A DNA stretch of 62,267 nt, filler included. It is 5 parts of 5 records of this genome, joined end to end, with 100 filler letters (N's around TTAATTAATTAA, not from the genome) between each part and the next. Parts side by side here need not be neighbours in the genome. Positions count along the whole stretch, not along the records: positions 24,310 to 40,816 come from SRR31156797_803; 4 more parts are not named here. The stretch is one strand, 5' to 3'. Below the pieces are notes generated by a model. That model did not search any database. It had not been told where the DNA came from and saw only the letters and a list, made by a program, of their open reading frames with translations. Below, piece after piece: positions 1 to 62,267 of the stretch. The position numbers and the translations under genes were made by a program. Position 1 is the first letter of the stretch. The number at the start of each line of letters is the position of its first letter.

Positions 1-1
1 T

Positions 2-2263
2 CCCCGCATGATCCATCCCATGCTGGTTCTGGAACAAAACCTCATGACCGCGGTCGAGGACAGCATGCTCAAAGGACGGATCGTCGGTTTGTTCGCCGTA
101 AAGGGAGAGCCGACAGGGGAAACTCCAAAAGGCATGGACGAGTTGCATGACGTCGGCATGGCGGCCTATATCCTGAAAATGTCCAAGGGAGAAGACGGCG
201 CCATGAGAGTCCTCACCCAGGGAATCAACAGGATCAAACTTCTCGAGCTCGTTGGGACTTCTCCCTATCTCTCGGGACGCGTGGAAACAATTCCGGAAGC
301 CGTTGAATTCGACAAGGAAACCGAGGCGCTCATGGCCGGAGTGCGAGGGTTATTTTCCAAAATGCTAGAAATGTCCCCCAGTCTGCCGGATGAACTGAAA
401 ATCATGAACCAGAATCTCACCGAGCCCGCTCTTCTCGCCGATATGATAATCTCCGCGGTCAATTTGCGAAAAGAGGAAAAACAGGACCTTCTGGCCACAC
501 TGGATATAAAGAAACGGCTTGAAAAGGTCATGGCCATGCTGGAACGCCAGTTGGACATTCTCGAGTTGGGCTCCAAAATACAGTCCGAAGTGAAAGGCAA
601 AATAGAAAAAAGCCAGCGAGACTACTACCTGCGGGAACAAATGAAGGCTATTCAGGCCGAACTGGGCGAGCAGGATGACAACCAATATGAATTAGAAGAT
701 CTGGCCCAGAGTCTTGACCAGAAAGACCTTCCTGAAGAAGCCCGTGAATCCGCGGAAAAGGAACTCTCGCGTCTCAAGCGCATGAATCCTTCTTCCGCCG
801 AATACACCGTTTCCAGAACTTACCTGGACTGGTTTCTGGACCTGCCCTGGGGCGAAGACACCCCGGACAACGACAATATTGAAGACGCGCAGAAAATTCT
901 GGACGAAGACCATTTCGGATTGGAAAAGGTTAAAAAAAGGATTATCGAGTATCTTGCCGTCCGCAAGCTCAAGCCGGACATGAAGGGGCCCATTCTGTGC
1001 TTTGCCGGCCCTCCAGGTACGGGAAAGACATCCCTGGGTCGATCCATCGCCCGCGCCCTGGGCCGGAATTTTATTCGCATAAGCCTGGGCGGCGTGAGGG
1101 ATGAAGCCGAAATCCGCGGCCACCGGCGAACCTATGTCGGCGCCTTGCCCGGCCGCATAATTCAGGGCCTTAAAAAAGCAGGCTCCGGAAATCCGGTGTT
1201 CATGCTGGATGAAATAGACAAGCTTGGCGCCGATTTCAGGGGCGATCCCTCGTCAGCTCTGCTGGAAGTTCTCGACCCTGAACAAAACTTCTCCTTTTCG
1301 GATCACTATCTGGAAGTGTCTTACGATCTCTCCAGAGTCATGTTCATTGCCACGGCCAATGTCCTGGACACCATACCCGGCCCATTGAGAGACAGGATGG
1401 AGATCATAAATCTTTCCGGTTACCCCCTGGAAGACAAACTCAAGATCGCCCGAAAATACCTCATTCCCCGCCAGCGCCAGGCCAACGGATTAAGGGCCGG
1501 GGAAATAGATATCAGGCAAAGCGCGGTCAGGCATATTGCATCCAATTACACCCGGGAAGCCGGTTTGAGAAACCTCGAACGCGAAATCGGAAGCGTCTGT
1601 CGATCCGTGGCCACTGAAGTGGCCAAAGGCAAAAAAGAAAAAACAGTTATTACGCCCGAAAAGGTCGCAGAAATTCTGGGCCCCCCCAGGTTCGAAAATG
1701 AAGTGCGCTCGAGAATAGCCAAACCCGGAGTCGTCACCGGACTGGCCTGGACCCAAACCGGCGGAGATATACTGTTTATCGAAGCCCTGGCCATGCCCGG
1801 CAAGGGCGGCCTGCGGTTGACGGGGCAATTGGGCGATGTTATGAAAGAAAGCGCGGAATTGGCCCGTAGTTACGTCCGCGCCCGTTCCGATGAACTGGGG
1901 CTGGATGAAAACTATTTTGCGGACAATGAATTGCACATCCATGTGCCCGCCGGAGCGATCCCGAAGGATGGTCCTTCCGCCGGGGTTACCATGACTACGG
2001 CCCTCATGTCCCTGGTCACGAACCGACCGGTAAGGTCGGATATAGCCATGACCGGAGAAATAACCCTGCAAGGTCTGGTCCTGCCTGTTGGAGGCATCAA
2101 GGAAAAAGTTCTGGCCGCCAGACGAGCGGGAATCAAGCAGATTATTCTGCCGAAAAGAAATGAAAGGGATTTTGTGGATATTTCGGAAAATTTAAGAAAA
2201 GATATTAAAATTCACCCTGTATCGACCATTGATGAAGTCATTGATGCGGCTCTGAAGAAATAA
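2..2263 (+). CDS. lon: ATP-dependent Lon protease (5'-truncated at contig edge)
   Basis: Walker [24 protein letters not shown], Walker B FMLDEIDK and catalytic PKDGPSAG. The frame is open to the contig start. Confidence 0.97.
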
Positions 2264-2265
2264 TT

Positions 2266-3117
2266 ATGAGCTTAATCGATCTTCACACGCACACCACCGC
2301 CTCGGACGGCTCCCTTACGCCGTCCGAGTTGTTGAAACTGGCCTATGAAAAAGGGCTGAAGGCCGTAGCTGTTACGGATCATGACACCCTGGCCGGTCTT
2401 CCGGAAGCAATCGAAGCAGGAAGGAAATTAGGAGTTGAACTGGTTCCCGGAGTTGAAATCAGCGCTCATTTCAAACCCGGAACCATGCATATGCTGGGAT
2501 ACGATCTTGATTTCAAGGATCCCGTATTAAACGAGACATTGAAAAAGCTGCAGCAGGGCAGGCGCACCCGCAACCCAAGAATTGTGGAAAAACTCAATTC
2601 CATGGGTATGGACATTTCCATGCGGGAAATAGAAGACCTGGCCGGCGACGGCCAGATAGGCCGGCCGCATTTTGCCCGTCTTATGGTCGATAAAGGCTAC
2701 GCCCACAGCGTTAACGACGCTTTTGACAGATTTTTGTCAAAGGGCCGGCCCGCCTATGTGGAAAAATTCAAGCTTACGCCCGTTGAAGCCATGGATATGA
2801 TCAGGCAGGCCGGAGGCGCGCCTGTTCTGGCTCATCCCTTCACTTTGAACATAGACAACGGTCGCCTGGAAGAAGTTTTGACCGATTTAAAATCAGCAGG
2901 CCTTGTCGGGCTTGAAGTATATTATTCCGAGCATAATGATGAAATGACCGAACGCTATCTGAAACTGGCCCGAAAGCTGGACCTGGCGCCCACCGGTGGA
3001 TCGGATTATCATGGGAATAATAAGGACGAAATTTCCATAGGCTCGGGGTGCGGCAATTTAGCCTTGCCATACCAATTATTGGTGGATTTAAGGAAAAAAA
3101 GAAAGGAAGTCGGATGA
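2266..3117 (+). CDS. PHP-domain phosphoesterase (TrpH/YciV-like)
   Basis: DLHTHT-SDG, TDHD, GRPH, AHP and GGSDYHG motifs. Confidence 0.9.
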   Translation: MSLIDLHTHTTASDGSLTPSELLKLAYEKGLKAVAVTDHDTLAGLPEAIEAGRKLGVELVPGVEISAHFKPGTMHMLGYDLDFKDPVLNETLKKLQQGRRTRNPRIVEKLNSMGMDISMREIEDLAGDGQIGRPHFARLMVDKGYAHSVNDAFDRFLSKGRPAYVEKFKLTPVEAMDMIRQAGGAPVLAHPFTLNIDNGRLEEVLTDLKSAGLVGLEVYYSEHNDEMTERYLKLARKLDLAPTGGSDYHGNNKDEISIGSGCGNLALPYQLLVDLRKKRKEVG

Positions 3118-3683
3118 CAAAAGTTTTTGGATTGTATTTCAGCCCCCGTGAAGGCGGCAATTCAGATTTATTGTTGGACAGGTTTCTGGAAGGCGTCCGG
3201 GATTCGGGCGGGTCGTTCCAGGCGCTTTACGCGCGCGACCTGGACATCCAGGGGTGCGTCGAATGCGGGGCCTGCGACGAAACCGGCGAATGCGTCCTTG
3301 AAGATGATATGGATGATGTCTACCCGCTTCTGGCCGAAACGGAACTTATCGTTGTCTCTTCTCCGATATTCTTTTACGGAGTCCCTGCCCAGGGTAAAGC
3401 CCTCGTGGACCGGAGCCAGGCCCTCTGGAACCGCATGCGCCTGGAACCGGACCTCAAACGAAAGAACGGCAAGGGATTCTTTCTGGGAGTTGGAGCAACC
3501 AAGGGGCAGAACCTCTTTGAAGGGACTATCCTTTGCATTAAGTATTTTTATGACGCCATCGGGCTGCCCTTGACCATGGATTCCCTTACTTATCGCCTGG
3601 TCGAAGCCAAGGGGGCCATAGAACAGCACCCGACCGCTCTGCAGGAGGCGTACGAAGCCGGCCGGTCGTTTGCCGCTAAATAA
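3114..3683 (+). CDS. Iron-sulfur flavoprotein / flavodoxin (NADPH-dependent FMN reductase family)
   Basis: SPREGGNS FMN loop and CVECGACDETGEC cluster motif. ATG at 3114 overlaps the upstream stop (ATGA). Confidence 0.85.
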   Translation: MTKVFGLYFSPREGGNSDLLLDRFLEGVRDSGGSFQALYARDLDIQGCVECGACDETGECVLEDDMDDVYPLLAETELIVVSSPIFFYGVPAQGKALVDRSQALWNRMRLEPDLKRKNGKGFFLGVGATKGQNLFEGTILCIKYFYDAIGLPLTMDSLTYRLVEAKGAIEQHPTALQEAYEAGRSFAAK

Positions 3684-3717
3684 TACTTTTTTCCGGTTTG
3701 GACCGAAAGCAATATAA

Positions 3718-4497
3718 ATGGAGATAATTTTTCTGGGCACAGGCACGGGCGCCCCGTCCGCACGAAGGGCCGCGCCCGCCGTACTGGTCGCGGCCGGCGG
3801 ATATACAATACTTGTGGACAGCGGGGCCGGAACTCTTCGCCAGTTAGCCAAGGCCGGAAAGTCATACAACGACCTGGATATTATTCTCTATACCCACTTC
3901 CATCCCGATCATGTCGGCGATCTTGTTCCCTACCTTTTCGCTACCAAATACATGCCGGGATTCACTCGAAACGATCCGGTTCAAATATGGGGGCCGACCG
4001 GACTTGCCGATCTGTATTCCAACCTTAAGAAAGCCTTTGGTCACTGGATCGAGCCGCCTGATGAAAAAGTTGTTTTTAATGAACTACCTATCGGCGTCCG
4101 AAATTTAACGGAATTGGATAGTATTAACCTGGTAAGCGGCCCCGTCCATCATACTCCCCATAGCCTGGGATACCGTCTGACGGAAACCAACGCCGCCGAA
4201 TACGCGAAAACCACGGTCGCAATTACCGGAGATACCGACTATGGTCCGGATCTGGTTGAACTGGCCAGGGATGTTGATCTGCTTATAACCGAATGTTCCT
4301 TCCCTGAAGGGAAAAAAGTTGAAGGCCATCTTACACCGTCCCTGGCCGGGCGGGTCGCAAGGGAAGGAGGCGCCAGGACCCTGGTCCTTACCCATTTTTA
4401 TCCCGAAACGGATGATGCTGAAATCATGGCCCACGTCATGTCCGAATATGATGGAAATATTACTCTTGCGGAAGATTTTCTTGAAATAACTCTTTAA
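3718..4497 (+). CDS. Metallo-beta-lactamase-fold hydrolase, RNase Z/ElaC-like
   Basis: FLGTG, THFHPDH, TGDT, GHLT and LTHFY motifs. Confidence 0.85.
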   Translation: MEIIFLGTGTGAPSARRAAPAVLVAAGGYTILVDSGAGTLRQLAKAGKSYNDLDIILYTHFHPDHVGDLVPYLFATKYMPGFTRNDPVQIWGPTGLADLYSNLKKAFGHWIEPPDEKVVFNELPIGVRNLTELDSINLVSGPVHHTPHSLGYRLTETNAAEYAKTTVAITGDTDYGPDLVELARDVDLLITECSFPEGKKVEGHLTPSLAGRVAREGGARTLVLTHFYPETDDAEIMAHVMSEYDGNITLAEDFLEITL

Positions 4498-4620
4498 AGT
4501 CTTGGAGTGTGGGAACAAGACTAATAAAAGATCGTCGGCCAATATCAATTTACCCCTAATTTTGTTGTCTTTTTTCAATAATTCTTCACATCTGTACGAT
4601 TGTCTTGTAAAAATAAGTAG

Positions 4621-4649
4621 TTGACACAAATTTTACATGGATGTACCCT
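4621..4649 (+). promoter_or_regulatory. Putative sigma70 promoter of the kinase pair
   Basis: TTGACA (4621-4626), 17-nt spacer, TACCCT (4644-4649) in an AT-rich intergenic region. The same -35/-10 pair precedes the SDR operon in contig 3. Confidence 0.5.
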
Positions 4650-4715
4650 ATAAGTCGGTCAATTATTTTAAAAACCGATAATCATGGGATTTAATTTCAT
4701 GTTGAGAGGCCGAGT

Positions 4716-6233
4716 ATGAAGGTTGCCTTAAAACTGATTGCAGGGCCGGAAGCAGGCAAAATATTTCAATTTAATGAACCTGACACCTTTCTGGTCGGCA
4801 GGACCAAAAAGGCTCATCTGCGGTTCGACCTTAAAGCCGATCGGTTAATATCGCGCACCCATTTCTTACTTGTCATTCGCCCCCCTCGATGTATCATCAC
4901 CGATCTGGGGAGTAAAAACGGAACATATCTGAACGGCGAGACGGTTAAACAGTGCGAAGTCAATGACGGCGACGAAATCCGTGTGGGAAAAACAAGAATT
5001 AAAGTTGAAATAGACTGGGATTGGCAGGAAAAGCAGTTAAGCGGCGCCGAACCGGCCGATGATGAAGTTGAAGAACAACAGCCCCCCATTGAACCGGCAG
5101 CCGCGGAAGCCGTTCCGCCTGTGTGCGAACCGGAGGTTGAAGATAAAAAAGAACAGTTGGCGGAAACAGGGACCGCTGAAACTCCCTACCGGTTTAACTG
5201 TATGATGTGCGGTCAGGATCTGACCGATTCGGCCGATTCCGACGGCCTGGCCCTGGCCTTGAGCAACTCGTTTTATTTATGCGATTCCTGCACCGCCAAA
5301 TCAAAAAGGCCCAGTTCCATCCCGGAACATATTTGTGGATATAAAATAATAAGCGAGATCGGAAAGGGCGGGATGGGGCTCGTTTACAAGGCTGTACAGG
5401 AAGAAACCAGGAGAATATGCGCCGTTAAAATGATCCTGCCGGAAATGATCCGGAGTGAATACGCCAGCAAGGTTTTCGAGCGGGAAATTGAAATTCAATC
5501 TAAAGTCCTTCATCCAAACCTTGTCCGGGTTCTGGATCAAGGCCGGCATAATAACGTCCCGTTTTTCGTCACCGAATTCCTGCCGGGCGGGGACGTAAAA
5601 AATCTTGTTGTCTGGGAATGCCAGGGGCCGGTCGAGGCCTCGCTGGCATGCAACATTGCTATCCAGATCCTGGCCGGATTACAGGCGCTCCATGACAACG
5701 GCTTTATCCACCGCGACCTTAAACCGTCCAACTGTCTTCTGGACCGCAAACATGACGAAGACGGGCTGGTCGTGAAGATCGCCGACTACGGTTTGGCCAA
5801 GTCATTTGAAGACGCGGGGAATTCGATTTTTGAATACACCAAGGAAGGCATTGCCGCCGGCAGTTATGTCTTCATTCCTCCGGAGCAAATAACCAATTAT
5901 AAATTTGTGAAGCCGCCGGTTGATGTATACGCGGTCGGGGCCAGCCTTTATTATATGCTCACAGCCAAGTATTCAGTCGATTTTCCCAATCAATCAGCCC
6001 AGGACGACCAGGCGCCTTCCGCAGGAAAAAGCAGGCACCCGCTTCAGATAGTCCTTGAGGACCCGCCGGTGCCGATACTGGAGAGAAAACCGGATATACC
6101 TGAATCTCTGGCCTCGGTTGTGGACAAGGCCGTTACCAAGGAAGTTGAACTGCGCTTTCAGAGCGCCCGGGAATTTCGAAAGGAACTTGAAAGCGTAGCC
6201 GTGAAAGAAGGATGGCTGCAGTTGTCGGCTTAG
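4716..6233 (+). CDS. FHA-domain Hanks-type Ser/Thr protein kinase
   Basis: FHA (VGR..ISRTH..SKNGT), acidic linker, CxxC...CxxC, then kinase motifs GKGGMG, AVK, HRDLKPSN, DYG and PPE. Confidence 0.92.
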   Translation: MKVALKLIAGPEAGKIFQFNEPDTFLVGRTKKAHLRFDLKADRLISRTHFLLVIRPPRCIITDLGSKNGTYLNGETVKQCEVNDGDEIRVGKTRIKVEIDWDWQEKQLSGAEPADDEVEEQQPPIEPAAAEAVPPVCEPEVEDKKEQLAETGTAETPYRFNCMMCGQDLTDSADSDGLALALSNSFYLCDSCTAKSKRPSSIPEHICGYKIISEIGKGGMGLVYKAVQEETRRICAVKMILPEMIRSEYASKVFEREIEIQSKVLHPNLVRVLDQGRHNNVPFFVTEFLPGGDVKNLVVWECQGPVEASLACNIAIQILAGLQALHDNGFIHRDLKPSNCLLDRKHDEDGLVVKIADYGLAKSFEDAGNSIFEYTKEGIAAGSYVFIPPEQITNYKFVKPPVDVYAVGASLYYMLTAKYSVDFPNQSAQDDQAPSAGKSRHPLQIVLEDPPVPILERKPDIPESLASVVDKAVTKEVELRFQSAREFRKELESVAVKEGWLQLSA

Positions 6234-6258
6234 ATGCCATATAGCGCAGGCGCAGTCC

Positions 6259-9200
6259 ATGGCCGAACAAAAGAACCTTAAACAGATAAAAACCGAAGTC
6301 AAGGACGCTCTTAAAAAGAAAGAGTGGGACAGGGGGATCGTTCTTTTACGGGAATGGTGCGCTCAAAAACCGGACGATGCAAGGGGATGGTACTATCTTG
6401 CTTATTTCCTGATGAAAATGGAACGTTTTCAGGAGGCAAAAGCCAATGCGGCCAGAGCCATTGAAATCGATCCGGATAACGAAGAAGCGTTAAAACTCAA
6501 TGCCCTCCTTAACAAACAGGCCGCCGCTAAAAGGCATGATCGAGCCGTTTCAAAAGGCGGACTATGGGACGATCAAAAACTGGTGCAGGGCCGTTATGAA
6601 GTTCGAGGCTCTAAAGAAGGCGGCATGGGTAAGGTCTACTTCGCCTATGACTACGATCTCGACCAGATGGTCGCCGTAAAAGCCCCCCTTCCATCCGCAC
6701 TTGAAACCGAAGACAAAAAAGCCCGCTTTTTCCGGGAGGCCGAGGCCTGGATGGGTTTGGGAATGCATCCCAACATTTGCACTGCTCATTACGTTCAGGA
6801 AATGGAAGGCATCCCCTGGCTGTTCATTGAATACGTTGACGGCGGAACTCTCCAGGACTGGCTTAAAAAGCAGGACCTGACCTTCAAAGACAGGCTCGAT
6901 ATAGCCATTCAGATAGCTTCCGGCATGAATCATACCCATACTTTCTTCTGGCGGGACGAAGACGGCGCCAATCACAGGGGCCTGGTTCATCGGGACCTGA
7001 AACCGGCCAACGTCCTTATGACAAGCGACGGTATAGCCAAGGTGACCGACTTCGGCCTTGTCGGGCTCGGAACCGCGGCTCCGGACCGCAAGGAGCTTTT
7101 TTACGAACAGGAAATGAACGGCGCTGCAACCGATACGACAAGAAAACTATCGGCCGGCAGCATTATTTGGGAAATCGCCTCGGACGTGCACTGGAAAACA
7201 ATTACCGTCTCCGGCGGCGCCCTGGGCACTCCTCCATACATGGCCCCCGAACAGTGGATGTCTTCTCATGTCGCGGGCTTTCCCGTGGATGTTTACGCAT
7301 TCGGATGCATTCTTTACGACATCTTTTGCGGCCGTCGTCCATTTGTCCTTGATGAAAAATATCGCCATGCCATGCCGGTTCACAAACTGTTCCAATGGGA
7401 GAAAATGCACCTTGAAGAGCAGCCGCCCGACCCATTGCAACTAACGACCGATCTTGATGAAGAGTTGGCCGAATTAATGCTCGCCTGCATGGAAAAGGAA
7501 GCGAGCGGAAGACCGGAAAATTTCGAAGCCATTACAGGTGTTCTCAAGTCCATATACAGCCGGGTTATGGATGAAGATTACCCGCGACCCGAACCAAGAT
7601 CCTCCAGGCTCGTGTCCGACTCTCTTAACAACCAGGGCGTTTCATACATGACCATAGGGCAGAATAAGAGGGCTGTTTTGGCCTGGCAGGAAGCCCTGAA
7701 AAACGATCCGCATCATATCGAGGCCACCTTCAATATGGCCGTGCTCGAATGGAATAACGGACTGATCGGTTTCGGGGAAGTTTTCCGGCGTATGGAAGAA
7801 GTGGGCAGAACCCACACTTCCATGTGGCGGCATAAACAGCTTGCCGGAATCATGTATCTTGCTTTCGGAGAATATACCAGGGCGGTTACTTACTTCCAAC
7901 AGGCCAATCGCCTGATACACCCCGGAATGAAGGAACTCAAGGATCTGGGCCTGGCCTTGTGCGCCGAAGCCGCTGCATCCAGAGACTCGGCTCACTGGAA
8001 GGATGCGGAAAAGTGCTTTCGAAAAATACTGGATTCCGATTATTCCGACAGCATTGTAATAACGGCTTACGCCCTCACCTTAAAACGCCAGGGGCGCAAG
8101 GATGAAGCTGTTCGTTATTACCTGACCGCCGCCGCGAAACTGGAAGATATGCCGGCCGGACTTGAAGAAGCCATACATAGATTTTTACCGGGCCAGGAAA
8201 TAATCGGAACCGTTGTTCATGCAGGCGGTGTGCATTATCTCGGATTCACCCGCAACGGCCGTTGCGCCCTCATTGGCGGCAGCAACAAAATAAGCACCTG
8301 GACTATCAAGCCTGGAGCCGAATTCAATTCTACAGGACCGGAAGAAGCTCAACCCGATCTCGACTCCATGAGCACGTGGGATATCATACTCGGCCAGTCC
8401 ATCAAAGAAAGATACCTTATGGGAGCTTCCGCCTTTTCCATGGATGTTTACCCGACCGGCGGCAAGGCGGCTACCGGAAACGGAGAAGGAGAAGTTCAGA
8501 TCTGGAAAATTTCCGACGGATCTTGCGAAAAAACAATGCACGGGCATATCGGACCCGTGCGTGCGGTCCGTTTCAGCAGAGACGGTCAATCGGTTCTTTC
8601 CGGTGGAGATGACGGCGTTGTCCGGCTCTGGGACACTGCCACAGGCGAATGCTTCCAAACCTATGAAGGCCATGAATCAGGAATCAGCGCTGTAATCCTG
8701 AGCCCTAACGGGCTTAATGCTGTTTCGGCGGGCGAAGATAACACCATCCGCCTGTGGGACGCCTATTCGGAAAAGTGCATCCAGATTTTCCAGGGACATA
8801 CCGGCAGAATCAACGCCATGGCTTACAGAAGGGACGGCAGGTACATCGCCTCCGCCGGCGACGACAGATCCGTCAGAATATGGGATATTCAAAACGGAAG
8901 ATGTCTGCGTCATTTTGAAGGCCGCGACGCAAAAATAAATTGCCTGAGCTTCAGTCCGGACGGTCGCTTTATAATATCAGGCGGCGACGATAAAACCGTA
9001 TGCATCTGGAATATCAAGGCTGATCGCCTCGAAAGAGTGTTTCGATTCGAAAACAGGGTGGAAGATTTGGCCATGAGTCGCGATTCCCAGTTCATTCTTG
9101 TCGTGCACGCCAGTCCCGATCTCCCGGATGCAAAAGACGTAAGTCTGGTGGAATTCCCGGTCGACAACAAAAACCTGTTGCCATATATGGTGACAATGCC

Positions 9201-10752
9201 CATATCGTCCACAATCGCGGACGAACGTGAAACGGAATTCATTTCCAGGATTGAAGAAGCAAAAAGCAGACTTCAGGAAGAAGATTATTCAAAAGTCCTG
9301 GTCGCACTAGGCCAGGCCCGCGACATACCCGGGTACGCCAGGGACGGCGAGGCGCTTCAATTATGGCGTGAATTAATACCCCGCTTCCCCACTCTCAGGC
9401 TAAGAACCGCATGGGAGTTGGAAACGCTGCAGGGACACGAAGGAGGAGTAAACTCCCTATCCGGGTTCATATCCGGCAGCCGGATACTTTCCGGCGGCGC
9501 CGACGGTTTTATCAGGCTTTGGGATATGAGATCCGGCATATGCGAGCGCTCCTTTTCCGGGGGCGGCGGCCCGATTAATTGTGCTGTCTTGCTTGCTGAC
9601 GGAAGGCAGGCCGTCACCAGCGGCGACGATGGCGCCATAAAACTTTGGGATATGGAAACCGGAGAAAGCTTCAGAGTTCTCATGGGACACGATGAACCGG
9701 TTATAGCCCTGGCCGTCAGCCCGGATGGAAGATATGCGATTTCATCAGCCGGGGATGGCAAGGCTCTGTTTTGGGACCTTGTCAGTTGCGTTATCATGAG
9801 GCCCATTGAAGGTCATACGGGCATGGTTACTGCCGCGGCTTTCAGTTCCGACGGAAAACTGGCGGCCACAGGCGGGGAAGATTCTACGGTCAGAATAATC
9901 GAGATGCAAAGCGGTAAATGCATCCGAATTCTGGAAGGGCACAGGAAGCCGGTTTCCGCCCTGTCCTTCAGCCCTGACAACAGGTTTATCATGTCCGGAT
10001 GCGAAGACGCGGTAGTGCGTCGCTGGGAGCTTGCCAACGAGACCCGCCACGAATCTTTCATGGGCCACTCCGATGCCGTAACCTCGGTCGATTTCTGTCC
10101 GGACGGCAGATACGCCCTCTCCGGCAGCGAAGATAAAACAATTCGTCTCTGGGACTTGAGGGACGGTAAATGCATCCGAATATTTGAAGGGCACGCAGCC
10201 GGCGTCTCCTCCGTTGTTTTCAGCCAGGACAGGCAAATGATAGTCACCGCAAGCCGCGACTCGTTTCTGAGACTCTGGCGGCTCGACTGGCAGCCCGATA
10301 TAAAGGACCAGACCCTGTGGGACCCGGGAGCCCTGCCTTACCTGGAAACATTCCTGGCGCTTCACACGCCTTATTCCGCCGGCAGCCTGGCCAGAAGCGG
10401 AAAACCAAAATGGGACGGCGAAGATTTCTCAAGACTGCTTAACGAGCTTAATAACCGCGGTTACGGCTGGCTCTTGCCCAGAGGTGTAAAAGCGGAATTA
10501 AAACAGACCGCGGAATTTCGAAAAAGTTTGAGCGAAATACTGGACTCTGTCATTGATAAGATAAAAAGAATCGACCTGCGGGCCCTTGTCCAAGGAGGAG
10601 TGAAAAAGGTTTTCTTCATCCTTCTAAGACTTGTCCCCGCCGCCTTGTGGACGGTTTTACTCATTAAAAACGATATGTTCGGCCTTTCTACATTCACGGC
10701 GGTCATCACTGTGCTTTTTTTCGCCCTGATCATGTTTCGAAAAAAGAAATAA
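6259..10752 (+). CDS. TPR / Ser-Thr kinase / TPR / WD40-repeat protein with C-terminal membrane anchor
   Basis: N-terminal TPR helices; kinase motifs VAVK, HRDLKPAN, DFG and GTPPYMAPE; further TPRs; two blocks of GH...WD repeats; two C-terminal hydrophobic segments ending RKKK. Confidence 0.92.
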   Translation: MAEQKNLKQIKTEVKDALKKKEWDRGIVLLREWCAQKPDDARGWYYLAYFLMKMERFQEAKANAARAIEIDPDNEEALKLNALLNKQAAAKRHDRAVSKGGLWDDQKLVQGRYEVRGSKEGGMGKVYFAYDYDLDQMVAVKAPLPSALETEDKKARFFREAEAWMGLGMHPNICTAHYVQEMEGIPWLFIEYVDGGTLQDWLKKQDLTFKDRLDIAIQIASGMNHTHTFFWRDEDGANHRGLVHRDLKPANVLMTSDGIAKVTDFGLVGLGTAAPDRKELFYEQEMNGAATDTTRKLSAGSIIWEIASDVHWKTITVSGGALGTPPYMAPEQWMSSHVAGFPVDVYAFGCILYDIFCGRRPFVLDEKYRHAMPVHKLFQWEKMHLEEQPPDPLQLTTDLDEELAELMLACMEKEASGRPENFEAITGVLKSIYSRVMDEDYPRPEPRSSRLVSDSLNNQGVSYMTIGQNKRAVLAWQEALKNDPHHIEATFNMAVLEWNNGLIGFGEVFRRMEEVGRTHTSMWRHKQLAGIMYLAFGEYTRAVTYFQQANRLIHPGMKELKDLGLALCAEAAASRDSAHWKDAEKCFRKILDSDYSDSIVITAYALTLKRQGRKDEAVRYYLTAAAKLEDMPAGLEEAIHRFLPGQEIIGTVVHAGGVHYLGFTRNGRCALIGGSNKISTWTIKPGAEFNSTGPEEAQPDLDSMSTWDIILGQSIKERYLMGASAFSMDVYPTGGKAATGNGEGEVQIWKISDGSCEKTMHGHIGPVRAVRFSRDGQSVLSGGDDGVVRLWDTATGECFQTYEGHESGISAVILSPNGLNAVSAGEDNTIRLWDAYSEKCIQIFQGHTGRINAMAYRRDGRYIASAGDDRSVRIWDIQNGRCLRHFEGRDAKINCLSFSPDGRFIISGGDDKTVCIWNIKADRLERVFRFENRVEDLAMSRDSQFILVVHASPDLPDAKDVSLVEFPVDNKNLLPYMVTMPISSTIADERETEFISRIEEAKSRLQEEDYSKVLVALGQARDIPGYARDGEALQLWRELIPRFPTLRLRTAWELETLQGHEGGVNSLSGFISGSRILSGGADGFIRLWDMRSGICERSFSGGGGPINCAVLLADGRQAVTSGDDGAIKLWDMETGESFRVLMGHDEPVIALAVSPDGRYAISSAGDGKALFWDLVSCVIMRPIEGHTGMVTAAAFSSDGKLAATGGEDSTVRIIEMQSGKCIRILEGHRKPVSALSFSPDNRFIMSGCEDAVVRRWELANETRHESFMGHSDAVTSVDFCPDGRYALSGSEDKTIRLWDLRDGKCIRIFEGHAAGVSSVVFSQDRQMIVTASRDSFLRLWRLDWQPDIKDQTLWDPGALPYLETFLALHTPYSAGSLARSGKPKWDGEDFSRLLNELNNRGYGWLLPRGVKAELKQTAEFRKSLSEILDSVIDKIKRIDLRALVQGGVKKVFFILLRLVPAALWTVLLIKNDMFGLSTFTAVITVLFFALIMFRKKK

Positions 10753-10907
10753 CCGCCGCAACCGGGTTCATTTCCTCTCTTCAAACCTGTAAAATTATGC
10801 TATTGATTCAAGTGGCTCTATAAGTTGAACTCAAGCGCGCATTTTTCAATCCTGCTTGCCGCTGGGGGCTTCAATCGATTTCGAAACCGGAAAAGGAAAC
10901 TGTAACC

Positions 10908-11336
10908 ATGATTACCGTCAGTACCTGGAAAACGGGATTTAAAAGCGGCCTTAAAACCTCAGCCATGTTATTGAAAATAATACTTCCGGTGTACGTTTTT
11001 GTCACCATCCTGGGCTATACGCCCGTGATCAAGTGGATGGCCGCCATTTTTGAACCGATTATGAAACTTACCGGCCTGCCCGGGGAAGCCGCAATCGCCT
11101 TTGTCACCGGCGCCCTGGTGAACATTTATGCGGCCATGGGCATCATCATGGCCCTCGACCTGACCCCGTATCAAATGACAATACTCGCCCTGATGCTTAA
11201 CTTTTGTCACGAGTTGATAGTTGAATCAGCCGTTCTAAAGAAAGCGGGCGTAAACGCTTCTCCCGTGATTTTAACCCGACTGGCTTCGGCTTTCCTGGTT
11301 GGTATAGCCATGAACTATATCGGCAAACTGTTCTAA
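10908..11336 (+). CDS. Nucleoside-recognition (gate) domain membrane protein
   Basis: Hydrophobic; PIMKLTGLPGEAA and CHELIVE resemble SpmA/SpmB-like gate proteins. Confidence 0.7.
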   Translation: MITVSTWKTGFKSGLKTSAMLLKIILPVYVFVTILGYTPVIKWMAAIFEPIMKLTGLPGEAAIAFVTGALVNIYAAMGIIMALDLTPYQMTILALMLNFCHELIVESAVLKKAGVNASPVILTRLASAFLVGIAMNYIGKLF

Positions 11337-11349
11337 ATCAGGTGACAAA

Positions 11350-11820
11350 ATGGATTGGACTGCTATTTTCAAGGAAATATTGCACGGCGGTATAAAAACA
11401 TCTCTAATGATCGTCGGTATACTCATGCCCCTCATGATTGCCCTTGAACTCATAAAAGACGCAAAACTGCTGGATAAGGCGGCCGCCTTTCTCAGGCCCG
11501 TCATGCGCTTGTTTACCTTACCGCCGGATGGCGCCTATCCCATGTTGGCCGGAGTCTTTTTCGGCATTTCCTATGGCTCGGGCGTCATTTTGTCTTTTGC
11601 CGAAAACGGCGGATTGCAAACCAGGGATCTTCAACTCATCGGCATTTTTCTGGCCATTTGTCACGGAATGATAGAGGACCCCCTGGTTTTCGCCGCTCTC
11701 GGCGCAAATTGGTGGATTATCGTGGCCGTCAGATTCGGATTGGGAATCGTCGCCATGCTGCTGTTATCCAGAATTATAAAAGCACGTCCGGCTGACGCCT
11801 CCGAACAGACGACGGCTTGA
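11350..11820 (+). CDS. Nucleoside-recognition (gate) domain membrane protein, partner of the upstream gene
   Basis: Hydrophobic; PVMRLFTLP, GISYGSG and ICHGMIED motifs. Confidence 0.7.
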   Translation: MDWTAIFKEILHGGIKTSLMIVGILMPLMIALELIKDAKLLDKAAAFLRPVMRLFTLPPDGAYPMLAGVFFGISYGSGVILSFAENGGLQTRDLQLIGIFLAICHGMIEDPLVFAALGANWWIIVAVRFGLGIVAMLLLSRIIKARPADASEQTTA

Positions 11821-11860
11821 ATTATCTACCAGGTAATTAATCAGTTGTCGCGTGATGCTT

Positions 11861-11886
11861 GTAGCGGCGCCCCCCTATGGGCGCCG
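11861..11886 (+). repeat. GTAG-type REP-like palindrome
   Basis: GTAG followed by the stem CGGCGCCC-ccctat-GGGCGCCG; single copy in the window. Confidence 0.4.
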
Positions 11887-11922
11887 ATGAATTTCTATAG
11901 CGTTTCTCATATTTAAGTTCCG

Positions 11923-12022
11923 NNNNNNNNNNNNNNNNNNNNNNNNNNNNNNNNNNNNNNNNNNNNTTAATTAATTAANNNNNNNNNNNNNNNNNNNNNN
12001 NNNNNNNNNNNNNNNNNNNNNN
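11923..12022. other. Artificial contig spacer
   Basis: N44-TTAATTAATTAA-N44, a linker with stops in all six frames. Confidence 0.98.
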
Positions 12023-12458
12023 CGACGCGCTGCTGCTGGCCGCCGGAAAGCTCGCTCGGGTATTTCCAGCCGAGCTCGCCGAGGCCGACCCGATCCAGCA
12101 TTTTCTGGCCGCGCGCCTCGGCTTCATCCTTGCTCCGTTCCAGCACCTTGATCTGGGCCAGGCAAATGTTCTGGATCGCCGTCATGTGCGGGAACAACTC
12201 GAAGTTCTGAAACACCATGCCGATGTGCGAACGCAGCTTCGGCAGGTTGGTCTCCTTGGCGCCGACCGAGACATCATTAACCAGGATTTCGCCTTCCTGG
12301 AAGGGCTCCAGGCCGTTGACGCATTTGATCAACGTGCTTTTGCCCGAACCCGAAGGCCCGCAGATGACGACCACCTCGCCCTTGGCGACGCTGCTGGAGT
12401 TGTTCTTGAGGACCTGGAAGTCGCCGAACCATTTGTTGACGTTTTGAATTTCGATCAT
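12023..12458 (-). CDS. gltL: Glu/Asp ABC transporter ATP-binding protein (3'-truncated)
   Basis: MIEIQNVNKWFG, GPSGSGKST and LSGGQQQRV; runs into the spacer. Confidence 0.85.
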
Positions 12459-13114
12459 CGGTGCATCTTCTTCTGAAGGACTTTGACGTACAGCGAGCCG
12501 CAGTAACACATGACGAAATAAACGACCGCCGCGAAAACATAGAGCTCAACAAGCCGTGAATCGCGCTGTGCCACGGTAACCGCCGAGGTCATGAAATCGG
12601 CCAGGCCGACGACGAAGACCAGCGACGTATCCTGGAACAGGATGATGGTCTGCGTCAGCAGCACCGGCAGCATGTTGCGGAAAGCCTGCGGCAGCACGAC
12701 GTAGCGCATGGCCTGGCTGTATTTGAGGCCGAGCGCGTAACCGGCCCAGGCCTGGCCGCGGGAGATGCTGAGAATTCCGCTGCGCATGATCTCGCAAAAA
12801 TAGGCCGCTTCGAACAATACGAAGCCGATCAGGGCGGATTCGAATGCGTCGACCTGTCCCTGGACGATCAGCGGTACCAGGAAATAGAACCAGAAGATGA
12901 CCAGCAGCAGCGGCAGCGAGCGGAAAAAATTGACCCAGGTGGCGCCGATCCATTCCAGGATCGAAATACCCGAAAGGCGCATCAGGGCCAGGATGGTGCC
13001 CAGCACGATACTGCCGATCGCCGCCAGGCCGGTCAGCAGCAGGCTCAGCATCATGCCGTCCCACAAGTACGGGATGGCGGTGGCGATAACGCTGAAATCG
13101 AAGGATCCCCACAT
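12455..13114 (-). CDS. gltK: Glu/Asp ABC transporter permease
   Basis: FEAAYFCEIMRSG and LPQAFRNMLP..TQTIILFQDTSLV are typical of GltK. Confidence 0.85.
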   Translation of the reverse strand: MWGSFDFSVIATAIPYLWDGMMLSLLLTGLAAIGSIVLGTILALMRLSGISILEWIGATWVNFFRSLPLLLVIFWFYFLVPLIVQGQVDAFESALIGFVLFEAAYFCEIMRSGILSISRGQAWAGYALGLKYSQAMRYVVLPQAFRNMLPVLLTQTIILFQDTSLVFVVGLADFMTSAVTVAQRDSRLVELYVFAAVVYFVMCYCGSLYVKVLQKKMHR

Positions 13115-13116
13115 GA

Positions 13117-13839
13117 TCAGTTCCCCCCGTCAACGCCGTAACCGGGGATGCGCGTCTTCATCTCGACCTTGTGCATGACCGCGACGACGATCAGCGTGAC
13201 GACGACATAAATCAGCGTTGCCGCGGTGAAGGCTTCGAATCCCTGGAATGTGTAATTCTCGATCTGCCGGGCCTGATAGAGAACCTCGGCGACCCCGATG
13301 GTCAGTGCCAGCGACGAATTCTTGAAGATGGTCAAAAATTCGCTGGTCAGCGGCGGAACGATGATGCGGTAGCCGACCGGCACCAGCAGATAGCGATAGA
13401 CCTGAACCACGGTCAGGCCCATGGCCAGGCCGGCCATGCGCTGCCCGCGCGGGATCGATTCGATGCCGGCGCGCACCTGTTCGGCGACACGCGACGCCGT
13501 GTAGGTGCCCAGGCAGAGGATGGCGCTGGTGGCTTCCGGCCACGGCATGTCGCGTTTCATCCAGCGCCCGAAATCGTCGGTCACCAGTTCCGGTACGACG
13601 TAAAACCAGATGAACATCTGCACCAAGAGCGGGATGTTGCGGAACAGTTCGACATAGGCGGTGGCGATGGCCCGGACGATGCGGCTGTCGACCGTGCGCG
13701 CGACGCCGACCAGCGATCCCAGCGAAAAGGCGATGATCCAGGCAATGGCCGAAACCAGCAGGGTCCACTCGATGCCGGTGACAAGCCACTCCAGATAGGG
13801 CTCCTCGAAGAGGACGCCCCAATTCCAGTTATATTTCAT
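13117..13839 (-). CDS. gltJ: Glu/Asp ABC transporter permease
   Basis: MKYNWNWG, FRNIPLLVQ, EQVRAGI and PPLTSEFL..FKNSS are typical of GltJ. Confidence 0.85.
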   Translation of the reverse strand: MKYNWNWGVLFEEPYLEWLVTGIEWTLLVSAIAWIIAFSLGSLVGVARTVDSRIVRAIATAYVELFRNIPLLVQMFIWFYVVPELVTDDFGRWMKRDMPWPEATSAILCLGTYTASRVAEQVRAGIESIPRGQRMAGLAMGLTVVQVYRYLLVPVGYRIIVPPLTSEFLTIFKNSSLALTIGVAEVLYQARQIENYTFQGFEAFTAATLIYVVVTLIVVAVMHKVEMKTRIPGYGVDGGN

Positions 13840-13871
13840 TTTTGGTTATCCGATGACGGCATGCGGATAGC

Positions 13872-13912
13872 GTAAAAAGGAAAGGCCGGAAATGCTGAAA
13901 GCATCTCCGGCC
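13872..13912 (-). terminator. Stem-loop / weak terminator after the SBP gene
   Basis: Minus strand GGCCGGAGATGCT-TTC-AGCATTTCCGGCC followed by a pyrimidine/U run. Confidence 0.5.
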
Positions 13913-13925
13913 CTGTCCCAATCGG

Positions 13926-14816
13926 CTATTTCGGGAACGCCTGAACCGCGAAATTGGTCTCAAGCACGTCGCCCGCCGGCACCTTCAGTGCCGAACCGCC
14001 CGGAATCGGTTCCATGAACCACTTGTTGTAGATCTTCAGGATCTCGCCGGAACGGAACAGACCGGCCAACGTCTTGTTGGCGATCAGACGCATCGCCGAA
14101 TCGTCGCGCGGCAGCATCAGCGCATACGGATCGAACGACAGGAAGCGACCGACGACTTCGTAGTCATCCGGATTCTTCGCCTTCGAAATCAGGCCGAACA
14201 GCAGGATATGGTCGGTCGAATAGACGTCGACGCGATCGGTTTCCAGCGCCAGGAAGCCCTCGGCGTGATCCTTCACGTTGAGCACCTTGACGTCCTTGAT
14301 GCCCAGATCCTTGATGGCGTTCTTGACGGCGCGCTCGTTGGTCGTGCCCTGGGCCAGGGCGATCGCCTTGCCGGCCAGATCTTCGATTTCCTTGATGCCG
14401 GACGACTTCTTGACCAGCAGCTTGGTGCCGGTGATGAAGGTCGTGTAGGCATAATCGACCTGCTGTTGGCGGGTCAGGTTATTGGTGGTTGAACCGCATT
14501 CGATGTTGATGTTGCCGTTGGCGATCAGCGGGATGCGGGTCTGCGGCGTCACCGGAACCAGCTTGACTTCAAGCTTGTCGAGGCCGACTTCTTCCTTCAC
14601 CGCGTCGACGATCTTCATGCACAGATCCATCGAATAGCCGATCGGCTTCTGGTCCGGGCCGATATAGGCGAACGGCACCGACGATTCGCGGTGACCGACG
14701 ACGATCACACCGGTTTCCTTGATTTTCTGCAACGAGCCGTAGAAATCGGCGGCTCCGGCCGAAAATGCACAGAGAACAGCCCCGGCAGCCGCCAGGACGA
14801 GCGTTTTTCTAAGCAT
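13926..14816 (-). CDS. gltI: Glu/Asp ABC transporter substrate-binding protein
   Basis: Signal peptide from MLRKTLV (14816); GHRESSVPFAY, IECGSTTNN and GTTNE motifs. Confidence 0.88.
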   Translation of the reverse strand: MLRKTLVLAAAGAVLCAFSAGAADFYGSLQKIKETGVIVVGHRESSVPFAYIGPDQKPIGYSMDLCMKIVDAVKEEVGLDKLEVKLVPVTPQTRIPLIANGNINIECGSTTNNLTRQQQVDYAYTTFITGTKLLVKKSSGIKEIEDLAGKAIALAQGTTNERAVKNAIKDLGIKDVKVLNVKDHAEGFLALETDRVDVYSTDHILLFGLISKAKNPDDYEVVGRFLSFDPYALMLPRDDSAMRLIANKTLAGLFRSGEILKIYNKWFMEPIPGGSALKVPAGDVLETNFAVQAFPK

Positions 14817-15128
14817 AGCTAGCCTCTCCCTAAGAGGTGACCATTGAATAAACATCCGCCGCGCCGTAGGTCCCTCCTGTTCCGAAGTTTGCCTTCGGAA
14901 GACACGACCGGCAGTTATGTGACCGGCGCCCCCGCGCCGACTGTCATCCGGCATAGCGATATTAAACCGTAGGTGCAAGGACTCTGTGCGCCGTAACAAT
15001 TATTTCCGATTTGTCGATTTCGCGGACGGTTAATTCGAACAGCTTGCGGCTTGCGCACGGCGCGCGCCGCCGATAGGCTTCGTCCCGGCCGTCCGGCAGC
15101 GCAAATCCGGCTGCGGACCCGGCCCGAT

Positions 15129-15214
15129 GCGGGCGTGGTGAAATTGGTAAACACAAGGGACTTAAAATCCCTCGGCTTTAAGCCTTGCCGGTTCAAGTCC
15201 GGCCGCCCGCACCA
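15129..15214 (+). tRNA. tRNA-Leu(TAA)
   Basis: GCGGGCG acceptor stem, anticodon arm AGGGA-CTTAAAA-TCCCT, long variable arm, GTTCAAGT T-loop and encoded CCA. Confidence 0.97.
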
Positions 15215-15312
15215 AAATTATCTGCCATGACAACTTGATCGTCCGTGCCGCCCTTGCGACACTGCGCACCGTCGAATTCTTTTCTCCGTTTCACTCATAA
15301 GAGGATTTTCAG

Positions 15313-15639
15313 ATGATCCATGAACTGCGCGTCTATCATTGTGCCCCCGGACGCCTGCCGGCGCTGTTGAAGCGCTTCGAAACCATCACGCTGCCGCTGT
15401 GGGAAAAATTCGGCATCCGCCAGGCCGGCTTCTGGACGGTCGAAATCGGCGAGTCCAACAACGACGTCTATTACCTGCTGGAATGGGAATCCCTGGCCGA
15501 ACGCGATGAGAAATGGACTGCCTTCCAAAGCGATCCGGAATGGATCGCGAAGCGCGCCGAAACCGAAAAGGACGGCCCGATCCTGACCTCGCTGTCCAAT
15601 ACCATCCTGCGCCCGACCGCGTTTTCATCGGTGAAATAG
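15313..15639 (+). CDS. NIPSNAP family protein
   Basis: MIHELRVY..PG..RF, YYLLEWESLAER, DPEW and LRPTAFS. Confidence 0.9.
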   Translation: MIHELRVYHCAPGRLPALLKRFETITLPLWEKFGIRQAGFWTVEIGESNNDVYYLLEWESLAERDEKWTAFQSDPEWIAKRAETEKDGPILTSLSNTILRPTAFSSVK

Positions 15640-15701
15640 ATCCGGTGTCCGGCTGACCCGCGGCCTTGGGCGGCACCGGGTCGGCCGATCTTTCCAACGC
15701 T

Positions 15702-17171
15702 CTAGGAATTCAGCCAGTTCTCTTCCGGCTTGCGGAAAGGATAACGGTGCGCCTCGCGCGGATCGGTCGCCTGCGCCCAGGCTCGGCGCAGATCGGTGTC
15801 GGCCGCCTTTTCGGCCTGCCGTTCGGCGATTTTTTCGGGATCCCAACCGATCAGCAGCCGTTCGGTCAGATCCGCCTGGATGTCTGCCAATTCCGGCCGG
15901 CCGGCTAGGTCGAAAATCTCGGCCGGGTCGTCGATCATGTCGAACAGCTGCGGCGGCTGGCCGTGATAATAATTGAGCTTCCAGCGGTCGGTGCGGATCA
16001 TGCGCTGCTGCACCGGCGGCGACTCGACGGTCATCAGGCCGCCGTAGAATTCCGAGAATGTCTCGTTCAACCAGGGCGCGGTGCCGTCTTCGGCAAGGCC
16101 CAATAAACTGCGGCCCTGCGAATTGGGAAGCGCCGGCGCCCCGGCGGCCTCGAGCAGGGTGGCGTTGAGGTCGATCAGATTGACGATGTGGTCGCGGCGC
16201 CGGTTTGCCGGCAGTCGCCCCGGCCAGGATACGATCAGCGGCACCTTCGCCGATTGATCGTACAGCGTGCTTTTGCACCACAGGCCGCGCTCGCCGATCT
16301 GCTCGCCGTGATCCGAGGCATAGACGCCGACGGTGTTCTCCAGCAGGCCGTTGGCGCGCAGCCGATCGACGATCTGCCCGGCCATACGGTCGATCTTGCG
16401 CACGTTGCCGTAATAGGCGGTGCGGGCGCGATCGACGACGTCGGCGGGGATGTCCAACAGCTCGGTTTGTTCCCGCCAGGCCCGGATATGGGGATGTTCG
16501 TCGTTGGCCGGGTCGAGCCCCGGCGGCGGCACCCGGCCCCGGAAGAATTCGAAATCTTCAGGCTCGGCGACATAGGGATGGTGCGGCAGGAACCAGCCGA
16601 CCGTCAGGCAGAACGGATCGTCGCCTTCGCCTTTTTCCTGCGCACCGAAGCGATCGATCAGGGCGCAGGCGTCATTGGTGACGTCGACGTCGAAATAGTG
16701 ATGGGCGGTGTAACCGATACCCGAGTGCGCGAACGACGGGCCGCTGCTGCCGCGCGCCGGCGCCACCGGGCCCAACTCCGGTGCCTTGCCACCGGCCCAG
16801 GTCGGGCCGATCTCGCCGATGCGGCGCTCGCCGAATCCGTGGGTCTGGTCCGGCCCCAGCCAGTGCATGCGGCCGATCATGGCGGTTCGATAGCCGGCCA
16901 GCGACAGCGAATGGGCGAAAGTCGGGATGTCGGTATGCAGGGTTTCGTGGTTACCGAAACAATCGATGGCGTGCGGATAACGGCCGGCCAGCATGGCCAT
17001 CCGCGACGGCGCGCATAGGGGCGCGGCGCAATAGGCGTTGTCGAACGTGATGCCGCTTGCGGCCAGACGGTCGAGGTTCGGTGTGTCGGCGATTTGATCG
17101 CCGTAACAGCCGGCAATGCGCTGGGCGTGCTGGTCGGTGAACATGAAAACGATATTCGGACGCTTGGCCAT
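15702..17171 (-). CDS. Cys-type (formylglycine) sulfatase, choline-sulfatase-like, cytoplasmic
   Basis: RPNIVFMFTDQH, CAPSR signature, PHHP and SDHGE; no signal peptide. Confidence 0.9.
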   Translation of the reverse strand: MAKRPNIVFMFTDQHAQRIAGCYGDQIADTPNLDRLAASGITFDNAYCAAPLCAPSRMAMLAGRYPHAIDCFGNHETLHTDIPTFAHSLSLAGYRTAMIGRMHWLGPDQTHGFGERRIGEIGPTWAGGKAPELGPVAPARGSSGPSFAHSGIGYTAHHYFDVDVTNDACALIDRFGAQEKGEGDDPFCLTVGWFLPHHPYVAEPEDFEFFRGRVPPPGLDPANDEHPHIRAWREQTELLDIPADVVDRARTAYYGNVRKIDRMAGQIVDRLRANGLLENTVGVYASDHGEQIGERGLWCKSTLYDQSAKVPLIVSWPGRLPANRRRDHIVNLIDLNATLLEAAGAPALPNSQGRSLLGLAEDGTAPWLNETFSEFYGGLMTVESPPVQQRMIRTDRWKLNYYHGQPPQLFDMIDDPAEIFDLAGRPELADIQADLTERLLIGWDPEKIAERQAEKAADTDLRRAWAQATDPREAHRYPFRKPEENWLNS

Positions 17172-17186
17172 AACCCTGCTCCGTGC

Positions 17187-17975
17187 TCAGTCCATCCAGC
17201 CCAGGTTCTGTGAAATATTTTTTGCCGCCTCCATCACAGATGGCGCCCATCCTTCCAGTTTGTCGCGGTCGGTCCGGAAGGTCGGTGCCGATACGCAGAC
17301 CGAGCCGACGATCTCGCCCCGGAAATCGCGGATGCAAGCGGCGACGCCGCTGATGTCGGACTGGTGCTCCCTGATGGCGATGGCGTAACCGCGGCGGCGG
17401 ATGTCGGCCAGCTCCTCGATATAGGTTGCGGCGTCCGTGATGGTGTCCTCGGCGACCCGTTCGAACGACAGCGAGGCGATGATCTGTTCGCGCCTGTCGG
17501 CGGGCATCGAGGCGACCATGGATTTGCCCATGGCCGTGCAATGGACCGAGGCGCGGTTGCCGATGGCCGAATGCAGGCGCAGGATCTTGTGACTTTCGAC
17601 GCGATCGAGAAAGACGATCTCGTTGCCGTCGGGCACCGACAGGTGGACGTTTTCGCCGGTCAGCTTGCCCAGGCGCTGCATGTCGTCGATGGCGGCGTTG
17701 CGCAAATCCAGATTGCGCCAGGTCCGGAAAGCCAAGCTCATGAACCGGAAACCGATCCCGTAGGTGCGGGTTTTCTGTTCGAACTGGACCAGGTGTTCGT
17801 TGACCAGAATCGACAGAATGCGATGGCAGGTGCTTTTCGGCAGGCCGACTTCGCGAACCAGTTCGCTCAGCCCGATCGGCGATCCGGCATCGGCCAGGGT
17901 TTCCATCAACAACAGACTTTTCGTCAGTGTCGTGCTGCTCAGCAGGTCTTTATTCATGGTTTTCCGCTTTTTCAC
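17187..17975 (-). CDS. IclR-family transcriptional regulator
   Basis: HTH LPKSTCHRIL, GENVHL and HCTAMGKS. The start may be the ATG at 17957. Confidence 0.92.
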   Translation of the reverse strand: MKKRKTMNKDLLSSTTLTKSLLLMETLADAGSPIGLSELVREVGLPKSTCHRILSILVNEHLVQFEQKTRTYGIGFRFMSLAFRTWRNLDLRNAAIDDMQRLGKLTGENVHLSVPDGNEIVFLDRVESHKILRLHSAIGNRASVHCTAMGKSMVASMPADRREQIIASLSFERVAEDTITDAATYIEELADIRRRGYAIAIREHQSDISGVAACIRDFRGEIVGSVCVSAPTFRTDRDKLEGWAPSVMEAAKNISQNLGWMD

Positions 17976-18026
17976 CCTTCGGTGCCGTCGGCAATTCTTG
18001 ACAAATGACCATAATATTTTTTACCA

Positions 18027-18062
18027 TCCCATTATAAAGAACAAGTGTTCAATATAGTGGGA
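18027..18062. promoter_or_regulatory. Putative IclR operator (double site, long imperfect palindrome)
   Basis: TCCCATTATAAAGAACA-AG-TGTTCAATATAGTGGGA (14 of 17 positions complementary) between the divergent iclR and tctC genes. Confidence 0.55.
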
Positions 18063-18137
18063 CACCCGTCAAGAGCAAAAATAACCCAGACAGGGCCCCC
18101 GTGACCCGTGGCCGTGCGCCGCATTAGGGAGGCACTC

Positions 18138-19115
18138 ATGAAATCTATGTTATCGACTTGGTGCGTATCGGCCGTATTGGCGGTCGGGCTCGCGCTGTCG
18201 CCGTCATCGCCGTGGACCGGCGGTACCGCCGAAGCCGCCTATCCGGAAAAACCGATCAAGGTCATCATCGGTTTCAAGCCGGGTGGCCGCACCGATACCG
18301 TCGCCAGATTGATGGCGAAGGAAATCAAGGAACGCAATCTGTTGCCGCAGCCGCTTGTCGTCGTCAACGTGCCCGGCGCCGGATCGACCATCGCCGGCCG
18401 CCAGGTCGTCGAGGCCGAGCCCGACGGCTACACCCTGATCCATTGGCACCATCAGATGCTGATCGCCAATGCCATGGGCACCTTCGAATTCGGTCCCGAC
18501 GATTTCAAATCGATCGGCTTTACCGGCGGCGGCAGCCCGATCTGGGCGGTCCATGAGGAATCGCCTTACAAAACCTGGGCCGATCTCAAAACGAAACTGA
18601 AGGCCGACCCGAAGGGATTGGTCGAGGTCATCGGCATCGGCACGATCCCGCATTTCGTCGGTGCCCTTCTGGCCAAGGAAGCCGGTTTCGAAACACGCAA
18701 GCTGGCCGCCAGCAGCGGCGCCGAGCGCAGCAAGGCGTTGCTCGGCCGGCACGCCGACATCGCCCTGTTTTCCGCCGCCGAATACACCAAGTGGCAGGGC
18801 GGCGGCATGCGGGCCCTGGTTTTCTTCGGCCCGAACCGGGTCGAGAAAATCAAGGAAGTCCCGACCGCCAAGGAACTCGGCTACAACGTCACCTGGGCCA
18901 ACCCGAACTGGTGGCTGGCGCCGCAGGGAACGCCGCAGGACCGCATCGACGTGCTAGCGACGGCATTCAAGGCGGTAATGGACGATCCCAAGATCCAGCA
19001 ATGGTTCGTCGAACGCGTTCTCGATCCCTATTGGACGGACGGTCCGACCGCCACCAAGGAATCCAATGCATTGCTCGGGCAGCTCAAGGACGCTGCCAAG
19101 GACATCAAAAAATAG
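18138..19115 (+). CDS. tctC: Tripartite tricarboxylate transporter substrate-binding protein
   Basis: Signal peptide, YPEKPIKVII, PGGRTD, NVPGAG, PDGYTL and VPTAKELG; RBS GGGAGG. Confidence 0.9.
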   Translation: MKSMLSTWCVSAVLAVGLALSPSSPWTGGTAEAAYPEKPIKVIIGFKPGGRTDTVARLMAKEIKERNLLPQPLVVVNVPGAGSTIAGRQVVEAEPDGYTLIHWHHQMLIANAMGTFEFGPDDFKSIGFTGGGSPIWAVHEESPYKTWADLKTKLKADPKGLVEVIGIGTIPHFVGALLAKEAGFETRKLAASSGAERSKALLGRHADIALFSAAEYTKWQGGGMRALVFFGPNRVEKIKEVPTAKELGYNVTWANPNWWLAPQGTPQDRIDVLATAFKAVMDDPKIQQWFVERVLDPYWTDGPTATKESNALLGQLKDAAKDIKK

Positions 19116-19217
19116 TCCCGATGTCGTAAGCTATCTGCCGATGCGATTGCCGCCGGGCTCGAGAACGAGCCCGGCGGGATCGGCCGACAACTCGCTCGCC
19201 GTCAGGGGACAGATCAC

Positions 19218-19724
19218 ATGCAAAGCGGTGTCAGCAATCCGAAAGCGGATATCGTCCTTTCCATCTCCATCATCCTGTTTTCCGCTGTTATCTACGTGGC
19301 GGCGATGGACCTGCCGCCGGCCTATTGGGAGCCGCTGGGTTCGGCGGCGCTGCCACAGGGCTTAAGCGTCATCATGACCCTGTTGTCCCTGTTCCTTCTG
19401 GTCCGCGGGGTGGTGGCGCTTCGTTCCTACGTACCGCCGGAACCGAAACCGGACGAATTCGAACGCCGGCCGAAGGCGGCGATCGGCATGTTCCTGATGT
19501 GCATTGCCTATGTCGGCGCCATGGACCTTCAGATTTTCGGATTTTTCGAGGCGACGATCGCTTTTCTGGTGGCGCTGTGCCTGATGTTCACCCGCACCGA
19601 GCGCAGGCATATTCCGTGGATTATCGGTTTCGCCCTGGTTATCGCGCTGGGCAACTTCCTGATCTTCACGAAGTTCCTCTATGTCGATCTGCCCGTCGCC
19701 GAATGGCTGTGGGGAGGGGTCTGA
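19218..19724 (+). CDS. tctB: Tripartite tricarboxylate transporter small subunit
   Basis: Multi-TM protein with PLGSAALP and FLYVDLP; lies between tctC and tctA. Confidence 0.85.
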   Translation: MQSGVSNPKADIVLSISIILFSAVIYVAAMDLPPAYWEPLGSAALPQGLSVIMTLLSLFLLVRGVVALRSYVPPEPKPDEFERRPKAAIGMFLMCIAYVGAMDLQIFGFFEATIAFLVALCLMFTRTERRHIPWIIGFALVIALGNFLIFTKFLYVDLPVAEWLWGGV

Positions 19725-19725
19725 C

Positions 19726-21234
19726 ATGGCCGACATGCTGGCCTCATTCGCCGCCCTTCTTTCCCCGCAGCCGTTGGCGCTGTTGGCGCTGGGCGTTTCG
19801 CTCGGCATTGCCGTCGGCGCCATCCCCGGCCTGACCGCGACCATGCTGATCGCGCTGACGCTGCCGCTGACCTTCTACATGGACAGCGTCAATGCCATCA
19901 CCCTGTTGGTAGGCATGTATGTCGGCGGCATTTCCGGCGGCCTGATCACGGCGACGCTGTTGCGGATGCCGGGCACGCCGGCGTCGATCATGACCACGTT
20001 CGACGGCTTTCCCATGGCCCGCGGCGGCCAGCCGGGCCGGGCGCTTGGCCTCGGCATCACCTCGTCTTTTGTCGGCGGATTGATCTCCTGGGCATTTCTC
20101 GCCGTCCTTGCCCCGCCCTTGGCGAAATTGGCCCTGCGTTTCGGACCGTGGGAATATTTCACGATGGTTCTGATGGCGCTCGTCATGTTGGCGTCGCTGG
20201 CCCAGGGATCGATGATCAAGGGGCTGATCGCCGGCTGCCTGGGAATGGTCCTGGCGATGCCGGGAATGGACCCGTCGCTGGGCCAGATGCGCCTGACCTT
20301 CGGTTTTCACGACCTTGATGCCGGGCTGAAGCTGCTGCCGGTATTGATCGGCGCCTTCGCCATCAGCCAGATCATCAAGGATGCGATCGAGATCGAGTGG
20401 CGGCCGAAGATGATGGCGGTTCAACGCAAGGGCATCCTGGTCGGCGTCAAGGATTTCAAGATCCACGGCGCCAACATGGTGCGCTCGTCGGTGATCGGAA
20501 CCTGGATCGGTCTGCTGCCGGGCATCGGCGCCAATATCGCCGCCATGATGGCCTATTCGACGACGAAGAACCTGTCGAAGGAACCCGAGAAATTCGGTAC
20601 CGGCCACGAGCCCGGAATCGTTTCGGCGGAAACCGCCAACAACGCGTCCATCGGCGGCGCCATGATCCCGTTGATCACCATGGGTATTCCCGGCAGCGTC
20701 GTCGAAGCGATCCTGTTGGGCGCCCTGATCATCCACAACATGCAGCCCGGACCGCTGCTGTTCACGACAAACCCAGAGATCGCCTACGGCTTCATCGCGT
20801 CCTATCTGATCGCCAACTTCATCATGTTCGCGTTGATGCTGGGCGCCGTCGTGCAGATCGCCAAGATCATGTACATCCCGAAATCCTACCTGCTGTCGGC
20901 CGTGCTCGTATTCTGTGTCATCGGCACCTTCGCGCTCGGCAACCGTTTCTTCGATGTCTGGGTGATGCTGGTGTTCGGGCTGATCGGGTTTGGGCTGGAA
21001 TACTGCAAGGTGCCTTTGGGTCCCTTCGTCATCGGTTTTGTGCTCTCGCCGATCGCCGAGGAACAGCTGCGCTCCGCCCTGATGATGTCCGAGGGCAATT
21101 TCCTGGATCTGTTTACCCGGCCGGTGGCGACGATTTTCATCATTGCGACGGTCCTGTCGCTTCTGTGGCCGCTCTATCAGGAACGCCTGGTGCGGCGGCA
21201 AAGGGAGGCGGCGGCGGCGAGAGCCAAGGGTTAG
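19726..21234 (+). CDS. tctA: Tripartite tricarboxylate transporter large permease
   Basis: GAIPGL, MPGTPAS, DGFPMAR, ETANNA, GIPGS and QPGPLLF motifs. Confidence 0.92.
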   Translation: MADMLASFAALLSPQPLALLALGVSLGIAVGAIPGLTATMLIALTLPLTFYMDSVNAITLLVGMYVGGISGGLITATLLRMPGTPASIMTTFDGFPMARGGQPGRALGLGITSSFVGGLISWAFLAVLAPPLAKLALRFGPWEYFTMVLMALVMLASLAQGSMIKGLIAGCLGMVLAMPGMDPSLGQMRLTFGFHDLDAGLKLLPVLIGAFAISQIIKDAIEIEWRPKMMAVQRKGILVGVKDFKIHGANMVRSSVIGTWIGLLPGIGANIAAMMAYSTTKNLSKEPEKFGTGHEPGIVSAETANNASIGGAMIPLITMGIPGSVVEAILLGALIIHNMQPGPLLFTTNPEIAYGFIASYLIANFIMFALMLGAVVQIAKIMYIPKSYLLSAVLVFCVIGTFALGNRFFDVWVMLVFGLIGFGLEYCKVPLGPFVIGFVLSPIAEEQLRSALMMSEGNFLDLFTRPVATIFIIATVLSLLWPLYQERLVRRQREAAAARAKG

Positions 21235-21266
21235 GGAACATCGAAAACAACAAAGGTCATTTCGGC

Positions 21267-22697
21267 ATGAGCGACAATCGGCCCAACATCGTCTACATCA
21301 TCACCGACCAGCAGCGTTACGACACCATCAACGCGCTCGGTTATCCCTACATGGACACGCCGAACCTGGACCGCTTGGCCCACGAGGGATGCGTATTCAC
21401 ACGCTGTTACGCCGCCGGATTGTCCTGCGCGCCGTCGCGCGCCTCCATCTTCACGGGCTACTATCCGCACACGACGGGAATCCTCAAAAACGCCTGCGAC
21501 TGGCGGCATTCCTGGCTCGAAAACATGGGCGAGGCCGGCTACCACAACGTCAATATCGGCAAAATGCATACCTGGCCGCACGATACGCCGTGCGGATTCC
21601 ATCAGCGCTACAACGTCGAAAACAAGGACCGCTATCTCGAAGGCCGCTATTACCTGGACGAATGGGACCGGGCGCTGGCCGCCAACGGCTTGGTCAAGCA
21701 GCAACGCGAAACCTATCGCCGGCGGGACGATTACAGGGAACGCCTGGGCGCCTTCGAATGGGAACTGCCGGAGAATCTGCATTCCGACATGTTCGTCGGT
21801 AACATGGCGCAATGGTGGCTGAGGACCTATCCGAAGACCGAACCGCTGTTCCTGCAGGTCGGTTTTCCCGGGCCGCATCCGCCATACGACCCGACCGCTA
21901 GATACGCTGAACCCTACATGCAAAAGGACCTGCCGATCGATCCGGTCCTGCCGACGGATCTGGCCGGTTTGCCGCCGCCGCTCCAGGAGTATCGGCGGCA
22001 CTGTACCGAGGTCGATCACGACTCGGTGGTCCATCAGCTCGATCTCGATCCGGCCGCCCGTTTCCGCCAGCGCGCCTACTATCTGGCCAATATGACGATG
22101 ATCGACGACAAGGTCGGCGAGATCATGAAGTCGCTGGAGAACGAGGGCTATCTCGACAATACCATCGTCGTCTTTACGTCCGATCACGGCGACTGTCTAG
22201 GCGATCACGGGCTCAGCCAGAAATGGTCGTCCTACGAACAGATCGTCCGCGCCCCGACCATCGTCTGGGGCCCCGGCATCGTCAAGGCGGGGCACCAAGT
22301 CGATGCGCTGTGTCAGCATTTCGATATTTCGCAGGCGCTGCTCGAACTGGCCGGCGCCGAGGTGCCCGAAACGCTGGAAAGCATTTCGGCCCTGCCGGCC
22401 CTGCGCGGTGAGGATTGGGCCGGACGCGACCATGTCTTCGCCGAACAAAGCGGCGACGGCAACCTGACCGACGCCCAAATGGTGACGATGGTACGCTCGC
22501 GCGACTGGAAGCTGACCCACTTCTCGGGCGAGGACTACGGCCAGCTTTTCGACATGAACAACGATCCCGGCGAGATCCGCAACCTGTGGGCAGATCCGGG
22601 CGCGGCGGCCACCAAGCGCGAGATGCTGGATGTTCTGTATGAATGGCGCATCGACAGCCAGTATCGAACCGGCGAATGGATGAAGGATCACCGCTGA
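21267..22697 (+). CDS. Cys-type sulfatase family hydrolase, cytoplasmic
   Basis: Real start is MSDNRPNIVYIITDQQR at 21267; CAPSR, GKMH, PHPPYD and SDHGD motifs. Confidence 0.9.
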   Translation: MSDNRPNIVYIITDQQRYDTINALGYPYMDTPNLDRLAHEGCVFTRCYAAGLSCAPSRASIFTGYYPHTTGILKNACDWRHSWLENMGEAGYHNVNIGKMHTWPHDTPCGFHQRYNVENKDRYLEGRYYLDEWDRALAANGLVKQQRETYRRRDDYRERLGAFEWELPENLHSDMFVGNMAQWWLRTYPKTEPLFLQVGFPGPHPPYDPTARYAEPYMQKDLPIDPVLPTDLAGLPPPLQEYRRHCTEVDHDSVVHQLDLDPAARFRQRAYYLANMTMIDDKVGEIMKSLENEGYLDNTIVVFTSDHGDCLGDHGLSQKWSSYEQIVRAPTIVWGPGIVKAGHQVDALCQHFDISQALLELAGAEVPETLESISALPALRGEDWAGRDHVFAEQSGDGNLTDAQMVTMVRSRDWKLTHFSGEDYGQLFDMNNDPGEIRNLWADPGAAATKREMLDVLYEWRIDSQYRTGEWMKDHR

Positions 22698-22864
22698 TCG
22701 GGCGCCCTTTTACGGTCGGATCGTCGGGCTGTTCGGCGACGGCCCCGGACCTTCGGGCGTCCGGCCCGGGGCGTGCGATTGACGGGCGGCGACGATGGTC
22801 TATTTTAGGCGAAACAACCGAAGGGGTTTGATCCGGGCAGGGCGGATCATCAAATATCCAGGAC

Positions 22865-24209
22865 ATGACTGAAACGCCGCAACCGCAATCGCCGCCACGC
22901 CCCTTCCAGGTGATGACGAAGCCGAACGGCCCGCGCTGCAACCTGGATTGCACCTACTGTTATTACCTGGAAAAGGAACGCTTCTATCCGGATACCAAGA
23001 AGTTCCGGATGCCGGACGACGTGCTCGAAACCTACGTGCGCGACTATATCGCCGCCCAGGCCAAAACGCCGGCACCGGAAATCTGGATGTCGTGGCAGGG
23101 CGGCGAGCCGACCCTGCTGGGGGTCGACTATTTCCGCCGGGTGGTCGAGCTCGAGGCCAAATACTGCCCGCCCGGCAAAACTGTCCGCAACGCCTTTCAA
23201 ACCAACGGCACGTTGCTTGACGACGAATGGGCGGAATTCTTCAAAGCCAACGATTTCCTGGTCGGCTTGAGCATCGACGGCCCGCGCGAGATCCACGACC
23301 GTTACCGCGTCGACCGGGCCGAGCGGCCGACCTTCGATGCGGTGATGGCGGCGCTGGATTTACTGAAACGGCACGGCGTCGAATACAATGCCCTGACCGT
23401 GATTCAGCGCCAGAACGCCCGCAAGCCGAAACAGGTCTACCGGTTTTTGCGCGACGCCGGATTCGAGTTCATGCAGTTCATCCCCATAGTCGAGCGCACC
23501 GAGGACGGCGAAAGCCTGGTCGGCGCGCCGCAGCAGGACGACGAAGGCCTGAAAGCCCGCGTCACGCCCTGGAGCGCCCTGCCGAAGGATTACGGCAACT
23601 TCCTCGTCGGCGTCTTCGACGAATGGATCAAGGAAGACGTCGGGCGCATCTTCGTCCAGTATTTCGACGTTCAACTGGGCCTGTGGATGGGCGGCCCGGC
23701 CGGCCTGTGCTGGTTCGCCGAAACCTGCGGCCAGGGACTGGCGATGGAGCATAACGGCGATCTGTATGCCTGCGACCACTACGTCTATCCGGAATACCTT
23801 CTCGGCAACATCATGGAAACGCCGCTTGAAACCCTGGTGGCATCGCCGTTCCAGACCAAATTCGGCGACGACAAGCGCGATACCCTGCCGCGCCAGTGCC
23901 GGGAATGCGAATATCGCTTCGCGTGTAACGGCGGCTGTCCGAAGCACCGGTTCCTGGAGACCGCCGACGGCGAACCCGGGCTCAACTATTTCTGCCAGTC
24001 CTATATGCGCTTTTTGACCCATGCCGCGCCCTATTTGCGGACCATGGCGGATCTTGTGCAGCGCGGCCGGCCGGCCGCCGATGTCATGGAGATCGCCAAA
24101 CAGAACCGGCAAAATAAACCGGTGGCCGCCGGTGCCGCCAAGGTCGGCCGCAACGATCCCTGTCCCTGCGGCAGCGGCAAAAAATACAAACGGTGCTGCG
24201 GCAAACGGG
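22865..24209 (+). CDS. Anaerobic sulfatase-maturating radical SAM enzyme (anSME) with C-terminal SEC-C motif; stop codon lost in the gap
   Basis: CNLDCTYC, WQGGEP, SPASM cysteines and GRNDPCPCGSGKKYKRCC. Confidence 0.93.
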
Positions 24210-24309
24210 NNNNNNNNNNNNNNNNNNNNNNNNNNNNNNNNNNNNNNNNNNNNTTAATTAATTAANNNNNNNNNNNNNNNNNNNNNNNNNNNNNNNNNNN
24301 NNNNNNNNN
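24210..24309. other. Artificial contig spacer
   Basis: N44-TTAATTAATTAA-N44. Confidence 0.98.
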
Positions 24310-24310
24310 G

Positions 24311-24355
24311 TGGTGCCGAGACCCAGAGTTGAACTGGGGACACCGGGATTTTCAG
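24311..24355 (-). mobile_element. 3' half of tRNA-Phe(GAA), probable att-site duplication of an integrated island
   Basis: Minus strand CTGAAAA-TCCCG-GTGTC-CCCAG-TTCAACT-CTGGG-TCTCGGC-ACCA. tRNA-like sequence stops exactly at the 5' edge of the anticodon loop, with no D arm or 5' acceptor strand. Confidence 0.8.
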
Positions 24356-24395
24356 GACTTGATTTTCCCTAACGCCTCTCGTTCTTAAAACCGGG

Positions 24396-24959
24396 CTACC
24401 CATACATCATGATAATGGCATCAGCCACATCCTTGATGGGCTTGTTTTTTTTCATGCTGATTTCCTGAAGGCGGCGATAGGCGCGGGGTTCGCTGAGTCC
24501 CTCATTTTCCATCATCAGCCCCTTGGCCCGCTCCACCAGTTTTCGGGTTTCCAACTGCGACTTCAGGGTGGCGACCCGTTCCGTAAGGGCGGATTTTTCC
24601 ATGAATAGGCTGACCGCCAGTTCAACGGCAGACGATACATCGCCCACCCGAAAAGGCTTGGTGATGTAGGCCATGACGCCGGCGTCCTTGGCCTTTTCAA
24701 TCAGATGGCGCTCGGAAAAGGCCGTGAGGATCACCACCGGGTGCTGTCCGGATACTTTTCGGGCCACCTGGATGCCGTCCATTTCGGGCATCTTGATGTC
24801 CAGTATCGCCACATCGGGTGTTTTCTGTTGGATCAGTTTCAATGCCTCCATTCCGTTTCTTGCTTCGCCTACAACCCGATATCCCAGGTCCTCCAGTACC
24901 TCTTTGAGGTCGCGTCTGAGCAGGGGTTCGTCATCGGCAATCAGAATGCGTAAACTCAT
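24396..24959 (-). CDS. ANTAR-domain response regulator (PdtaR/EutV-like RNA antiterminator)
   Basis: REC (IADDE, ILDIKMP, LTA, KP), coiled coil and ANTAR signature LETRKLVERAKGLMM...AY..LQEISM. Confidence 0.95.
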   Translation of the reverse strand: MSLRILIADDEPLLRRDLKEVLEDLGYRVVGEARNGMEALKLIQQKTPDVAILDIKMPEMDGIQVARKVSGQHPVVILTAFSERHLIEKAKDAGVMAYITKPFRVGDVSSAVELAVSLFMEKSALTERVATLKSQLETRKLVERAKGLMMENEGLSEPRAYRRLQEISMKKNKPIKDVADAIIMMYG

Positions 24960-27805
24960 ATATTGCTCCTTGGTTGTATGGGATGGTAACCCTGGGGGAG
25001 GGGGAACCTCAATTCAGCGGTGGCGCCGTGGTCTGATCGAATTTGAAAAGCGCCTTTCAACTCTTCGCCGGCCAGCGTTTGAACAATGGTCAACCCCAGG
25101 TTGCCATGCTGTTCCGGATCAAAGTCTTCCGGGAATCCCGGGCCATCGTCCGCCACAGTGACCGTGATCATATTTTTCATCTGTCGTATCTTTACGGAGA
25201 TCCGTCCGCCATCTTCTTCCTTAATGCCATGCTCCAAACCATTTTGAATAAGCTCATTGACCACCAGGGCCACGGCGGTCGCCTCCCGGGAAGGGATCAT
25301 CACCGGATGTTCCGACGCATCCAGGGTAATCCATGGTCTGTTCATCCGATCCGGTTCCGCTGCTTTGCTGATGCTTCCCACCAGACGCCCCAGATCCACC
25401 ATGCCGATTTGGCCCTCGGAAAGGGTTTCGTGGACCAGGGCGATGCTCATAATTCTGGAAATGCTGTCTTTCAAGGCCTGCTCCGGTGAAACGCGATCCA
25501 GCCTGCGAAGCTGCATTCGGAGGAGCGCCGCAATATTTTGAAGATTGTTTTTGACCCGATGATGGATTTCCCGATAGAAGGTTGAGTGTTTGCTCAAGGA
25601 TCGATTTTCGATAAACATGGCCACCTGGGAAGAAATGCCCTCGAGAAACGCTATGCTCTCGGATAGGTGGTCGGGATAAAAATGAAACCCTTTTTCCTCC
25701 GCGGCGTAGAGATTCAAGACTGCCCGCAGCTCGTCTTTATAGATGACCGGAACCGTAACAAAACTGTAGGAAAAGCCGGAACTCAGATCGACGGGACAAT
25801 TTTGATCGGATCCCTCGGAAAAAAACAGGGGCTTCGAGTGTTCGATCTGCCATTTGGTCACTTTTTCATCGTTTTCAATTTCCTTTTCGCCGATTTCAAC
25901 ACCCTCCTCCCCGTCCACGGCTTCCTTAATCCAGAGGCGGTGTGTTCGATCCACCAGCCAGAGGGTCGCAAAGGAGACCTCAAGAATGCGCCTCATATGC
26001 CTGACGATATTCTGGGATTGAACGGCGGGGTTAATCTGCCGGCGGAATTCATAACCCAACTGGTTCAGTATTTCCAACTGGTTCATTTTCATGTCCAGGC
26101 TGCCGTCCAACTCGATCCTGTGAAGGCCGCTGGCCGTCAGGTTGCCGATGATTTCAGCCAGCACCCGATCTTCCTCTTCCGGCGCGTTTTCACTTGTTTT
26201 CCTTTTGAAGGCAAGAACGCCAAAATGTTTGCCGTGACTGTCCAGGTTGACCAAATGGCATTCTCCCTTCAATTCATCCACGCCGATGCGTTGCGGAAAT
26301 GCCGCCGGTTCCAAAGCGCTTGAAAGGACATATGGAGATGAATCGTCCATTTCCATGGGCATATAAAAAGCGCCATGGGCCCAGGGAAATAGAGCGGAGA
26401 GTTCCGTGGCCAAGGCCTTCAACAGGCTGCCGGCATCGGTTCCATTCTGAATGATCCGGTTGACCCTGCTGATGGATCTGATCTGGGAGACCTTTCTGTC
26501 CAGCTTTGAGGAAAATTCCCGGTAAACCCGTTTGCTCTGATGCATGAGGGAAGCCACGGGATTCAGTTCATCGGAAAAGACCAGCGTAGACACGGACTGA
26601 TTGTTGTAAACCGGAAGGCCATCGTCAAAGATGCCCATCTCTCCATAGGTATAAAAGCCGCACAGGGGCAAATTCACATTGCTCAGCACCCGCGTGATTT
26701 CTTCCTGTTCCTTCTGCTCCGTCAGTCGCAGCGCACATGAAAACATGACTGCCATTGAGGGTTTGCCTAACCCCCCGTACCGGACGGCCTTTTCATAGGC
26801 TGACACGCCTGCTTTTACGATCTCGCCCCGGTCGGCCTGCATGAGGGTCATCACCCGGTCATTTCCCACGAGGTGGGGAAACTGGATGGAACCGTCCTCC
26901 AGAATCCGCTCCGGCACCAGCAGAAGGGAATTCCCGTAAACATCCATGGACCCGAAGGGATGTTCGTTCAGGGGCGAAGGCGCCGCCGGCAGGTTGTCCC
27001 TGATTCGACCCATGGGAATTTCAAGCATTCCCGCATAGACATCAGCCGCCGGGCGGTTGTCAAACTCATGGACCATATGCCCCGAGGCCTTTGTCACCAG
27101 TGCCCGTTTGGTGGTGGGAACAAAACCATGGGACATGCCCAGCCCGAAAAGGACTTCCGTTTCAAGAAATGCCAGGGCAATGGCGTCCCTCGACACTTGG
27201 CCGTTGATCATCTGGTAGTTCGGGCCGTATCGAAAATAGTCGCTGGAACTGCCGCCGAATATGGGGATCCGGTTGGAAGAACTCTTTCGAAGGAAGGTAT
27301 GGATGTCATGGGTAAGAGAATGGCTGTTTTTCGTGGCGCCCGGCGCGAAGACCATGAGGAGCACCGGTGAAACCCCCAGCGTTCCCGAAGCCGACACATT
27401 GAGCATCTGGTGCTCGGGAAATCCGGCATTGAAATATTCGGATATGTGGGCATTGGCCAGTGCGTCATGAACAGCCCTTTGATAATCTTGGGAAACCCCT
27501 TTTCCCATACCCAATTTCACATTGATGTGGGGAGAACAAAGGAGGGTCACCACCACGCTGTTTCTCAGGAACCCATCCGCGATTTCCCCCGCGGTGCTGG
27601 CACCGATAAGCGGGCAATCCTCCAGAACATCCACCAGCCCCCGATTGACTTCAAAAACATCCAGTTCAGCGGAAACGAAGGCCAACGCCAGGCTGGGATG
27701 GAATTTACCCCTTTGAGAGAGGGCTCTGGTTGCGGCCTCCCGTCCCATCTCCAAGGGCTTTCCGGAAGTGCTTTTCCCCACATGCGCTTCAAAGTAAACG
27801 CCCAT
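24956..27805 (-). CDS. Cytoplasmic FIST/FIST_C-GAF sensor histidine kinase (HisKA_2, PdtaS/EutW-like)
   Basis: FIST motifs GASTAGEI, FGGSS, FSCALR and GFYTYGE; GAF-like middle; EIHHRVKNNLQ, NELIQN, DDGPG and NLGL. RBS AAGGGG precedes the ATG at 27805 (the ORF extends to 27874). The stop overlaps the ANTAR start. Confidence 0.9.
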   Translation of the reverse strand: MGVYFEAHVGKSTSGKPLEMGREAATRALSQRGKFHPSLALAFVSAELDVFEVNRGLVDVLEDCPLIGASTAGEIADGFLRNSVVVTLLCSPHINVKLGMGKGVSQDYQRAVHDALANAHISEYFNAGFPEHQMLNVSASGTLGVSPVLLMVFAPGATKNSHSLTHDIHTFLRKSSSNRIPIFGGSSSDYFRYGPNYQMINGQVSRDAIALAFLETEVLFGLGMSHGFVPTTKRALVTKASGHMVHEFDNRPAADVYAGMLEIPMGRIRDNLPAAPSPLNEHPFGSMDVYGNSLLLVPERILEDGSIQFPHLVGNDRVMTLMQADRGEIVKAGVSAYEKAVRYGGLGKPSMAVMFSCALRLTEQKEQEEITRVLSNVNLPLCGFYTYGEMGIFDDGLPVYNNQSVSTLVFSDELNPVASLMHQSKRVYREFSSKLDRKVSQIRSISRVNRIIQNGTDAGSLLKALATELSALFPWAHGAFYMPMEMDDSSPYVLSSALEPAAFPQRIGVDELKGECHLVNLDSHGKHFGVLAFKRKTSENAPEEEDRVLAEIIGNLTASGLHRIELDGSLDMKMNQLEILNQLGYEFRRQINPAVQSQNIVRHMRRILEVSFATLWLVDRTHRLWIKEAVDGEEGVEIGEKEIENDEKVTKWQIEHSKPLFFSEGSDQNCPVDLSSGFSYSFVTVPVIYKDELRAVLNLYAAEEKGFHFYPDHLSESIAFLEGISSQVAMFIENRSLSKHSTFYREIHHRVKNNLQNIAALLRMQLRRLDRVSPEQALKDSISRIMSIALVHETLSEGQIGMVDLGRLVGSISKAAEPDRMNRPWITLDASEHPVMIPSREATAVALVVNELIQNGLEHGIKEEDGGRISVKIRQMKNMITVTVADDGPGFPEDFDPEQHGNLGLTIVQTLAGEELKGAFQIRSDHGATAELRFPLPQGYHPIQPRSNI

Positions 27806-28014
27806 TTTCCCCCTTTGATCGCTGACAGATAACGAAACGATTTTTCCAAAACCGGACATGTGCGTAACTTTCACATTTTTTAAATATTACATAGCACACG
27901 TGGTCCAAGTCAAACATTTGATGGATTTCTTCGTAAAAGAGCGCATTGACAAACAGAATTCACTTTGCATCGACGCGTTTTTGGCAATGTTTTTATGGAG
28001 AGTATCGGAGATGG

Positions 28015-29868
28015 TTACATAAAATTCTCCCTCTTAACCGGAAAGCTGATGGCTTCGATAAACCGTTTCTGAAATGTATCGGAGGCGGCCAAATCCACAT
28101 ACTCGACTTTTTCGGCTATTCCATGGGCCAGATTGCGTACCCGACCTGAAATCAGAGCCATTTTTGATCCCTGCAATGCCGCGTTGCCCATGGTCTCAAT
28201 TATATGGACGGGAACCTCGGGCAGAATGCCGGTTGACAGGGCGCTCTGTGGATTGACATGGGTTCCGAATGATCCCGAAATAAGGATGCGATCGATTTGC
28301 GGCGCCTTCACCGCCGCTTTTTCCATCAAAACGGAGATGCCCGCCCGAACCGCCGCTTTGGCCACTTGGAATTCGCCCACATCCTTTTGCGTCAGGACAA
28401 TATCTTCATTATCCATCAAGCGTTTTGTGATGCAAATCTCCCAACCGCCATCTCTTGAAGGCCTGACGCCGGGCTTGGAAACATTGCCAACAAACAGACC
28501 CTTTTTGTCGATGATGCCGGCATTAAGCATCTTTGCAATGCAATCGATAAGGCCGGACCCGCAAATTCCCTTCGGGCTGGTTCCGCCGATGGTTTTAAAA
28601 ACGATCCCGCCCGTCACCGGATCCATTGTCACATGGTCAATGGCCCCCTTTACCGCTTTCATGCCATGCTTTATGCCACCCCCTTCAAAAGCAGGTCCCG
28701 ATGCACAGGAACAGGCGAAGATCCTGCCTTGATTCACAAGAACGATTTCCGTATTGGTTCCGATGTCCAGCAACAAACAAATCCCTTTGGCATCATGCAG
28801 TTCCGTGGATAAAATATTGGCCAGACAGTCCGATCCCACAAATCCGGAAATCAACGGTAAAAAGTGAATATTCCCTTCACCGTTCATATCCAGGTTCAGG
28901 TCTTTCCCCTTTCGATCCAAAGCGCTTGTTACGGCCGGAACATAAGGCGCCAGGGATAGATATTCGGGGAAGATCCCCAACAGAATGTGATGCATGGCGG
29001 TATTTCCAACCACCGTGGCCTCATAAATATGACGGGGGTCAATGCCGTGTTTCAGGCAGATTCGGGAAATCAATCGGTTGATGGTGTCAACCGCTTCTTT
29101 CTGAAGCAACGCGCCTGTTGCTTCACCTGTTGAAGCAAACTCCATGCGGACCAGGACATCATCGCCATGGGCTGATTGGGCATTGATGCCGCCTGCCGAA
29201 TCAATTGTTTGGCCATTTTTCAGATTAACCAGGCATACGGCTATTTTGGTGGTGCCGACATCAACGGCAACCCCGAAGCACCCCTCTACGCCATGGCCTT
29301 CCTCAACGTCAATGATTTCCCTGTCGTTCCAAACCGTCACGGTAACCTGGCCCATGGGATTTCTCAGGGTTTCAGGCAGCCGTAAAAGCGGCTTCTGCGC
29401 CATCAAAACGGGATATGAACCTTCACGGTTAATTAACGGCAGAAGGTATTCAAGATCAGCCTTATGCTGTTTTATATTCGATTTCAAGAGGTCAAGATGG
29501 AACTGTTTGACAAAGGGCGAGGACTCGACTTTCGTCTCAATACCCTTGAGTTCCATACGCATGTCCCCGACCATGCTCTCTTGGGGAATCGTTACCGTCA
29601 GATTGCTTCGGACGTCAGTCTGACAGGCCAGGCGAACGCCTTTTTCCAGAAGTTCCATGGAAATGTGGCTGCTTTCGATCTCACCGGGTTTATGTTGTAC
29701 CAGGCTGTTTTGGGACAGGATAATCTTGCATTTTCCGCATTGACCCCGACCGCCGCAAGGGGAATAGAGGTTGGCGCCCGCATCTCTGATCACCTCATCC
29801 AGCCTGCTCTCTATTTGAACGCTCCTTTTTAAGCCCAAGGGTTGAATCGATACATGATATGATTTCAT
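28015..29868 (-). CDS. Reductive activator of corrinoid enzymes (RACE/RACo, ASKHA family, N-terminal 2Fe-2S)
   Basis: CGGRGQCGKC...RLAC, DVGTT, GFVGSD, DIGTNTE, GPAFEG, GICGSG and GNAA; start uncertain (29868 or 29907). Confidence 0.92.
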   Translation of the reverse strand: MKSYHVSIQPLGLKRSVQIESRLDEVIRDAGANLYSPCGGRGQCGKCKIILSQNSLVQHKPGEIESSHISMELLEKGVRLACQTDVRSNLTVTIPQESMVGDMRMELKGIETKVESSPFVKQFHLDLLKSNIKQHKADLEYLLPLINREGSYPVLMAQKPLLRLPETLRNPMGQVTVTVWNDREIIDVEEGHGVEGCFGVAVDVGTTKIAVCLVNLKNGQTIDSAGGINAQSAHGDDVLVRMEFASTGEATGALLQKEAVDTINRLISRICLKHGIDPRHIYEATVVGNTAMHHILLGIFPEYLSLAPYVPAVTSALDRKGKDLNLDMNGEGNIHFLPLISGFVGSDCLANILSTELHDAKGICLLLDIGTNTEIVLVNQGRIFACSCASGPAFEGGGIKHGMKAVKGAIDHVTMDPVTGGIVFKTIGGTSPKGICGSGLIDCIAKMLNAGIIDKKGLFVGNVSKPGVRPSRDGGWEICITKRLMDNEDIVLTQKDVGEFQVAKAAVRAGISVLMEKAAVKAPQIDRILISGSFGTHVNPQSALSTGILPEVPVHIIETMGNAALQGSKMALISGRVRNLAHGIAEKVEYVDLAASDTFQKRFIEAISFPVKRENFM

Positions 29869-29949
29869 AAAGGAGAATGCCTGTATTTTATGGCGCCCAT
29901 CCCTCAAAAAATTAAGGGATGGAGCTTCTGAGCCCGGAATCGTTTACGT

Positions 29950-31089
29950 CTATATTGAAATAGGGTATTTCCCGAATTTCTCAACGGATTTTATCATGGC
30001 CTGCATATTCTCCATGGATGCATCCAAGGGCACGGTGCAGCCGGGCCCCAGGACAAACCGCCCTCCCGGACCGCATTTCCGGATCAATTCCACGCATGCT
30101 TCTTCCACGTCCGAAGGCGAGCCGTGCAACAACACATCCACAGGATGAAGATTCCCCATCACCATGGCGGGAAACAGTTGTTCCTTTGCCCTGGCCAGGG
30201 CATCCGCGCCCCCATATTCCGGCATGAAAAAGCTGTGGCAATGGTCCAGATAGGTTTTCCAGACTTCTATCCCGGGCTCAAACGGCCCGACTGAACAGGC
30301 ATGCAGGGTGGTATCCCGCTCGAACTCGTCCCAGATCCGCTTAAAAAGCGTCGGCGGATGATCCCCTTCCACCCACACGGGTCTCTTGACGAATTCCTCA
30401 GAGCCGACCTTATGCGCCAGTTCCGTGTGCGAGATAAAGCCCGCGGCGCCCACCTTGATCTGGGCCTTGGCAAATTCATAGGATGTTTGGATAATGACCT
30501 CTTCCACGGTTTTCCAGAATTCAACGTCCTTTTCCATGGCCATGAACATCTGGGTCCATCCCATGAGCGACCCTCCGATATGAACGGCTGCATCGCACAT
30601 GCCTCCTACCGGCCACTCCCCTTGCAGTTCTTTATTGGTCAACTCAATGGCCTTAATGATCACGGGCATCCTTCCGTGCCGATGGGGATCCGCCGGTTTC
30701 AGTTTTCTGGCTTCTTTCAGATTCTTCACCAACGGATCGCCGTAGCCGGGTTCTTTAACCGGATCTCCCTTATAAAGTCGGTGCGGGTGGGTGGGAATGA
30801 AATCGCGCCATTTCAGGGAAGGATAGGTTAAGCCATTGGCTTCCGCAATGGCTTCATAGGTCACGGAAACATCCGGCAGTGCGGCAACCGAATCAACCCC
30901 CATCTCCCGCGCAGCCCATATCATGCATTTCGCCAGTCGTTCCGGATCGTATGAATAATCCAGAAAAGAATCCTTTCCGTACAATTGGGCCCAGGCCCAG
31001 TCGATGAACACCCCAAACACGGGAACTCTGTCGGTTTCCTGACACATGGCCGTGGCCATCATCCGCTCCGTTGCCGTCATCTTCGCCAT
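29950..31089 (-). CDS. URO-D/MtaA/CmuA-fold corrinoid methyltransferase (MT1-type)
   Basis: ERM..DRVPV, GRMP, Zn ligands LHAC and PGC, GNLHP, ENMQAM; adjacent to the corrinoid protein. Confidence 0.85.
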   Translation of the reverse strand: MAKMTATERMMATAMCQETDRVPVFGVFIDWAWAQLYGKDSFLDYSYDPERLAKCMIWAAREMGVDSVAALPDVSVTYEAIAEANGLTYPSLKWRDFIPTHPHRLYKGDPVKEPGYGDPLVKNLKEARKLKPADPHRHGRMPVIIKAIELTNKELQGEWPVGGMCDAAVHIGGSLMGWTQMFMAMEKDVEFWKTVEEVIIQTSYEFAKAQIKVGAAGFISHTELAHKVGSEEFVKRPVWVEGDHPPTLFKRIWDEFERDTTLHACSVGPFEPGIEVWKTYLDHCHSFFMPEYGGADALARAKEQLFPAMVMGNLHPVDVLLHGSPSDVEEACVELIRKCGPGGRFVLGPGCTVPLDASMENMQAMIKSVEKFGKYPISI

Positions 31090-31091
31090 TG

Positions 31092-31754
31092 CTATCGCCC
31101 TCCCATGTATTCGGTTGCCAGTTTCACGGCATCCGATGCATGCCGCCCGTAATCCACATTCATTTGATCCGCATATTTATCCGTGATAACCGATCCACCC
31201 AAAATGACCTTGACTTTGTCCCGAAGTTCGGCTTCTTCCATAAAATCCAGAATTTCTTCAATTTTTTTAAAACCCGATGACTGATAGGATGAAATGCCCA
31301 GAATATCCGCACCGGTTTCCTGAACCTTGTGAACAAAGTGGATCGACGGAACATCCCGCCCCAGATAATCCACCTTGAATCCGGCCGCGATGAGCGCCAA
31401 AGCCGCCATTTTCCCTCCCAGGTCATGGGTGTCCCCGGCCGGAGTTCCCAACACTACCGTGCCCAAAGCATCTTCATCCTTCATTTCCATGTGGGGTTCC
31501 AGAATTTCCAAAGCCCTTCGGACCCCTTCCATTGACATGAGAAAGACGGGATGCAACCATACCTTGTCCCCTCCGAAGAGCTTGGTTTCAAGTTCCTTTA
31601 TGCCGTCGCTCAATGCATCCCTCATGAGCCGTTCGGGCGGCAGCCCCGCTTCCAATGCCTGTTCTGCAATATCCGGCGCGCCATCGAAATCCGCGTCCAA
31701 CACCGCATTTTTCAGTTTGGCGACCCAAAGATCCTTCTCTTTTTCAGCAACCAT
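31092..31754 (-). CDS. Corrinoid (B12-binding) protein, MtaC/OdmA-like
   Basis: Four-helix cap, then GDTHDLG (DxHxxG), LGRDVP, GISS and LGG. Confidence 0.92.
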   Translation of the reverse strand: MVAEKEKDLWVAKLKNAVLDADFDGAPDIAEQALEAGLPPERLMRDALSDGIKELETKLFGGDKVWLHPVFLMSMEGVRRALEILEPHMEMKDEDALGTVVLGTPAGDTHDLGGKMAALALIAAGFKVDYLGRDVPSIHFVHKVQETGADILGISSYQSSGFKKIEEILDFMEEAELRDKVKVILGGSVITDKYADQMNVDYGRHASDAVKLATEYMGGR

Positions 31755-31818
31755 TCTTTCTCCTCCTCTTGCATGGAATCATATGCCCTCCTCACATTGA
31801 CAAAGGGAATCCATAAAC

Positions 31819-31886
31819 AAAAAAAGCTGCCTCGCCCTGCGTCGGGCAAAGGCAGCCTCATTACCGCATTATCATCAAAATTATGC
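31819..31886 (-). promoter_or_regulatory. ANTAR-type attenuator upstream of the corrinoid genes (clear P2 and terminator, weak P1)
   Basis: P2 GCGGT-AATGAG-GCTGC (31867-31852) overlaps the terminator GCTGCCTTTGCCC-GACGCA-GGGCGAGGCAGC-T7. An upstream GATGAT loop has a weak stem. Confidence 0.75.
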
Positions 31887-32007
31887 TTGAACTTCGCCGG
31901 CCGGAAGGTTTACATGGCGTTTTCAAGAAGCCGGCATTCAATAAATCTTTCACTTTCCTCAAAAACAATTTGATAAATAAATGATGGTTCAGCTCTCTGC
32001 CCGCCGA

Positions 32008-33228
32008 TTATCTCTTATCCCAAGGCTTCATTGCCCGTGTCTTCCATCCCCCTTCAAGCACGGGGAAGGATAGCTCCTGGTAACCGTCGTGCCACTGATG
32101 GGCCGTGCACAGATGAATGGCAACGTTGTCTTTGCCGTATTTCACATCCCCCATGACAGTCCCTTTGAAGTCATTTTCTAAAACAGCCTTTTTAATGGCG
32201 GCGGAGTCCAATGTGCCTGCCTTTTCAATGGCCTCCCAGAGGATCTGGCACAATGCGTAATAGAGCCCTATGGAAACCGAATGTTTGTCAAAATCTTTAT
32301 GGTATCGCGTCCCCAGTTCTTTAGCACCGGGATATGGAAAATCTTCCGACCAGAACCCGTCCATCAGAATTGCTTCGGAATCCGGTCCCAGCGCGTTGTA
32401 AAACTCATGGGCCCAGGTTCCCTTGACGCCGTAGATATACTTCACGTTAAGATCTGCCTCTTTCAGCTGACGAACAAAGGTAATACAGTCCCCGTCCGCG
32501 GCAAAGATCAGGATGCCGTCCACCTTCTTGCTCCTGAGTTTGAGGATCTGGGATGAATAGTCCTTTGCGCCGACGGCCAACGGTTCATCCACCACAAATT
32601 TATAGCCATATTTCTTTGCCATCTCCTTGAATGCCCCGCCGAAGGCCCTGCCGTCGATGGTATCCTCCATGAGCATGGCAAGCCTCTTGGGCCTGTCTTT
32701 CTTATCCATGCTGTTCAGAATTTCATAAGGGTTTGAGGCGGCTTGCATGATGTCGAAGAAGTAGAGGGTCGACCACTTGAATTTCTGCTGGGCCCAGGGC
32801 GGGACGAGACAGGTGGTTGCATGATAATACTTTTTGTATTTGTCGGCGGTCATGCAGGTGGGGATCACATGGTTGGTGGTAAACCCGGACAACAGGACGT
32901 CGGCCCTGTCGACCTTTATGAGTTTTTCCGTTGCCGCCACCGCCTTTCCCGGATCACTCTCGGCATCTGCAATGATCAGTTCAACGGGAAGCTTTTTCCC
33001 ATATTCCTTCACATAAATGCCGCCATTTTTGTTGATATCGGCCACCGCCTGTTCATAAGCCCACTTCTGTTCAAGGGCGGCCCCTGCCAGAATCCCGGTC
33101 AGTGGAAGGGGAGTGCCGATCTTGATGGTCTTCTTTTCCTCAGCCGATACCGGCACAGACAAAAGGGTGAGAATCGCCAAAACCAAAAAAACCATTCCAA
33201 ACTTCATAAAACCCGATTCTTTCTTCAT
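32008..33228 (-). CDS. HAAT (LivK-like) ABC substrate-binding protein
   Basis: Signal peptide, IKIGTPLPLTG, INKNGGI and DAESDP. Confidence 0.9.
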   Translation of the reverse strand: MKKESGFMKFGMVFLVLAILTLLSVPVSAEEKKTIKIGTPLPLTGILAGAALEQKWAYEQAVADINKNGGIYVKEYGKKLPVELIIADAESDPGKAVAATEKLIKVDRADVLLSGFTTNHVIPTCMTADKYKKYYHATTCLVPPWAQQKFKWSTLYFFDIMQAASNPYEILNSMDKKDRPKRLAMLMEDTIDGRAFGGAFKEMAKKYGYKFVVDEPLAVGAKDYSSQILKLRSKKVDGILIFAADGDCITFVRQLKEADLNVKYIYGVKGTWAHEFYNALGPDSEAILMDGFWSEDFPYPGAKELGTRYHKDFDKHSVSIGLYYALCQILWEAIEKAGTLDSAAIKKAVLENDFKGTVMGDVKYGKDNVAIHLCTAHQWHDGYQELSFPVLEGGWKTRAMKPWDKR

Positions 33229-33255
33229 GTCACATCTCCTTCCTTCTTGAAAAAA

Positions 33256-34215
33256 TTAATAAGTTGGATTCGGCCTCCCTTTTCCGAAAAGCCTTTTCAA
33301 TTTGATCCTGATCAATCCTTCCGGAAGAAACAGGATGGATAAGATAATGAGGATTCCCGAGATGATGGGGTGGATATGCGGAAGCCAAATTTTCACCAAT
33401 TCAAAAACGCCCGTCAGCGCAAATGCACCGATGATTGGACCGGCTAAGGTTCCGGCGCCCCCCAAGACACACATGAGGATCGGATAGAGGGTCCAGCTAA
33501 GGCCAAAAAAGTTTTGGGGATGAATATGAAAAAGATAGTAGGCTTGAACACTGCCGCAAAGGCCGCTTAAGAATGCATAAACCGCAAAAGAGAACAATTT
33601 ATATCTGAGAACGCCGATTCCGTTGGCAAGCGCCGCGGTTTCATCCTCCCGGATGGCAATCAACGCCAATCCGATGCGGGATCTCATGATGAAAAAGACG
33701 GCCGCCGTGGCAAATACCGCCAGGAACAGGGCCACGTAATAATAGGGGAGCATGGCGCTGTAGGAGCTTGAGGGCAGATATTTTCCCATGGACCCCCCCG
33801 TAAAAGCGCCCCCCTGAATGAAGATGAGGCGCAGGACCTCCCCCAACCCCAGGGTGCCCAGGGAAAAATAGTCGCCCCGCAGTTTCCGAAGGAGCGGTAT
33901 GCCCACCAAAACCGCCAGGAATGCCGGAATCAGACCGCTCAGGATCATGGCCAGCGGATTGAAATAGCCTAAGTTGGCGCTCTCCCACAAAATGGCTGTC
34001 ACGTAGGCGCCCAGACCGAAAAAGGCATGCTGACCCAGGGAAACCTGACCGGTATACCCGCCAATAATGTTAAACCCCTGACCCATGGCGAGATAGGTGA
34101 ACGCCATGAAGAGATAGTAGACAAAATAGTTGTTTTCAGCGTCCAGTATCAGCGGAATCATCGCCAAAAAGGCAACAGCTGCGAAACATGAAATGGTTCC
34201 TTTTTGATGGCTCAT
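33256..34215 (-). CDS. HAAT ABC permease (LivM-like)
   Basis: GYTGQVSLGQHAFFGLGAY, LRGDYF, AIREDE and LGGAGT..GP. Confidence 0.9.
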   Translation of the reverse strand: MSHQKGTISCFAAVAFLAMIPLILDAENNYFVYYLFMAFTYLAMGQGFNIIGGYTGQVSLGQHAFFGLGAYVTAILWESANLGYFNPLAMILSGLIPAFLAVLVGIPLLRKLRGDYFSLGTLGLGEVLRLIFIQGGAFTGGSMGKYLPSSSYSAMLPYYYVALFLAVFATAAVFFIMRSRIGLALIAIREDETAALANGIGVLRYKLFSFAVYAFLSGLCGSVQAYYLFHIHPQNFFGLSWTLYPILMCVLGGAGTLAGPIIGAFALTGVFELVKIWLPHIHPIISGILIILSILFLPEGLIRIKLKRLFGKGRPNPTY

Positions 34216-35120
34216 GGTCTTTCCGCACTCATGGAGGTTCTGGTGAAAAGGCCTTCCGGTTTAAAAAGGAGCACCATCATGAAAGCCCCGTAGGAGAGCA
34301 CATCGGCCCATCCACCGGTCCAGATGAAGGAACCCACGCTTTCGATGACGCCCAGGATGATGCCGCCCAAAAGCGCACCGAATATGCTGCCCATTCCTCC
34401 TAGGGCCAGTGCAATCATCGCCTTGAGGCTGAAAATAAACCCGAAATAAGGGTCAAAGGAATAGGTGGTGGCAGTGGCCACACCGGCCAGACCGGCCAGG
34501 CCGATCCCCATGGAAAAAGTGAGCGTGTTCACCTTGTGGGGGGTGATGCCCACCAGGGTCGCGGACTCCACGTTCTCCGACGCCGCCCGGACCGCCTTTC
34601 CCAGCATGGTCTTTTTCAGGAAAAGCGTCACCGCAATGGTTGCCAAAAGCGCCATGATAAAAGCCATGAGACGGCTGAAGGAGAAATGGATCTCCAGGAT
34701 AGAAAAGCCAAAACCCGTGTAGTCCGTGCGAATGGCCCTGCTGTTGGGTGTCCACAGGACGGACATGAGGTTTTCCAGAAATGCCATCAAACCGAATGAA
34801 AGCAACAGGGAGGCGGCCTTCCCGGTTTCTCCCCTGCCCGACACTTTCTTGAAGAGCAGACGATAAACGCCCGCGCCGAACAACATGGCACAGGGGACCA
34901 CAACCAGGATGGAAAGATAGGGATTAACACCCAATAGACTGAATAGCCAGAAAGCGCCGTAGGCCCCCAGCACAATCATCACCCCCTGGGCAATGAAAAT
35001 GATCTGCATGGTTCCGAAAATCAGGCTGAGTCCGAGGGCCGCGATCCCGTACATGGTCCCGAAAAGAATACCGTTCACCAGAACCTGGATCAAAATATCG
35101 ATGGAATCAAAACCGAACAT
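34212..35120 (-). CDS. HAAT ABC permease (LivH-like)
   Basis: GLSLIFG, GKAVRAASEN and LGGMGS motifs. Confidence 0.9.
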   Translation of the reverse strand: MFGFDSIDILIQVLVNGILFGTMYGIAALGLSLIFGTMQIIFIAQGVMIVLGAYGAFWLFSLLGVNPYLSILVVVPCAMLFGAGVYRLLFKKVSGRGETGKAASLLLSFGLMAFLENLMSVLWTPNSRAIRTDYTGFGFSILEIHFSFSRLMAFIMALLATIAVTLFLKKTMLGKAVRAASENVESATLVGITPHKVNTLTFSMGIGLAGLAGVATATTYSFDPYFGFIFSLKAMIALALGGMGSIFGALLGGIILGVIESVGSFIWTGGWADVLSYGAFMMVLLFKPEGLFTRTSMSAERP

Positions 35121-35126
35121 ATCAGG

Positions 35127-35849
35127 CTACCTCAATGACCCCATATAGGCCTTCTGGATTTCAGGGTTGGCCAACAGTTCGTCCCCTTCTCCCTTAAGGG
35201 TGATCCGGCCCGTTTTAAGGACAAGGCCGTGTTGGGCGATCTTCAGTGCCCGATGGATATTCTGCTCCACCAGAAGAAGGGTCATTTTCTGCCGGTTCAA
35301 GGTCTCTATGATTTCAAACACGGTCTTCACAATGAGCGGCGCCAGCCCGAGGGAAGGTTCATCCAGCATCAAAAGCTTCGGTTTAGACATGAGGGCCCTT
35401 CCGATGGCCACCATTTGCTGTTCCCCGCCGCTCATCTTTCCGGTAATCTGATGCTTTCTTTTCTTCACGATGGGAAAAATTTCCATGACCCACTCCAGGG
35501 TCTCCATCAACCGGGGTCTGGCCCGCTTTGTGAAAGCCCCCAGTTCAAGGTTCTCCAAAACGGTGAGCCTTGTAAAAAGGCCCCGCCCTTCGGGAACGAG
35601 GGAAATACCGCGCTCCACCATTGTTTCGGCGCCTTTGCCATCCACGCGGGAACCTGAAAACACCACCTCCCCGGAGGTGGGTTTCACCAGCCCGGAAACG
35701 GTTCTGAGGATGGTCGATTTTCCCGCGCCGTTGGACCCGATGATGGCGTAAACTTCCCCTTTTTGAACATGGAAACCGATATCCCACAGTGCCTGGGCGT
35801 CACCGTACGACACGTTGAGGTCCTTTACCCTAAGCAGGGGATTCGCCAA
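35127..35849 (-). CDS. HAAT ABC ATP-binding protein (LivF-like)
   Basis: GSNGAGKST, VPEGR, MSGGEQQM and DEPSLGLAP; likely TTG start at 35849 after GGAGG. Confidence 0.9.
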   Translation of the reverse strand: MANPLLRVKDLNVSYGDAQALWDIGFHVQKGEVYAIIGSNGAGKSTILRTVSGLVKPTSGEVVFSGSRVDGKGAETMVERGISLVPEGRGLFTRLTVLENLELGAFTKRARPRLMETLEWVMEIFPIVKKRKHQITGKMSGGEQQMVAIGRALMSKPKLLMLDEPSLGLAPLIVKTVFEIIETLNRQKMTLLLVEQNIHRALKIAQHGLVLKTGRITLKGEGDELLANPEIQKAYMGSLR

Positions 35850-36579
35850 GATACGCCTCCACCACCTTTGGATCCGCGGCAATATCCGCCGTTTTGCCTT
35901 GCGCCAGCATCTTGCCGTAATCCAACACGACAATTCGGTCGCAGATGCTGAATACCGCATCAATTTTATGTTCGACCCACAGGATGGAAACACCGTGGGT
36001 TTCACGGATATCCACAATGAGATCCATAATGGTATGGGTTTCAGTGGGATTGAGCCCGGCCAGGGGTTCATCCAAAAGCGCCAGACCCGGTTGGGAGGCA
36101 AGGGCCCGGGCAATCTCCACAAGCCTTCGGTTTGAAATGGTGAGCTGGGAAACGACTTTGTCCTTCAGATCCAGCAGGTTCAGCATCTCCAGATAGTGAA
36201 GGGCATCCTGTCCTGCCCTCTTTTTGCTTCTGCCATTGCCATAAATGGCGCCCACAACAACGTTTTCCAAAACCGTCATGGAAGGAAAGATCCTGACCAG
36301 TTGAAAGGTCCTGGCAATACCGCGCCTGCAGATACGATCGGGGCTGAGACCCACCAGATCTTTCCCTTTGTACTGGACGGAACCGGCATCAGGCCGATAG
36401 ATCCCGGTGATCACGTTGAAAAGAGTGGTCTTGCCGGCGCCATTGGGCCCAATGAGCCCCATGATCTCTTTTTCATGGATATCAAAAGAGACATCTCTTA
36501 AAACCGTCAATCCCCCAAAATTCTTTGAAAGTCGATCGATTTGAAACAACATGCCGGAATTCCCTGTGGTGTCAGTCAA
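35830..36579 (-). CDS. HAAT ABC ATP-binding protein (LivG-like)
   Basis: KNFGGL, GPNGAGKTT, ARTFQ, DEPLAGL and VEAYLG. Confidence 0.9.
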   Translation of the reverse strand: MTDTTGNSGMLFQIDRLSKNFGGLTVLRDVSFDIHEKEIMGLIGPNGAGKTTLFNVITGIYRPDAGSVQYKGKDLVGLSPDRICRRGIARTFQLVRIFPSMTVLENVVVGAIYGNGRSKKRAGQDALHYLEMLNLLDLKDKVVSQLTISNRRLVEIARALASQPGLALLDEPLAGLNPTETHTIMDLIVDIRETHGVSILWVEHKIDAVFSICDRIVVLDYGKMLAQGKTADIAADPKVVEAYLGESPA

Positions 36580-36608
36580 AGTCCGTTCACCCGTTCACAC
36601 ACGCCGCC

Positions 36609-37397
36609 TTATACATGCCCGTGCATATTGCACAAAACATGTTGATTCATGCCGCCGTCGCAGGGGATGTTGGCGCCTCTGATCCACCCGCTCTCTTCGC
36701 TTAATAGAAAGGCGATCACCGGCGCAATATCTTCCGGCCGCCCCGGACGATCCATGACTTTCGCGTCTTCTTCTGCGCGGGCGCCCAAGGTTTCAAGAAA
36801 ATCCGGAAGTATGGGCGTCTCCACGGGGCCGGGGCTGACGGCATTGATCCGGATTCCCCGGTCGCGCCAGGTCCAGCGGTTCATCATGGTCCAGACAATA
36901 AGCGCTTCTTTTGAAAAGAAATAGGATCGGCCACCCTTTTGCGTCACGCCCGTTTCTTCGCAGAGCGCCTCAACCCCATGGAAATCCCTTAACGCCAGCA
37001 TTGCCTTGATCTGATCGCCGGTCTCAGGCCAACCGAGTCCCGCAAGGGAAGCCACGTTAACAATGGACGCATTGTCGTTGAGCTTGTCTATCATCAATTC
37101 CGTAAAGTGTCTGAGCCCCAGAAAATTGACCTTCAAGACCAGTACCCGATCTTTTGTGGGCGGGAGGCCCGCGATGTTGCACAGGCCGTCAATTCCGACC
37201 GGAATCGCATGGACAGCCGCCTCGATGGAGGCCGGATTGGACAGATCGGCTTTTATGAATTGATCCACATTTTCTTCCGGTTCATTTAAATCAACACCGA
37301 TGACCGTTGCACCCTTTGCCTTCAGCACCTTTGCCGTCTCGGCCCCTATGCCCGAGGCCGCTCCCGTCACTACGATTTTTTTATTTTCCAGGGACAT
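36609..37397 (-). CDS. calA: SDR dehydrogenase, coniferyl-alcohol dehydrogenase (CalA)/3alpha-HSD-like
   Basis: NKKIVVTGAASGIGAETA, IDGLCNIAG, YFFSK-EALIVW and PGPVETPIL closely resemble recalled CalA; RBS AAGGAGG. Confidence 0.7.
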   Translation of the reverse strand: MSLENKKIVVTGAASGIGAETAKVLKAKGATVIGVDLNEPEENVDQFIKADLSNPASIEAAVHAIPVGIDGLCNIAGLPPTKDRVLVLKVNFLGLRHFTELMIDKLNDNASIVNVASLAGLGWPETGDQIKAMLALRDFHGVEALCEETGVTQKGGRSYFFSKEALIVWTMMNRWTWRDRGIRINAVSPGPVETPILPDFLETLGARAEEDAKVMDRPGRPEDIAPVIAFLLSEESGWIRGANIPCDGGMNQHVLCNMHGHV

Positions 37398-37414
37398 GCT
37401 TTACCTCCTTAAAT

Positions 37415-37484
37415 AAAAAAACCCCCTTTGCCCTTCTGCAGGCAAAGGAGGCGCCGTTACCTCCTGAAAGCATCATCGCTTCCA
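37415..37484 (-). promoter_or_regulatory. ANTAR dual-hairpin attenuator 2 (gene-proximal)
   Basis: P1 GGAAGC-GATGAT-GCTTTC; P2 GGAGGT-AACGGC-GCCTCC; terminator GCCTCCTTTGCC-TGCAGAAG-GGCAAAGGGGGT-T6 shares the 3' arm of P2. Confidence 0.85.
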
Positions 37485-37493
37485 GCATTGCAC

Positions 37494-37566
37494 AAAAAAA
37501 AGCCTCTCCACCTAAAAGCAGGTGAAAGAGGCGTCATTACCTCTGAAAATGCCTCATTACATTTTC
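37494..37566 (-). promoter_or_regulatory. ANTAR dual-hairpin attenuator 1 (promoter-proximal)
   Basis: P1 GAAAATGT-AATGAG-GCATTTTC; P2 AGAGGT-AATGAC-GCCTCT; terminator GCCTCTTTCACCT-GCTTTT-AGGTGGAGAGGC-T8. Both loops are AxxGxx. Confidence 0.9.
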
Positions 37567-37584
37567 AAATCAGTATTGAAACTC

Positions 37585-37613
37585 AGGGTAACTTTCGATT
37601 TTATCCGTGTCAA
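37585..37613 (-). promoter_or_regulatory. Putative sigma70 promoter of the SDR-ABC-corrinoid operon
   Basis: TTGACA (37613-37608), 17-nt spacer, TACCCT (37590-37585), about 20 nt upstream of the first P1 hairpin. Confidence 0.6.
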
Positions 37614-37883
37614 GAAAAAAATCACAAGGCAATCACAAACAATAGTGCACAACAAATCATACAAATCACTGTCCGCCGCCCGCATTTGGGTACCGTCCCG
37701 GATGAGGTTGGATGTTCGGCCAAAGGCCATCATTATAAGGGAAAACAAAACCCATGTGATTAGAGATCCAAGGGGGTGACCACGGATCAAATCAGAGAAC
37801 CAACTGGTATAAATGCACAGAAACTTTTTTCTTGACATTGTTTAAAAAACAATATCTGATGCTTTCTAATTAAAAATCAGATT

Positions 37884-37959
37884 AGAGGTAACGGTGCCTC
37901 TTTTGCGTGACGTTGCGCATGTTTTGTAATGCAATGTCGTGTAAAAGGGGTTTTTTTTT
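37884..37959 (+). promoter_or_regulatory. ANTAR-type hairpin and overlapping long terminator upstream of the divergent ABC operon
   Basis: AGAGGT-AACGGT-GCCTCT. The 3' arm starts a 22-bp G:U-rich stem (37896-37951) followed by a T run. TTGACA lies at 37832. Confidence 0.78.
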
Positions 37960-38093
37960 GGGGGGGCGGTGTTCTCTGTACCCTATGATGCGCAAACCCA
38001 TTCCTAAATGAAGTCCAGGGGGATTTGTTCGGTTTCCGATAGAGGGTATCAGAGGTAAATGCTCACATTTACAAATGAAAGGAGTTTGCGGAC

Positions 38094-39296
38094 ATGTTGA
38101 ACAGTATTTTCAAGAAGGTTCTGGCTTTTTTGGTTGTCATGGTCTCTCTTTCACTGGCTGGCGCGTCCCTTGCGACTGACACCATCAAGATCGGCGCATC
38201 GGCGGCGAAGACAGGTCCCTTGGCCGGTGGTACCGCGGTTACCCATTGGCCCAATATCAAGCTGTGGGTACATGAGGTGAATGCCAGGGGGGGCCTGCAG
38301 CTAAAAGATGGAAAGGCAAAAATCGAATTGATCGAGTATGATGATCGGACTTCTCCCGGTGAGGCCATCAAAAACATCCAACGGATGGCGACCCAGGACA
38401 AGGTTGATTTTATCATCGCACCCTATGGGACCGGCTTGAATCTGGCCACTGCCCCCATATTTGCAAAATACGGTTTTCCGCAACTCACCACCACCGCCAT
38501 TACAGATAAGACCCCGCAGTTGACAAAACGGTATTCCAATATCTTCTTTTTATTGGGAAATACCAGTTCTCTTGCGGGAGATGTGGTCAAAATACTAACG
38601 AAGATGAAAAAGGACGGTCGCATCGGCAACCGCGTGGCCATGGTGAACGTGGCGGATGCTTTTGGCATCGAACTGGCAAACGCCGCCCGTCCGCTATTTA
38701 AGGAAGCCGGTTTCGAAATCGTCTATGACAAATCTTATCCTCTTGGTTCGCAGGACCTGTCCCCCGTGATCCGGGGTGCAAAGGCTTCTAATCCTGACGC
38801 GTTCGTTGCCTGGTCCTATCCCGGGGACACCTTCGGTCTTACGGAACAGGCAAAAATTGAGGGCTTGGATGTAAAGGCCCACTATTCGGCCGTTGCCACA
38901 GCCTTTCCGGCCTTTGCCGGAAAATTCGGAAAAAGCGCGGAAGGTATTTTGGGTGCCGGGGGTATCAACCCGGATACACCTGAAATGCAGGCCTACATAA
39001 AGGCCCACAAGGAAGTGACCGGAAAAATACCTGATTTTTGGGCCAGCCCGGTGACCTATGCGGCATTGCAGATTCTTGAAAAAGCCATTGAAAGCGTAGG
39101 CTCCCCGGACAGAAAGGCCGTAACTGAATATATCAAGAACCATACATTTGACACGGTCATCGGCCCGGTCAAATTCGTTCGACAGAATAATGAAGAATTC
39201 TGGACCGTCGGGCAGTGGCAGGACGGTAAATTCTACGGTGTCAGTTCCACTGGCAGGCCGGGGGCTAAACCGGTCAAAGTCAAACCCGGTTGGTAA
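38094..39296 (+). CDS. HAAT ABC substrate-binding protein (possibly aromatic-compound binding)
   Basis: Signal peptide, IKIG..KTGPLAGG, YDDRT and APYGTG; RBS AAGGAG. Confidence 0.88.
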   Translation: MLNSIFKKVLAFLVVMVSLSLAGASLATDTIKIGASAAKTGPLAGGTAVTHWPNIKLWVHEVNARGGLQLKDGKAKIELIEYDDRTSPGEAIKNIQRMATQDKVDFIIAPYGTGLNLATAPIFAKYGFPQLTTTAITDKTPQLTKRYSNIFFLLGNTSSLAGDVVKILTKMKKDGRIGNRVAMVNVADAFGIELANAARPLFKEAGFEIVYDKSYPLGSQDLSPVIRGAKASNPDAFVAWSYPGDTFGLTEQAKIEGLDVKAHYSAVATAFPAFAGKFGKSAEGILGAGGINPDTPEMQAYIKAHKEVTGKIPDFWASPVTYAALQILEKAIESVGSPDRKAVTEYIKNHTFDTVIGPVKFVRQNNEEFWTVGQWQDGKFYGVSSTGRPGAKPVKVKPGW

Positions 39297-39362
39297 ACGG
39301 TATCCAACGGTGCAGGTGTAAACCCTGCACCGGCCGATCCGCCCATTTCAGGTAACAACAAA

Positions 39363-40232
39363 ATGGTTGAAGTTTTAATTATCGGCATTCTGCTTGGGGG
39401 GACCTACGCTTTGATTGCCATGGGACTACAGCTGCAATACGGCGTGGCCAGGATCATGAACCTTGCCAACGGTGAGATCCTTGTGGCGGGCGCCTTTGGT
39501 GCCTTTTGGCTCAATACCGGCGCCCGTGTGAATCCCATCCTTTCGATCATCCTTGTCATGCCCCTTGCTTTTGTCTTGAACTGGCTCATCTATCGGTGCC
39601 TGCTCCAACCGCTCGTCCGCCGTGCCAAGACCCACGGGCAACTGGAAGTGGACAGCATTCTTGCCACCTTCGGGATCACCTTCATCATGGTGGGGATCAT
39701 GCTGGCCATCTTCGGCGGAGAGTATTTCAGCTATTCCTATCTGGCCGAACCCCTCAATATCTTCGGCCATCCCTATGCCTTAAACCGGATCGTGGCGTTT
39801 CTGATCTCCATGGCACTCGGGTTGGTATTGATATTCTGGATCTATAAAACCCGTATGGGTATGACCTTCCTGGCCGTTGCCGTCAGTTCAGAGGCATCGG
39901 GTCTCGTTGGCATTAACGTCCCCAGAGTTTTGGCCATGGCCTTTTCCCTGGGAGGGGCGGTGACGGCAGCGGCCGGCAGTATGCTCAGCATGTTCTTGAT
40001 CTTTGATGCCTCCATCGGTGCCGTCTTCACCATGAAAGCCCTCATCATCGTGATATTGGGCGGTGTGGGAGACCTGAGGGGGGTCATCATCGCGGCATTC
40101 ATGCTGGGGTTGGCGGAGACCGCCGTGGCAAGTTGGGTTGATCCGGGATTGACCCTTGCTGCCGCTTATCTGCTGTTTATCCTCATCCTGCTTTTCAGGC
40201 CACAGGGGCTTTTGGGGAGGCGGCCGTCTTGA
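39363..40232 (+). CDS. HAAT ABC permease (LivH-like)
   Basis: YALIAMGLQLQYGVARIMNLANG and LGGVG motifs. Confidence 0.9.
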   Translation: MVEVLIIGILLGGTYALIAMGLQLQYGVARIMNLANGEILVAGAFGAFWLNTGARVNPILSIILVMPLAFVLNWLIYRCLLQPLVRRAKTHGQLEVDSILATFGITFIMVGIMLAIFGGEYFSYSYLAEPLNIFGHPYALNRIVAFLISMALGLVLIFWIYKTRMGMTFLAVAVSSEASGLVGINVPRVLAMAFSLGGAVTAAAGSMLSMFLIFDASIGAVFTMKALIIVILGGVGDLRGVIIAAFMLGLAETAVASWVDPGLTLAAAYLLFILILLFRPQGLLGRRPS

Positions 40233-40816
40233 CCTTTAAGGAAAAACGAAATTTCGCACTGATCGGCCCCCTATTCGCGTTGGCAGCCCTACTCCCATTG
40301 GCCGACATGGGATATTGGATCTCCATGGGCGTAACCATTGTGATGTATACGGTGTTGGCCACCTCCTGGTCCCTTTTCTCCGGCCCTACCCATTATATCT
40401 CTCTCGCCAGCGCCGCCTTTTTCGGGCTCGGCATGTACGTTGTGGCGGGGCTTATCGAAGTCCTGCCCTATCCCTTGCTGGTGGGTCTGGCGGCGTTGGT
40501 CGGCGCAGTCCTTGCCGCCATCGTGGGCCTTGCCACATTACGCATATCGGGCGTGTATTTCGTCATCTTCACGCTGGGCCTTTCGGAACTCATTCGGCAG
40601 GTCATGACCTGGATACAGACCACCATGGGTACCAGCAGCGGTCTATACGTCCTCACCAACATCACCGAGACCGTGATCTACTGGGAGTTATTATGTCTTA
40701 CCGCGATGGTCTTTCTGGTTGGATGGTGGATCGGACGATCCCGGTTGGGATTCGCCCTCCGGATTATTGGAAATGATGAAACCGTGGCGCTGCATTGCGG
40801 CATCAACACAGCCTAC
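40229..40816 (+). CDS. HAAT ABC permease (LivM-like), 3'-truncated
   Basis: SGPTHYISL..AAFFGLG, LRISGVYF and GFALRIIGNDE; runs into the spacer. Confidence 0.88.
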
Positions 40817-40916
40817 NNNNNNNNNNNNNNNNNNNNNNNNNNNNNNNNNNNNNNNNNNNNTTAATTAATTAANNNNNNNNNNNNNNNNNNNNNNNNNNNN
40901 NNNNNNNNNNNNNNNN
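40817..40916. other. Artificial contig spacer
   Basis: N44-TTAATTAATTAA-N44. Confidence 0.98.
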
Positions 40917-40955
40917 ACCAAAGATGGCGGTCGTTCCAAGAAGAATTTTTCTCAT
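40917..40955 (-). CDS. 5' end of a probable alphaproteobacterial porin (signal peptide only)
   Basis: Reads MRKILLGTTAIFG after a GAGGAAAGAG RBS, matching the M(K/R)KxLLGTTAL type of porin leader. Not in the ORF track. Confidence 0.6.
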
Positions 40956-41420
40956 CTCTTTCCTCATTCGCTGTCGTGCGGGGATGAATTCAAACTATGT
41001 ACGGTAACGTTTAGTACATGGAGTGTACGATAATGTTTAGTTTATTTCCATAAACAGGGCGCTCGCCTGAGCCCGGTTGTTTATTCAATGTTTTCAAAGC
41101 ACTAAAGGTGATCGTGCGGGTGCCTATTTCTGTTTTTTTTCCGATGTGATTTTTTTGCAACACCAATTTGCACAAATAACTCACCCACACCCCGGGTCCG
41201 GCCACAACCGTATCGGTCTACGTCGGATAGAGTGAGAAAGACCCGGCTGCGCATTTTGGCAGCAGCGATGAGCTATATATTCCGGATGGGACCATCGTCT
41301 TCCCGTTCGGTCCTCTTTCGAATGGATTGCCGATGAAACGGAAACGGCTTGCGATCGGTTTGCACGGCAATGCAATAGCCAGGAATTAGGCTGCGTATGG
41401 CGAATCCGAAGGGACTGGCG

Positions 41421-42191
41421 TCACAATTCCCAGGATTTCAGATGGGCGTGCAGATCGGCCGAAAATCCCTTCCCCTTGCGGACGACGGCGGCTCCCGGCG
41501 GCAGCCCGGACAACGCCGGATTGCCTTCCGAATAGGCCGTGACCAAGACAAAGGGACAATTCGCGGTCGCCGCGATGGTATTGAATATGCGGGCCAATTC
41601 GACGCCGCTGAGATCCGGCAGTTCCTGACTGGCAATAATCAGGCCCGGTGAATGAACCAGGGCGGCGCGGATTGAATCGACACCGTTTTCAACCATCGAC
41701 AGGCGTATACCCCAGCCGGCGAGATCCTTGGCGATGATCTTTCTCTGCACCCCCATCGGCATAACCAGAAGCGCGTCGATATCGTGACAGGCGACAGGCG
41801 TTTCCCTGGCCGCCGACGACGGCAGACGGGCAAGAACCGTCGCCGCCTCTTCCGGTTCGGGATCGTTGCCAGCCTCGAGAATGGCCCGGATGCGATCGAG
41901 GAAGCTCTGGATGGCATCAAGCTGCGTATGTCCGATTTCGTCGGCGGTTTCGATAAAATCCTCGATGCGATGGGCGATCTGGCCAATCAGTTGGAATCCA
42001 TAGCTGCCGGCTGATCCCTTCAGGCTGTGAATATGCCGCTGCAGGTCGAGGAATTGTCCCTGCCAATCGCCCTCGCCGGCCTTGAGGTGGCCGATGATCG
42101 TCTCCAGCTCGTCCATGCGGTCGAGGCTGTTGTCGATGAATTCCTCTCTGAGATTGTCGAGAAAGGCTTCAATATCGAGGTTTTCCGGCAA
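41421..42191 (-). CDS. Hpt domain plus degenerate receiver domain protein
   Basis: HSLKGSAGSYGF Hpt motif. The C-terminal REC fold (LPDLSGVEL, LVTA) lacks the acidic residues. Confidence 0.8.
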   Translation of the reverse strand: MPENLDIEAFLDNLREEFIDNSLDRMDELETIIGHLKAGEGDWQGQFLDLQRHIHSLKGSAGSYGFQLIGQIAHRIEDFIETADEIGHTQLDAIQSFLDRIRAILEAGNDPEPEEAATVLARLPSSAARETPVACHDIDALLVMPMGVQRKIIAKDLAGWGIRLSMVENGVDSIRAALVHSPGLIIASQELPDLSGVELARIFNTIAATANCPFVLVTAYSEGNPALSGLPPGAAVVRKGKGFSADLHAHLKSWEL

Positions 42192-42491
42192 ATCCGTGCT
42201 CTCCGGGTTATCGGGCGCGTACCTGCAATCTGCGCGTTCCCCGTTTACGATTCAAGGTGAAGCACGGAACAAACATTTCGGCAAGGCCGGCTTTCGCCGA
42301 AGCCAATCCGACAAAAACCGGTTGGTCGCGTTCGGCTCAAGCGATGGGGACACAGCCCTTCCCTACCCGACCAAAATGCCGGTATGCGGCATCGATTCGA
42401 GACTTTACACCCCCAACCCCGGCCGTAAGAATGCGTCGTCACGGGAATCGAAGTTCACATCGTCGGAAAATCACGATATCGGGGGAAACTG

Positions 42492-44486
42492 ATGGGCTAT
42501 GTCATCGTCCTGGCCACGACCGTCGGCCTTTGTGGGTTGCTGCCACGCCTCAGCCTCCCTGATCCGGCCGACGGCCGGCCGCTTCCCTGGCCGGGATTGA
42601 TATTCTTCCTCGCCCTCGTCGCCATTCCGGCCCTGCTTTACATCCTCAACCCGGTATTGGGGATCGGGCTTCGTGCTTCGGCTTGGATAGTGGTCGTCCT
42701 CGCCGGCTTCGGCGCGGTGTTGGGAATCGCCCGCCTGCGGCGCGGTGTCGTTCCGGGTTGGAGCCCCGGCGTCCTGGCCCACCCGCTCGTCATCTTCGGT
42801 CTGGCCCTGGCCGCCGTCATCGTTTTTCGCGGAGGCATCACCTACGTGCCGATCGACGGACCGGAACTGAGCGCCTGGATCTATGATGCGCGATTGCGAT
42901 TTGCCGCCGATACCTGGCTGACGCCGGAAATGGACCTCAACCTCAAAGGCTATATCATCGGCTGGCCGCTGTTCATGAATTTCCCCAACCTGCTGCTCGA
43001 TCGGTGGAGCGGTCATGAGGCGGTGCTGCCTTTCCTCATGCACCTGGGACTGCTGGCGACCACTTACGATCTGGCGCCCCGGCTGGCCGATCCGGCCGGC
43101 CGGCTTGGTCCCCTGCATCGCATTCTGTTCGGCTGGGCGGTGGTCCTGTTGCTGTTGGCGGCGCAAGCCTATTGGCTGTTGTTCGCCGTCAAGCTGGCAA
43201 TCGAACCGGTGCAGATATATGCGACCGCCATGGTGTTCGCCGTCGCCTTGGCCGGCTGCCTACGCGGCGCCGAGCGGATACGCATCGCCGGCGCCATCGG
43301 CGCGCTGTTCGCCGCCGGGTATCTGTTCAAGGGGGCCGGACTGACATTGGGCTTTTCGCTCGGCGTCTTCTGGCTCGCCTTCCTCGCCTTCGATCGAGCC
43401 GAGAGGGACGAACGATACCCGCTTTCGTTCTGGGCAACGCGCGGGCTTGTCATGGCGACGGTATTCCTGGGCCCAGCCCTATTCGTCTTCCTATCGTGGA
43501 AGGTCATCGCCAACCCGACAGGCTGTTTCGCCTCCGCCGTTGACTTCGCACGCACGGCCCGAGACGCCATTTCGGCGAGCGATGCACTCGCCACCGTCAC
43601 GCCACTCGTCCTCGACCGGGCGATGGATTATCTCGTCAGCTACAAGCTGCCACTCAGCGCCTTTTCCGCCGTCGTGCTGCTGGCGGCCCTGGGGGGTTCG
43701 CGGCTGCGGTGGGTGACGGTCGCTTTTCTCGTCTACGCCGCCGTCTACCTTGCTGCCCAGTATCTTTCCTACCTTGGTTGCGTCGGCGTCAATCTGGGCC
43801 TGGAACGTTATCTGCGCGTCGTGCTGCGTCCGATGCATGGACTTGGTCTCGTACTCGCCAGCGTGCTGGCCGCGCGCTGGTTGCTCGGCCGCATGGCCGC
43901 CCGAACCGGAACGCTACGCCTTCCCCTGCCGTTGATGGCGGCTGCGGCCCTTGTCCTCTCCGCCTTGTGTGCGTGGCAAGTTAATCGATTGACGATGGAC
44001 GTCGCCGAAGTCACCGGGCGAACACACCCGACCTCGGTCGAGCGGATGGCGCGCCTTCGCGTCACAGTTACGGAATCGGAAAGCCTGATCCGCCGTATCG
44101 AGACGCGCGGCTTGCAAGAGCCGCGGGTCATCCTGGTCAAGCAGGACGATGCCGAATTGCAGTGGGACGTCGCCAGATTGCTGTCTGTGAACGTGACCGG
44201 CAGCGGCTCACTCTACCACTACCGGCTTCAACCCGGTTGGGTGTGGCGTCCAACTCCCGATCCGGCCCGGGCGACCGCCACCCGGATAGCCGCGGCAACC
44301 GAAATTCCAACGGCCTTCCTTAGCAACGACGTGATCTGGCTGCTGGGTTTGGACGACTGGCTGCGGGATGCGCTTTCCCCGCTTGTCGACGACCCCGGCT
44401 GCCTGTCGCGGCCCGAGGACTATTTCCTATTCAAGAACCCGACCGGCACCGGCTTCGATTGCATAGCGAAGAAAGGCAGCCCTTGA
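42492..44486 (+). CDS. Polytopic membrane protein of unknown function (GT-C glycosyltransferase-like topology)
   Basis: More than 10 hydrophobic segments plus a soluble C-terminal domain; RBS GGGGGA. Confidence 0.6.
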   Translation: MGYVIVLATTVGLCGLLPRLSLPDPADGRPLPWPGLIFFLALVAIPALLYILNPVLGIGLRASAWIVVVLAGFGAVLGIARLRRGVVPGWSPGVLAHPLVIFGLALAAVIVFRGGITYVPIDGPELSAWIYDARLRFAADTWLTPEMDLNLKGYIIGWPLFMNFPNLLLDRWSGHEAVLPFLMHLGLLATTYDLAPRLADPAGRLGPLHRILFGWAVVLLLLAAQAYWLLFAVKLAIEPVQIYATAMVFAVALAGCLRGAERIRIAGAIGALFAAGYLFKGAGLTLGFSLGVFWLAFLAFDRAERDERYPLSFWATRGLVMATVFLGPALFVFLSWKVIANPTGCFASAVDFARTARDAISASDALATVTPLVLDRAMDYLVSYKLPLSAFSAVVLLAALGGSRLRWVTVAFLVYAAVYLAAQYLSYLGCVGVNLGLERYLRVVLRPMHGLGLVLASVLAARWLLGRMAARTGTLRLPLPLMAAAALVLSALCAWQVNRLTMDVAEVTGRTHPTSVERMARLRVTVTESESLIRRIETRGLQEPRVILVKQDDAELQWDVARLLSVNVTGSGSLYHYRLQPGWVWRPTPDPARATATRIAAATEIPTAFLSNDVIWLLGLDDWLRDALSPLVDDPGCLSRPEDYFLFKNPTGTGFDCIAKKGSP

Positions 44487-44542
44487 GTAGGGTTCGGGAC
44501 GCCTGCCCTGAATAATTCCGATTTAATCGTCGAGGAGTCGGA

Positions 44543-44944
44543 TCAACCGGCCGGTGCGCAGGGAGCCCCCTGGCCCGCGAATGCGCCGATATGCGGCATC
44601 GGATCGGGCAGGTCCGCGACCGTTCCGGCGGCGACACCGAAACCGGCTTCCTTCCACGCAATGATGCCGCCATCCAGGTGATAGACGTCGCGGGCCTTGG
44701 CAACGGCCATTGTCAACTGTTCGGAAAAGCGGTTCGTGCGATTGCCGCTGGCGCAATGAAAGACGACAACGCGGCCTTCGTGGTCCGGCAGACCGTCGGG
44801 ATTGAATGCCGAAAGCGGCATGTGAAACGCCGCGCCGATACATTCGTCGGCATATTCCATATCCTCCCGCACATCGATCAGCACGGCCTTGTCCTGATCC
44901 AGCCAGGCCTTGAGGGTAAGGGAATCGACGCTTTTGATGCTCAT
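44543..44944 (-). CDS. Rhodanese-like sulfurtransferase (YgaP-like N-domain)
   Basis: LIDVRE..EY, FHCASGNR and LDGGIIAW. Confidence 0.9.
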   Translation of the reverse strand: MSIKSVDSLTLKAWLDQDKAVLIDVREDMEYADECIGAAFHMPLSAFNPDGLPDHEGRVVVFHCASGNRTNRFSEQLTMAVAKARDVYHLDGGIIAWKEAGFGVAAGTVADLPDPMPHIGAFAGQGAPCAPAG

Positions 44945-45024
44945 CTGCGGTATCTCCGTTGGTCTAACCGCAGGGTGTTCCGGCGGCCATGGTCTTTCGC
45001 CTTATCGGCGTCCTTACCTCCTGT

Positions 45025-45044
45025 AAATTAGAGATTTCTAATTT
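45025..45044. promoter_or_regulatory. Putative operator upstream of the rhodanese gene
   Basis: Perfect 8-bp inverted repeat AAATTAGA-GATT-TCTAATTT in an AT-rich patch. Confidence 0.45.
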
Positions 45045-45081
45045 GATTTCAATAATTATTCGCATACTCTCTACGCCCGAT

Positions 45082-45465
45082 CTAATCTTCTCCGTCCATT
45101 TCCTTGAAGAATTCACGGGCGACACGGAAGCTGTCGATGGCGGCGGGAACGCCGCAATAGACGGCGGTCTGTAGGAATATCTCGCTGATTTCGCTTTTCG
45201 ACAGGCCATTATTCAGCGCCCCGCGCAGATGCAGCTTGATTTCGTGCGGCCGGTTGAGCGCCGTCAACATGGCAAGATTGATGATGCTACGGGTCTTGCG
45301 ATCCAGCCCCGGTCGGTTCCAGACTTCGCCCCAGCAAAATTCGGTGACCAGTTCCTGCAAGGGCCGGCTGAAATCATCGGCATTGGCGATCGCCGCGTCC
45401 ACATACTCGGCGCCCAGCACCTCGCGGCGGACTTTCATTCCCTTGTCGAAAAGCTCTTTGTTCAT
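45082..45465 (-). CDS. Carboxymuconolactone decarboxylase family protein
   Basis: [21 protein letters not shown] and [11 protein letters not shown]; start MNKELF at 45465. Confidence 0.9.
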
Positions 45466-45653
45466 GGTTGATTGCCCCCTGCTTGAAAGAATTCGGATTC
45501 GCAATTCTAGGCCGAAGACGCGGGAAAACAAAAATACGCAGCCGCCCCCCTGCCCGCCCGCATTTACCGGCCTGCGCTTCGCGGTTGAATCGCTGCCGGC
45601 CCGAGGTCATAAAAGATGGGTCGACCGACCCCAATGGGAGGGAGTTTCGCGCC

Positions 45654-46282
45654 ATGACCGAGATTGAACTTCGCGATGAGTCACCGATTCGGCAGCGGGA
45701 CTTCCTGATCGGCTGCGCGACCGCGTCCTATCAGATCGAGGGAGCCGCCCGGGAGCACAGGCGCGAACCCTCCATCTGGGACGAGTTCTGCCGGCAGCCG
45801 GGAGCCATCCTCGACGGCAGCAACGGCGACGTCGCCTGCGATCATATCCGTCTTATGGATGCCGACCTCGACCTGATCAAGGAACTGGGGTTCCAGGCCT
45901 ATCGCTTTTCCATCGCCTGGCCGCGCTTCCTTTCTCCCGGTGGCAAGGTCAACCGGGCCGGGGCGGATGTCTACGAGCGGCTGGTCGACGGCCTGCTGGC
46001 CCGCGGGATTACACCGCTGGCGACGCTGTATCACTGGGACCTGCCGCAGCGCATTCAACGCAAGGGCGGCTGGCTGAACCGTGACACGGCCGAACGCTTT
46101 GCCGAATACGCCCATCGTGCGACGACGGTTCTGGGCGATCGCATCGATTGGTGGGCGACCCTGAACGAGCCCTGGTGCAGCGCCGTTCTGGGGTATGATC
46201 GCGGCATCCACGCGCCCGGGATAAAGGACCGGGCGGCGGCCTTTGTGGCGGCGCATCACCTATTGCTTGGCCACGGTCTGGC
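45654..46282 (+). CDS. GH1 beta-glucosidase (3'-truncated)
   Basis: [26 protein letters not shown] and TLNEP. Confidence 0.93.
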
Positions 46283-46382
46283 NNNNNNNNNNNNNNNNNN
46301 NNNNNNNNNNNNNNNNNNNNNNNNNNTTAATTAATTAANNNNNNNNNNNNNNNNNNNNNNNNNNNNNNNNNNNNNNNNNNNN
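46283..46382. other. Artificial contig spacer
   Basis: N44-TTAATTAATTAA-N44. Confidence 0.98.
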
Positions 46383-46676
46383 CACTGGCACGGCGATACC
46401 TTCGATCTGCCGGCCGGTGCCCGTCACCTGGCTTCTACCGATGTCTGCGCCAATCAGGCTTTTGACGCCGGCGAAGCCGTCCTCGCCCTTCAGTTCCATC
46501 CGGAGGTCACCGGTCCGGGCCTTGAATCGTGGTTCGTCGGCCATGCCTGCGAAATCGCCGCAACGGCGGGCATCGACGTTCAATCCTTGCGCCGCGAGAC
46601 GGCGAAACGGATCGCCGGCCTCGGATCCGTCGGCCCCCGCCTGTTCGAACCCTGGTTGGCAAAAGCCGGTCTTTGA
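46383..46676 (+). CDS. Class I glutamine amidotransferase (YfeJ-like), 5'-truncated
   Basis: Manual translation gives HWHGDTFDLP...NQAF...LQFHPE...WFVGHACE with TGA at 46674. Not in the ORF track. Confidence 0.88.
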   Translation, partial: HWHGDTFDLPAGARHLASTDVCANQAFDAGEAVLALQFHPEVTGPGLESWFVGHACEIAATAGIDVQSLRRETAKRIAGLGSVGPRLFEPWLAKAGL

Positions 46677-46981
46677 CCGGCCGGCCGGCTCCGGCGTTTC
46701 ACTTTGCGAAATAACACAGTCCCAAAAATACCCATGAACCCATAATGGTTTGCGGCGGCGCGTGTTCGTGCTATTGGAGGGACGGCGACGTCTCGGTCAT
46801 CCCAAATGGATGATCCCACATCGGCCATTGAGCATGATGACGCCGGGTTCGACCATTCCGGCGGTTTTGTTTGCGATCGGCTCAGCCGGCTCTCGTTTTT
46901 TTTGCCGGCAGGTCTGCGCCGCCACCCAATAGATGGAAATACGGGACACCAAACCGTAGGAAAAAACCAAGGAGAACCCCA

Positions 46982-47722
46982 TTGAACTTCCCGTCTATTG
47001 TCAAAGACGTGGCCCTTCGCGAATCCCTGGACGGCCTCATTGAAAACGCCTCGACAGCGACCGAAGAAGTCCCGGCCTACCTCCATGACACCTATGACTG
47101 GGCCTATCTTAATCCGCGCAACGTGGCGCTTCTCGACCGCAACATCGTCGTCGACGTTCTGCTTTTCGGCAATGCCAGGCGCCTGATGGCGGCCGCCTTG
47201 AAAGCGATCGCACCGGCCGGCCGGGTGTTCATGGCGGCCCACGTCTACGGCGACTTCGTCAACCGGTTGGCCAACCATGTCGGCCCCGACGGCCATCTCG
47301 AAATCGTCGACATCGCGCCGATCCAGGTATCCAACTGCACCCGCAAGGTCGGCGACCTGGCGCACGTCACCGTGCGCCAGGCCGATGCCGCCGAACGCGA
47401 CGGTCGGGAATTCGACACCGTGCTCAGCTTCTTCCTGCTGCACGAAATTCCGGACGGCAAAAAGCGCGCCGTCATCGATGCCCTTCTTGCCAAGGTGCCG
47501 GTCGACGGCACCGCGGTGTTCGTCGATTATCACCGGCCCAAATGGTGGCACCCAATTCGCTATGTTCTGGAATTCGTGAACCACCAGCTGGAGCCGTTCG
47601 CGAAATCCCTGTGGCGCCACGAAATTGCCGCCTTCGCCAGCGAACCGGACGCGTTCACCTGGGAAAAACAGACCTTTTTCGGTGGTGTCTATCAGCGGGT
47701 GGTGGCCCGTCGCCAGACCTGA
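46982..47722 (+). CDS. rquA: Rhodoquinone biosynthesis protein RquA
   Basis: VPAYL..TY.WAYL.P, LFGN, VYG, DIAPIQ, FFLLHEIP, FVDYHRP..WHP, LEPFA and FGGVYQ; likely TTG start after AAGGAG. Confidence 0.92.
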   Translation: MNFPSIVKDVALRESLDGLIENASTATEEVPAYLHDTYDWAYLNPRNVALLDRNIVVDVLLFGNARRLMAAALKAIAPAGRVFMAAHVYGDFVNRLANHVGPDGHLEIVDIAPIQVSNCTRKVGDLAHVTVRQADAAERDGREFDTVLSFFLLHEIPDGKKRAVIDALLAKVPVDGTAVFVDYHRPKWWHPIRYVLEFVNHQLEPFAKSLWRHEIAAFASEPDAFTWEKQTFFGGVYQRVVARRQT

Positions 47723-47743
47723 CGCTCCGCACGCGGCGCACCG

Positions 47744-48073
47744 TCACAATTGGGCGTTTCGGGTTTCCGCCGGCAACCTGACGATCAATCCATCAAGCTC
47801 GGCCGTCAATCGGACCTGACAGCCCAGCCGCGAGGTCGGCGTCAGCCCGATCGCGAAATCGAGCATGTCCTCTTCCTCGTCGGAAGCCGCCGGCAAGCGG
47901 TCGTACCAGGCGGCGTCGACGATGATGTGGCAGGTCGAACACGCCATGCAGCCGTCGCACGAACCTTCGATATCGATATCGTTGTCGTGGGCGATTTCCA
48001 GGATCGACAGCCCTTCGGGCGCGTCGACCTCGGTCTTCGTACCGTCGGCGAAAATGAAGGTCATTCTTGGCAT
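47744..48073 (-). CDS. fdx: 2Fe-2S ferredoxin (ISC/adrenodoxin type)
   Basis: EGSCDGCMACSTCH, EEDMLD and SRLGCQ. Confidence 0.93.
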   Translation of the reverse strand: MPRMTFIFADGTKTEVDAPEGLSILEIAHDNDIDIEGSCDGCMACSTCHIIVDAAWYDRLPAASDEEEDMLDFAIGLTPTSRLGCQVRLTAELDGLIVRLPAETRNAQL

Positions 48074-48120
48074 CGATATGGGTTACGCGAACCGCGGGCT
48101 TGCCGTCAAGATCGGCGGGA

Positions 48121-49320
48121 TCAGCCGGACCGGCGCTGGGTCTCGACAACCTCGACGATGCGCCCGACCGCATAGTCGATTTCTTCCGTTGTCGTCGACC
48201 GCCCGAACCCGAAGCGGATGCTGTTGTGGGCCATTTCCTCGGCGACACCGATGGCGCCCAGAACGTAGGACGGCTCCAGCGCCGCCGACGTGCAGGCCGA
48301 CCCCGACGACAGAGCCAGGTCCGGCAAAGCCGCCATCAGGCCCTCGCCTTCGACATCGGCAAAGCTGAGATTGAGGTTGCCGGGCAGGCGCCGCTCGGCA
48401 TGGCCGTTGACGTGAACGCCAGACAGACGCGACAGGATGCCGTCGCGAAAACGGTCGCGAAGGGCCGTCAACCGGGCCGATTCCGCATCCATCTCGTCCC
48501 GCGAGATCTCGCAGGCCAGGCCCAATCCGACGCAAAGCGGCGTCGGCAGCGTCCCCGAACGCATGCCGCGTTCCTGTCCGCCGCCGCTGAAAAGCGGCGA
48601 TATCCGCACGCGCGGTCGGCGGCGCACGTAAAGCGCGCCGATCCCCATCGGGGCATAGATCTTGTGGCCGGAAACGCTGAGAAGATCGATGTTCATGGAC
48701 CCGACGTCGATCGGCACCTTGCCGACGGCCTGGGCCGCATCGGTATGGAAGAAAACGTCGCGTTCGCGGCAAATCCGGCCGATTTCGGCGATCGGCTGCA
48801 GAACGCCGATTTCGTTGTTGGCGGCCATGACCGAAACGGCGAGCGTGCGCTCGGTGATAGCGCGTTCGACCGCTGCCGGGTCCAGAATGCCGTCGGCATC
48901 GACCGGCAGCCAGGTGACGTCGTAGCCTTCGCGTTCAAGATCGGCGCAGGTTTCCAGCACGCATTTATGTTCGGTCACGCAGGTGATGATGTGGTTCCTG
49001 CGATTGCCGTGAAACCGGGTGATGCCCTTCAGCGCCAGATTGTTCGATTCGGTGGCGCCCGACGTGAATACGATCTCGCGCGGATCGGCACCGATCAGCG
49101 CCGCGATTTGGGCACGGGCTCGATCGACCGCTTCCTCGGCCCGCCAGCCATAGGCATGACTGACCGAATGCGGATTGCCGAAGGTTTCCGAAAAATAGGG
49201 AAGCATCGCGTCGACGACGCGCGGGTCCGTCGGCGTCGTCGCCTGATAATCGAGATAGACCGGATTGTCGGCGCTGGCCGGCTGGCATTCCTGATCGTTT
49301 GTCTTCGGGCAATGATTCAT
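48121..49320 (-). CDS. iscS: Cysteine desulfurase IscS
   Basis: [26 protein letters not shown] and SSGSACTS. Confidence 0.93.
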
Positions 49321-49335
49321 ATCGGGTATCGCCTC

Positions 49336-50460
49336 TCAAACCGCCGGTTCGGCAGCATTTTTCGATCCGGCCCGCGCCCGGATTTTGCCCCACGCCGCGA
49401 TGAACCGCGCGACGTCGCCCTCATCGCTGTTCCATCCAAAGCTAATGCGAATGGCGCCGTTTGCAACCTCGCCGGCGTCCATCGCGACCAGCACGTGGCT
49501 GGCCCGAACCTTTCCCGACGAACAGGCCGACCCGGCACTGATGGCAATCCCTTCAAGATCCAACGCCGGCACCAGAACCTCGCTCGGCATTGCCGGAACC
49601 GCCAGGCAACTGGTATTCGGCAAACGGTCGGCTTTTTCCCCGAAGATGGCCAGGGCCGGTTCGATCCGCCGCAATTCAGCCTCCAGCCGGTCGCGCATGG
49701 CGGCGGTTGCCGCCATATTGCCGCGGCCCTCGTTGATGGCCATGGCGGCGGCGCCGAAACCGGCGATCCCCGGCAGATTTTCGGTGCCGGGCCGATGCCT
49801 TCGTTCCTGTCCGCCGCCGCGTTGACGCGGCTCAATCTTGGTACCGGGCGCCAGAACAAGGGCGCCGACGCCCTGCGGGCCGCCGATCTTGTGGGCCGAA
49901 ACCGACAGCATGTCGACGCCCAGCGCCGCCATATCGACCGGGATCTTGCCGGCCGCCTGGACCGCGTCGCAATGAACCAATGCCCCGAATTCCTTGGCGA
50001 TCCCGGCGATTTCGGCAACGGGCTGCAGCACCCCGGTTTCGTTGTTGGCAAGCATGACCGAAATCAGAAACGGACCGGTCCCGGCCGACAGAAGTGCCCT
50101 GAGCACGTCGAGCCTGACGACGCCGTCGGCATTCACCGGAATCCTGGCCGCATCGGCAAAGACATCGATGATCGAAGGATGCTCGACCGCCGACACCAGA
50201 ACCTTTCGTCCCGGATGCCCCATCAGGGCCAGATTGTTGGCCTCGGTGCCGCCGCTGGTGAAAACGATTTCGGCGGTACCGGCGCCGGTCAGCGCCGCCA
50301 CCGCGTCGCGTGCGTCTTCCAGAATTCGACGAGCCTTGCGGCCGAAGGCATGAACCGACGACGGATTGCCGACGGATGAAAGGGCGCCGGCAACCGCGTC
50401 AACCGCTTCCGGCCGAACGGCAGTTGTGGCGTTGTGGTCCAGATAGACCGGCACGGACAA
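49336..50460 (-). CDS. Second group-I cysteine desulfurase (NifS/IscS-like)
   Basis: YLDHNATT, GNPSSVH, SAHKIGGP, PGTEN and SAGSACSSG. Confidence 0.92.
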   Translation of the reverse strand: MSVPVYLDHNATTAVRPEAVDAVAGALSSVGNPSSVHAFGRKARRILEDARDAVAALTGAGTAEIVFTSGGTEANNLALMGHPGRKVLVSAVEHPSIIDVFADAARIPVNADGVVRLDVLRALLSAGTGPFLISVMLANNETGVLQPVAEIAGIAKEFGALVHCDAVQAAGKIPVDMAALGVDMLSVSAHKIGGPQGVGALVLAPGTKIEPRQRGGGQERRHRPGTENLPGIAGFGAAAMAINEGRGNMAATAAMRDRLEAELRRIEPALAIFGEKADRLPNTSCLAVPAMPSEVLVPALDLEGIAISAGSACSSGKVRASHVLVAMDAGEVANGAIRISFGWNSDEGDVARFIAAWGKIRARAGSKNAAEPAV

Positions 50461-50488
50461 TTCTTCCCCGATTGTTGTTTTTGGGCAC

Positions 50489-50959
50489 TCAGCCGATTGC
50501 GGCGGTGTTTCGCTGGGTATCCTGGAAAATCAGTCCGCTGGTACCGAGAACCCGTCGTTCGACGATATCCTCGACGGTAACCGAACTGAGATAAAGATAA
50601 ATCTGGTTGCCGAGCTCTTCCCACAGGTCGTGGGTCATGCAGCGGCTTTTGTTGAGATGGCAGCCGGACGGCGATCCGGGCGTACATCGCGTCGCCTTGA
50701 TCAGTTCGTCAACGGCCATGATAACGTCCGCAACCCGCGTTTCCGACGGGCTGCGCGACATAAGATAGCCGCCGCCGGGCCCGCGCACGCTGCGCACCAG
50801 GCCGCCCTTTCGCAGCTTTCCGAAAAGCTGCTCAAGATACGACAGCGATATCTCCTGACGTTCGGCGATATCGGCGAGCGCAACCGGCCTTCCCTGGCTG
50901 TTGTTTGCCAGGTCGACCATCGCCATTACCGCGTAGCGGCCTTTTGTGCTTAGCCTCAC
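50489..50959 (-). CDS. iscR: Rrf2-family Fe-S cluster regulator IscR
   Basis: MRLSTKGRYAV, SLSYLEQLF, RGPGGGY and three Cys followed by THDLW. Confidence 0.92.
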   Translation of the reverse strand: MRLSTKGRYAVMAMVDLANNSQGRPVALADIAERQEISLSYLEQLFGKLRKGGLVRSVRGPGGGYLMSRSPSETRVADVIMAVDELIKATRCTPGSPSGCHLNKSRCMTHDLWEELGNQIYLYLSSVTVEDIVERRVLGTSGLIFQDTQRNTAAIG

Positions 50960-50995
50960 CGCCTCGTCTCCTTCATCAAAATCGTCCCTTGGTGT

Positions 50996-51787
50996 TTAAG
51001 CCACATCTCGTTTTTTGGAGCGCGATCCGGTACCGCTTGTTTCCGGCGTTTCCGAACTGCTTTTTCTCCCGTCGGCGGTCTCGTCGTTTCCCTCGTAATG
51101 CTTCAATCTTGCTTCCAATTCCTCGACCCGGGCCGCCAATGTCGTCAATTGGCCGCGAACGCTGTCGATATTGCGAAGAACCGGATCGAACAGTTCGTCG
51201 ACCGGCGTGCCGTAGGCGACGAACTCCTTCTCCTTGGCCTTCTTCTTGTCTCGCGGCAGAATGACCCTGGCCGGTATGCCCGCCGCCGTCACGCCGCGGG
51301 GAATATCGCGCGTAACCACGGCGTTGGCACCGACGCGGGCGCCCTCTCCGATGACGATGGGTCCAAGCACCTGCGCCCCCGATCCGACGATCACGCCGTC
51401 TGCCAATGTCGGGTGCCGCTTCTGATCGACCTGGGAACGGGAATCGATGGCCGGCGAAGTTCCACCCAACGTCACACCCTGATAGATGGTGACGTCGTCG
51501 CCAATGATCGAGGTTTCTCCGATAACGACGGACGATCCATGGTCGATGACCAGTCTTTTTCCGATGGTGACCCCGGGATGGATCTCGATGGCCGTGAGGA
51601 TCCGGCCGAGATGGGAAATGAACCGGCTGGTCAGCCGCCAACCGCGACGCCACAACGCGTTTGCCACCCGATGCCAGACGATCGCCTGGAACCCGGGATA
51701 GCATAGAATCACCTCGATCCGCGATCGGGCCGCCGGATCGCGTTCCATATAGGCGTCTATATCGTCTCGAAGCCCCTTGAAAAACAT
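50996..51787 (-). CDS. cysE: Serine O-acetyltransferase
   Basis: RDPAAR, EIHPG, IDHG, QGVTLGG and KRHPT. Confidence 0.93.
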   Translation of the reverse strand: MFFKGLRDDIDAYMERDPAARSRIEVILCYPGFQAIVWHRVANALWRRGWRLTSRFISHLGRILTAIEIHPGVTIGKRLVIDHGSSVVIGETSIIGDDVTIYQGVTLGGTSPAIDSRSQVDQKRHPTLADGVIVGSGAQVLGPIVIGEGARVGANAVVTRDIPRGVTAAGIPARVILPRDKKKAKEKEFVAYGTPVDELFDPVLRNIDSVRGQLTTLAARVEELEARLKHYEGNDETADGRKSSSETPETSGTGSRSKKRDVA

Positions 51788-51890
51788 CGGCTCTTCTATA
51801 TCCTACGCCCGCATTCCGGCGGTTCGGTTACGACCAACCAAAGTCGTGGGGTAAAAGACATACACGAATTCCCCCACAAAACCACCGGAT

Positions 51891-51921
51891 ATATAGGAAA
51901 CCCGACAAATCCAATCAAGAT
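51891..51921 (-). promoter_or_regulatory. cysE-iscR promoter with overlapping IscR type-1-like site
   Basis: Minus strand TTGATT-17 nt-TATATA; CTTGATTGGATTTGTCGGG resembles the IscR YTGAC...GTCRR box. Confidence 0.55.
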
Positions 51922-52018
51922 TTGGCGGTCCCGTTTCCCCGGTATTCGGAGGAATTTCCGAGTGGCGGGATGGGAAATTCCGACGTACTTGCGGTTGTGA
52001 CAATTTCATCGAGTGAAG

Positions 52019-52666
52019 ATGCCTGAAATTACTTTGAACGGACCGGATGGCCGCCTTGAAGGGCGTTACCATCATGCGAAAACGCCGAATGCCCCGATTG
52101 CGTTGCTGCTGCATCCACATCCGCAGCACGGCGGGACCATGAACAACAAGCTGGTCTACGCCATGTACCAGGCCTTCGTGCAACGTGGTTTTTCGGCGTT
52201 GCGCTTCAATTTTCGGGGTGTCGGGCGGTCGCAGGCCGAATTCGATAACGGCCAGGGCGAACTCAGCGATGCCGCCGCCGCGCTCGATTGGGTGCAGGGT
52301 CACAATCCGAATGCGACGGCCTGCTGGATCGGCGGCTATTCCTTCGGGGCGTGGATCGGCATGCAACTGATGATGCGGCGCCCGGAGATCTCGGGCTTCA
52401 TTTCGATTTCACCGCCGGCCAGCATCAATGATTTTTCTTTTCTCGCCCCGTGCCCGTCGTCGGGCATCATCGTTCACGGCGACAAGGACGATATCATCCC
52501 GATCAGTTCGGTCGAGAAACTGGTCCAGAAACTGTCTTCGCAGAAGAACATCGTCATCGACTATCGGGTCATTAAAGGTGCCGACCACTTCTTCTCGGGT
52601 CACCTGGACACGCTCAATTCCCACGTATCCGATTACCTGGACAAATCGCTGACGCCCGTGGAATAG
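52019..52666 (+). CDS. Alpha/beta hydrolase (conserved, divergent from the isc operon)
   Basis: GPDGRLEGRY, HPHPQHGGTM, RFNFRGVG, GYSFG and ADHFF. Confidence 0.9.
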   Translation: MPEITLNGPDGRLEGRYHHAKTPNAPIALLLHPHPQHGGTMNNKLVYAMYQAFVQRGFSALRFNFRGVGRSQAEFDNGQGELSDAAAALDWVQGHNPNATACWIGGYSFGAWIGMQLMMRRPEISGFISISPPASINDFSFLAPCPSSGIIVHGDKDDIIPISSVEKLVQKLSSQKNIVIDYRVIKGADHFFSGHLDTLNSHVSDYLDKSLTPVE

Positions 52667-52740
52667 GGACGCCGGCTCGACCGCGTCATCGATCGCCCGG
52701 CGCACCATTTCCATCAACACCGGATTGTGGCGGCCGCATC
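52667..52740 (-). pseudogene. Probable relic of anmK (anhydro-MurNAc kinase)
   Basis: Minus frame reads CGRHNPVLMEMVRRAIDDAVEP, resembling the AnmK CGGGRHNPxLM motif, at the usual anmK position and strand. Confidence 0.5.
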
Positions 52741-53024
52741 GGCGTGCCGATCGGTCAATTCCGGCCGATTTTCCGGTTGGCTCTCGCGGTGATTGTCCGG
52801 CGCCGACGACTCGGGGCATGGGGCAGCCATGGCCAGCGGTCGACAAAGCCGGAAATCACTCTCCTTGGCCGCTTCGGAAGATAAATACAAACGGACGGTT
52901 TATATTAGGACTTTGTATTCAAAATTACCCTATTCATGGAATTTTTATTTCTGTTTTAAATCATTACAGAAATGCCCATAATTATTTCATTGATAAATTC
53001 TCCAATAATCGAGAAACGTCCAAA

Positions 53025-53345
53025 ATGACCTCACTAAAAAATGCCTTCGCCGTCGCTGCCACGGTTGCCGTGCTTGCGACCGCGGGCTTTGCCTATGCCG
53101 CCATTCCGGCAGCGAACAGCAACACCGGTGTCACCACGGACACTTCCATTGTTTTGGCCGCGGCGGAAACGGAAGACAAACGCGTAAAAAGTTCGTCCGA
53201 GTTTGATCGCCAATCGGCCATCCTCGCCCCCAAGGACGGGGACAATACCCGCCTGTACACGCTGGGCGGATTGGGTGCCGTCGTCGTCATTCTTTTCGGC
53301 CTGGTCATAGCCAACCGCAACAAATGGGCAAAACCCAAGGCCTGA
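53025..53345 (+). CDS. Small exported/membrane-anchored hypothetical protein (106 aa)
   Basis: Signal peptide ending AYA-A, C-terminal TM helix and basic tail; preceded by an AT-rich region. Confidence 0.65.
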   Translation: MTSLKNAFAVAATVAVLATAGFAYAAIPAANSNTGVTTDTSIVLAAAETEDKRVKSSSEFDRQSAILAPKDGDNTRLYTLGGLGAVVVILFGLVIANRNKWAKPKA

Positions 53346-53512
53346 TCGGCGGCCTGCCCACCCGGGCGTAGGTTTTTCCCATTCCCCCGGCGTTTCGATC
53401 CGGCAAGCGTCGCCGGTGGCGTTGTGTGCGTGCGCCTATTGTGTTAATTAGCCGCCCGCCGAATGCGCAGCCTCTGGCCCGCCCCCATCGCCAATCCGGA
53501 TCCGATCATGTC

Positions 53513-54766
53513 ATGACCAGTCTTCAATCAGAATTCGCCCGTTCCGTCGTTGAGCGCGGCTACCTTCACCAATGCACCGACCTGGACGCGCTGGATGCGC
53601 TTGCCGCCGAACGGTCGCTGCGCGCCTATATCGGGTTCGATTGCACGGCGCCCAGCCTGCACGCCGGCAGCCTGGTTTCGATCATGCTGCTGCGCCGCCT
53701 GCAACAGGCCGGCCACAAGCCGATCGTTCTCATGGGCGGCGGCACGACCAAGGTCGGCGATCCGTCCGGAAAAGACGAATCCCGCCAGTTGCTGACGGAC
53801 GAAAAAATCGCCGAAAACATGGCCGGCATCAAATCGGTATTCGCCAAGTTCCTGACTTTCGGCGACGGCGCTACCGACGCCATCATGGTCAACAATGCCG
53901 ACTGGCTGGACGACATCCAGTACATTCCGTTCCTGCGCGACTACGGGCGTCATTTCTCGGTCAACCGGATGCTGACCTTCGACAGCGTCAAGATGCGGCT
54001 GGAGCGGGAACACCCGCTGACCTTCCTCGAATTCAACTACATGATCCTGCAGGCCTACGACTTCCTGGAACTGGCGCGGCGTCATGCCTGCGATCTGCAG
54101 ATGGGCGGCTCCGATCAGTGGGGCAACATCGTCAACGGAGTCGAACTGGGGCGCCGGGTCGGCGGCAAAACCCTTTTCGGCCTGACGACGCCGCTTCTGC
54201 AGACGGCATCCGGCGTCAAGATGGGGAAATCGGCGGCCGGCGCCGTATGGCTGAACGAGGAAATGCTGCCGGCCTACGACTACTGGCAGTTCTGGCGCAA
54301 CACCGAGGACGCCGACGTCGGCAAGTTCCTGCGCCTGTTCACGGAACTTCCTCTGGACGAGATTTCCCGCCTTGAATCCCTGCAAGGGGCCGAGCTCAAC
54401 GACGCCAAGAAGATCCTGGCCAACGCGGCGACCGAAATGTGCCATGGCAAAGCCGCCGCCGAGGCAGCGTCCGAAACGGCGCGCCGCACCTTCGAAGAAG
54501 GCAACCTCGGCGATCAACTGCCGGTGACCGAGGTACCGACGGCGGAACTCGAAGCCGGCGTCGCCGCTTTCGAACTGCTGCGCCGGGCCGGCCTGGCCGC
54601 CAGCAACGGCGAAGCCCGGCGTCTGATCAAGGGTGGCGGCGGCCGTTTGAACGATCGGCCGATCGGCAACGAAACCCAGACGGTCGGCCTGTCGGACGTG
54701 AATGCGGACGGCGTCATCAAATTGTCGGCCGGCAAGAAACGGCACGCCGTCGTCCGCCCGGCCTGA
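53513..54766 (+). CDS. tyrS: Tyrosine--tRNA ligase
   Basis: [36 protein letters not shown] and an S4 domain. Confidence 0.96.
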
Positions 54767-54838
54767 ACGGCGCCTGCCGCCGTCGCCCGGCAAAACAGCA
54801 TCGGGTCAGTTGGCGGAACCGGCCCCGGTCGGTTCGTC

Positions 54839-57800
54839 CTATTCGTCGGGAACCGGTTTCCCGCCGTCGAGAAAACCGAACAGCTTGCGCATAAATCCCG
54901 GCGCCAGGACGCTCAGCGGATTCACCTTGATTTCCGGCGATTCGCTTGGGCCGGATATCGTGTAGGTGGCGGCAAAAACACCGCCGCCCTTTTCCCCGCC
55001 CGAGAACAGCGTGCCGAGGACGGGAATATTCCCGAGCGCCGCATTGATGGCATAGGCCGGAACCACCGTTCCTTCGATGTTGACGATCTCGGCCGCCGAA
55101 TAGATGCTGCCCGATGCGGTGAACCCCAGGGATGCGCCGTTGACCCGCGCATCCTTGATGGTGGTTATGCCCTCGTGCCGGACAAACGGCACCTCCATCT
55201 CGGCGAAGCTAAGCCCCTGGCCCTGCAGCGCGTCGAGGATTCCGGTCAAGGCCATGATGCTCAGCAGATGCGCCAGGTTGGGTGCATTCACCACGTGGAA
55301 GTCGGTCACATTCAAACGGCCGCGAAGGGGGCTGCCGTCGACATGATCGTCGAAGATACCGGATATCTCCAGCTTTCCGCCGACCATGTTGTCGTAGTAT
55401 TCGAAGGTTCGGAGGGTTTCGCCGGCGTCCTCGCCGCGAATGGTCAGCTTCCGGTTTCCGTCGCCCGCCGGTTCCACAACCACTTCGAGACCAAGATTGT
55501 TTCCAACCCGGCCGTCAATCCTGACCGCCCTGAACTTGCCTTCCTGCCGGGCCAGCGTGCCCTTGACGCTGGCGACGGATTTCTCGGCACTGATCCAGAC
55601 GCGGTCGAGATCGATGGCGAAACTGACATCCGTCGCGGCATCGTCACCGGTGTCGTTGTCGAAGGAAAACAGGTCTCCGAAGATCGGCGAAAAGTCGAAA
55701 CTCGGTCCGTGAATCGATACCGTCCATCCGCCGTCGGCCCCGGGGATAAGGGCGCCGCGCACATCGGTCCGGCCGAATGCCATCTGCGACAAATCGATGC
55801 GCGCGAGCTTGCCGGTTCCCGGCTCCAGCGAGACCGAGCCGAGAACCTCGAGATCGGCGGCGGCAATCGAGAAGGAGGAAACCTCGGTGATTTTCTGGCC
55901 GTCCAGTCCGATCCGGATTTGGGCAATTCCGGGAATCCCCGGTCCCTTCGACCAACCGAAAAGCGGCAGGGCAAGTACGGCATCGGCCAAATCCAGCGAC
56001 GCATCCATGGTCGCCGACCCGTCGCGCATCACCTGCCATTGTATTTCGGCACCGATCGGACCCTGGATATTGTCCGTCGAAAACGGTGCGAAGGTTAGGC
56101 CCAGTTCTTCGGCTCGCTGTTTGTCGTCGACGGTGCCGCGCAGGGTATAGGAGCTCAGCACCGGCGCCCGTTCGTCGAAGGATTCCCGCCATTCCAGGTT
56201 GCCGGCTATCGACCCGAGATTGACATCGCCGCTGACGACCATACCGGAATTGTCGGCCCTCAGCGCCAGATCGCCGTTCGAGATATCGCGCCCGAGGATC
56301 ACCCCCGGTACGGTCACGTCGGTCATCCGCGCCGCCGCCGCCACCTCGACCATATCGAAGGTCAGATCGTCCAACAGGGGAAACCTGAGGTTAAGACGGG
56401 TGTTCGAGTTGCCGCGCGAGGTCTGCGGATCGATATCGATCGCGCGGGCCAACCGCAGGGGTTCGTGATCGATCAGGCGCAGAACCCGGTCCATGTCGCC
56501 GTGCAGGGTCAGGTCGACCTCGAGGATCTGGTCCTCCTTGTCGAGATCGAGGAACGACAACAGCCCGCCGCTGGCCTGCAGCCCGAAGACCCCGCCGCGC
56601 TGGATCGATATGTCGAAGCGTTTCTCGTCGAAGGCGGCTATGCCGTCGACACGTTCCGCCTTCGGCATCGGCGAAAGATAGTCGACCGTAAACCCTTCCA
56701 GCCGCATGTCACCGAACAGTTTGGCGATTTCGAAGGTCTTTCCGTCCTTCGACGTCGCCTCGAACTCGGCACGGGCTTCCCGGATGAAACCGGCCGACAG
56801 GTTTTTCGTCACCCAGATATGGGCGTCCTCTCCCCACATCGCCGGCCAGTATTTGCCGACATCGTCCGCCGGCACGTCGCGCAGCACCCCCTCGGCGACG
56901 ATGCGCCCGCCGCCGCCGTCCGAGGCCAATTCGACGTAGGCCAGGATGGTCGGCCCGCCAAGGTCGGCCTCGACCGACACCAGCTCGATGCGGGTCCGGG
57001 AAATCGATACCTTTCCGCGCGTTTCGACACGGCGCAAGGGAAGGCGATGGCCGTTGGTGGCCGGCAGCACCAGTTCGCCGTCCCGGCCCAGGTCGATCAG
57101 CAACTTGTCGAACTGAACCTCGTCGATTCCGCCGAAAAACCGCCCGGTCGCGTCGACTCCGGCAATGCGTACGGTCTGCGACAGCGGCTCCGGAAGATCG
57201 ACCCGGCCGGCGCCGCCGCGAAGGTCGAAGTCGATGGCCTCGATCGAACCGTCCAGCATCATGCTGACCAGCAGCGTACCCTGCAGCGGCAAGCCCAGGG
57301 CATTCAGGTGTTCCAGTTTCGGCGACAGCCGCGAAAAGGCGGCCGGTACGATGTCGGAAAATTCGACGCCGAAATCCAGCCGCCCGGTGGCGCGCTGATA
57401 ACCGCCCAGGAGGGTCAGGTGCGCCAGGCGTTTCTGAATCTCCAGGTTCAACGAGATTTCGGCATCGATACCGGTTTCGTGGCGGCCCAGTTTGACCTCG
57501 GTATTCGGCGCATGCCAAGAGGTCTCGAGACGCTGGTCGATGATGAACAGGTCGGCCTCGCGAACGGTGATGCGGGAAAGATAACCCATGGTGCCTGATT
57601 CGTCCGGCGCCTGGGCAAATTGCGCCAGCATCGCCGTCGCCACCTCTTCCGAACCCTGTTCCAGGGTTCCGAAACCGACCCCCAACGATCCGTCGGCGTG
57701 CCGCACGACCTGAAGCGACGGCCGGTACATTTCGATCGACCGGGGCGCAACGGTGCCGCGCAGCAGGGCCTGGGCGCTCAGCGACAGCGACAGTTCGGGC

Positions 57801-58081
57801 ACCACCGCGACGGCGGCGCCACCGGCATCGGAAATGCGAACGTTGAGCACGCGGACGTCAAGCGTGCGTTCCCAGCCGGCCCAGGTCAGGATGGTATCGT
57901 CAAATCCGATGCTGAACGAACCGTCCTCGGCATTCAGGGCTTTTTCGATATAGGGCGACAGAAAGGCGAGCGAAATCGGGCCCGTCGACAGCCACCAGGC
58001 GCCGAGCATGACGGCGATCGCCAGCCCGGCGCCAAGCGCGCCGAGCAACTGAATGACACCGCGAAACGTGCGCGCGATCAA
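54839..58081 (-). CDS. YhdP/AsmA-like (DUF3971 + AsmA_2) envelope bridge protein
   Basis: N-terminal TM with GPISL and C-terminal GTVVPAY..N...IPVLG..VNPLS.LAPG; likely TTG start at 58081 after GGAGGG. Confidence 0.85.
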   Translation of the reverse strand: MIARTFRGVIQLLGALGAGLAIAVMLGAWWLSTGPISLAFLSPYIEKALNAEDGSFSIGFDDTILTWAGWERTLDVRVLNVRISDAGGAAVAVVPELSLSLSAQALLRGTVAPRSIEMYRPSLQVVRHADGSLGVGFGTLEQGSEEVATAMLAQFAQAPDESGTMGYLSRITVREADLFIIDQRLETSWHAPNTEVKLGRHETGIDAEISLNLEIQKRLAHLTLLGGYQRATGRLDFGVEFSDIVPAAFSRLSPKLEHLNALGLPLQGTLLVSMMLDGSIEAIDFDLRGGAGRVDLPEPLSQTVRIAGVDATGRFFGGIDEVQFDKLLIDLGRDGELVLPATNGHRLPLRRVETRGKVSISRTRIELVSVEADLGGPTILAYVELASDGGGGRIVAEGVLRDVPADDVGKYWPAMWGEDAHIWVTKNLSAGFIREARAEFEATSKDGKTFEIAKLFGDMRLEGFTVDYLSPMPKAERVDGIAAFDEKRFDISIQRGGVFGLQASGGLLSFLDLDKEDQILEVDLTLHGDMDRVLRLIDHEPLRLARAIDIDPQTSRGNSNTRLNLRFPLLDDLTFDMVEVAAAARMTDVTVPGVILGRDISNGDLALRADNSGMVVSGDVNLGSIAGNLEWRESFDERAPVLSSYTLRGTVDDKQRAEELGLTFAPFSTDNIQGPIGAEIQWQVMRDGSATMDASLDLADAVLALPLFGWSKGPGIPGIAQIRIGLDGQKITEVSSFSIAAADLEVLGSVSLEPGTGKLARIDLSQMAFGRTDVRGALIPGADGGWTVSIHGPSFDFSPIFGDLFSFDNDTGDDAATDVSFAIDLDRVWISAEKSVASVKGTLARQEGKFRAVRIDGRVGNNLGLEVVVEPAGDGNRKLTIRGEDAGETLRTFEYYDNMVGGKLEISGIFDDHVDGSPLRGRLNVTDFHVVNAPNLAHLLSIMALTGILDALQGQGLSFAEMEVPFVRHEGITTIKDARVNGASLGFTASGSIYSAAEIVNIEGTVVPAYAINAALGNIPVLGTLFSGGEKGGGVFAATYTISGPSESPEIKVNPLSVLAPGFMRKLFGFLDGGKPVPDE

Positions 58082-58164
58082 AAGGTCAATCCCTCCTGTG
58101 TCCCCAAAACTTGACCCGTGTTGCGACTTCACTCAGTGTGGCCGAAAAAGGGACCTTTCTGGAT

Positions 58165-61164
58165 ATGCACGATTTCCGTCACCTATCCAACCATCTTCCT
58201 TGCGCCGGCGATCCGGATCAACTGCAATTGGGCTTGGAGATATGGCGGGACGCGTTCGAAAACCACCCCGATTCCGATGTCAGGTCCTTCGGCGCCGCCT
58301 TTGAAAAATCCCCCGAAGGAAGCCGGTTTCTTGCCGCCGTCTGCGGCAACAGCCCTTTCCTGACCCGCTGCCTGACCCAGGATCCGGAATTCGCCATGGC
58401 GCTTCTGACCCGGGGCTGGGACGAGGTTTTCGCGGAAATCCTCGAAGCCGCCGCGGCCCTTCGGCTGGCGCCCGGAAAAACCGACGACATCAAACGCCAA
58501 CTCCGGATCCTGAAGCGCCGCATGGCGCTGACCGTCGGCGCCGCCGATATCGCCCTGGCCTGGCCGGTCGAAAAGGTGACCCGCGCGCTTTCGGATTTTG
58601 CCGACGCCGCGATCGAGGTGGCGGCGACTCGGCTACTTCTGGACACCGCCGAAACCGGCGCCTTCGAACTTGCCCATCCTGACGACCCGACCCGCGCATC
58701 GGGCCTCGTCATCCTCGGCATGGGAAAGCTGGGGGCGCGGGAGCTGAACTATTCCAGCGACGTCGATTTGATCGTGCTGTTCGACGCCGAAAAAATCCGC
58801 ACCCGCGATCCCGACCGGCTGCTCAATGTCTTCGTCCGCCTGACCCGCAACCTGGTCCGCTTCCTCGACGAACGAACCGCCGACGGCTACGTCTTTCGCA
58901 CCGACCTTCGGCTGCGGCCCGATCCGGCCTCGACGCCGCCGGCCCTATCGGTGATGGCGGCGGAAATCTACTACGAAAGTCTGGGTCAGAACTGGGAACG
59001 CGCCGCCATGATCAAGGCGCGCCCGGTCGCCGGCGACATCGCCGCCGGGACCGCTTTCCTCGACCACCTGCGTCCCTATATCTGGCGCAAATACCTGGAT
59101 TTCGCCGCCATCCAGGACATCCACTCGATCAAGCGCCAGATCGACGCCCATCGCGGCGGCAGCCGCATCGCGGTCGCCGGCCACAATGTCAAACTGGGCC
59201 GCGGCGGCATCCGCGAGGTCGAATTCTTCGCCCAGACCCAGCAACTGATCTGGGGCGGCCGCCTGCCGGAACTGCAGATATCCGGCACCCTGGAAACGGT
59301 ACGGGTGCTGGCCGATCTCGGCCATGTCGAAGAACAAACCGCGATTGAGCTGACCGACAGCTATCGATTCCTCCGGCGGGTCGAACACCACATCCAGATG
59401 ATCAACGACGAACAGACCCATTCGGTGCCGAGCGAACCCGAAGCACTTCATCGCCTGTCGGTATTCCTCGGTTTCGACGGCACGCCGGCTTTTTCGGCGG
59501 CCCTGGAAGGACACCTGAAACGGGTCGAGAACCACTACGCGCGGCTGTTCGAGGACGCCCCCGATCTAAGCGCCGAGGGCACCACCGCGCGCAATCTGGT
59601 GTTTACCGGCAGCGATCCCGACCCGGAAACCATCCATACCCTTTCCGAATTCGGGTTTCGCGATCCCGAGGCCGTCGATTCGGCCGTGCGCGGCTGGCAC
59701 CACGGCCGCTACCGGGCGATGAAAAGCGCCCGCGCCCGCGAACTGCTGACCGAATTGATGCCGCTTTTGCTGGCCGAACTGGCCAAGAACCCCGATCCAG
59801 ACGCCACCTTCCGAAACTTCGACGCCTTCCTTTCGAGCCTGCCGGCAGGCGTGCAGCTGTTTTCCATGTTCTATGCCAATCCGCAATTGCTGGAACTGGT
59901 CGCCGGCATCATGGGCGGGGCACCGCGCCTGGCGCATCACTTGAGCCGCAGGCCGACGGTTCTGGAGGGCGTGCTGACCGGCGACTTTTTCGATGCGCCG
60001 CCGCCGGCGGACGTCCTGCTGGCCGAATTGAACCGGCGGTTCGAACGCATCGGCGCCCTCGAAGAGGCGCTCGATATCTCGCGCCGCTGGGCCCACGACC
60101 GGCAATTCCAGGTCGGTGTCCAGCTTTTGCGCGGTTTTCTGGAACCGCGTGCCGCCGCGCGCGCTTTCAGCAACATCGCCGATACGGCCCTTCGCGGCCT
60201 GTTCCCCGTCGTCGAAGCGGAATTCGCGAAAAAACACGGCCGGTTTGCCGATTCGGGCATGCTGTGCATGGCCTTGGGCAAACTGGGTGGCCGCGAAATG
60301 ACCGCGACATCGGATCTCGATCTGATTTTCGTCTACGATGTCGGCCCCGAAAACGAAGCCTCAGACGGCCCGCGGCCACTTCCGGCCAGCCAGTATTTCG
60401 CCCGGCTGAGCCAGCGCCTGATCAACGCGATGACGGCGCAGACGGCGGAAGGAACCTTGTTCGAGGTCGACATGCGCCTGCGCCCGTCCGGCGCCAAGGG
60501 CCCGATCGCCTCCAGCCTCGAAGCCTTCGTGCTTTATCACGAAAAGGCGGCGTGGACCTGGGAACACATGGCCCTGTCCCGCGCCCGCGTCGTTTTCGGC
60601 CCCGAGCGCCTGACCGAACGCGCGCTCAAGGTCATAACCGAGACGCTGACCAAGCGGCTCGACCCGGATGCCCTGCTCAAGGACGTCGCCTCCATGCGGG
60701 CCCGCATGGACGCCGAACACCACAGCGATTTCATCTGGGAAGCCAAGCATCACCGCGGCGGCCTGGTCGACATCGACTTCATCGCCCAGTACCTGCAACT
60801 GAAACATGCCGAAGCCTGCCCGCGGGTGCTGTCGCCGAACACGCGAAAGGCGCTGCTGGCGCTCCGCGACAACGGCCTTCTCGATCCCGGCGTCGCCGAC
60901 GAACTGGTCGCGGCGCTCGATCTCTGGCAGGCGGTGCAAGGCCTGTTGCGCCTGACCATCGACGGCGTGTTCACGCCCAGCCGGGAAAACGAAATCACCG
61001 AAGCCATCGCCAACCGGCTGGCCGAAATCGGCGGTGCCGAGGACATCGCGGCACTTCGTGACAAGCTGGAAAACACGGCCCGTCGGGTCCACGATATCTT
61101 CCAAGACCTTGTCGAAACGCCGGCCGAGGCTATATCCGATGATGTTGGCAGCGACGAAAGCTGA
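58165..61164 (+). CDS. glnE: Glutamine synthetase adenylyltransferase/adenylyl-removing enzyme
   Basis: Two NT domains: MGKLGARELNYSSDVDL/DLRLRP and LGKLGGREM..SDLD/DMRLRPSG. Confidence 0.95.
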   Translation: MHDFRHLSNHLPCAGDPDQLQLGLEIWRDAFENHPDSDVRSFGAAFEKSPEGSRFLAAVCGNSPFLTRCLTQDPEFAMALLTRGWDEVFAEILEAAAALRLAPGKTDDIKRQLRILKRRMALTVGAADIALAWPVEKVTRALSDFADAAIEVAATRLLLDTAETGAFELAHPDDPTRASGLVILGMGKLGARELNYSSDVDLIVLFDAEKIRTRDPDRLLNVFVRLTRNLVRFLDERTADGYVFRTDLRLRPDPASTPPALSVMAAEIYYESLGQNWERAAMIKARPVAGDIAAGTAFLDHLRPYIWRKYLDFAAIQDIHSIKRQIDAHRGGSRIAVAGHNVKLGRGGIREVEFFAQTQQLIWGGRLPELQISGTLETVRVLADLGHVEEQTAIELTDSYRFLRRVEHHIQMINDEQTHSVPSEPEALHRLSVFLGFDGTPAFSAALEGHLKRVENHYARLFEDAPDLSAEGTTARNLVFTGSDPDPETIHTLSEFGFRDPEAVDSAVRGWHHGRYRAMKSARARELLTELMPLLLAELAKNPDPDATFRNFDAFLSSLPAGVQLFSMFYANPQLLELVAGIMGGAPRLAHHLSRRPTVLEGVLTGDFFDAPPPADVLLAELNRRFERIGALEEALDISRRWAHDRQFQVGVQLLRGFLEPRAAARAFSNIADTALRGLFPVVEAEFAKKHGRFADSGMLCMALGKLGGREMTATSDLDLIFVYDVGPENEASDGPRPLPASQYFARLSQRLINAMTAQTAEGTLFEVDMRLRPSGAKGPIASSLEAFVLYHEKAAWTWEHMALSRARVVFGPERLTERALKVITETLTKRLDPDALLKDVASMRARMDAEHHSDFIWEAKHHRGGLVDIDFIAQYLQLKHAEACPRVLSPNTRKALLALRDNGLLDPGVADELVAALDLWQAVQGLLRLTIDGVFTPSRENEITEAIANRLAEIGGAEDIAALRDKLENTARRVHDIFQDLVETPAEAISDDVGSDES

Positions 61165-61220
61165 TCCCGCCGTTCCCAACGGAACATTTCGACAAAACAC
61201 GCAAATCAAAGAGGCAGATC

Positions 61221-61682
61221 ATGGTTTTGAAGGTTGGCGACCCGGCCCCCGCATTCTCCCTGCCCACCGACAGCGGCGGCACCCTGTCGTTGGCCGATCT
61301 CAAGGGCCGCAAGGTGGTTCTCTACTTCTATCCCAAGGACGACACCCCGGGCTGCACCAAGGAAGCCTGCGCCTTTCGTGACGCCATGCCCGATTTCGGG
61401 GCCGTCGACGCGGTCGTCGTCGGCGTTTCCAAGGACGGCCCGGCCAAGCACGACAAGTTCAAGGCCAAGCACGACCTGCCCTTTACCCTGGTCAGCGACG
61501 AAGACGGGACGCTTTGCGAAGCCTACGGCGTCTGGGTCGAAAAAAGCATGTACGGCCGCAAGTACATGGGCATCGAACGGGCCACCTATCTGATCGACGG
61601 GTCCGGGAAAATCGCCGGGATCTGGCGCAAGGTGAAGGTGCCGGGCCACGCCGAGGCGGTCCTGAAGGCGGCGTCGGCTTAG
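61221..61682 (+). CDS. bcp: Thioredoxin-dependent peroxiredoxin Bcp
   Basis: YFYPKDDTPGCTKEAC. Confidence 0.95.
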   Translation: MVLKVGDPAPAFSLPTDSGGTLSLADLKGRKVVLYFYPKDDTPGCTKEACAFRDAMPDFGAVDAVVVGVSKDGPAKHDKFKAKHDLPFTLVSDEDGTLCEAYGVWVEKSMYGRKYMGIERATYLIDGSGKIAGIWRKVKVPGHAEAVLKAASA

Positions 61683-62017
61683 GCAAGCCACCCAATATCC
61701 TTTGTCATCTCGGACGTTAGGCGAGCCCGATGCACGGCGTTGACGCGTATGTGTCAAATCCCGCATCGGTGCGTGAGCCTTACGATCCGTGATCCAGGAT
61801 GTCGCTTCGGAAGGTTGGGCCTGGATGCCGGATCGCTGACTTTCCTTCCCAAATCAAAGATTTGCAGGAAAGCCGCGTCCGGCATGACGGTTTTATATTA
61901 GGTACACGACGACGGCCCGATAGCCCGTCCATCGCCTCTCTCCCGTGTGGCCGGAAGGCCCGCTGCGTGGTAGATTCCCCGTCGACGGATGGCAGGTCAT
62001 CGGCGGGATGTTCCGGC

Positions 62018-62267
62018 ATGGCAATAAGGCGTCTATCCCCAAGAAGTTTTGCACTCGCGGCCCTTCTGGTCGCCGCCGTACTGCCGGCCACCCGTTCGCA
62101 CGCCGATGACGCCCGCCAGGACGACCGCCTGGCCATGGTCACCCAGATCATGCGCGTTGCCGCATCCGCCGGGCCCATCGACGGGCGGGCGGCGATCGCG
62201 CCGAAGGTGCTGGGCGTCATGACCGACATCCCGCGCCATGAATTCGTCCCGGACAAATTGCGGCGGC
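62018..62267 (+). CDS. pcm: Protein-L-isoaspartate O-methyltransferase with N-terminal signal peptide (3'-truncated)
   Basis: Manual translation MAIRRLSPRSFALAALLVAAVLPATRSHA-DD..R.AMV..I...VLGVMTDIPRHEFVP contains the PCM PRHxFVP motif. Not in the ORF track. Confidence 0.75.
   Translation, partial: MAIRRLSPRSFALAALLVAAVLPATRSHADDARQDDRLAMVTQIMRVAASAGPIDGRAAIAPKVLGVMTDIPRHEFVPDKLRR

Follow-up and report, generated by a model that had tools for sequence, protein, structure and literature searches.

The locus analysed here raises the question whether the dimer of an ANTAR antiterminator has to meet hairpin P1 before hairpin P2, or whether two spaced loops can be met in either order. The preliminary description of this DNA had proposed two complete ANTAR attenuators in series in one 5' leader, and in our study the leader is likewise probably best explained by two serial attenuators, both read by the REC-ANTAR protein encoded at 24959-24396 (probability about 0.85, judged from the sequence). 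Since the window, which is the whole stretch of 62,267 nucleotides that was analysed, joins five contigs (N spacers at 11923, 24210, 40817 and 46283; GC content 52-62%), genes on the two sides of a spacer are not neighbours. The tandem leader is located on the 16.5-kb contig at 24310-40816, and the regulon of the host is known from this contig alone. As a kinase, a regulator and four targets of three layouts are found together on this one contig, the locus is suited to the question of loop order. The relatives named in the searches belong to Desulfatiglandales, Desulfobacterales and Syntrophorhabdaceae, and from their lineages the host is probably a member of Desulfobacterota.

The features are collected in Table 1, where L1, L2 and L3 stand for the loops of P1, P2 and the terminator tip. 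The positions and loops which had been claimed for the hairpins and terminators of both units were confirmed on the minus strand, along with the U:G closure of both P2 loops. Unit 2 has the described order and loops, but its T-run is T7 and not T6. The letters of the described promoter are also present, but its -10 box is only 3/6 and the site is absent from the promoter-scan list; the two candidates that the scan did list also precede unit 1. Of the first 25 family units, 19 have TTGACA or TTGACC at a distance of 41-78 nt ahead of L2.

Table 1. Predicted features of the contig carrying the tandem leader (window coordinates).
Feature	Position	Strand	Basis or remark
Putative sigma-70 promoter, TTGACA (37613-37608)-17-TACCCT (37590-37585)	37585..37613	-	Sequence; weak -10
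Unit 1 P1 hairpin, hexaloop AATGAG (37558-37553; A1, G4)	37545..37566	-	Sequence, folding
Unit 1 P2 antiterminator hairpin, hexaloop AATGAC (37538-37533), U:G closure	37527..37544	-	20 nt after L1
Unit 1 intrinsic terminator (37532-37502) and T8 (37501-37494)	37494..37532	-	Folding, z -4.9
Unit 2 P1 hairpin, hexaloop GATGAT (37477-37472; G1, G4)	37464..37485	-	Sequence, folding
Unit 2 P2 antiterminator hairpin, hexaloop AACGGC (37458-37453), U:G closure	37447..37464	-	19 nt after L1
Unit 2 intrinsic terminator (37452-37422) and T7 (37421-37415)	37415..37452	-	Folding, z -3.6
RBS and first gene, SDR of coniferyl-alcohol dehydrogenase subfamily	36609..37410	-	NF009092, 322.8 bits (cut-off 242)
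Liv-type ABC transporter: 2 ATPases, 2 permeases, binding protein	32008..36579	-	Pfam
Unit 4, internal: P2 AATGAG (31862-31857), terminator, T7	31818..31891	-	Model R1, 36.9 bits
Corrinoid protein, URO-D/MtaA-CmuA-type methyltransferase, RACo/AcsV-type activator	28015..31754	-	NCBIfam matches below curated cut-offs
Promoter-like site TTGACT-18-TAATAT before kinase and regulator	27884..27913	-	Weak; 2 sites vs 0.7 expected
FIST-FIST_C-GAF-HisKA_2-HATPase sensor kinase	24956..27874	-	Pfam
REC-ANTAR response regulator, likely cognate antiterminator	24396..24959	-	PF00072 and PF03861 (E 1.5e-22)
Unit 3, divergent: TTGACA 37832, P2 AACGGT (37890-37895), T9 37951-37959	37832..37959	+	Model R1, 35.8-39.9 bits

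The stems are 8-11 and 6 bp long in unit 1 and 8 and 6-7 bp long in unit 2, against a required length of at least 3 bp with loops of 6 nt. P1 and P2 had been described as abutting with a linker of 0-1 nt, which holds with fully extended stems only; with stems of 3 bp the linker is 7-8 nt, and the criteria for it are 5-12 nt (E. faecalis) and 2-25 nt (actinobacterial curation). From loop to loop, P1 and P2 are 20 nt (unit 1) and 19 nt (unit 2) apart; a hand count from Fig. S2 of PMC3369931 gives 24 nt for eutP and 19 nt for hits 016, 024 and 032. The L2 loops of the two units are 80 nt apart, with only 8 nt between T8 and the P1 of unit 2. G4 is present in all four P1 and P2 loops, as described, but A1 in three of the four, the P1 loop of unit 2 having G1. 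In the E. faecalis study (PMC3369931), A1 mutants lost induction, and a 3-nt linker crippled it at eutP. Since G1 loops are seen in the published hits 024, 029 and 037 (PMC3369931, Fig. S2) and no specific contact to A1 is seen in the EutV structure (PMC8934654), only the strict consensus membership of unit 2 is lowered; a U:G-closed P2 hairpin is also drawn in Fig. S2. The terminator tip loop of unit 1 is GCTTTT, without G4, and that of unit 2 is a third G4 hexaloop, GCAGAA (37439-37434), closed by U:G and placed 19 nt after L2. Rfam gave no match over the leader at the gathering threshold or at E<=5. The RBS lies at 37410 and the ATG at 37397 (minus strand), and in the full-leader fold the U-tract of unit 2 can pair with the RBS region (37397-37421, minus strand), which is possibly a weak translational layer.

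Folding analysis agreed with the claim that the two structures of each unit are mutually exclusive, as the 3' arm of P2 is the 5' arm of the terminator in both units. The forced P1+P2 fold lies +5.3 (unit 1) and +5.4 kcal/mol (unit 2) from the terminator fold. In transcript prefixes the probability of P2 was about 0.98 at its first folding (0.58 in one intermediate prefix of unit 2) and fell to 0.0 in both units once the 3' arm of the terminator was complete, and P1 remained folded in the terminated RNA. A hexaloop scanner run over the 62-kb window gave three hits, namely the two units and a weak intragenic 3-bp hit; 997 of 1000 intergenic shuffles had none, 2 had one and 1 had two, and the mean over 30 contig shuffles was 0.2 hits. 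Among 12 units, several kinds of base pair were seen at each paired position of P1, the null being 2.8 +/- 1.6, and the terminator had double changes in 9 of 15 pairs among the 13 training units of the RNA model. Since the core of P2 is nearly invariant, it has little compensatory change, found at positions 4 and 6 only. Part of the conservation of the units is built in, because they were found by similarity.

The regulator aligns with EutV (6WSH, E 2.4e-34) and with Rv1626/PdtaR (1S8N, E 2.6e-53). It has a REC domain with the Asp, a coiled coil, an ANTAR domain and a partner kinase, as is required of a REC-ANTAR regulator. Its Asp54 is retained and aligns with the phospho-acceptor of EutV, and of the seven EutV RNA-contact residues named in PMC8934654, six are kept by alignment reading (R139, K140, K146, E157, Y161, M169), Lys147 being replaced by Arg144. 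The gene cluster ends with the HisKA_2 kinase followed by this regulator, and the two genes adjoin in 13 of 13 orthologue loci inspected. Orthologues of the regulator were found in 8 of 201 genomes of the order of G001 and in 7 of 401 in the phylum sample.

Model R1 was built on the 13 training units, two from the window and 11 from seven genomes. With cut-offs of E<=1e-7 for R1 and E<=1e-40 for the regulator protein, both searches marked identical genomes in two sets, 13 of the 96 in one and 5 of the 70 in the other; training had used none of these, and 4 of the 18 had been chosen earlier for carrying the regulator. All five regulator genomes picked from the phylum sample had R1 matches of 52-71 bits. 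Among 151 genomes of the order of G182, R1 exceeded 40 bits in six regulator genomes only, five of which were training sources; matches at E<=0.01 (90 of the 151 genomes) were not counted, and those of 30-37 bits were inspected, the low scores suggesting that these are mostly generic terminators. G4 is present in 47 of 47 L2 loops and the three loop-proximal pairs of P2 in 46-47 of 47. From the exact genome-by-genome co-occurrence, the regulator is almost surely cognate to the family units, and the predicted ANTAR antitermination at both units, as originally proposed, is well supported by this co-occurrence and by the clustered regulator and kinase. The families of G182 and G452 gave 3 of 101 and 1 of 21, with no new genomes. 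A metagenome search with the regulator gave 80 loci (best identity 31-63%, most <=50%) and no convincing family unit among them. An initial loose pattern, with matches in 51 of 201 genomes and many hits in the controls, was dropped.

Some mid-scoring R1 matches (32-37 bits) were observed in genomes without the regulator (L189, L190, L191 and L174). They share AA.GAA-GCCCCC or a similar start before the terminator, and may be degenerate sites or serve another ANTAR protein as targets. In genome G032, the regulator orthologue (L029:3780-4339) has an in-frame TGA or a frameshift near residue 155, and its target unit is the best-scoring one; the closing pair of P2 is broken in that unit.

Units 3 and 4 are both outside the training set of R1. 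The R1 match of unit 3 (37858-37959) precedes a second Liv-type binding protein (38094), and the unit has a second G4 hexaloop hairpin, GACGTT (37909-37914), which is also unfolded by the long terminator. At 37890-37959 (+) and at L233:7847-7946 the terminators are long and interrupted, and their formation opens the L3 hairpin as well as the P2 arm. The G182 counterpart precedes a TIGR02486 reductive dehalogenase family protein (170.1 bits, cut-off 160.35). Unit 4 has a G4 tip loop, GACGCA (31843-31838), no canonical P1, and no promoter-like site was found near it. The loops are therefore arranged as L1+L2 in unit 1, L1+L2+L3 in unit 2 and L2+L3 in units 3 and 4. The terminator overlaps the second hairpin of the pair in units 1 and 2, which is also the arrangement in PMC3369931, PMC3369936 and PMC7496416, and the first hairpin in units 3 and 4 and in most relatives.

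The frequency of this arrangement was followed in 49 family units (13 training and 36 held out; the partial match G648:C194 was left out). A canonical upstream P1 was found in 11 of the 49 and in 3 of the 36 held-out units, and a G4 hexaloop at the terminator tip in 35 of the 49 and 31 of the 36. L3 lies exactly 19 nt after L2 in 34 of these 35, the P1-P2 spacing being 18-21 nt, and is closed by Y:G (U:G or C:G) in 33 of 35. In 95 control terminators from the same loci, 12 hexaloops were seen, three of them with G4. When the search pattern left L3 unspecified, it had 36 distinct matches, spread over 15 genomes; all 22 that fold as strong terminators had a G4 L3, and the remaining 14, a number near the count of the reversed pattern (18), mostly lack a terminator fold. 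G4 is kept in 20 different L3 sequences, in which every other position varies. At least two G4 loops are present in 44 of the 49 units. A G4 L3 accompanies 4 of 11 units with P1 vs 31 of 38 without it (p 0.007); after clustering at 70% identity this anticorrelation has p 0.045 and is confounded with lineage. With the same clustering, the weighted L3 loops have G4 in 68% and G1 in 64%. Relatedness inflates the L3 counts, and the conservation of L3 could be due to descent. Both layout types sort largely by lineage, yet coexist beside one regulator here.

These observations point, in our judgement with fair likelihood, to a permuted class of ANTAR antiterminators in which the second hexaloop is the apex of the terminator, 19 nt downstream, and P1 and L3 are interchangeable; the tandem leader would then combine a canonical unit with a three-loop hybrid. 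If this is true, the terminator destroys the first hairpin of the pair, an earlier-transcribed loading hairpin is not needed, the successive-binding model has to be revised, and searches built on the P1-P2-terminator order would miss or misread such sites. That model, in which P1 is bound first and then P2, is proposed in PMC8934654. No terminator-tip ANTAR loop was found in the open-access literature searched. Two canonical ANTAR sites were also observed in the phylum beside other ANTAR genes (L232:11669 and L003:1862, both +); their P1 stands 30-34 nt upstream and their terminators end in tetraloops, and the former precedes an ORF whose N-terminus is ammonium-transporter-like by eye.

A less probable alternative is that the P2 hexaloop alone is enough for ANTAR control, in which case P1 and the tip loop would be relics or stability features such as a sheared G1-A6 pair. 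No element other than P2 is invariant, isolated hexaloops are bound by EutV (PMC8934654), five of the 49 units have no second G4 loop (neither P1 nor L3), and L3 mostly has G1 and not the canonical A1. In three first units the -35 box stands only 41-42 nt before L2, so that there is no room for P1. Against it, G4 is retained while the other L3 positions vary, the L3 spacing equals that of P1 and P2, and G4 tends to be lost from L3 where P1 is present. G4 in L3 had no effect on predicted stability, which is a weak test, and the binding of NasR to a single hairpin is about 12-fold weaker than to the pair (PMC7496416). The single-hexaloop explanation was dropped as the main reading after L3 had been observed.

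With two loops read in each unit, the proposed sequence of events is as follows. By default each terminator would form by taking the 3' arm of P2, as is seen in folding, and transcription would stop near 37494 or 37415. By analogy with EutV, the FIST-GAF kinase would phosphorylate Asp54, the regulator would dimerise, and the phosphorylated regulator would bind the loops and allow read-through. The regulator would dock on the G4 hexaloop that is present in both folds and would hold P2, and therefore the terminator could not be completed. The docking loop, 19-20 nt from L2 in each unit, would be that of P1 in unit 1, P1 or L3 in unit 2 and L3 only in units 3 and 4, L3 being, like P1, a putative second docking site present in both folds. 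Two gates would thus precede the dehydrogenase and the transporter, and a third one, unit 4, would stand before the corrinoid gene, so that the methyltransferase genes lie behind three gates. The serial gates would lower the leak and steepen the induction, as the preliminary description had also inferred; by arithmetic, two single gates of 4-fold would reasonably give 16-fold at the cost of maximal output. Read-through may also add positive feedback on the regulator.

It is improbable that only one of the two units is a working switch and that the other leaks, is constitutive or is skipped by transcription starting downstream of it. The missing A1 in the P1 of unit 2, the weak -10 box and the 23 of 27 regulator genomes without a tandem leader among the matches found would agree with it. 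However, both units have an intact P2, strong terminators (Table 1) and equal switching energy, all three promoter candidates are upstream of unit 1, T8 and the second P1 are only 8 nt apart, and the G1 loop occurs in the published alignment, hit 037 having the same loop (PMC3369931). Of similarly low probability is the suggestion that the short RNA ending at terminator 1 is a decoy which titrates the regulator, the tandem setting a threshold in place of multiplied leak suppression. P1 is folded in the terminated RNA, single loops bind EutV and EutX is said to titrate the regulator as a decoy (PMC8934654), whereas the simpler in-cis model explains the anatomy; the decoy is compatible with serial attenuation and does not exclude it. 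Finally, plain terminators or a ribosome-coupled attenuator with a chance resemblance to ANTAR sites are highly improbable, since the SD-like word (GGAGGT/GAGGT by eye, in the 5' arm of P2) stands 1 nt from the ATG contained in L2 of unit 1, 16 of 47 L2 loops have no ATG, and motif and regulator coincide without exception over 166 genomes. A leader-peptide reading was rejected as well.

Two units in one leader were found in 4 of the 27 regulator genomes with units. In G379, G202 and G626 they are 130-135 nt apart in one orthologous aldehyde-dehydrogenase leader, and in G070 they are 257 nt apart; no ORF of more than 4 codons was found between the units in these four genomes. Five pairs of terminator-overlapping hits, each pair on one strand, 81-251 nt apart and with the same downstream genes, are listed in Table S2 of PMC3369931, and they are not discussed as tandems in its sections 7 and 10. 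Tandem ANTAR leaders, ANTAR with FIST and ANTAR in Desulfobacterota were not found discussed in the open-access literature searched. The tandem layout is thus recurrent and not exceptional, with a tabulated precedent. The shared letters of the two units had been taken as a sign of duplication, which was not borne out: the units are 63% identical against a family mean of 61% (300 pairs), with ranks 9 and 12 of 24, and each is most similar to a single unit of G182 (71% and 74%). The shared letters are the family consensus and therefore hold no trace of recent duplication, so that a recent tandem duplication was rejected; an old one is possible. In the tandem leaders of G202, G379 and G626 (L228:1046-1258, L227:15220-15427 and L244), a conserved segment was observed 3' of the first U-tract. 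It can pair back with the P2 region of the first unit (-13.6 to -16.7 kcal/mol), and a hairpin can take up the U-tract; this is possibly a lock formed after read-through which frees the protein.

The gene content of the contig looks like a regulon for the anaerobic catabolism of aromatic alcohols, aldehydes and methyl ethers, and not for nitrogen. Corrinoid systems of this kind demethylate aryl methyl ethers. The structures nearest to the SDR are 3-alpha-hydroxysteroid dehydrogenases; no solved structure was found for the methyltransferase, and the structure matches of the binding protein named no ligand. The first genes behind the family units encode mainly aldehyde dehydrogenases, SDRs, aldehyde oxidoreductases and transporters, the commonest being an aldehyde dehydrogenase whose closest relatives are salicylaldehyde, vanillin and 4-hydroxybenzaldehyde dehydrogenases. 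The corrinoid system and the aldehyde dehydrogenases together suggest lignin-derived aromatics. A conserved protein of 103-119 aa, without a Pfam match at 1e-12, was also observed as the first gene behind units in three genomes (L028:3968-4324, L027:8890-9246, L233:15625-15933). The genome search with the methyltransferase gave two loci, neither syntenic with the leader, and the SDR search in five regulator genomes gave one match, not directly behind a unit. A leader of this type ahead of this SDR gene was absent from the other genomes searched.

Directly after the regulator, at the contig end, the 3' part of a tRNA-Phe was observed at 24311-24355 (minus strand). It agrees in 44 of 45 bases with the tRNA-Phe gene of G182, has no 5' half upstream and gave no Rfam match; an Rfam tRNA match lies on another contig (15129-15211, +). 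The fragment looks like an att-site duplication, and therefore the operon may sit on an integrated island, a reading in line with the patchy distribution of the regulator.

By itself, the tandem arrangement adds modestly to what is known. Relative to the literature found, the new element is the putative second binding loop on the terminator tip, the stacking of units being already known. The locus further suggests that, in anaerobic Desulfobacterota, the catabolism of aromatic carbon is under ANTAR termination control via a FIST-domain kinase, and the shifted unit, of about 50 nt, suggests compact parts for protein-gated transcription switches.

Among the known systems, EutV/EutW with the eutP, eutG, eutS and eutA leaders of E. 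faecalis (PMC3369931; PMC8934654) likewise has a REC-ANTAR protein with a kinase, G4 hexaloops, a P2 that overlaps the 5' arm of the terminator and several gates along the operon. In contrast to it, the present leader has two gates, a linker of 0-1 nt where 5-12 nt are unpaired there, U:G and not C:G closure and G1 in one loop; in its family the second loop is often on the terminator tip, the sensor is of FIST-GAF type and the function is apparently carbon and not nitrogen catabolism. In Table S2 of PMC3369931, the Pelotomaculum thermopropionicum pair 651231/651312 has the same 81-nt spacing as L1 to L1 here, and the other pairs belong to Desulfotomaculum carboxydivorans (813893/813992) and D. 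acetoxidans (34402/34596, 1043787/1043969 and 1656692/1656943). Unlike the present leader, these pairs are predictions in Bacillota, mostly before nitrogen genes, and their placement in one leader is taken from the table. GnfK/GnfR of Geobacter sulfurreducens (PMC2995071), from the same broad lineage, is also a system with a REC-ANTAR antiterminator, with a conserved P2-like word overlapping leader terminators and with binding shown, but it serves nitrogen fixation genes with RpoN promoters and has a sensor-less kinase. The closest solved structure to the regulator is Rv1626/PdtaR of Mycobacterium tuberculosis (PDB 1S8N), and for mycobacterial ANTAR targets translational repression, not termination, is reported (bioRxiv 10.1101/660928). 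Tandem riboswitches and T-boxes for the same ligand (PMC12452182) are also serial independent attenuators with an expected pseudo-cooperative response; the term 'ANTAR' is absent from that paper, and unlike in those systems, the ligand here would be a phosphorylated protein.
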